Source: Labilithrix sp. (GTDB taxonomy: Bacteria; Myxococcota_A; Polyangia; Polyangiales; Polyangiaceae). From it: a stretch of 32,000 bases of DNA. A model generated the notes under the pieces. The model was not told the origin of the DNA, searched no databases, and worked only from the letters and a program-made list of their open reading frames with translations. The DNA is taken from positions 5,341 through 37,340 of the forward strand of contig JAHBWD010000035.1 in the NCBI GenBank assembly GCA_019637175.1, in the 5' to 3' direction. Of the stretch, positions 1-32,000 are shown piece after piece. How positions within the stretch are numbered: position 1 is the first letter of the stretch; each line of letters begins with the position of its first letter. A program made the translations under genes and the position numbers.

Positions 1-291
1 TTCGGCATCACGCACACGGCGATCCCGACGCAGAACTACCCGAGCGTCGAGGAGACGGTGGCGAAGCTCCTCGAGATGACGTCGAGCGCGAAGACGGCCA
101 CGAACGTGCTCGGCCCGCGCAAGATGGTCGAGACGTACGTCGTCGACCGCGGGAGCTTCCACGTCAAAGGCTACGAAGGCATCCTCGCGGGCGATCACAT
201 CCGGCAGATCCACGCGATGGGCGAGACGCTCTGGCCTTACTTGAAGACGCGGTGGGACGCCTCGAGCGCGCCGGCGAAGACCGACAAATAG
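1..291 (+). CDS. hypothetical protein, C-terminal fragment (5' end outside window)
   Basis: Frame 1 is open from base 1 to TAG at 289-291. GC-rich third positions. No family recognised from the 96 visible residues. Confidence 0.5.
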   Translation, partial: FGITHTAIPTQNYPSVEETVAKLLEMTSSAKTATNVLGPRKMVETYVVDRGSFHVKGYEGILAGDHIRQIHAMGETLWPYLKTRWDASSAPAKTDK

Positions 292-295
292 AAAC

Positions 296-747
296 GACGA
301 ATGTGGAAGAGCGAACACGGAACAGGGAACCGGGAGCTTTCGAGCACCGGCGCTCGCGCCGCTCGTGTCGGGGCGGCGGCGCCTGGTTGAGGACTGACGG
401 CTCGAGAAGACGAATGTGGAAGAGCGAACACGGAACGGGGAACCGGGAGCTTTCGAGCACCGGCGCTCGCGCCGCCCGTGTCGCGGCGGCGGCGCCTGGT
501 TGAGGACTGGCGGATCGAGAAGACGAATGTGGAAGAGCGAACACGGAACGGGGAACCGGGAGCTTTCGAGCACCGGCGCTCGCGCCGCCCGTGTCGGGGC
601 GGCGGCGCCTGGCTGAAGACTGACGGATCGAAAAGACGAATGTGGAAGAGCGAACACGGAACAGGGAACCGGGAGCTCTCGAGCCCCGGCGCTCTCGCCG
701 CCCGTGTCAGCGCGTCGGCGCCTGGCTGAACGACGAACCGAGCCCCG
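296..747. repeat. 113-bp tandem repeat, 4 copies (starts 296, 409, 522, 635)
   Basis: The unit GACGAATGTGGAAGAGCGAACACGGAAC(A/G)GGGAACCGGGAGCTTTCGAGCACCGGCGCTCGCGCC... recurs head-to-tail with few substitutions. The fourth copy degenerates after about 100 nt. Confidence 0.9.
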
Positions 748-760
748 CGCTGCGCCTCAT

Positions 761-800
761 TCCCGGTCCCCCGTTCCGTGTTCGCTCTTCCACATTCGTC
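761..800. repeat. inverted partial copy of the first ~40 nt of the 113-bp unit
   Basis: tcccggtcccccgttccgtgttcgctcttccacattcgtc is the near-exact reverse complement of the start of the unit. Confidence 0.85.
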
Positions 801-850
801 CTTTCTCTCGAAAAAAGGGCCTTCGTCCTTTCTCTCGAAAAAAAGGCCCC
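797..850. repeat. 27-bp direct repeat x2 (cgtcctttctctcgaaaaaaGGcc)
   Basis: Two adjacent near-identical copies read directly from the sequence. Confidence 0.7.
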
Positions 851-874
851 CCTCGGGGTCGACCCGAGGGGGGC
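838..874 (-). terminator. rho-independent terminator of the PLD-like gene
   Basis: GC-rich near-perfect palindrome ggcccccctcggggtcgacccgaggggggc. On the minus strand it is followed by a run of 7 T. Confidence 0.7.
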
Positions 875-936
875 AAAGCCAACTCAGTACGGAGGGGGGA
901 GGAGGAGGGGATTACTCCGCGCTGCGTCGGCCTAAA

Positions 937-2361
937 TCAGTTGGTGGGCGGCAGGATGTTCGTCGTGGGGAGGTTCTCTTCGGGGGTGCCGAGCGACCAG
1001 AGGTGGTCGTGCTGATCCTTCATCGCCTTCACGATGCTCGGGATCGTGATCCAGTAGAAGTTCTCGAAGTTGTCGGTGAACGCGGTGCCCGTGAAGTTGC
1101 CGGCGCCCGCGAACGCGGCCTCGCCCTGCGGCGTCTTGAAGACGATGAACTTGTTGTGGTGGAGGTAGCGCGCGGCGTGGTTGGTCTCCATGTAACGCAC
1201 CTGGAGGCCGTCGGCTTTGAGCTGCTCGACGAATCCGAACTCGTCGGCGGTGTTGGGGAACTCGTCGCGCGCGGCGCCGTGGCCCGCCCACCAGATGTCG
1301 TCGTCGGCGACGAGCTTCACCTCGGGCGGGTTGCCCGCGGCGAAGCGCGCGTCGAGCTCGCGGCGGATGACCGAGTACGAGAACCGATGCGCCGCGATCC
1401 GAATCGAAGAGGCGCCGCGGATGCCGTCGCGGATGTGCTGCCCCGCGCGGCCGCCGTCGCCGGGCACGAAGAAGGTCTTGATGTCCGACTCCTCGCCGAT
1501 GCCGGCGCCGTCGCGGCAGCCCCGGATGAAGCTGCCGTACTCCTGCTTGTTCCGGTAGTGGTCGAGCATCCCGTCCATCATGCACACGTGCGCCTTCGCG
1601 AAGTGCGTGCGCGCGGGGACGCGGAGAAAGTGCCAGTTCTCGTGGTGCAGCACGACGCCCGACGAGAGGTTGCCGCTCGAGAACACGATCCGCGGGCTCG
1701 CCGACCGCGGGTTGATCATGAAGACTTTGTTGTGCGCGTAGCCGATGGTCGCGTCGTGCCCGCGGAGCTCCATCCGCGGCTTCAGGTTCGGGTCGCCGTT
1801 GCCCGGCTGACACGCGAGCAGCGTGTTCGCCGCGCCGAGATCGGTCTCGCGATCGAGCACGAAGGTGACCTTGACGTTCCGCTCTTCGACCGCCTTGCAG
1901 ATCTCCGCGCCGACGACCTTGTTGGAGAACGAGAGGTACGTGAAGAAGATCTCGGTCGTCTCGGGATCGCGGATCCAGTCGATGAGCTTCTTCTGAGGAG
2001 ACGTGTCGCGCGCCGACGAGGCCGCGCCGTCGGACGCCGCGCAGAAGACGTTCTCGGGCTTGTGCGTCAGCGTCTCGCCCGCGTTCGACGTGACCTGTTG
2101 GTTCGCGCCGTACGCGTACTTGCGGCACACCGGGTTGGTGAAGAGAACGGTGTACTCCTCGTACGCGAGCTTCGGTCCGGTGCCGAACTCCTGCACGTCG
2201 CCTTCGACGGCGTCGCCGTCGGGCGACGCGCGCCCGTCCTCGGATCCACACGCGGTGGCGAGGGCGGCGAGCGCGGCGATGGCAAACGGGGCGACGTGAC
2301 GGGCAGCTCGCACGGGTGGTCTCCGGCACGGCATCGCGCCGTGTCGTTGACCTGCATACAT
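937..2361 (-). CDS. phospholipase D / HKD-superfamily lipoprotein
   Basis: 474-aa ORF with two HxK motifs (GYAHNKVFMI and LHHNKFIVF). The N-terminus has a lipoprotein-like signal ending ALATAC. An alternative ATG start lies 9 codons in. Confidence 0.8.
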   Translation of the reverse strand: MYAGQRHGAMPCRRPPVRAARHVAPFAIAALAALATACGSEDGRASPDGDAVEGDVQEFGTGPKLAYEEYTVLFTNPVCRKYAYGANQQVTSNAGETLTHKPENVFCAASDGAASSARDTSPQKKLIDWIRDPETTEIFFTYLSFSNKVVGAEICKAVEERNVKVTFVLDRETDLGAANTLLACQPGNGDPNLKPRMELRGHDATIGYAHNKVFMINPRSASPRIVFSSGNLSSGVVLHHENWHFLRVPARTHFAKAHVCMMDGMLDHYRNKQEYGSFIRGCRDGAGIGEESDIKTFFVPGDGGRAGQHIRDGIRGASSIRIAAHRFSYSVIRRELDARFAAGNPPEVKLVADDDIWWAGHGAARDEFPNTADEFGFVEQLKADGLQVRYMETNHAARYLHHNKFIVFKTPQGEAAFAGAGNFTGTAFTDNFENFYWITIPSIVKAMKDQHDHLWSLGTPEENLPTTNILPPTN

Positions 2362-2516
2362 GTAGCATGCCGTCGCTCAAGCCCTTCGAAGGCCCATTTT
2401 TCACGGGATTTCTGGGGTGATCGGCGGGTCCATCGCGGACCGCGTGAGCCGCGGGCGATCCAGTAGACGCCGCGCAGGTGGCCGAGACCGGCTCGGCCAC
2501 CTGGAGGCGCCGCGCG

Positions 2517-3542
<1,026 letters not shown>

Positions 3543-3562
3543 GCTCGTCTCCTTCTCGCTGC

Positions 3563-5170
3563 TCACCGAGGGCTCTCCGAAGGCGGAGACTGCACGACGC
3601 GGGTGGGCGCGCGGCGTGCTGGTTTGATCTTTCCGAGCGGGCGCTCGACGCACTCGCCGCGATCGAGGACACGCGCGCCGATCGCTTCGCTGACGTGGTG
3701 CGAGAGGATCGACGTCGCCCCCTCGAGGTCCGCGAGCGTGCGCGCGATGCGCACGACCTTGCCGTAGGCGCGCGCGGAGAGCCCGATCTTCTCGACCGCG
3801 CTCGAGAGGAGCTGCATCGAGGCCTCGTCGAGCGCGCACACGCGCTCGGCGTCGGGCCGCGAGAGGTGAGCGTTGATCGCGCACGAAGTCTCGCCCGACT
3901 CGTAGCGCGCGCGCTGCGCTGCCCGCGCGCGCTCGACGCGCCGGCGCACCTCGGCGCTCGACTCGCCGGCGGCGCCGCGCTGGAGAGACGCGATGTCGAC
4001 CGGCGGCAAGACGACGTGGATGTCGAGCCGATCGAGCAGCGGCCCGCTGAGGCGCGAGCGATACTGGCGGATCTTCTCCGGCTTGCAGAGGCAGCGCTGC
4101 GTGCCGTCGCTCTGGCGGCCGCACGGACACGGGTTCGTCGCGCCGATGAGCATCGGACGCGCAGGAAACGTGACGGAGATCTGCGCGCGCGAGACGGTGA
4201 CGTGCCCGTCTTCGAGAGGCTGCCGCAGCGCCTCGAGCGTGCCGCGGCGGAACTCGGAGAGCTCGTCGAGGAAGAGGACGCCCTGGTGCGCGAGGCTGAT
4301 CTCGCCGGGGCGCGCCTGATCGCCGCCGCCGACGAGCGCGACGTCGCTCGCGGTATGGTGCGGCGCGCGGAACGGACGCTCGCCCATGCGCTTCGCGAGC
4401 CCATGCAGCCCCGCGATGCTGTGGATCGCGAGCACCTCGAGCGCTTCTTCGTGCGCGAGCGGCGGCAGGATGCCGGGCAGGCGCCGCGCGAGCATCGTCT
4501 TGCCCGCGCCGGGTGGCCCCATGAAGAGGAGGTTGTGGCCGCCGGCCGCGGCGACCTCGAGCGCGCGACGCGCGCTCGATTGACCGCGCACGTCCGAGAG
4601 ATCCTCGTGCGCGAAGTACGAGATCTCGCGGCGACGCCGGGTCGCGAGCGGCAGCGTCTCTTCGCCGGCGAGCGCGCTCACGAGCTCGGCGAGCGTCTCG
4701 GCGACCGCCACGTCGACGCCGTCGACGAGCGCCGCCTCGTCACGGTTGGCCGCCGGGACGACCGCGCGCGTGACGCCTCGATCACGCGCGCCGACGAGGT
4801 GCGCGACGACGCCGCGCATCGGATGCAGCGCGCCGTTGAGCGACAGCTCGCCGAGGAAGAGCAGCTCGCCCAGCGCGCCCTCCGGCAGCCTGCCGAGCGC
4901 GACGAGCGTCGCGACGGCGATCGCGAGATCGAACGCGCTCCCGCGCTTCTTCACGTCCGCCGGCGCGAGGTTGACGACGAGGCGGCACTCGCTGATGTCG
5001 ACGCCGAGCTGCGCGAGCGCGCTCTTGACCCGAACGCGGCTCTCGCGCACCGCGACCTCCGCGAGGCCGACGAGCTCGAACGAAGGAACGCCGCGCGAGG
5101 CCTGAACCTCGACGCGAACGGGGTGCGCCGCGAGGCCGACGAGGACCGCGCTGTGTGCCGTGGCGAGCAT
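3563..5170 (-). CDS. comM: YifB/ComM family Mg-chelatase-like AAA+ ATPase
   Basis: 535 aa. N-terminal Lon-like domain ([12 protein letters not shown]...VEV), Walker A GPPGAGKT, Cys cluster CPCG...C.C, and a C-terminal MCM/chelatase-like region. Confidence 0.85.
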
Positions 5171-5287
5171 GACGCCGCGCCGTTGCGATCCGCGTGCCGC
5201 CCGCGATCGCCCTCGATTTCCCTCGAATGAGCGAATGACGATATGGCCCGGCCACTTTCGAGGGTGGCCCGGCCACCTTCGTCAGCT

Positions 5288-6007
5288 TCAGTCGAGCCCG
5301 ACCTTGCCTGGCGCCCAGTACGCGCGCGTACGGATCTGCCGGCTCGTGAGCCCTTCTTCACGCAAGCGCCTGTTGATGCGCTGGATCGACGGCGCCTTGC
5401 CCGAGAGCGCGCAGCTCGCGGACGATCGCGACGCGAGGCGATCGACGATCACGCGCTCGACCTCGGCGAGGTGCGCGTCGTTCGCGGTTCGCTCGACGAG
5501 CTCGACGTCGCCGATCTCCATCGCCTCGATCACGTGCGCGGCCACGGCCTTCGATGTCACCTCGAGCACGACGCCGACGCCCGCGGCGCCGCGCGGCGTG
5601 AAGCGAAGCGCGTGCGCGAGGCCGATCGAGGTCTCGTCGCCGAAGAGGAGGCCCGGCCGTTCGAGCGCGCCGAGATCGAGCGAGCGGCGCGGCCCGAAGA
5701 GCGTGCACGCGCCGCCGACCGCCAGCGACTTCACCCACCGCGACGCCGGCGAGTCGCCGTGCGCGTAAGCGAGGAAGCGCACCTCGTCGTCGCTCCACGA
5801 GAGCGGCGTGTACGTCCGCTGCACCCAGCCGCCGAGGAGGATCTGGACCTTGTCGCCGGGGCTCCACGCGACGCCTCGGAGCGCCTCGCCTCGCAGCGTG
5901 ACGAGACGGAAGCTCTCCTCGATCGGCGTGATCTCGCGGACCGTCGCCGCCTTCGTGAAGAGTCGAACGACCGCGCCCTCGAGGCGGCCCATCGCCGGCG
6001 TGCTCAT
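5288..6007 (-). CDS. siderophore-interacting / FAD-binding-9 family flavoprotein
   Basis: 239-aa tail of the long ORF, starting at MSTPAMGRLEG. RTYTP flavin motif and a ferredoxin-reductase-like layout. Upstream ORF residues are Arg-rich noise. Confidence 0.65.
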   Translation of the reverse strand: MSTPAMGRLEGAVVRLFTKAATVREITPIEESFRLVTLRGEALRGVAWSPGDKVQILLGGWVQRTYTPLSWSDDEVRFLAYAHGDSPASRWVKSLAVGGACTLFGPRRSLDLGALERPGLLFGDETSIGLAHALRFTPRGAAGVGVVLEVTSKAVAAHVIEAMEIGDVELVERTANDAHLAEVERVIVDRLASRSSASCALSGKAPSIQRINRRLREEGLTSRQIRTRAYWAPGKVGLD

Positions 6008-6108
6008 GTCGCGTCCGATGCCGGCGGCCGAGCCGCCGTTCTGTTGAAATTGACTTTCATGTGCAACTTTAGCACGAACGCGCGGCCAGCTCGATCGCTT
6101 GAGGAGGC

Positions 6109-6996
6109 TCAGTCGGACGACGAATTCATCGCCGCGCCGACGATGATGACGATGAGCCCCGCGATGAGGAAGGTACCGCCCGCCGTGAGGATGAACGCGC
6201 CGGCGATGTTGCCGCCGCCGGTGACGGCGCCGCCCACGAGGCCGAGCACCGCGCCGACGCCGAGGAGGATCGCCCCGACGCGAACGACCTTCGTGCCGCT
6301 CCGCTCCTTGACCACCGGCTGCTTCGACGTGTCGGCGGCCTCGAGATCCTCGAGCACACGTCGGTACTGCCGCTCCGCGATGTTGCGGATCGTCGCCGAC
6401 TGCTCGTCGACGAACGTCGTCATCGGCTGCGCGCGGAGGCGCCACGACGTCTGCTGCACGATCGACTGGAGATGCATCCGCCGCTCGATCGAGATGCCGA
6501 TCTGCGCGGCGCGCGCGTCGAGCGCGTGGCCGACCGCGTCGCCGAGCTCGGGCTGCGCGCGGAGGCGCGTCTGGATCGCGGCGCGCCGCTCCGGCCCGAG
6601 CGCGTCGAAGTGCGCTTGCACGCCGCGGACCGCGTCGTCCATCTCGTCGGCGCCGCGCGCGATGCGGCCGATCATCTCGGGGTGCGCCTTTCCCTCCGGC
6701 GAGAGATCGCCGTACGAGCCGACGAGGAGGAGCGAACGCAGCGACTTGCGCACGAGCGCCTCGTCTCGCTGGAGCTCCGCCGCCGTGAGCGACGTGTCGC
6801 CGAGCTTCAGGTGATCGAGGACGTGACGCATCGGGTTGCCTTGCTCGATGCGCACCATGCCGTTGTCGAGGCGCGCGAAGAACGCGTCCATGTCCGCCGG
6901 CGAAGCGAGCCCCGGCATCGCGATCGGCGGGCTCCGATCGCACGCCCCCACGGTCGCCCCCGCGACGCCGAGCCTCAAGAAATCGCGTCGATCCAT
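6109..6996 (-). CDS. Tat-signal hypothetical protein with C-terminal Gly-rich membrane anchor
   Basis: MDRRDFLRLGVAG twin-arginine motif. Two C-terminal hydrophobic segments (VGAILLGVGAVLGLVGG / FLIAGLIVIIVGAA). Confidence 0.7.
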   Translation of the reverse strand: MDRRDFLRLGVAGATVGACDRSPPIAMPGLASPADMDAFFARLDNGMVRIEQGNPMRHVLDHLKLGDTSLTAAELQRDEALVRKSLRSLLLVGSYGDLSPEGKAHPEMIGRIARGADEMDDAVRGVQAHFDALGPERRAAIQTRLRAQPELGDAVGHALDARAAQIGISIERRMHLQSIVQQTSWRLRAQPMTTFVDEQSATIRNIAERQYRRVLEDLEAADTSKQPVVKERSGTKVVRVGAILLGVGAVLGLVGGAVTGGGNIAGAFILTAGGTFLIAGLIVIIVGAAMNSSSD

Positions 6997-7023
6997 CGAC
7001 CGCGAGCGTACACGATCGCGACC

Positions 7024-8385
7024 CTAACGAAGCGCCTCGTTGGCCGCGTCGCGGCCGGAGCGGAGGACCGTCGAGAAGCCCGCGCCCGGCTGCACCCACG
7101 CCCCGGCCATCCAGAGGCCGTCGAACGGCGTCGCGTGAGGGAGGTGACGCGCGCCGCTCTGCGCGATCATGGCGCGCGCGCCGTAGATGCTGCCGCCGGG
7201 GTTGCCGGTGAAGCGCGCGAAGGTGCTCGGCGTCGCCACCTCGCGGAGCACGACGCGATCGCGCAGCGTCGGCAGCGCGCGCTCGGCCTCCGCGACGAGC
7301 GCGTCGGCGTCGGCACGCGTCACGGAGCGCGAAGTCTCGACGAGCTTCGTGATCGCGATCACCGGCGGCCCGCCCGTGAGCACGTGGGGCATCGTGATCG
7401 AGAGCGCCTCGCCTCGCTCGTCGACGCGATAGAGATCGTAGTCGCGCCACGCTTCGTCGGCCGACGAGAGCCCGAGCCAAACCTTGAGGCACGAGACCGA
7501 TCCGCGCAGGCGATCGATCTTGGCGCTCCATCGAACGTCGCGATCGTCGAGGAGATCGATCGTCGCCTGCGGGCTCGCGTTGCTGACGACGAGCCGCGTC
7601 GCGACGCGCTCGCCGCTCTCGAAGGTCACGCCGCTCACGCGCCTTCGCTCGACGTGGATGCGACGAGCTCCGGTCGACACGCGGAGCGCTCCGCCGGCGC
7701 GCGTGACGATCGACGCGAGCGCGTCGACGATCGCGGGGCTCCCGCCGCGCGGATACGACCCACCGTAACGATGATACGAGCACCAGGGCACGAGAAACGA
7801 GATCGCCCCCAGCGCCTCGAGCGAGAGCCCGAGCCACCCGTGCGCGAAGAGCGAGAGCGTCGCGCGCAGCGCCGGATCGCGGACTTGAGCGTCGACGACG
7901 CGCGCCGCCGAGCTCCTCGCGAGCGGGCCGAGCGGATCGAGCACCTCCCCTCCCCCCGCGTGATACGCGCCGGCGACCTCGCTCGCGATCGCGAAGAGGC
8001 GCGCGAGGCCCTCACGCTCGGTGGGGAAGTGGCTCGCGAGCGCGTCGAGGTACGCATCGCGTCCGTGGGGCACGACGATCTCTCGATCGGGCCAGATCTC
8101 GCGACGAAGGGCCGCGGGGCGCAGCCACTCGATCGCGCGATCGATCCCGAGATCGACGAGGAGCGCGTGGTTCGGCTCTCCTTCGTGCATCGCATCGACG
8201 AGGTGCAGCGCGACCTCGAGCTCGAAGCGATCGCGCACGAACGTCGACGCGTATCCGCCGAGGCGATCGTGTCGCTCCGCGACGAGCACGCGCATGCCCG
8301 CGCGCGAGAGGCGCGCCGCGGCCGCGAGGCCGCCGAGCCCTCCGCCCACGACGACCGCGTCGTAGCGATCGCTCACGTCGCTCAT
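7024..8385 (-). CDS. NAD(P)/FAD-dependent oxidoreductase (phytoene-desaturase / amine-oxidase-like)
   Basis: YDAVVVGGGLGGLAAAARL dinucleotide-binding fold at the N-terminus. An alternative GTG start at 8394 would overlap the upstream stop as GTGA. Confidence 0.8.
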   Translation of the reverse strand: MSDVSDRYDAVVVGGGLGGLAAAARLSRAGMRVLVAERHDRLGGYASTFVRDRFELEVALHLVDAMHEGEPNHALLVDLGIDRAIEWLRPAALRREIWPDREIVVPHGRDAYLDALASHFPTEREGLARLFAIASEVAGAYHAGGGEVLDPLGPLARSSAARVVDAQVRDPALRATLSLFAHGWLGLSLEALGAISFLVPWCSYHRYGGSYPRGGSPAIVDALASIVTRAGGALRVSTGARRIHVERRRVSGVTFESGERVATRLVVSNASPQATIDLLDDRDVRWSAKIDRLRGSVSCLKVWLGLSSADEAWRDYDLYRVDERGEALSITMPHVLTGGPPVIAITKLVETSRSVTRADADALVAEAERALPTLRDRVVLREVATPSTFARFTGNPGGSIYGARAMIAQSGARHLPHATPFDGLWMAGAWVQPGAGFSTVLRSGRDAANEALR

Positions 8386-8390
8386 CTCGC

Positions 8391-9767
8391 TCACGTCGCG
8401 CGCTCGCGGAGGAGGCGCCGCAGCACCTTGCCGTTCGGGTTGCGCGGGATGACGCTCACGATCTCGATGCGCCGCGGCACCTTGAACGCGGCGAGCCGCG
8501 CGCGGCAGAGCGCGAGGAGGCTCGACGCGTCGGCGCTCCCGGCGACGAACGCGATCGGGATCTCCCCCGCGGATGGGTCGGCGTCGCCGATCACCGCGAC
8601 GTCGATCACGCCCGGATGTGACGCGAGCACGCCCTCGATCTCCTCGGGGTAGATCTTCTCGCCGCCGCGGATGATGAGATCCTTGCGTCGCCCGAGGATC
8701 GTCACGCGATCGCCCTCGATCGACGCGAGATCGCCGGTGCGGAGCCAGCCGTCGTCGAGCGCGCGCGCGGTGGCCTCGGCGTTGCGAAAGTAGCCGCGCA
8801 TCACGGTCGCGCCGCGCACCTCGAGCTCGTCGTCTCGAACGCGGAGCGTGACGTCGAGCGCGGCGCCCACCGAGCCCGCGCGCGCCTCGCCCGGGCGCGT
8901 CGCGGTGACCACGGGCGAAGCCTCGGTGAGCCCGTACGTCTCGAGGATCCGAAGGCCCGTCTTGTGCTCGAAGCCGTCGCGCGCCGCGTCGGTCAGCGCG
9001 CACGCGCCCGACATCGCGAGGCGCAGCGTGGAGAGAGACGCGGACTCGACGGCGGGCGATCGCGCGAGCCATCCGTAGAACGACGACGCGGCGACGAAGA
9101 CCGTCGCGCGGCATGACGCGATCGCCTGCCCGACGCTCGCGGGGAGAGGATCGTCACACACGACGAGCGTCGCTCCCGCGTCGAGGGCGGAGAGCAGGCA
9201 CGCCGTCATGCCGAACGAGTGGCACGGCGAGAGCGGCGTCGCGATCACGTCGGCGCCGTCGATCGCGTATCGCGCATTCCACGCGCGCGCGTTGGCGAGC
9301 ACGCTCGCGTGCGACAGCTCGACGACGCGAGGCGACGCCGTCGATCCCGACGTCGGGAGCATCACCGCTACGTCTTCTTCCGCGACCGAGCGCACGACGC
9401 AACGATCACCGACTCCGCGCTCCGCGGAGACGAGCGCGCACCGCGCCGAAATGCGCGCGTCGGTGACGAGCGCGGCGACGTCGCCGTGCTCGAGCAGGAA
9501 GGCGATCTCCGGCGGCGCGAGCCTCGGATCGATCGGCATCGCGGTGCACCCCGCGAGGAGCGCCCCGAAGAACGCAGCGACGAACGGCTCGCCCGCGCCG
9601 AGGAGGATCGCGACGCGCGCGCCCGGCGCCGCCACCTCGCCGATCCGCGCGGCGATCGCGATCGCGTGACGCTCGACGTCGGCGTACGCGTGAGGCCCTT
9701 CGCGATCGACGACGAAGACGCTCCGAGCCTCGGCGCACCGTTCGAGGAAGAGCGCGCCGAGGCTCAC
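8391..9767 (-). CDS. AMP-dependent synthetase/ligase (acyl-CoA or acyl-ACP ligase)
   Basis: LPTSGSTASPRVV, YGLTE, TGDL and GKVLRR adenylation motifs. The GTG start at 9767 overlaps the stop of the upstream gene (GTGA). Confidence 0.85.
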   Translation of the reverse strand: MSLGALFLERCAEARSVFVVDREGPHAYADVERHAIAIAARIGEVAAPGARVAILLGAGEPFVAAFFGALLAGCTAMPIDPRLAPPEIAFLLEHGDVAALVTDARISARCALVSAERGVGDRCVVRSVAEEDVAVMLPTSGSTASPRVVELSHASVLANARAWNARYAIDGADVIATPLSPCHSFGMTACLLSALDAGATLVVCDDPLPASVGQAIASCRATVFVAASSFYGWLARSPAVESASLSTLRLAMSGACALTDAARDGFEHKTGLRILETYGLTEASPVVTATRPGEARAGSVGAALDVTLRVRDDELEVRGATVMRGYFRNAEATARALDDGWLRTGDLASIEGDRVTILGRRKDLIIRGGEKIYPEEIEGVLASHPGVIDVAVIGDADPSAGEIPIAFVAGSADASSLLALCRARLAAFKVPRRIEIVSVIPRNPNGKVLRRLLRERAT

Positions 9768-10825
9768 TGGAGATCGATCCAGGGCGTGCGCGCGGCCGGC
9801 GGGAACGCGATCTCGTGGCGCGTCGCGTAGCTGTGCTTCTGCGGGTTGACGAACTGGCTCCGGTTGTTGATCGCGGGCGGCGAGAAGGTGCGCGCGCGCG
9901 CGCCGCGCACCGCGTAGCGATCGACGCCTGCGTGCGCGTACGCGGCGTCGAGGAGCGCGAGGCCCACGAAGCCGCCGATCGTGGGCGCGGGCCCTGCGTC
10001 GAGCATCACGCCGACGCGCGCGCCTTCGAACGTGACGTCGTCGCCTCGCGCCATCTCGACCGCGCTGCGCACCGCGGTGGCGCGCCGGAGATCGCGCCGC
10101 GCGCGACGCTCGCGCAGCGCGTCGGCGCCGACGAAGCTCTTCTTGAACGACGTACGCCACTGGAGCTGGAGCTCGACGGGCGTCGCGTCTTCGCCGCGCT
10201 GGCGCGTGACGTCGAAGAACCAGCTCTCGAGCGCGCACGCGCGGAGCGCCTCTTCGCTCGCGACCCGGCAGCCCACCGCGGCGCCGCGCTCGAGGATCTG
10301 CGCGCGGAGCGCATCGACCGACGCGCGGGGGACGAGCAGGTCGTAGCCGAACTCGCCGGTCTTGCCCGCGCGGATGTAGGTACGCTCCGGCGCGGGATGG
10401 AAGAAGGAGAGGTACGGCAGGCCGACCACGCCGCGCCCCTCGAGCGCGGCCATGACCTCCCACGCGAAGGGTCCGTTGAGCGAGAGGAGCGCGTGCGTGC
10501 CCGAGAGATCGTCGTAGCGGACGTCGACGCCCGCGGGCGTGTGGCGGCGGAGGTGCTCGATCGCCTCGCCCGCCGACGGCCCTTCGCCGATCAGGAAGTA
10601 GTCGCCGTCGTCGTTGCCCAGGTAAACGTCGGCGATCGGCCTGCCGCCCTCGTCGAGGAGGAGCGTGTGACGCACCTGGCCGTCGCGAACGAACATGTCG
10701 CAAGGAACGATGCCGTCGAGCGCGTCGTACGCTCCGTCGCCGCGCGCGGTGACGGCCCACACCGACGGCAGCAGCGTGATCGCCGCGCCTTCGCGGATCG
10801 CCCTCGCCTCTTCGTGGAGCGTCAT
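9764..10825 (-). CDS. aminomethyltransferase (GcvT/YgfZ-like) folate-binding family protein
   Basis: 353 aa. Family assigned by recognition of the GcvT-like pattern (LLSLNGP...GEFGYDL). The ATG overlaps the ACP stop (ATGA). Confidence 0.6.
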   Translation of the reverse strand: MTLHEEARAIREGAAITLLPSVWAVTARGDGAYDALDGIVPCDMFVRDGQVRHTLLLDEGGRPIADVYLGNDDGDYFLIGEGPSAGEAIEHLRRHTPAGVDVRYDDLSGTHALLSLNGPFAWEVMAALEGRGVVGLPYLSFFHPAPERTYIRAGKTGEFGYDLLVPRASVDALRAQILERGAAVGCRVASEEALRACALESWFFDVTRQRGEDATPVELQLQWRTSFKKSFVGADALRERRARRDLRRATAVRSAVEMARGDDVTFEGARVGVMLDAGPAPTIGGFVGLALLDAAYAHAGVDRYAVRGARARTFSPPAINNRSQFVNPQKHSYATRHEIAFPPAARTPWIDLQ

Positions 10826-11115
10826 CGCGCCTTCGCGTCTTGCAGCTCGATCACGAGATCGGCGAGCGTGTTGATGCTGCGGAGCTGCCCGCGCAAGACA
10901 TCCATCGGCATCGCGACGCCGAAGCGCTGCTCGGAGGCGACCACGAGCTCGACGGCGTCGAGCGAGTCGAGCCCGAGGCCGGTCGCGAAGAGCAGCGCGT
11001 CGACCTCGATCGACGCGGGCGGCACTTGCACGTAGAGATCGTCGACGAGGATCTTGCGTACCTCGTCGATGATCGCCTCACGCCGGCGGATCAGCGAGCG
11101 GAGCGCTTCATCCAT
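10822..11115 (-). CDS. acyl carrier protein
   Basis: LGLDSLDAVEL phosphopantetheine-attachment motif. ATG at 11115. The listed ORF start at 11151 is a TTG that overlaps the KS stop (TTGA) and is an alternative. Confidence 0.8.
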   Translation of the reverse strand: MDEALRSLIRRREAIIDEVRKILVDDLYVQVPPASIEVDALLFATGLGLDSLDAVELVVASEQRFGVAMPMDVLRGQLRSINTLADLVIELQDAKAR

Positions 11116-11147
11116 GGGCCATGGCGTACGGCGCGAGGGCGACCGCG

Positions 11148-13202
11148 TCAACGTCCGGAGGCTCGAGGCGAGACGATCTCCACGCTGAACGAGCCAGAGG
11201 TGGGATCGCAGCCGACGACGCGCGCAGACGCGCGGCGGCCGGCGCGAAGATCGTCGAGGGCGAGCGAGAGCGCGACGCCGTCGGCCGCTTCACTCCGGCC
11301 GAACGTCTCGACGACGCCCGCGAGGTCGTCGCCGTCGCACGCGTCATCCATCGAGGTCGCTCCCACGCGCGCGACGACGCGCGCCCCGACTTCCTCGGCC
11401 CATGATCGCCGCGCGAGGACGAAGCACGCGGCCGCCTCGGCGGGCGCGATGCCGTCGGCGCCGAATCGGTGCGCGTGATCGGCGATCATCCCGGGCGCGA
11501 GCTCGGACGTCGACGAAGCGAAGAGAACGTCGACGTCTCGCCTCGTCGCGAGGAGGTCCGAGGCGGCGACGAACGCGGCGAGCGCGCTGCACGGGCCCGC
11601 GGCGACGACCGAGAGCACGTTGCGCAGGCCGAGCGCGCGCGAGACGGCGCCGGCGGGCGCGTTGAGCACGAGACCCGAGAACGCGGGCGCGGACGCGCGA
11701 TGAAGTCCGCGCGCGCGGATGCTCCCCCAGAACGCGTCGGCGCTCCCCCACGCGAGCCGCGGCGCGCCCGCGACGATCCCGGCGCGATCGCGGAGCGGCC
11801 CTCGGAGGCGGAGCCCGCTGTCGCGGACGGCGAGGACGGCGGCGGCGATCGCGAGCTCGGTGCATCGATCGAGGCCGCGCCGATCGTGTCCGCGGAGCGC
11901 GTCGGCGAGCGCGGCCTCGTCGATCATCGCCGGCTCGATCGACTTCGCCCGAGCGACGAGCGTGCCCGCGCCGACGACGACCACCTCGTCGCGCTCCACG
12001 GGCGCGGCGAGCTTCGGCGCGCGCGCGATCGCCGCAGCCGCGTTGGTGCCTCCGAACGCGAGGCTCAGCGAGAGCGCGCACTCGAAGTCGTGCGCGCGCG
12101 GCGCGCTCGCCGCGACCGGATCGCGCGGGCCGCCGCCGCGATCACCTCGATGATGCAAGGTCGGCGGCACGGCGCGCTCGTTCATGGCGAGGATCGTCGC
12201 GACGATCTCGAGCATGCCGGCGGCGCCGAGAGCGTGCCCGAAGTAGCCCTTCGTCGAGCTGATCGGGATCGCGTCGGCGCGCGCGCCGAGCGCGATCGCC
12301 AGCGCGCGCTGCTCGGCGGCGTCGTTGGCGTCGGTGCCGGTGCCGTGCGCGTTGACGTATCCGACGTCGCCGGGCGCGACGCCCGCGTCGGCGAGCGCGG
12401 CGGAGACCGCGCGCGCGATCCCTGCCCCCGTCGGCTCCGGCGCGGTCGCGTGAAACGCGTCAGCCGACGCGCCGAGGCCGGCGATCACGGCGAACGCGGC
12501 CGCGTCGCCGTCGAGCTCGACGACGACGAACGCCGATCCCTCGCCGACGTTCATCCCGATCGGCTCGCTGAACGGCGCGCACGGAGCGCCGCTCATCGCG
12601 CCCATCGCGGCGAAGCCGGCGAAGAGCTCCTCGACGAGGACGTCGACGCCGCCGACGACGACCGCGTCGGCGCGCCCGCTCTCGAGCATCGCGCGCGCGT
12701 GGAGGAGCGCGTGCACCGACGAGGCGCACGCGGTCGAGACGGTGAGGCGCGGGCCCTCGACGCCGAGCGCGCGCGCCACCGCGTGCGTCTGGAGCTGGAA
12801 CGCGCTCCGCTCGAGCAGCGCGTGGCGGCGCGCGGCGTCGTCCGGCGGCGTGCGGAGCTCGTAGTCCGATCGCGACGAGAGGCCGCCGGCGCTCGTGCCG
12901 ACGACGAGCGCGACGCGCGCGGCGCCACGGCGCTCGAGCACGCGCGACGACGCGACGGCTTCGCGCGCCGAGACGAGCGCGAGCGCGGCGCACGCGTCGG
13001 TTGCTGGGTCGGATGCGCCGATCTCGGCCATCGTCGCCTCGGGGATCGCCGCGGCCACGTGGACGTCGTACTTGCTCGTGTCGAAGCGCTCGACGCGCCG
13101 GATCGCGTGGCTTCCCCGCGCGATCGCCTCCCAGAACGCAGCGCAGCCGACACCAATGGGCGACGCGACGCCCATCCCGGTGACCCGCATCGCCCGCGCC
13201 AT
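11148..13202 (-). CDS. beta-ketoacyl synthase fused to a C-terminal KS-like (CLF-like) half-domain
   Basis: The N-terminal ~400 aa carry the Cys-His-His triad context (TVSTACASS, DAFHATAP, NAHGTGT, SSTKGYFGH). The C-terminal ~270 aa resemble a KS N-terminal domain without the His motifs. Confidence 0.85.
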   Translation of the reverse strand: MARAMRVTGMGVASPIGVGCAAFWEAIARGSHAIRRVERFDTSKYDVHVAAAIPEATMAEIGASDPATDACAALALVSAREAVASSRVLERRGAARVALVVGTSAGGLSSRSDYELRTPPDDAARRHALLERSAFQLQTHAVARALGVEGPRLTVSTACASSVHALLHARAMLESGRADAVVVGGVDVLVEELFAGFAAMGAMSGAPCAPFSEPIGMNVGEGSAFVVVELDGDAAAFAVIAGLGASADAFHATAPEPTGAGIARAVSAALADAGVAPGDVGYVNAHGTGTDANDAAEQRALAIALGARADAIPISSTKGYFGHALGAAGMLEIVATILAMNERAVPPTLHHRGDRGGGPRDPVAASAPRAHDFECALSLSLAFGGTNAAAAIARAPKLAAPVERDEVVVVGAGTLVARAKSIEPAMIDEAALADALRGHDRRGLDRCTELAIAAAVLAVRDSGLRLRGPLRDRAGIVAGAPRLAWGSADAFWGSIRARGLHRASAPAFSGLVLNAPAGAVSRALGLRNVLSVVAAGPCSALAAFVAASDLLATRRDVDVLFASSTSELAPGMIADHAHRFGADGIAPAEAAACFVLARRSWAEEVGARVVARVGATSMDDACDGDDLAGVVETFGRSEAADGVALSLALDDLRAGRRASARVVGCDPTSGSFSVEIVSPRASGR

Positions 13203-13249
13203 CGTCTCCCTATACTTCAGCGTCGGGGGTGCGCGAAGATGAGCTCGTG

Positions 13250-13918
13250 ATGCGCGCGATCGTCTTCTTCTCCCTCGCCTCGCTCGCCGTGCTCTTCGCC
13301 GCCTGCGGCGGAGGCAACCTCGGGCGCTGCACGCAGAGCAACCTTCGCGCGTGCCACGCGCGATGCGAGGCGGGCCACGGCGACGCCTGCGCGATCGCCG
13401 CGTACATCAAGGCCGACGACGAAGAGGCCGGCGAAAAATCGGCCGACGACCAACCCAAGGCGGCGGAGTACTTCCTCAAGAGCTGCCTCCACCGTCACGC
13501 CGTGGGCTGCTACGGCGCCGGCCTCACGTTCATCCTTCGACCGACCCCGAACCTCGAGATGGCGGCGCGCTCGTTCGAGGCCGGCTGCGCGCTCGGTCAC
13601 CTCGACTCGTGCGCGATGCGCTCGGCGTCCCACGAGATGGCGCACAACGAGAACCCCGAGGCGGCGTTCGCCGAGTACGACCGCACGTGCGCCGCGGGCA
13701 GCGCGGTCGGCTGCAGCCTCGCGGGCGATCGCCTCGTCGCGGGGCGCAACATGGCGCGCGACGAGGCGCTGGGCGCGCGCTTCCTCGCGCGCGCGTGCGA
13801 TCTCGGCGAGTCGTCGGCGTGCGAGCGGCTGAAGGCGCGAACGCAGAAGCTCTCGCCGATCGCGACCGACGGAGGCGCCGAGGCCGCCGCCGGCGACGCG
13901 AGCGTTCCCTCCGAATGA
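13250..13918 (+). CDS. Sel1-like / Hcp-type cysteine-rich repeat lipoprotein
   Basis: MRAIVFFSLASLAVLFAAC lipobox. Five repeats each carry paired Cys (e.g. FLKSCLHRHAVGC, FEAGCALGHLDSC, FLARACDLGESSAC). The listed start at 13229 is a GTG extension. Confidence 0.75.
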   Translation: MRAIVFFSLASLAVLFAACGGGNLGRCTQSNLRACHARCEAGHGDACAIAAYIKADDEEAGEKSADDQPKAAEYFLKSCLHRHAVGCYGAGLTFILRPTPNLEMAARSFEAGCALGHLDSCAMRSASHEMAHNENPEAAFAEYDRTCAAGSAVGCSLAGDRLVAGRNMARDEALGARFLARACDLGESSACERLKARTQKLSPIATDGGAEAAAGDASVPSE

Positions 13919-14024
13919 GCCTTGGCGAGAGAGCGCGGTAGCAGCGCGCACGAGCTTCCCAAGAATCTCGTTTGAAGCGTGTCTCATCGGAGCGTCGGAT
14001 CGATCACTTTCGTGATTTAAAACC

Positions 14025-14053
14025 TTGCGAAGGCCGAAACGGCGCGCTATAGC
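14025..14053 (+). promoter_or_regulatory. candidate sigma-70-type promoter (TTGCGA-N17-TATAGC)
   Basis: Hexamers with a 17-nt spacer read directly, in a locally AT-richer stretch. No experimental support. Confidence 0.3.
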
Positions 14054-14438
14054 TTGAATGCCGCTCCCGTCTGGAGCGTCGAAGAGCAGCAACCAGAACC
14101 TCCAGGAGGCCGCGGAAAGCCCGCGGTGACTGCCCCGTGATCCTCTCCCTTCAACGAACCTGTACGGAATCGCGAGCGCTGACGCGCTTGGCCGGTCTCC
14201 GTGCGGGCTTCGTGGGGCGAGGTCTTCGGCAGGCCTCGCTCCCGTGGCATCGGGCGTATCGCTCGCGCCTCGTCTCCGTCCCCGTCTTCGGCGGCAGCTC
14301 CGGTTTCATCACGAAGCCTGGGCGCCGCATGTCCACCCTCACCTCGATCTCGCTCGATCCGAGCGCGAATGCAGAGCAGGAGGGATCCCCCTAGCGGTCC
14401 TCGTACCATCTCCTTCACAGGGAGCAGGTGTCGAAAGG

Positions 14439-14467
14439 CCGCCCGGGGTTACCCCGAGGCGGTTTTC
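14439..14467 (+). terminator. hairpin plus short T-run (possible intrinsic terminator)
   Basis: ccgcccgggg-tta-ccccgaggcgg followed by tttt. Confidence 0.45.
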
Positions 14468-14757
14468 GTCGTTTCTGCCCCTCGATTTGCGGCGCCTTCC
14501 CAACGCCCAGCCCTAGACGGCTGGGCCCGGAGCGGCGCGGATCGGCGCCCTTGGCGCCCCATCGCGGTCGATCGCGCGGTCCTCTGGCCTCGCGCTCGCG
14601 CTCTGGACGGCAAGGGAGATCGCAGCCCGAAGGTCGGCGCCCCGCTCGGGGTTCGCCGAAACAGTACGAGTTTGTCTAGGAGAATCAATCATGCTTCTCA
14701 AGCTTGGAATCTAGTCATGAAGGCCCGACTCAAACGTAGTTCTTTCGTCCGCCACGC

Positions 14758-14831
14758 GGGACGCTAGCTCAATCGGAACGAGCACCGGGCTTTTACCCCG
14801 AGGGATGAGGGTTCGACTCCCTCGCGTCCCA
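14758..14831 (+). tRNA. tRNA-Lys(TTT)
   Basis: Acceptor gggacgc/gcgtccc. D stem gctc/gagc. Anticodon loop ctTTTac. T-loop ttcgact. No encoded CCA. Confidence 0.8.
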
Positions 14832-14887
14832 CAGCCTCCGTCCGTCTTCTCTCTCTCGTTCACGCGCTCTCACGAGCGCGCGATCGC

Positions 14888-14961
14888 GGGTCCGTAGCGC
14901 AACCGGCAAGCGCACTCGACTCTTAATCGAGGTGGTGAGGGTTCGAGTCCCTCCGGACCTA
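14888..14961 (+). tRNA. tRNA-Lys(CTT)
   Basis: Acceptor gggtccg/cggacct. Anticodon stem ctcga/tcgag, loop ctCTTaa. T-loop ttcgagt. Confidence 0.8.
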
Positions 14962-14984
14962 CGGGCGACGTCCGTCGCCGACAC

Positions 14985-15059
14985 TCCGGGATCGTCTAGC
15001 TGGCAGGACACTGGCCTCTGAACCCAGAAACACAGGTTCGAATCCTGTGCCCGGAACCA
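14985..15059 (+). tRNA. tRNA-Gln(CTG)
   Basis: Acceptor tccggga/gcccgga (7-66 mismatch). Loop ctCTGaa. T-loop ttcgaat. CCA encoded. Confidence 0.65.
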
Positions 15060-15163
15060 AGGCTCTCCTCTTTCGAGGGAGCCCTCGCTCTCTGAAAACT
15101 TGGCGCCAATCGACTCGTCCGCGCGCGCGGAGCGCGAGCTTCACGCTCGCGGGCGAGTCTCAT

Positions 15164-15236
15164 TCCAGCGAAGCCGAATGGTCAGGCAGCCGGCTGTTAA
15201 CCGGTCCCTTCGAAGGTTCGATTCCTTCCGCTGGAG
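15164..15236 (+). tRNA. tRNA-Asn(GTT)
   Basis: Acceptor tccagcg/cgctgga. Anticodon stem gccgg/ccggt, loop ctGTTaa. T-loop ttcgatt. Confidence 0.75.
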
Positions 15237-15239
15237 CTC

Positions 15240-15371
15240 TCGCCCTCTCGGCAGAGGCCCTACACGCACCTGGTGATGCTGGTTCGACTCCAGCCCACGG
15301 CTTCGGCCGCGGTCGTCCAACGGCAGGACCCCCGAATGTCAATCGGAACGACGGCTTCTCCACTCGGGCGA
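15240..15371 (+). ncRNA. structured module A: permuted tRNA-like RNA (candidate Y RNA)
   Basis: Closing stem tcgccc/gggcga. Box ccctacacgca at 15258-15268. The order is then: T-arm gctgg-ttcgact-ccagc; acceptor 3' strand ccacggc; ttcg loop; acceptor 5' strand gccgcgg; D-arm gtcc/ggac; hairpin with loop atGTCaa. Confidence 0.5.
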
Positions 15372-15376
15372 AAACT

Positions 15377-15447
15377 GCCCATGTAACTCGATGGTCGAGC
15401 ACCCGCCTCGTACGCGGTGTGAGCCGGTTCGACTCCGGACGTGGGCT
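15377..15447 (+). tRNA. tRNA-Thr(CGT)
   Basis: Acceptor gcccatg/cgtgggc. Loop ctCGTac. T-loop ttcgact. Confidence 0.7.
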
Positions 15448-15452
15448 CTCGT

Positions 15453-15618
15453 TTCATCCACCCGAACAGACCCTACACGCAAAAACAAAGTTGGTTCGAC
15501 TCCAACCGCCTACCCCGACGGCCCTGCAAGGCCGTCTCGCATCACGGTGGGCGTAGCCTAACGGTAAGGCAATCGTTTATTGGACGATAATCCCACCCGG
15601 TTTGCTCACTCGGATGGA
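15453..15618 (+). ncRNA. structured module B: permuted tRNA-like RNA (candidate Y RNA)
   Basis: Closing stem ttcatcc/ggatgga. Box ccctacacgca. T-arm gttgg-ttcgact-ccaac. An 8-bp acceptor-like stem cgcctacc/ggtgggcg is capped by a 31-nt insert containing its own hairpin. D-arm gcc/ggc. Hairpin atcgt-ttattgg-acgat. Confidence 0.5.
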
Positions 15619-15796
15619 ACGCATCCTCTCCCCGCCGCGTACGGCGGGTCCCCTTTCAATCCGGCCGCTATAACGTTGCGCCTCGCGCGCAGCCCCGCCG
15701 TCGGATCCTGCCCCGCCGCGAGCTTCGTCGGCGCGGGTCTCGTCTCATCAGGAGGCTGGCGCGTGAGCGCAAGCCGCGCCGCCTCCGACCTCTTCC

Positions 15797-15868
15797 GCCC
15801 ACGCAGCTCGAGAGCCGAGCGTCCTGGCTTGTACCCAGGAAGATCTGGTGCGACTCCAGACGTGGGCT
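15797..15868 (+). tRNA. tRNA-Thr(TGT), non-canonical elbow
   Basis: Acceptor gcccacg/cgtgggc. Anticodon stem cctgg/ccagg, loop ctTGTac. T-loop tgcgact (G55). D-loop gagagcc lacks GG. Confidence 0.6.
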
Positions 15869-15883
15869 CCGCCGAAATCCTCT

Positions 15884-15958
15884 ACCCCCGTCATCTAGCG
15901 GCAAGGAGCTCCGTCTTTCAATCGGAGGGCGTCGGTTCGAATCCGATCGGGGGTGCCA
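15884..15958 (+). tRNA. tRNA-Glu(TTC)
   Basis: Acceptor acccccg/cgggggt. Loop ctTTCaa. T-loop ttcgaat. CCA encoded. Weak D stem. Confidence 0.7.
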
Positions 15959-16034
15959 GGGCTGTGAGCTGGTCGCAGGATAGCGTCTGCCTGAAGAGCA
16001 GAAGAACGTGGTGCAAGCCCACGACAGCCCACCA
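15959..16034 (+). tRNA. tRNA-Phe(GAA)
   Basis: Starts directly after the preceding CCA. Acceptor gggctgt/acagccc. Anticodon stem tctgc/gcaga, loop ctGAAga. T-loop tgcaagc (G55). CCA encoded. Confidence 0.7.
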
Positions 16035-16116
16035 TCGAAAGCTCGATATCGTCGATATCGAAGAACGACGAACATCGCACTTGCAAAGTGAGGTAGCGAG
16101 ACACATATGAATGTAC

Positions 16117-16189
16117 GGTGGCGTTACTCGTCTAGTGACGAGGACTGGCCGTGACCCAGTGGAGGCGGGTGCAATCCCCGTACGTCACC
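16117..16189 (+). tRNA. tRNA-His(GTG) with G-1, C33 and G55
   Basis: G-1 lies opposite C73. Acceptor gtggcgt/acgtcac. Anticodon stem actgg/ccagt, loop ccGTGac. T-loop tgcaatc. D-loop tctagtga. Confidence 0.7.
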
Positions 16190-16326
16190 CCTCAGCCGCC
16201 GAGCTTCGTTCGGCGACTTCGTCCCTCTCTCGTGGGAGCTTCGCTCCCCTCATCGGCGAAGCCGATGAGCCTCCTCTCCTTCGCCTGCGGCGAAACCGAG
16301 CTTCGCTCGGCAGGAGAGGCATCCAG

Positions 16327-16398
16327 GTCCTCGTGGCCGAGCGGATAGGCAGCGGTTTCCTAAACCGCCACAGGCAGGTTCGAGTCCTGCCGGGGACG
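16327..16398 (+). tRNA. tRNA-Arg(CCT)
   Basis: Acceptor gtcctcg/cggggac. Anticodon stem gcggt/accgc, loop ttCCTaa. T-loop ttcgagt. Confidence 0.75.
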
Positions 16399-16423
16399 CG
16401 ACACGCAACGAAACGATTCTCAC

Positions 16424-16495
16424 GCCTCGTGATGCGCCCGGCGGCGCAACCCCACTGTCTATGGGACGAGACGGGTTCGACTCCCGTACGAGGCG
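16424..16495 (+). tRNA. tRNA-Asp(GTC)
   Basis: Acceptor gcctcgt/acgaggc. D stem tgcg/cgca. Loop ctGTCta. T-loop ttcgact. Confidence 0.75.
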
Positions 16496-16501
16496 CTGCA
16501 T

Positions 16502-16575
16502 GCGTCGCAGAGTCATGGTGACCGGCCGAGCCTCCAAAACTCGGAGAGAGGGTTCGATTCCTTCGCGACGTGCCA
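16502..16575 (+). tRNA. tRNA-Trp(CCA)
   Basis: Acceptor gcgtcgc/gcgacgt. Loop ctCCAaa with a 31-39 C-A mismatch. T-loop ttcgatt. CCA encoded. Poor D-arm. Confidence 0.65.
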
Positions 16576-16588
16576 GAGGTGACCGTTC

Positions 16589-16792
16589 ATGACGACCTGC
16601 ACCTTCTGCTCGGGCCCCGCGCATCCCTCCACGGGCTGCGTGTACGGACCGAGAACCCTCGCGTGCCGCGCGTGCACCGTCCGCTTCTGGACGTGGCTCC
16701 GCCAGCACGTGAACAAGGCTCCTCGCCGCCGCCCTGGCCGCGTGGTCCCTTCCCTCACGTTCTACGAGGCCGCCACGAAGTGGCGAGCCTAG
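16589..16792 (+). CDS. small Cys-rich (zinc-ribbon-like) hypothetical protein
   Basis: 67 aa. CxxC...C...CxxC pattern (CTFC, C17, CRAC). GAGGTG Shine-Dalgarno-like sequence about 8 nt upstream of the ATG. Sits between tRNA-Trp and tRNA-Ala. Confidence 0.55.
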   Translation: MTTCTFCSGPAHPSTGCVYGPRTLACRACTVRFWTWLRQHVNKAPRRRPGRVVPSLTFYEAATKWRA

Positions 16793-16816
16793 GCCGACGG
16801 ACCTCCGCGGCCATCT

Positions 16817-16890
16817 GGGGCGGTATTTCAATAGGAGAATTCTGCTCTCGCACAGCAGGGATCGGGGTGCAATTCCCCGTCGCTCCACCA
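16817..16890 (+). tRNA. tRNA-Ala(CGC)
   Basis: Acceptor ggggcgg/tcgctcc with G3-U70. Anticodon stem ctgct/agcag, loop ctCGCac. T-loop tgcaatt (G55). CCA encoded. Confidence 0.7.
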
Positions 16891-16902
16891 GACATCACGA
16901 AT

Positions 16903-16975
16903 GGGGTCGTAGCTCAGCCAGGAGAGCATCTCGATGGCATCGAGAAGGTTGCCGGTGCAATTCCGGTCGACTCCA
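16903..16975 (+). tRNA. tRNA-Ala(GGC)
   Basis: Acceptor ggggtcg/cgactcc with G3-U70. Anticodon stem tctcg/cgaga, loop atGGCat. T-loop tgcaatt (G55). Confidence 0.75.
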
Positions 16976-17003
16976 CGAAGTACATATTCACGAATACCCA
17001 TAC

Positions 17004-17078
17004 GCTGGCATCGTCCAAGAGTGAGGACCTCAGTCTTCCAAACTGATGATGAGGGTGCGAATCCCTCTGCCCGCTCCA
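17004..17078 (+). tRNA. tRNA-Gly(TCC)
   Basis: Acceptor gctggca/tgcccgc (3-70 mismatch). D stem gtcc/ggac with loop aagagtga. Loop ctTCCaa. T-loop tgcgaat (G55). U73 and CCA present. Confidence 0.7.
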
Positions 17079-17231
17079 CTCTCCTCTTCCCCTGCTCTTC
17101 TGGCCCCGGCGCGCTCCGCGCGACGGTTCGCCGAAGGCGAAAGGGGGGAGGACTCCACGCGCAGCGTGGAGGGGGGACGCAGTCCCCCACGAGACAGAAG
17201 GAAACGAGAGCGCGCAGCGCTCTCGCTTTTC

Positions 17232-17302
17232 GAGCCGATTCTCTGAGAGGTCCGTGGTCTGCAAAACCGCGTATGAGGGTTTGATTCCCTCTCGGCTCTC
17301 CA
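17232..17302 (+). tRNA. tRNA-Cys(GCA)
   Basis: Acceptor gagccga/tcggctc. Anticodon stem gtggt/accgc, loop ctGCAaa. T-loop tttgatt (U56). U73 and CCA present. Weak D-arm. Confidence 0.65.
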
Positions 17303-17322
17303 AAAAGGAAATCATGACGAGC

Positions 17323-17395
17323 GGATCACGACGGGATGGTTACCCTGGGCTCTCTGATAAGGAGCCTGCACCGTGTTCGATTCACGGGTGATCCA
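17323..17395 (+). tRNA. tRNA-Ile(GAT)
   Basis: Acceptor ggatcac/gtgatcc. D stem cggg/cctg. Loop ctGATaa. T-loop ttcgatt. Confidence 0.8.
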
Positions 17396-17415
17396 CGACG
17401 AGCTCCACGAGAGAT

Positions 17416-17488
17416 GCGGCGCTGGCGGTCTAGTGACTGCGCTTGCTCGACAAGCAGGAACAGGCGGGTGCGATCCCCGCGCGCCGTA
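17416..17488 (+). tRNA. tRNA-Val(GAC) with C33 and G55
   Basis: Acceptor gcggcgc/gcgccgt. D stem gcgg/ctgc with loop tctagtga. Anticodon stem cttgc/gcagg, loop tcGACaa. T-loop tgcgatc. Confidence 0.65.
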
Positions 17489-17495
17489 CCGAGAG

Positions 17496-17567
17496 CTGGG
17501 CATAGTTCAGAGGCCAGATCACTCCCCTCGGAAGGGAGAGACGGAGGTTCGAGTCCTCCTGCCCAGA
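17496..17567 (+). tRNA. tRNA-Pro(CGG)
   Basis: C1-G72 acceptor ctgggca/tgcccag. Anticodon stem ctccc/gggag, loop ctCGGaa. T-loop ttcgagt. A73. Confidence 0.8.
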
Positions 17568-17577
17568 CTGATTTCAC

Positions 17578-17650
17578 GCCGATGTAGCCCAATAGGCAGA
17601 GGTACCCGTCTCAGAAACGGGGGGTGAGGGTTCGAATCCCTCCTTCGGCA
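17578..17650 (+). tRNA. class-I (short variable loop) tRNA with Leu anticodon CAG
   Basis: Acceptor gccgatg/cttcggc (6-67 mismatch). D-arm gcccaataggcagagg. Anticodon stem cccgt/acggg, loop ctCAGaa. Only 4-5 nt variable region. T-loop ttcgaat. A73. Confidence 0.55.
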
Positions 17651-17666
17651 CTACGTCTCTCGAAAT

Positions 17667-17750
17667 GTCACCGTGGTGGAACGGCATACACACCAGCTTG
17701 AGGTGCTGGGCTCCCTACGGAGTGTGAGGGTTCGAATCCCTCCGGTGACA
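17667..17750 (+). tRNA. tRNA-Leu(GAG), class II
   Basis: Acceptor gtcaccg/cggtgac. Anticodon stem ccagc/gctgg, loop ttGAGgt. Long variable arm ctcc-ctac-ggag. T-loop ttcgaat. Confidence 0.8.
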
Positions 17751-17843
17751 CTACTGGCGCGCGCATCCCCGAAACGACTCTTCTCTGCTGATCCCGAACC
17801 TTGCTCCTCGAAGGAGATGAAAGTGAAAAAGCGAAGGTGACCC

Positions 17844-18377
17844 ATGCAAACGCTGATGCTGACCCCGTGGATGGCGCCGCACAAGATCATCTCGTGGCAA
17901 CGCGCCGTCGTTCTCGCGTACCTCGGCAAGGTCGAGGTCATCGAGACTTGGGACTGCGATCTCCGCGGCCCCAGCGTCTCGATGAAGGCGCCGTCCGTCG
18001 TGCGTCTCACGAAGGGGTCGGTCTCGACGAAGCAGTCGGTGCGCTTCTCGCGCATCAACGTCTTCACGCGTGACAAGTTCCGCTGCCAGTACTGCGGCGA
18101 GCGGAAGCCCATCAAGCAACTGAACTACGACCACGTGATCCCGCGCGTGCGCGGCGGAAAGACGGTCTGGGAGAACATCGTCACTTCCTGCTACGCGTGC
18201 AACGATCGCAAGGGGAGCCGCACTCCCGAGGAGGCCGGCATGAAGCTGCTCCGCAAGCCGCTCAAGCCGGACACCCTCCCCGTGGTGCCGCCGATCCGCC
18301 TCGACGAGGGTGACCTGCCCGAGCAATGGGAGCCGTACTGCGGCGACCTGGCTCGGCTGATGTCCCTCTCGGCGTGA
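17844..18377 (+). CDS. HNH endonuclease (small McrA-like family)
   Basis: 177 aa. CQYCG...YDHVIPRVRGGKTVWENIVTSCYACNDRK, an HNH/ββα-Me motif with two CxxC pairs. AAGGTGA Shine-Dalgarno upstream of the ATG. Confidence 0.85.
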   Translation: MQTLMLTPWMAPHKIISWQRAVVLAYLGKVEVIETWDCDLRGPSVSMKAPSVVRLTKGSVSTKQSVRFSRINVFTRDKFRCQYCGERKPIKQLNYDHVIPRVRGGKTVWENIVTSCYACNDRKGSRTPEEAGMKLLRKPLKPDTLPVVPPIRLDEGDLPEQWEPYCGDLARLMSLSA

Positions 18378-18460
18378 AAGCGCTGCGCCCGTCATCCGAC
18401 GTGCGCTCCCGCGTCCTGGCCCAAGACGAAATAAACTGGGCCTCCTATTCTTCAAACGAT

Positions 18461-18535
18461 CAGGGCGTAGCTTAGCCTGGCAAAAGCGTCAGTCTGGGGG
18501 ACTGAAGAGCGCAGGTTCGAATCCTGCCGTCCTGA
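18461..18535 (+). tRNA. tRNA-Pro(GGG)
   Basis: Acceptor cagggcg/cgtcctg. D stem gctt/aagc. Anticodon stem tcagt/actga, loop ctGGGgg. T-loop ttcgaat. Confidence 0.8.
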
Positions 18536-18548
18536 CTACGTCGATATC

Positions 18549-18631
18549 GGAAGGTACATCCGCGAGGCGCGGAGATCGCCTGGAACGCGATTCGCACCGC
18601 CAGGTGCGAGGTTCGAGTCCTCTGCCTTCCT
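18549..18631 (+). tRNA. tRNA-Ser(GGA), class II
   Basis: Acceptor ggaaggt/gccttcc. Anticodon stem atcgc/gcgat, loop ctGGAac. Variable arm cacc-gcca-ggtg. T-loop ttcgagt. Confidence 0.7.
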
Positions 18632-18656
18632 CTGCTCTCGACTGCATCCTCGAAAC

Positions 18657-18741
18657 GGAAGAGAAACTGGCTGGGAGCCAGGACTGCCTCGAAAGCAGTA
18701 CGCACCTTCACGGGTGTGGGGTTCGAGACCTCTCTCTTCCT
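18657..18741 (+). tRNA. tRNA-Ser(CGA), class II
   Basis: Acceptor ggaagag/ctcttcc. D stem ctgg/ccag. Anticodon stem actgc/gcagt, loop ctCGAaa. Long variable arm. T-loop ttcgaga. Confidence 0.7.
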
Positions 18742-18758
18742 CTCTCGCCTCTCTTTTT

Positions 18759-18831
18759 CTCCTTGCTGGTGGCTCCAGGCATTGGTCTACGAAGCCGATT
18801 TTCCCAGGTTCGATTCCTGGCAGGGAGACCA
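18759..18831 (+). pseudogene. degenerate tRNA-like element (anticodon arm not foldable)
   Basis: Good acceptor ctccttg/cagggag, T-arm ccagg-ttcgatt-cctgg and CCA. The anticodon arm pairs poorly and the variable region is only 2-3 nt. Confidence 0.4.
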
Positions 18832-18838
18832 ACGATTT

Positions 18839-18973
18839 CGATCGCCCATCCCGAACGTGCCTACAAGCAACCGTCCTGAAAAGACGGGGAACACGAAACG
18901 TCCGAGCCCTCGAAGCGTCGAGCGCTCCGACGTTTCGTGATCCCTCCCAACGCACGATCGACTCGGGCGATCG
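18839..18973 (+). ncRNA. structured module C (box-containing, no T-arm)
   Basis: 9-bp closing stem cgatcgccc/gggcgatcg. atcccgaac plus box cctacaagcaa. Anticodon-arm-like hairpin ccgtc-ctgaaaa-gacgg. A 15-bp hairpin at 18892-18939. Confidence 0.45.
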
Positions 18974-18980
18974 CAAAAAT

Positions 18981-19053
18981 ACCTTCGTCCTGGCGGAATC
19001 CAGGCGCGAGCCTCCGAAGCTCGTTGCTCCCGGTTCGACTCCGGGCGGAGGTG
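18981..19053 (+). tRNA. tRNA-Arg(CCG)
   Basis: Acceptor accttcg/cggaggt. D stem ctgg/ccag with a 6-nt loop. Anticodon stem cgagc/gctcg, loop ctCCGaa. T-loop ttcgact. Confidence 0.7.
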
Positions 19054-19057
19054 CTGA

Positions 19058-19132
19058 CGCAGCGTGGGGGAGGAGCGACCCCGCGAGGTTCATGTCCTCG
19101 AGACGCCGGTGCGACTCCGGCCGCTGCTACCA
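19058..19132 (+). tRNA. tRNA-Met(CAT), 1-72 mismatch (initiator-like?)
   Basis: Acceptor cgcagcg/cgctgct with C1 opposite U72. D stem gggg/cccc. Anticodon stem cgagg/cctcg, loop ttCATgt. T-loop tgcgact (G55). CCA encoded. Confidence 0.65.
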
Positions 19133-19134
19133 AG

Positions 19135-19262
19135 GTCATCCAAATACGCCGAGCCTACACGCAACTTGATTCGTCCAATGGATAGGACATCAGCCTCCTA
19201 AGCTGAGCGTCTGGGTTCGAGTCCCAGATCAACCCCCCTCGCGCTCGTCGATCTCGGATGAC
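19135..19262 (+). ncRNA. structured module D: box plus normal-order tRNA-Arg(CCT)-like core (candidate Y RNA)
   Basis: Perfect 7-bp closing stem gtcatcc/ggatgac. Box cctacacgcaa abuts position 3 of a tRNA-like core at 19164-19235 (D stem gtcc/ggac, loop ctCCTaa, T-arm ctggg-ttcgagt-cccag). The core retains only 5 acceptor base pairs. Confidence 0.5.
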
Positions 19263-19270
19263 CTTCCTAT

Positions 19271-19347
19271 GTTTCCGTCGTCTAGACGGCCAAGGACACC
19301 CGCCTCTCAAGTGGGTAACACGGGTTCGAATCCCGTCGGAAACGCCA
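19271..19347 (+). tRNA. tRNA-Glu(CTC)
   Basis: Acceptor gtttccg/cggaaac. Anticodon stem cccgc/gtggg, loop ctCTCaa. T-loop ttcgaat. CCA encoded. Confidence 0.8.
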
Positions 19348-19392
19348 AACCCCAACATCCACGCCCACCACTGGCCCAGAAAGGAGAGAACC

Positions 19393-20982
19393 ATGGCAAA
19401 CAAGCAGCTATTCGCGAGCCCGCGACCGGACGCCGTCAACGAAGCCGGCGGCTTGGCCTACGCGTTCTCTCCCGAGCACGCGCTCGCCCAGTACGCCGCG
19501 ACCGGCACGTTCCACGGGACGTTCTACGCCAGCGACAAAGAGCAGCTCGATCGCGTGTCCGCGTTTGCCAGCGCGTGCTCGCCCGAGCTCGTCGCCAAGA
19601 CCGCCGTCTACTGTCGCGAGCGCGGCAGGATGAAGGACATGCCGGCGTTCCTCGTCGCCCACCTCGCGGCCCGCGACACCGCGATGATGAGCCGGGTGTT
19701 CGCTCGGGTCATCGACGACGGCGTCATGCTCCGCAACTTCGTGCAGATCGTCCGCTCGGGCGTCACCGGCCGAAAGTCGTTCGGCTCGGCCCCCAAGCGC
19801 GCGCTCCGTGCGTGGTTCGCGAGCCGCTCGCCCGACGCGATTTTTCGTCAGTCCATCGGTCAGAGCCCGTCCATGTCGGACGTCATCAAGATGGTTCGCC
19901 CTCCCCCGCGGAACGACAAGGGCGAAGCCGATGCCGTTCGTGAGGCCCTCTACGGCTACCTCATCGGAAAGAACGTGGATCCGGACAAGCTCCCCGCGCT
20001 CGCGCGCGCCTTCGAGGCGTGGAAGCGCAGGACCGGCGGCCTGCCCGACGTGCCCTTCGAGATGCTCACCTCGCTCCCCTTGAGCGCGGAAGACTGGAAG
20101 GCGCTCGCGCGTCGGATGACGACGAATCAGCTCCGGATCAACCTCAACACGCTCCTCCGTCACGGCGTCCTCGACGACCCCGAGATGGTGGACTCCGTGG
20201 CGGCCCGCCTGTCGGACCGCGAGGCGATCCTCCGGGCGCGCATGATGCCGTTCCAGCTCCTCGCCGCGTATCGCGGCGTCGAGGCGCGGATGCCGACGCG
20301 CATCGTCACGGCGATCGCGACGGCGCTCGAGCACGCGGTGTCGAACGTCCCCGAGCTCGTCGGGCGCGTCGTGCTCTGCCCCGACGTGTCGGGATCGATG
20401 CAGTCGCCCGTGACGGGTCACCGCGGGAGCGCGACCACGAAGGTGCGCTGCGTCGACGTCGCGGCCCTCGTGACCGCGGCGATCCTCCGGAAGAACCCGG
20501 GCTCGTCGGTCATTCCGTTCTCCGACGACGTGGTCCCGATGACGAAGCCTCTCGATCCGGGCGGCTCGATCGTCGAGAACGCGGAGATCCTCGCGAGCCT
20601 CCCGAGCGGCGGCACCGCTTGCTCGGCGCCGCTCCGCTGGCTCAACGCGAACGGGAACGCGCCCGACGTCGTCGTCTTCGTCTCGGACAACCAGTCGTGG
20701 TCGGACTTCCGACACCCTTCGCGATCCGCCACGAGCGGCACCGCGATGGCGGAGGAGTGGCAACGCCTTCGGGGCAGGAACCCGAACGCCAAGCTGATCC
20801 TCGTCGACGTCCAGCCCTACGGCACGACGCAGAGCACCTCGCGCGACGCCAAGGGCGAGCGCGACGACGTGCTCGACGTCGGCGGGTTCTCCGACGCGGT
20901 CTTCGACGTCGTCGCGTCGTTCACGCGCGGCGAGCTCGGCGGAGACACGTGGCTTCGCGCGATCGAATCGATCGCGCTCTAG
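19393..20982 (+). CDS. rsr: Ro60-related TROVE-domain / vWA protein (Rsr)
   Basis: 529 aa from MANKQLFAS. The N-terminus is TROVE-like (NEAGGLAYAFSPEHALAQYAATGTFHGTFY). C-terminal vWA MIDAS motif CPDVSGSM. AAGGAGAG Shine-Dalgarno at 19381-19388. Confidence 0.85.
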   Translation: MANKQLFASPRPDAVNEAGGLAYAFSPEHALAQYAATGTFHGTFYASDKEQLDRVSAFASACSPELVAKTAVYCRERGRMKDMPAFLVAHLAARDTAMMSRVFARVIDDGVMLRNFVQIVRSGVTGRKSFGSAPKRALRAWFASRSPDAIFRQSIGQSPSMSDVIKMVRPPPRNDKGEADAVREALYGYLIGKNVDPDKLPALARAFEAWKRRTGGLPDVPFEMLTSLPLSAEDWKALARRMTTNQLRINLNTLLRHGVLDDPEMVDSVAARLSDREAILRARMMPFQLLAAYRGVEARMPTRIVTAIATALEHAVSNVPELVGRVVLCPDVSGSMQSPVTGHRGSATTKVRCVDVAALVTAAILRKNPGSSVIPFSDDVVPMTKPLDPGGSIVENAEILASLPSGGTACSAPLRWLNANGNAPDVVVFVSDNQSWSDFRHPSRSATSGTAMAEEWQRLRGRNPNAKLILVDVQPYGTTQSTSRDAKGERDDVLDVGGFSDAVFDVVASFTRGELGGDTWLRAIESIAL

Positions 20983-21061
20983 CGATCGAGACAACGCGGC
21001 AAATGCCCGCGAGGGTTACATCCTCGGGAAAACCACCTTCGCGACCTTCGTTGCCGCCCTT

Positions 21062-21117
21062 GCTCCTCCTCACGAAAGGTCTTCACGGGAGCTCATTGAG
21101 GAGGAGCCATTCTTTTT
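21062..21117 (+). terminator. hairpin plus T-run downstream of rsr
   Basis: 11-bp stem gctcctcctca/tgaggaggagc with a 24-nt loop, followed by cattcttttt. The next tRNA starts 2 nt later. Confidence 0.6.
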
Positions 21118-21118
21118 C

Positions 21119-21191
21119 GCCGTCCACGCCCAGAGAGCGGGGCACCTCACTGGTAGCGAGGACAAGGAGGGTGCGAGTCCCTCGGACGGCT
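21119..21191 (+). tRNA. tRNA-Thr(GGT)
   Basis: Acceptor gccgtcc/ggacggc. D stem gccc/gggc with loop agagagcg. Loop ctGGTag. T-loop tgcgagt (G55). Confidence 0.7.
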
Positions 21192-21202
21192 CGAATCGTT
21201 TT

Positions 21203-21276
21203 GCGGTGATAGTTCAAGAGTAGAACCTGAGCACGCCACGCTCGAAATCCGGGTGCGATTCCCGGTCACCGCTCCA
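21203..21276 (+). tRNA. tRNA-Gly(GCC) with C33 and G55
   Basis: Acceptor gcggtga/tcaccgc. D stem gttc/gaac with loop aagagta. Anticodon stem tgagc/gctcg, loop acGCCac. T-loop tgcgatt. U73 and CCA present. Confidence 0.65.
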
Positions 21277-21339
21277 GCGCCGAGTCCCCTGCCGTTCACC
21301 GGAGAAGGTGTCGTCGGGGGGCCACGCGCTTCCACTCTT

Positions 21340-21412
21340 CGCTGCGCTCCTGGGCAGGACGACGGGCTTCATATGCCTGCGCGCGACGGCTCGACTCCGT
21401 CCGCAGCGACCA
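21340..21412 (+). tRNA. tRNA-Met/Ile2(CAT), aberrant D-arm
   Basis: Acceptor cgctgcg/cgcagcg. Anticodon stem cgggc/gcctg, loop ttCATat. T-loop ctcgact (C54). CCA encoded. The D region is only 14 nt. Confidence 0.55.
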
Positions 21413-21418
21413 CGACAT

Positions 21419-21490
21419 ACCGGAGTGTTCCAAGGGCAGGATCGGCGGCTTTGAACCGCTCGAGTGGGGGTTCGAATCCCTCCTCCGGTG
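21419..21490 (+). tRNA. tRNA-Gln(TTG)
   Basis: Acceptor accggag/ctccggt. Anticodon stem ggcgg/ccgct, loop ctTTGaa. T-loop ttcgaat. Confidence 0.75.
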
Positions 21491-21497
21491 CGAACGC

Positions 21498-21573
21498 GCG
21501 GGGCGCGCCGTCTGGCGACGGCATCTGCATCACAAGCAGCGCAAGGAGAGTTCGATCCTCTCGCCCCGTACCA
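21498..21573 (+). tRNA. tRNA-Val(CAC)
   Basis: Acceptor gcggggc/gccccgt. D stem gccg/cggc. Loop atCACaa. T-loop ttcgatc. CCA encoded. Confidence 0.75.
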
Positions 21574-21595
21574 CGAATGGAAGATTGGTCTTCGA

Positions 21596-21671
21596 GTCGA
21601 CGTAGCCCAACGGCAGAGGCAGCACGCTCAAACCGTGCGTGATGGGGGTTCGAATCCCTCGGTCGACACCA
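21596..21671 (+). tRNA. class-I (short variable loop) tRNA with Leu anticodon CAA
   Basis: Acceptor gtcgacg/ggtcgac (7-66 mismatch). D-arm gcccaacggcagaggc. Anticodon stem gcacg/cgtgc, loop ctCAAac. 5-nt variable loop. T-loop ttcgaat. A73 and CCA present. Confidence 0.55.
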
Positions 21672-21813
21672 TGGGTTCGAATCCCATGAAGCACCTCGCG
21701 AGGACGCCGGCGCGTCACGCGGAAGCCTCGAGCAGCGGCCTGTTACGCCGCACACGCTCGAGGGCCTTCTCCGCGCGACGTCCGCTCGTCGTTTCCGCAG
21801 CGAGATCCGCTTG

Positions 21814-21956
21814 CTGGTTGCCAGTCGCGCGACTGAAACTCGTGCACGTGTTTGACGCAGGTTCGAATCCTGTCGCCCGCACCGCTCGCTCGCGCGAGCC
21901 CTCCGAAATCATGCGGGCGTAGCTCAGCTAGGTAGAGCAACAGACTGTTAATCTGA
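21814..21956 (+). ncRNA. module E: third permuted tRNA-like locus
   Basis: The order is: hairpin cgcga-ctgaaac-tcgtg; T-arm gcagg-ttcgaat-cctgt; 3' strand cgcccgc; 32-nt cap; perfectly complementary 5' strand gcgggcg; D-arm gctc/gagc; hairpin acaga-ctgttaa-tctga. Confidence 0.4.
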
Positions 21957-22215
21957 AAACGAAGTCGGCGAAGGAAGTCACCCCCCTCTCGAGAGAGAGG
22001 CGCGCTCCCGTCCCGCGATCGAAGCCGCCCTGCCGCAGCTCCGCGGTCGTCCCTCGAAGACCACCGCGAAGCGCCGGCCGACGCCCCTCGATCGCTCGCC
22101 GGCGAGCACGTCGCCCGAACGTGATGGCTTCGAGGCGTTCACGTTCTTGGGTGCCTTCCTTCGAAGGCTCTCCTCCTTCTCTTCTCTTCTCATCTCCTCC
22201 AAGAGGCCACCCACC

Positions 22216-23352
22216 ATGATGAAGATTCTGTTCGTGGATCTCGACGAGCGCGTCGTGGTCCTCCGTCGTGGCCTCCCGGTTCGTGCCCTCGGACCTGGTC
22301 GCCACATCCTGTGGGGCTTCGGCATCACCGAGCGTCGGTGGTCGACCGCGCCCCTCGTGTTCGAGATGCAGCCCGCGCTCCGCGCCGCGCTGCCGCCCGA
22401 CTCTTTCCACGAGATCACGCTCACGCCGAGCGAGCGCGCGATCCTCTGGCGCGACGGCCGTCCCAAGGTCTTCCTCGGCCCCGGCGTCCACCGGTACTGG
22501 GAGGTCGACGACCCGCTCCACGCGCAGGTCATGTCGGTCCACGACGAGATGCCCGAGCTCTCCGCCGAGCTCGCGTCGATCATCCCGCGCGACCAGTACG
22601 TCGAGGTCACCGTGCAAGAGCACCAGCGCGGCCTCCTCCACGTGAAGGGCAAGCTCGCCCGGACGCTCGCGCCCGGTCGCTACACCTTCTGGTCGACGCG
22701 CGAGTCGCCCGTCGCCGTCCAGAGCGTCGACATGCGCGTCGTGCAAGCCACGATCGCGGGCCAGGAGCTCATGACCAAGGACAAGGTCACGCTCCGGCTC
22801 ACCCTCACGGTCGAGTACGCCGTCGAGGATCCGGCCGTCGCCACCCACGCGGTGGAGAACGTCCGCGACGCGATCTACCTGCTCGTCCAGCTCGCCAGCC
22901 GCGAGTTCGTCGCCGGCGTGACGCTCGACGACCTGCTCGCCGGCCGCGACGCGATGACGAAGTACCTCGAGGACGACGTCGCTGGAAAGGCGCGTCGCTT
23001 CGGCGTGCGCGTCGAGCGCGTCGGCGTGAAGGACGTCGTGCTCCCGGGCGAGATGAAGACGCTCCTCAACAAGGTCATCGAGGCCGAGAAGGAAGCGGCC
23101 GCGAACGTCATCCTCCGTCGTGAGGAGACGGCCGCGACGCGCTCTCTGGCGAACACCGCCAAGCTCATGGCCGAGCAGCCGCTGCTCCTGCGGCTGAAGG
23201 AGCTCGACTCGCTCAAGGAGATGGCGGCGAAGATCCACGAGATCAAGCTCGTGGCCTTCGCTCCGGGCATGAACGCGTCGGGCATGAACGCGCTCGTGCC
23301 CTCGGGCTTCCTCGGCCCTGGCCCGGAGGCCTCCTCCAAGGGAGAGGCGTGA
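22216..23352 (+). CDS. SPFH/band-7 (slipin-like) domain protein
   Basis: 378 aa from MMKILFVDL. Central SPFH pattern (TKDKVTLRLTLTVEY...GVRVERVGVKDVVLP) followed by a coiled-coil-like tail. AAGAGG lies upstream. Confidence 0.8.
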   Translation: MMKILFVDLDERVVVLRRGLPVRALGPGRHILWGFGITERRWSTAPLVFEMQPALRAALPPDSFHEITLTPSERAILWRDGRPKVFLGPGVHRYWEVDDPLHAQVMSVHDEMPELSAELASIIPRDQYVEVTVQEHQRGLLHVKGKLARTLAPGRYTFWSTRESPVAVQSVDMRVVQATIAGQELMTKDKVTLRLTLTVEYAVEDPAVATHAVENVRDAIYLLVQLASREFVAGVTLDDLLAGRDAMTKYLEDDVAGKARRFGVRVERVGVKDVVLPGEMKTLLNKVIEAEKEAAANVILRREETAATRSLANTAKLMAEQPLLLRLKELDSLKEMAAKIHEIKLVAFAPGMNASGMNALVPSGFLGPGPEASSKGEA

Positions 23353-23362
23353 CACGTGAACG

Positions 23363-23399
23363 GCCGGGATCTTCTGAAAAGAAAATCCCGGCGTTCTTT
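23363..23399 (+). terminator. hairpin plus T-rich tail after the SPFH gene
   Basis: gccgggat...atcccggc stem followed by gttcttt. Confidence 0.55.
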
Positions 23400-23533
23400 G
23401 GAAGTCAGACCGCAGAGGTTGCGGGCCCGGTTGCTACCCGGTGCGTACCCGAGTCGTTCGGGTATGGCGTTCGAGTCGCCTGATTTCCGCTCGATTTCGA
23501 CGTTCGGCGCCAAGTCTTCGGAGACGCTCGACT

Positions 23534-23621
23534 GGATCGGACGCGGTACTGGCTGGCCGCACGTGGCTGTAACCCACGTTCTTTCACGACACTGGGGGTT
23601 CGAATCCCTCCCGATCCACCA
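23534..23621 (+). tRNA. tRNA-Tyr(GTA), class II
   Basis: Acceptor ggatcgg/ccgatcc. D stem gcgg/ccgc. Anticodon stem cgtgg/ccacg, loop ctGTAac. Long variable region. T-loop ttcgaat. A73 and CCA present. Confidence 0.85.
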
Positions 23622-23665
23622 CACAATTTAGGTCCGAGGGCCCCTGGCGGATTACACTCGACGCC

Positions 23666-24427
23666 ATGAAGAAGGAGGCCCTGCGCGTCACTGCGACAAT
23701 CCCCGTGGCGCCCACGACGCTCTACTTCGCCTGGATCGACAGCGCGCATCACTCCGCGATGACGGGCGGCACCGCGAAGATCGATCCCAACGTCGGCGCC
23801 AAGTTCACGGCGTGGAACGGGTACATCACGGGAAAGCTCGTGATCCTCGACCTCGGCCGGCGCATCGTCATGAGCTGGCGAACGTCGGACTTCCCGCGCG
23901 ACGCTTCGGATTCGCGCGTCGAGGTCCACTTCGAATCGCTCGGCACGAGCACGCGCATCCTCATCCTGCACACCGAGATCCCGGAGGGTCAGGCGGAGCA
24001 GTACAAGCAGGGTTGGATGGAGAAGTACGTCAACCCGATGCGCGTCTACTTCAGTAAGTATCTGCCCGATCCGCGCAATCCTCCGCCGCGCCGCATCCCG
24101 CCGCCGCCGCCGGACGACGAGGAGGAAGAAGAAGAGGAGGCGCCGAAGGCCAAGGGCAAGAAGGCCCCGCCGACGAAGCCCGTCGTCAAGGGCAAGGCGC
24201 CTTCGCCGAGCGTGGCGAAGGTCGCGCCGGCCAAGCCTGCCGCCAAGCCGGCCGCGAAGCCCGCGCCGAAGCCCGCCGCCAAGCCCGCGCCGAAGCCTGC
24301 CGCCAAGCCCGCGCCGAAGAAGAGCGCGCCGGCGAAGAAGCCCGCGGCCAAGCCCGCGCCGAAGAAGGCCGCCAAGCCCGCGCCGAAAAAGAGCGCACCG
24401 GCGAAGAAGCCGGCGAAGAAGAAGTAG
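23666..24427 (+). CDS. SRPBCC (Aha1/START-like) domain protein with Lys/Ala/Pro-rich histone-H1-like tail
   Basis: The N-terminal ~135 aa are SRPBCC-like. These are followed by a PPPPP-DDEEEEEEE linker and (AKPAPK/AKKPA)n repeats. Confidence 0.75.
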   Translation: MKKEALRVTATIPVAPTTLYFAWIDSAHHSAMTGGTAKIDPNVGAKFTAWNGYITGKLVILDLGRRIVMSWRTSDFPRDASDSRVEVHFESLGTSTRILILHTEIPEGQAEQYKQGWMEKYVNPMRVYFSKYLPDPRNPPPRRIPPPPPDDEEEEEEEAPKAKGKKAPPTKPVVKGKAPSPSVAKVAPAKPAAKPAAKPAPKPAAKPAPKPAAKPAPKKSAPAKKPAAKPAPKKAAKPAPKKSAPAKKPAKKK

Positions 24428-24673
24428 CGACGGCTACGAAGCGGTGTCGTCCGAGTCGCCTTCGAGCCACCACAAGACGCTCAGCGCCGCGCCGCGCGGC
24501 GGGAGCTGGCGTGCCGGATCCGGCTCGGTCGGAGGGCACTCCTCTTCCGAAGCATCCATGAATCCCGGACCGTCGAGCTTAACGTCACTCATAGATGAGT
24601 TACTAGCGCTGCGGACGCCGAGCCGCAAGGGCCCGGTCCGAACGGCCGCTTTCCGGACTAGGATGCGAGCATC

Positions 24674-25993
24674 GTGACCGATCCCGTCCTCGCCGATTTG
24701 CTCGCGTTCCTCGGAGAGTCGCCGACCCCGTTCCATGCCGTCGCGAGCGCGACCGCTCGCCTCCGCGCCGCAGGCTTCGTGGAGATCGCCGAGACCGACG
24801 ACTGGTCCGCGCTCGGGCCCGGCCGCTACGCCTTCGCGCACGGAGGCTCGAGCCTCTTCGCGTTCGTGATCCCCGACGGCAAGCGCGTCGCGGGCTTCCG
24901 CATCGTCGGGGCGCACACCGACAGCCCCAACCTTCGGCTCAAGCCGACCCCCGAGTACAAGAAGGAGGGCTACGCCCAGCTCGGCGTCGAGGTCTACGGC
25001 GGCGCGCTCTTGAGCTCGTGGCTCGATCGCGACCTCTCGCTCGCCGGCCGCGTCCTGGTCCGCGGCGCGGGCAAGAACGCGAAGACGCTCGAGCCCAGGC
25101 TCGTCCGCTTCACGCGCCCGATGCTCCGCGTCGCGCAGCTCGCGATCCACCTCGACCGTGACGTCAACGAGAAGGGCCTCGTCCTCAACCGGCAGGAGCA
25201 CCTCGCGCCGATCTTCGGCCTCGCCGACGGCGACGCGAAGGACTTGCCCGCGATGCTCGCCGAAGAGCTCGGCGTCCCGAAGGAGCGGATCTGCGGCAGC
25301 GATCTCATGCTCTACGACGTCGTGCCTCCGACGCTCGGCGGGCGCTCCGGCGAGATGATCTTCTCCGCGCGCCTCGACAACCTCGCCATGTCGCACGCCG
25401 CGATCCACGCGCTGCTCGACGCGGCCGACGGCGCCGCCGCGGGCGAGCTCGTGCCGTTCGCCGCGCTGTTCGATCACGAAGAGGTCGGCAGCGAGACCGC
25501 CTACGGTGCGCAATCGGGCGCGTTGCCCCGCGCCCTCGAGCGCATCGTCCTCGCGCGCGGCGGCTCGCGCGAGGATCATCACCGCGCGCTCGCCGGCTCG
25601 CTCTGCGTGTCGGCCGACATGGCGCACGCCGTCCACCCGAACTACGAGTCGCGCCACGAGGCGAGGCACAAGCCGGTGCTCAACGGCGGGCCTGTCATCA
25701 AGACGAACAGCCAGCAGCGCTACGCGACGTCCGGCGCGACCGCCGCGCTGTTCCGCGATCTCTGCGCCCGCGCCGACGTGCCCGTCCAGCACTACGCGCA
25801 TCGCACCGATCTGCCGTGCGGATCGACGATCGGACCGATCGCGTCGACGCTGCTCGGCATCCGCACCGTCGACGTCGGCAACCCGATGCTCTCGATGCAC
25901 TCGATCCGCGAGCTCGCCGGCGCGCGCGATCCCGCGATGATGACCCGCGTGCTGACCGCCTTCTACGGATGCGCCGATCCGACGGCACCATGA
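24674..25993 (+). CDS. M18 family aspartyl aminopeptidase
   Basis: 439 aa with a GTG start. GAHTDSPNLRLKP and other M18 motifs. Confidence 0.85.
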   Translation: MTDPVLADLLAFLGESPTPFHAVASATARLRAAGFVEIAETDDWSALGPGRYAFAHGGSSLFAFVIPDGKRVAGFRIVGAHTDSPNLRLKPTPEYKKEGYAQLGVEVYGGALLSSWLDRDLSLAGRVLVRGAGKNAKTLEPRLVRFTRPMLRVAQLAIHLDRDVNEKGLVLNRQEHLAPIFGLADGDAKDLPAMLAEELGVPKERICGSDLMLYDVVPPTLGGRSGEMIFSARLDNLAMSHAAIHALLDAADGAAAGELVPFAALFDHEEVGSETAYGAQSGALPRALERIVLARGGSREDHHRALAGSLCVSADMAHAVHPNYESRHEARHKPVLNGGPVIKTNSQQRYATSGATAALFRDLCARADVPVQHYAHRTDLPCGSTIGPIASTLLGIRTVDVGNPMLSMHSIRELAGARDPAMMTRVLTAFYGCADPTAP

Positions 25994-26706
25994 TCGTCTC
26001 TCGCGCTGGATTCACCCTCGCGTTCGTCACTGCGCTCCTCGTGGTCGCGTGCGGCAAGTCGACCGGCAGCAAGTGCAGGGCCGGCGAATCGACGTGCCTC
26101 GACAAGGACACCGCGCTCACGTGCGTGAACGGCAAGCTCGCCGAGGTCGAATGCAAAGGCCCGCTCGGGTGCACGAAGTTCCAGGAGCACGCGCGCTGCG
26201 ACAGCTCGACGGCGAACGAGGGCGAGCCGTGCATGGGGCAGAACGAGGAGGAGTACGCCTGCTCCGCCGACAAGAAGCGCGCGCTGATCTGCAGGAACGG
26301 CAAGTTCGAGCGCCACCTCGAGTGCCGTGGCAAGGCCGGGTGCGCCGTGCTCGGCCAGCAGGTCTCGTGCGACACTTCCGTCGCCGCCAAGGGCGATCCA
26401 TGCAGGAGCCAGGGCGCCGCCGCGTGCTCCGAAGATCAGAAGGAGATGATGATCTGTCGCGACGGGAAGTTCGCGACCTACCGCTTCTGCCGCGGACAGT
26501 TCGGCTGCTACATGAAGGCCGACGCGCCCGCGTGCGATACGACGTACTCGCTCGAGGGCGATCCCTGCGGGCTGCCGAACTACGTCGTCTGCTCGGTCGA
26601 CAAGCAGAGCGAGCTCATCTGCCAGGGGAGCACGTTCGTGAAGTCGCGACCGTGCCGCAAGTCCGGCTGCAACGTCGGCGCGGGCGGGCGCGTGAGCTGC
26701 GAGTGA
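25990..26706 (+). CDS. Cys-rich repeat lipoprotein
   Basis: MIVSRAGFTLAFVTALLVVAC lipobox. About five ~45-aa modules with the pattern C..C..L.C.NGK....C.G..GC. The ATG overlaps the M18 stop (ATGA). Confidence 0.7.
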   Translation: MIVSRAGFTLAFVTALLVVACGKSTGSKCRAGESTCLDKDTALTCVNGKLAEVECKGPLGCTKFQEHARCDSSTANEGEPCMGQNEEEYACSADKKRALICRNGKFERHLECRGKAGCAVLGQQVSCDTSVAAKGDPCRSQGAAACSEDQKEMMICRDGKFATYRFCRGQFGCYMKADAPACDTTYSLEGDPCGLPNYVVCSVDKQSELICQGSTFVKSRPCRKSGCNVGAGGRVSCE

Positions 26707-26709
26707 CCG

Positions 26710-27282
26710 TCAGCTCGGATTGAGGAGGAACCTCGCCGTCGCGAACCGCGCGACGACGCCGACGATCCCGTCGGTGCGCGCGAGCTCCTCGAGCACGGCG
26801 AGCCCTTGGTCGCGCGTGAGATGCGCGGGGTCGAAGCCGAGGCGCAACGCGGTGGACTGAACGGCGTCGCGCGCCTTCTCGGCGCCGAGCGCGGGCGCGA
26901 GCAGCGGCAGCAGATCGACGGAAGCCGCGCGAGGCTCCACCGAACGGAGTCGCGCCGAGCTGGGCGCGGGCGCCTCGATCGCGTCGATCGCGTCGATCGC
27001 GTCGACCGCGTCGACCACGTCGATCGCGACGGAGAGCGCTTCGCGGCCCACGAGCTTGTCGATGTCACCGCGCGACAGCGCGAAGCGCGCGACCACGCCG
27101 ATGAGACCCTCGGCCTCGGAGAGCCTCGCGAAGATCGCACGCACCTCGACGCCGCTCCACACGGTGCCGGGAATCGCCAGGGTTCTCGCGGTCTGCAAGA
27201 CGACCTCTTCGCTCTTCTCTTGGCCGAGGGCGGCCGCGAGCAGAACGCTGACTTCGTCCTTGGTGATGCGGCGGCCGCTCAT
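26710..27282 (-). CDS. hypothetical protein with internally duplicated domain
   Basis: 190 aa. Two related halves end in EGLIGVVARFALSR and DGIVGVVARFATAR. They are linked by a (D-A-I/V)n stretch encoded by a 9-bp DNA repeat. Confidence 0.6.
   Translation of the reverse strand: MSGRRITKDEVSVLLAAALGQEKSEEVVLQTARTLAIPGTVWSGVEVRAIFARLSEAEGLIGVVARFALSRGDIDKLVGREALSVAIDVVDAVDAIDAIDAIEAPAPSSARLRSVEPRAASVDLLPLLAPALGAEKARDAVQSTALRLGFDPAHLTRDQGLAVLEELARTDGIVGVVARFATARFLLNPS
26972..27025. repeat. 9-bp tandem repeat (gcgtcgatc)x6, in-frame within a CDS
   Basis: Read directly. Encodes VVDAVDAIDAIDAIEA on the minus strand. Confidence 0.85.
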
Positions 27283-27291
27283 GCGGGAGGA

Positions 27292-28473
27292 TCAGCGGGG
27301 GAACGCGAGCACGACGCTCGTCGTGTTGTGGAACCCGCTCATGTCGCCGACGTCGAGGGCGATCTCCCCGTACGTCTCGAAGCCGGCGAGGGGCACGTCG
27401 CCGAGCTCCTCCACCATGCCACGAACCGCGCTGCCGAACTCTTCGCGCAAGATCAGGTTGCGACAGATGCAATCGAAGACGATCGCGCCCGCCGGGGCGT
27501 TTCCGCCGAGCTTGGCCCGCGCTCGCCGCGCGGCTTCGCGCGCGCTCTCGACCTGGTCGCGCGGCGCGCTCTCGGTGATCCGGATGACCGCCCCTTCGGG
27601 CACCCCGCACGCGAACTGAATCGCGCCGCGTTCGTCGCGAGAGAGAGGCGCGCGGATCTTGTACTCCTGCCCGGCGGCGAGGCCCGCCTCGAAGCGGAGG
27701 AGGAAGCCCGTCTCGTCGGCCGGGGCGAGCGCGTCGATGTCGAGGCCTTGCCCCATCGCGGCGTCGCGCGTCTTCTCGCGCCACACGTCCCACGCGGGGC
27801 GCCCCTCGATCTGCTCGACGACGTTGCCGTGCGCGCGGGTGATCTTGAGCGGCTCGGAGAGCGGCCGATGGCCGTGGCAGACGCCGAGCCCGAGCGGCGC
27901 CTTGGAGAAGATGTGGCCGATGACGACCGCGTCGCTCGCCGCGTGCGGACCGCACGAGACGACCGTCGACTTCATCTGGAGATCGTCGCCCGCGGCGCCG
28001 CCGGCGAGCTGCTCGTCGGCGCCGAGCTGAGAGGCGGCGATGAGCGTCACCTCCTCACAGTTGCCCGCCATGGTGTCGATGAGGAGCAGCCCGGTGCGGT
28101 ACGGATATCCCGCGAGCGCGCGCGGCAGCCCCTCGAGCGCTTGGGCGACCGCGCGATCGGGCGCGGTGCGAACGCCGCCGCCGATGCCCGCGTACACCTT
28201 GATCGCGCCGGAGACGGCGACGGCGCAGACCGCGCCCTTCGTGTCGCCCCGCTCGGTGAACTCGCCCGCGGTCGACGCGCCCAGCACGGTCGCCTCGGGG
28301 AACGCGGCGCCGAGCACCGGCGCGACCTCGCCGAGCGGCTGCTCGGTCGACGCGAACACCATGATGAGCGCCGGCTTGTCGCTGCCGAGCCCGCGCCCGA
28401 GCGCCGAGGCGAGCTCCTTGGCCGCGGCGACGGCCGCACCTCTCGCGCTCGCGGTGACCACGCGCGTTTCCAT
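27292..28473 (-). CDS. FIST N/C-domain sensory protein
   Basis: 393 aa. FIST-like pattern (LIMVFAS...LGASTAGEF...). GGAGG Shine-Dalgarno upstream of the ATG. Confidence 0.7.
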   Translation of the reverse strand: METRVVTASARGAAVAAAKELASALGRGLGSDKPALIMVFASTEQPLGEVAPVLGAAFPEATVLGASTAGEFTERGDTKGAVCAVAVSGAIKVYAGIGGGVRTAPDRAVAQALEGLPRALAGYPYRTGLLLIDTMAGNCEEVTLIAASQLGADEQLAGGAAGDDLQMKSTVVSCGPHAASDAVVIGHIFSKAPLGLGVCHGHRPLSEPLKITRAHGNVVEQIEGRPAWDVWREKTRDAAMGQGLDIDALAPADETGFLLRFEAGLAAGQEYKIRAPLSRDERGAIQFACGVPEGAVIRITESAPRDQVESAREAARRARAKLGGNAPAGAIVFDCICRNLILREEFGSAVRGMVEELGDVPLAGFETYGEIALDVGDMSGFHNTTSVVLAFPR

Positions 28474-28503
28474 GACGGCCTCCGTGATCCAAGAGCGTTA
28501 CAG

Positions 28504-29319
28504 CTACTTGGGATCGGCGCAACAGCGGAAGCCGGTCGAGTAGTCGTGATAGCTCACGTCGTGCGCGACCGTCCGGTAGGTGCAGCCGTCGCCGTTGAGG
28601 TGCGTGTCTTGGTAGTAGCCGCCGCGGAACGTGCCCCGCGAACCGTTGACGTCGGCGATCCACTCGTGGAGGTTGCCGACCATGTCGTAGACGCCGAAGG
28701 CGTTCTTGCACTTGCCGAAGCTGCCCGTCGGCGCGACCGAGTTCGGAGCCTCGTTGATGCGTGGATCGTTCATCGCTTCGCCCGACGCATAAACGCCGTC
28801 GCCGAGCTCGGGGTGGAGCGACGCGAGCCGCGCGCGACCTTGATCGTTGCAGTACCCGGCTTTGCGCACGTCGCCGTAGGGAAAGGTCGTCGGCGTCCGG
28901 CCGCGGCACGCGCGCTCCCACTCTTCGCCGGTGCAGAGCCGCTTGCGCGCCGCCTTGCACGCCGCCTCGGCTTCGTTCTTGGAGATGTAGCCCTGAGGAA
29001 CGACGCCGGCGCGGGTGATCGCCTTCACCTTGAGGTTCGTGACCGGTCGGGTCGGGGCGTGCGCGACCTCTTCTTTGCCTCGCAGCTCGACGACCTGCGC
29101 CTCCCAGCGATCGATGCAGAACGCACGCTTTTCGGCGACGGCGACGTGCGCCATGCCGGCAGGGCAAGGGCCGCCCTTTCCGTCGGAAGGCGAGCTCGCC
29201 GACAGGCAGCCGATCGTCACCGACGCGACGATCACGGTGAGGAGGCGGCGGGCGACCACGGCCCGATCGGTTAGCTCAACCCACGCCGCGGCGCAAATCG
29301 CGCGCCCTGCGCGCCTCAA
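28504..29319 (-). CDS. FGE-sulfatase / SUMF1-family protein (lipoprotein)
   Basis: NAFGVYDMVGNLHEWI...RGGYY...GFRCC C-terminal signature. The listed start is a TTG overlapping the kinase stop. The GTG at 29259 would give a cleaner signal peptide (VARRLLTVIVASVTIGC). Confidence 0.75.
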   Translation of the reverse strand: MRRAGRAICAAAWVELTDRAVVARRLLTVIVASVTIGCLSASSPSDGKGGPCPAGMAHVAVAEKRAFCIDRWEAQVVELRGKEEVAHAPTRPVTNLKVKAITRAGVVPQGYISKNEAEAACKAARKRLCTGEEWERACRGRTPTTFPYGDVRKAGYCNDQGRARLASLHPELGDGVYASGEAMNDPRINEAPNSVAPTGSFGKCKNAFGVYDMVGNLHEWIADVNGSRGTFRGGYYQDTHLNGDGCTYRTVAHDVSYHDYSTGFRCCADPK

Positions 29320-30767
29320 GGCGAGTTGTGGGGGATGAGCCCGGTGAACCAGGCCGCCCCCGCGGCCGCCGCGACGACGAGGAAGAGCACGACGCCGATC
29401 GCCGCGCCGCCCGGACCGCCGCCGCCCTTCGCCGGCTGGCGACCGGACTGCGCCGCGCCGGGCACCGGAATCGATCCCGAAGCCGACGCGTGCTGCGGAT
29501 GCATCGGCTGGAGCGGCGTCGGCGGCCCGACCACCGGCGGCGCCTGACGGTTCGAGGGCGGCATCGGCTGATCGTCCTCGAGCGCCGAGAGGTTGCCCTG
29601 CTCGAAGACCTCGGGCGGCAGCGACGCGCGCACCGGGTCGTAGCCCGGACGCTTCATGTCCTGGATGGCGATCTCGTTGGCCCAGTTGGTCGGATCGACG
29701 AACGCGTCGGTGTTGAGCGGCGCCGCGGCGGCGACCTTCATGTTGCCCGAGGCGGGCGCGCCGTCTTCCTTGAGCGACGTGAACTCGAAGAGCGCCTCTT
29801 CGATCAGCTTGTCGATGATCGATCCCTGCGGCTGGCGCACGCGCTGCTTCTCGCGCATCGTGCCCTGCACGATCGTCGCGATGTCGTAGCTGTTGATCGC
29901 CTGCCCGTAGGAGAACATGAAGCGCGTGAGGTCTTGCCCGAGCTCGCGCGACGTGCCGTAGCGCGCGAGCATGTCCTTCGCGAGCGCCTTGTTGACGATG
30001 CGCTCGAGCTCCGGCGGCACCTTGCGGTTGATCTGCGAGATCGGCGGAACCTGCGCGACCTGCACCTTCTTCACGGTCTGGAAGTCGGTGTCGCCGAGGA
30101 ACAGGCGCTGCCCCGCGAGCAGCTCCCAGAGGATGATCCCGACCGCGAAGATGTCGGTGCGGCTGTCGACCTCCTGCCCCATCGCCGCCTCCGGCGACAG
30201 GTAGGAGAACTTGCCCTTGATGATCCCGGGCTCGCTCTTCTCGAGCTGCGAGCTCGCCTTCGCGAGCCCGAAGTCCACGATCTTCACCTCGCCGTACTTC
30301 GTGACGAGGACGTTGGGCGGCGACATGTCGCGATGAACGAGGTTCATCGGCATGCCGTTCTGGTCGGTCAGCTCGTGGGCGTAGCTCAGGCCCTTGCAGA
30401 TCTCGTGGGCGATGTAGGCGGCGGCGGCGACGGGGAAGTCTTTCCCCTGCTTCTTCACCGACTCGGCGATGCCCTTGAGGTTCGCGCCGTCGACGTACTC
30501 CATGACGATGAAGAAGGCGTTGTCGCCGACGCCGATGTCGAAGACCTGAACGCAGTTCGAGTGCGAGAGCTGCGCCGAGAGGCGCGCCTCGTCGAGGAAC
30601 ATCGCGATGAACTTCTTCTTCTCGCTGAGGTGCGGCAGAACGCGCTTGATCGCGACCTGCTTGCGGAAGCCTTGGAGGCCCTCGCTCTCCGCGCGGAACA
30701 CCTCCGCCATGCCGCCCGACTCGAGCTTCTCGACGACGCGGTATCGCTGCTGTGCGGATTCGGTCAT
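29316..30767 (-). CDS. Ser/Thr protein kinase with C-terminal TM anchor
   Basis: 483 aa from MTESAQQRYRV. GGMAEV...AIK, HRDMSPPNVL, DFGLAK and SPE Hanks motifs. Pro-rich linker and TM segment AAIGVVLFLVVAAAAGAAWF. Confidence 0.9.
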   Translation of the reverse strand: MTESAQQRYRVVEKLESGGMAEVFRAESEGLQGFRKQVAIKRVLPHLSEKKKFIAMFLDEARLSAQLSHSNCVQVFDIGVGDNAFFIVMEYVDGANLKGIAESVKKQGKDFPVAAAAYIAHEICKGLSYAHELTDQNGMPMNLVHRDMSPPNVLVTKYGEVKIVDFGLAKASSQLEKSEPGIIKGKFSYLSPEAAMGQEVDSRTDIFAVGIILWELLAGQRLFLGDTDFQTVKKVQVAQVPPISQINRKVPPELERIVNKALAKDMLARYGTSRELGQDLTRFMFSYGQAINSYDIATIVQGTMREKQRVRQPQGSIIDKLIEEALFEFTSLKEDGAPASGNMKVAAAAPLNTDAFVDPTNWANEIAIQDMKRPGYDPVRASLPPEVFEQGNLSALEDDQPMPPSNRQAPPVVGPPTPLQPMHPQHASASGSIPVPGAAQSGRQPAKGGGGPGGAAIGVVLFLVVAAAAGAAWFTGLIPHNSP

Positions 30768-31188
30768 GGAGGCGGCAGACCTACGAAAAGAGCGTGCCAC
30801 CCTGGAGCGCGACGCGTCAAGAACGCTAACGGTTCCGCGCTTGCGCCCCCGACGGAGGGGGCGTTTCGTCGGACGGTTTCGGCGCGGCCGCGGGTCGAGC
30901 TCGACGGCGACGCCGAGAGCGCGAAGCTCGTTCTGCCCGAGCGCCGGCGCGCTGTCTCCGACCCTTTCCCGCCGCGCCCACACCACCTCCTAAGTTCATG
31001 AAATCAATGCGCGTGATTCACGTTCGCGAGCGACGTAGGAAAAGGTGAACGTTGACAGCGCCCGCTCGTTTCCCCGATGCTGCCGCCCGCGAGCGCTCGA
31101 AGTGCGGAGCGACGCGCCATTTCGTCCCCCACGAAGGAAGAGGCGGGGCCCCTTTCTCGTCCCCGCGAGTACGCGGGGCCCCTTCGCG

Positions 31189-32000
31189 ATGTCCGCACGA
31201 CGCGCATCCCTGCTCCTCCTCGGCGCCGCCGTTCTCCTGACGCCGGGCGTGTCGTTCGCGCTCGAGCCGGAGATCACGAGCGACACCGCCGCGCAGTTCT
31301 ACGACGTGCGCAGCCCGACGGGCGAGACGGTCATCTCGCGGCGTCGCTTGATGACGACGCTCGGCGTGAGCGTCTACGATCTCTACGACAAGCCCGAAGA
31401 TCCCAACGGGCCCTCGCTCACGTTCCGCGCGCGCATGCGCTACGACGCCGACTACGGCGGCAGCGGCGCGGAGACCGACGTCACGAACTTCGGCCGCGTC
31501 GTGCCCGGCTTCGACCGCGGGCCGGTCGATCTCATGTACGGCTACGTCGAAGGCCGCCGGTTCTTGCGCGGCTGGCTCGGCTTCAAGCTCGGTCGGCAGT
31601 ACGTCGTCGACGCGCTCGGCTGGTGGTCGTTCGACGGCGGCTCGGTGAAGATCACGACGCCGTACTTCTTCGCCGCCGAGCTCTACGGCGGCCTCGAGCA
31701 GCGTGGAGGCATGCCGCTCTCGACGCCGCGCTACGAGCGTGACGGCGTCTGGCGAGGCGATCGCACGGGCTACGATCCGTCGCTCTATCCGTCGTTCCAG
31801 CCGAACGACGTCGCCCCGGCCTATGGCGCGGCGCTCGAGTCCGCGGGCTTCACGTGGCTGCACGGGCGGCTCACGTATCGACGCGTCCACAACACCGGCG
31901 CCTCGAACGCCTCGCAGTTCGCGAACGGCCTGCGCGCGCCCGTCGCCTACGACGGCACGCGCATCTCGAGCGAGCGCCTCGGCTACGCGTTCGACGGAAC
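31189..32000 (+). CDS. secreted hypothetical protein, N-terminal part (3' end outside window)
   Basis: Frame 1 is open from the ATG at 31189 to the window end. It is absent from the ORF track because it has no stop. Signal peptide MSARRASLLLLGAAVLLTPGVSFA. High GC3. Confidence 0.7.
   Translation, partial: MSARRASLLLLGAAVLLTPGVSFALEPEITSDTAAQFYDVRSPTGETVISRRRLMTTLGVSVYDLYDKPEDPNGPSLTFRARMRYDADYGGSGAETDVTNFGRVVPGFDRGPVDLMYGYVEGRRFLRGWLGFKLGRQYVVDALGWWSFDGGSVKITTPYFFAAELYGGLEQRGGMPLSTPRYERDGVWRGDRTGYDPSLYPSFQPNDVAPAYGAALESAGFTWLHGRLTYRRVHNTGASNASQFANGLRAPVAYDGTRISSERLGYAFDG

Follow-up and report, generated by a model that had tools for sequence, protein, structure and literature searches.

The locus studied here raises the question of what is encoded by a sequence in which the parts of a tRNA stand in permuted order, within an array of tRNA genes and downstream of rsr. 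It lies in a window of 32,000 nt from Labilithrix sp. (contig JAHBWD010000035.1, positions 5,341-37,340, forward strand), this being the whole stretch of DNA analysed, which is chromosomal DNA of about 70% G+C. The original prediction had offered two explanations, a diverged relative of two other permuted modules of the same array (A and B) or a scar left by recombination within a tRNA gene; it mentioned rsr but made no link to the described YrlA class of Y RNA.

The rsr gene (19393-20982, + strand) encodes Ro60/Rsr, the protein partner of Y RNA: the product matches Pfam vWA_Ro60 (1.4e-18) and TROVE (4.6e-6) and aligns over the full length with Rsr of D. radiodurans (PDB 2NVO, E 3.4e-21); the start codon was placed at the ATG after the ribosome-binding site AAGGAGAG. 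The nearest Rsr relatives are 56-82% identical and are all from Labilithrix, Polyangiaceae or Myxococcota metagenome-assembled genomes. ARAGORN located 31 tRNA genes in the window, 30 of them within 14758-21671 and a tRNA-Tyr at 23534, and the array is interrupted by rsr and also contains an HNH endonuclease gene (17844-18377). The element under study is found ~850 nt 3′ of rsr on the same strand (+). The order tRNA-Glu(CUC), rsr, tRNA-like element, tRNA-Gly, further tRNAs, element under study, SPFH/Band-7 gene and tRNA-Tyr is kept in the closest relatives.

Other features of this region were also recorded (L numbers designate related loci). Directly 3′ of the rsr stop codon, 20988-21066 forms a long hairpin with GGCAAAUGC in its 5′ strand and a pyrimidine-rich loop, which is more stable than shuffled sequences (z = −2.9), gives a weak match to Rfam YrlB (18.6 bits, E 5) and is a YrlB-like candidate for a second Y RNA. 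A tRNA-Thr(GGU)-like gene (21113-21190; acceptor GCCGUCC/GGACGGC, T loop UGCGAGU) was missed by ARAGORN and Rfam here and is called tRNA-Thr in L001; it is 80-93% identical in 22 of the 36 related loci and better conserved than rsr. The U at position 55 of the T loop is near-universal in tRNAs; several tRNAs of the array, Ala(CGC) and Gly(GCC) among them (16863-16879, 21249-21265 and others), showed T loops UGCAA or UGCGA, with G at this position. The spacer between tRNA-Gly and tRNA-Gln (21277-21418) is about 78% conserved and aligns to an ARAGORN tRNA-Met in L001, L016 and L018, and its motif GCCGUUCACCGG...GGUGUCGUCGG recurs after rsr in L002, L018 and L019. The HNH gene has a parallel in Myxococcus phage Mx1 (OR576727), in which a Ro homolog (43.5% identity) is found amid tRNA genes together with an HNH gene, a likeness that hints at phage-host exchange of the island; no clear YrlA was detected within 8 kb of the phage Ro homolog, the sole match being junction-like, at 36 bits. 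Ro and Y RNA are unmentioned in two papers on tRNA arrays (PMC5966550, PMC4758250).

All the strings quoted in the original prediction are present base for base, and its central observation, that the two acceptor strands are perfect 7-mer complements in 3′-then-5′ order, was confirmed. The part resembling the 3′ third of a tRNA precedes the 5′ part, in the order T arm, CGCCCGC, 32-nt spacer, GCGGGCG, UA, D arm and a hairpin with a 7-nt loop, all on the + strand, as are the flanking features described below. The T arm GCAGG-UUCGAAU-CCUGU occupies 21857-21873 (stem strands 21857-61 and 21869-73, loop 21862-68), with C21856, just 5′ of it, at the position of C48. The 3′ strand of the acceptor-like stem (CGCCCGC, 21874-21880) forms 7/7 pairs with the 5′ strand (GCGGGCG, 21913-21919). 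The spacer that closes this stem (21881-21912) starts with ACC (21881-83), in which CC follows a base resembling a discriminator, and its remaining 29 nt include a hairpin GCUCGC-UCGC-GCGAGC (21884-99) containing the palindrome gctcgcgcgagc (21888-99). A U8-A9 linker (21920-21) leads into the D arm GCUC-AGCUAGGUA-GAGC (21922-38; linker and arm together 21920-21938), which is identical to the near-invariant D arm of YrlA. The nucleotides needed for the tertiary contacts of a tRNA are found as well (U8, A14, G15/C48, GG18-19 and UUC in the T loop). After A21939, which sits between the two arms, comes the anticodon-arm-like hairpin acaga-ctgttaa-tctga; it is present at 21940-21956, where the original prediction had placed it, but only four of its five stem positions pair (CAGA/UCUG, 21941-44/21952-55, loop CUGUUAA), the outer A.A (positions 27/43) being unpaired.

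In the minimum-energy fold the whole is enclosed by a closing stem of 9 bp with one bulge, formed by UCGC-G-CGACU (21825-21834) and AGUCG-GCGA (21963-21971); Rfam YrlA puts its outer helix at the 5′ strand, in which CGAC stands for the CGAA core of the Rsr-binding motif. The CGAC/GUCG helix recurs in the RNAalifold consensus of five orthologs, with some cells broken. The upstream hairpin proposed originally (cgcga-ctgaaac-tcgtg) does have its complementarity at 21828-44; it shares nucleotides with the closing stem's 5′ strand (21825-34/21963-71) and excludes this stem, which the minimum-energy fold prefers. The same fold contains, as the alternative to that upstream hairpin, a V-region hairpin AAAC.CG....CG.GUUU (21836-21853), the counterpart of the YrlA ‘V’ stem-loop (PMC4201824), and a hairpin of other sequence is found at this position in L001, L015, L016 and L025. 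In the window, UGUU (21849-52) could also pair with AACA (21939-42) to give a long-range ‘anticodon stem’; L026 does not keep this pairing, the local hairpin is in competition with it, and it was left only as an alternative conformation. The fold of the element is not stabler than that of shuffled sequence (z = −0.28), which is common for GC-rich sequence and leaves the value uninformative. A promoter/terminator scan of the locus predicted none.

The same element was located by a pattern scan and by a covariance model (R1) of the T arm, closed acceptor stem and D arm, which ends before the anticodon-like hairpin. It was found 150-900 nt 3′ of rsr in L001, L015, L016/L017, L026, L025, L010 (two copies) and L011, and is present downstream of rsr in at least eight other distinct sequences; the close relatives L002 and L019 are without it. 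The acceptor-like stems differ among loci and are all paired (CGCCCGC/GCGGGCG, CAGCCCC/GGGGCUG, CACCCCC/GGGGGUG, CAGUUCC/GGGACUG, AGGAUCC/GGAUUCU and CCACUUC/GAAGCGG). In an alignment of 18 modules 99% of the cells were paired, a value that is partly due to construction since the modules were picked with a filter requiring pairing, which does not affect the diversity of the stems in this way. Compensatory changes were observed in 13 of the 16 pairs, including all seven acceptor pairs. The observed level of covariation was reached by 0 of 500 shuffles, and slid registers dropped to 31-46% paired.

Y RNAs are obligatory partners of Ro60, and to our knowledge the bacterial ones have been characterised in three species only. 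YrlA, a tRNA-like Y RNA found beside Ro60 genes in >250 bacteria and phages, is composed of a 5′ Rsr-binding motif, an optional V stem-loop, a T arm and a loop-closed acceptor-like stem followed by the D arm, and is expected on the same strand as rsr and <4 kb from it (Chen et al. 2014, PMC4201824); it has already been characterised as resembling circularly permuted tRNAs (PMC4201824; bioRxiv 10.1101/312249). Further marks of the class (RF02553; Chen et al. 2014) are a stem joining the two RNA ends, binding by Rsr and modification by TruB and DusA. In a permissive scan of 4.7 kb the Rfam YrlA model (RF02553) matched 21829-21971 end to end with 41.8 bits (E 5.2e-7), which is below the curated gathering threshold of 69 bits, and all the myxobacterial homologs score under this threshold (33-63 bits). 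The element shows the T and then the D stem-loop with a stem-loop (AS) between them, the AS being 7/7 paired, and it is located within about 4 kb of the Ro60/Rsr gene on the same strand. In the middle helix of the Rfam model three of seven positions are non-pairs at the element. The GNCGAAN0-1G motif, the proposed Rsr contact, is unmatched, the nearest string being CGCGACUG (21828-35; 6/8, with CGAC replacing CGAA), and the CUAC (YUAY) motif is absent. The former motif is matched fully by L025 (GACGAAUG) and L010a (GGCGAAUG), and L026 has GUCCGAAG. In L010 and L011 the elements have the 5′ motifs of canonical YrlA, GGCGAAUGC...GGACUACA, and reach 57-63 bits with Rfam YrlA (best 62.9). Given the E value of the Rfam match, and given that the element recurs at this site in independent genomes and that 7/7 of its acceptor-like pairs show compensatory changes, the arrangement lies far outside what chance would give. 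We assign a probability of about 0.85 to the reading of the locus as a gene for a YrlA-class Y RNA, a tRNA-mimicking non-coding RNA partner of the Ro60 orthologue Rsr. Judged by its sequence, the locus is a conserved RNA gene of a known class, and this copy is a structural variant with a complete cloverleaf and a 7-bp acceptor stem. We infer that the element is expressed and bound by Rsr, and predict its processing.

Conservation extends beyond the element on both sides. Upstream it reaches to about 21776, where the block 21776-21824 aligns with L001, L015 and L016 and may belong to the 5′ region of the RNA or its precursor. Downstream, the conserved block 21972-22025 contains GAAGGAAGUCAC, which is Shine-Dalgarno-like but without a start codon, a covarying hairpin CCUCUC-GAGA-GAGAGG (21985-22000) and the 12-mer GTCCCGCGATCG (22010-21), invariant in five orthologs; no Rfam family matches this block. 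Since the flank comparison rests on just five distinct close orthologs, the closing stem and the RNA ends are tentative, and since conservation extends past the element on both sides, the transcript may be longer or linked to the SPFH gene; the block 21972-22025 could be a 3′ extension of the RNA or a leader of that gene. The whole element could be read as a tRNA-like cis-regulatory leader of the downstream SPFH/Band-7 gene instead of a free-standing Y RNA. The order of element and SPFH gene is indeed kept in L001, L015 and L016/17, the identity past GTCCCGCGATCG is about 70% up to the start codon, and a terminator was looked for between the element and the SPFH gene and none was found. However, the element tracks rsr and not SPFH: the canonical homologs of L010, L011 and L025 have no SPFH gene after them, L019 and L022 have an SPFH gene without the element, and the distance from the element to the ATG is 245 nt, so that we regard the leader reading as improbable.

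An origin in recombination or deletion between two tRNAs of the array, which would have left the 3′ third of one beside the 5′ two-thirds of another as a decayed, functionless scar, was the second explanation of the original prediction. It is in line with the position of the locus within a 31-tRNA array, with the ACC at the start of the spacer, which is like a tRNA 3′ end, and with the tandem tRNA pairs of related arrays, whose near-identical acceptors mimic the architecture at 43-47 bits. The same-position orthologs of L001, L015, L016/17 and L026 nevertheless have other acceptor sequences that are still 7/7 paired, and a one-off scar is excluded because the relatives carry the element after rsr with differing, always complementary stems. 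The conserved flanks, moreover, form the closing stem, and the D arm fits the YrlA consensus and no local tRNA. Comparison of each half with the 30 tRNAs of the window gave best values of 31/44 and 24/30, which is generic similarity, so that a local parent was rejected; an exact match of the 5′ half was sought in the 36 related loci and in viral contigs, and none was found. The original prediction had also suggested a search of the genome for an intact tRNA-Asn(GTT) with acceptor gcgggcg/cgcccgc as a test of a rearranged duplicate; within the window, the tRNA-Asn(GTT) has the acceptor TCCAGCG. A scar is therefore very improbable.

The hairpin that follows the D arm bears on a further reading, in which the locus is a true circularly permuted or split tRNA gene maturing into a decoding tRNA-Asn(GUU). 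It is present in the minimum-energy folds and in the RNAalifold consensus of five orthologs, and its stem is CAGA/UCUG in the window, L001, L015 and L016, CAGGU/ACCUG in L026 and CCGG/CCGG in L025, that is, three distinct stems in six rsr-downstream orthologs, with the 7-nt loop kept. Among 31 modules, 19 have such a hairpin (25 when 6-8-nt loops are allowed), against a mean of 3.4 expected and a maximum of 11 in 2000 sets of random genomic 30-mers; this is an independent test, since R1 ends before the hairpin and the hairpin was not used for choosing modules. The three canonical YrlAs are without it. Because the hairpin is kept, the Rsr stem leaves the cloverleaf at the variable-arm position and does not replace the anticodon arm. 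The four arms, the 7-nt loop with U33 and A37 and the 7-bp acceptor stem with ACC speak for such a tRNA, and the 2018 structure paper raised the possibility that some YrlAs are processed to look more tRNA-like (bioRxiv 10.1101/312249). Against this, the loop triplet varies among orthologs (GUU, GUA, GGU), so no anticodon is conserved and the tRNA-Asn identity originally proposed falls; in addition, positions 27/43 are an A.A mismatch, the break lies in the variable region with extensions of about 30 nt on either side, and the window already has a normal tRNA-Asn(GTT), at 15164. The folds contain no BHB-like helix, and we know of no bacterial splicing endonuclease for bulge-helix-bulge motifs. 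A decoding tRNA is thus even less probable than a scar. A canonical tRNA gene was rejected given the permuted arm order, the lack of an ARAGORN call and an Rfam tRNA match without T arm. A two-piece (permuted) tmRNA was rejected also, ARAGORN finding none and Rfam giving only T-arm-level matches in L001 and L026 (24-27 bits against the thresholds of 70 and 84 of two tmRNA families).

An ordinary tRNA gene with a long insertion (21913-22017), which the Rfam tRNA score of 29.8 bits, just over the threshold of 29, might suggest, has negligible probability, as the Rfam alignment has a 40-nt insert in place of the T arm and an imperfect acceptor, ARAGORN calls nothing here, and the downstream GUCCCGCG is invariant in orthologs while the 5′ acceptor strand changes, so that the two do not pair.

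The first explanation of the original prediction, a diverged relative of modules A and B, was borne out: one R1 model matched the element, A and B with 60.7, 57.0 and 61.2 bits, respectively, the noise from tRNA-tRNA junctions being ≤35 bits. Modules A (15252-15363) and B (15472-~15640) have the same permuted order and both show an anticodon-like hairpin; their sequences place them in the same lineage-specific family as the element. The absence from the element of the CCTACACGCA box, also reported originally, was verified, exact copies being found at 15259, 15472 and 19154 only; the third of these directly abuts tRNA-Arg(CCU) (19164-19237) and not a permuted module. The conserved CUAC (YUAY) motif of YrlA is present within the CCUACACGCA box of modules A and B, the flanks of these modules (...CCCGAAGA...CCCUACACGCA upstream and ...GGCUUCUCCACUCGGG downstream) can form a Y-RNA-like closing stem, and module A gives 25.1 bits with Rfam YrlA. 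Modules of the A/B type occur in L003-L008 and L013 in 2-4 copies each, 4-7 kb upstream of rsr, as a multi-copy family in rsr-linked tRNA arrays, with diverse acceptor stems and many long spacers starting N-CC. The tandem tRNA duplicates with a shared acceptor are located at 5090 in L003, 6463 in L004, 5972 in L005, 6116 in L006 and 6753 in L007 (R1 43-47 bits); in these, pairing is possible between the first copy's 3′ end and the second copy's 5′ end, the literal ‘dimeric tRNA’ arrangement, of the type proposed as YrlA ancestor.

N-CC comes after the 3′ acceptor strand in 15 of the 31 modules, whereas the background frequency of CC is 8.6% (p 9e-9), and it goes with long spacers. Only one YrlA with a 7-bp stem has been characterised, that of M. 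smegmatis; in vivo it is cleaved by RNase P and acquires CCA, and Rsr retains the two halves (PMC4201824). On the model of this RNA, the 7-bp stem, the encoded ACC and the long spacer of the element lead to a prediction of RNase P cleavage and CCA completion. RNase P would cut between U21912, the −1 position of the predicted site, and G21913. Trimming would leave an upstream piece ending in ACC, to which an A would be added (3′ end ...CGCCCGC-ACCA), and the product would be a two-piece, CCA-tailed tRNA mimic still on Rsr. We give processing in the M. smegmatis manner somewhat less than an even chance.

As a YrlA-class Y RNA, the element would probably be transcribed jointly with neighbouring tRNA genes on the rsr strand. 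The transcript would fold into a tRNA-like L, with an elbow made of the T and D arms and with the spacer closing the acceptor-like stem, and the 5′ and 3′ flanks would pair to a stem bearing the putative Rsr-binding site. By homology, the tRNA-like module would tether the stem-bound Rsr to an effector; in Deinococcus and Salmonella this effector is PNPase. A broader proposal is that Labilithrix-type myxobacteria possess a distinct Y RNA subclass, a complete four-arm cloverleaf permuted at the variable arm in 2-4 copies per rsr-linked tRNA array, whose long-spacer members, the element included, would be opened by RNase P and CCA-tailed, giving potentially aminoacylatable two-piece mimics tethered to Rsr, and which would represent living intermediates of the origin of YrlA from dimeric tRNA transcripts; this we consider a rather unlikely conjecture.

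Every myxobacterial Y RNA copy found here falls below the Rfam threshold, and annotation misses them as a result. In addition, the tRNA calls at 21913-22017 and 15546-15638 (the latter an ARAGORN ‘tRNA-Asn(ATT)’ due to module B) are spurious, being artefacts of YrlA-type modules. The modules described are still tRNA-like, with four arms, a 7-bp acceptor stem and an encoded N-CC, and they lie amid genuine tRNA genes and tandem duplicates of tRNAs. The model that derives YrlA from dimeric tRNA transcripts (cited in bioRxiv 10.1101/312249) predicts just this picture. The locus is a natural test case for whether Y RNAs can be processed, CCA-tailed or charged like tRNAs.

Among the known systems, the permuted tRNA genes of Cyanidioschyzon and other algae (PMC3978253) share with the element a 3′ half placed before the 5′ half and an intervening sequence that closes the acceptor stem and that RNase P/Z can open; the algal genes give rise to decoding tRNAs through a bulge-helix-bulge endonuclease and a circular intermediate, whereas the element is without a BHB motif and without a conserved anticodon. 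Yrn1 and Yrn2 of Deinococcus radiodurans are likewise Rsr-linked Y RNAs co-transcribed with a tRNA, and Yrn1 can be drawn with an anticodon-like arm, but they differ from the element by another permutation. Orthologs L001 and L016 carry the 5′ string GGCUGGUGCCCGAC, which we take to resemble the metazoan-type hY RNA 5′ end GGCUGGUCCGA. With YrlA (RF02553; PMC4201824; PDB 6CU1, bioRxiv 10.1101/312249) the element shares the location near rsr on the same strand, the order of 5′ stem strand, V region, T arm, closed acceptor-like stem, UA, D arm and 3′ stem strand, the near-invariant D arm, the conserved T arm and the tRNA tertiary-contact bases. It differs in its sub-threshold Rfam score, in CGAC replacing CGAA of GNCGAAN0-1G, in having no CUAC (YUAY), in the 32-nt acceptor loop with a hairpin of its own and in its position inside a tRNA array with two paralogous modules; moreover, the S. 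Typhimurium YrlA ‘lacks the anticodon loop’, whereas the element keeps an anticodon-arm-like hairpin. The Mycobacterium smegmatis YrlA (PMC4201824) differs in that its gene lies upstream of rsr, and not downstream as here, and in that its processing is demonstrated, that of the element being predicted; the two have in common the 7-bp acceptor stem and the encoded C or CC after its 3′ strand.
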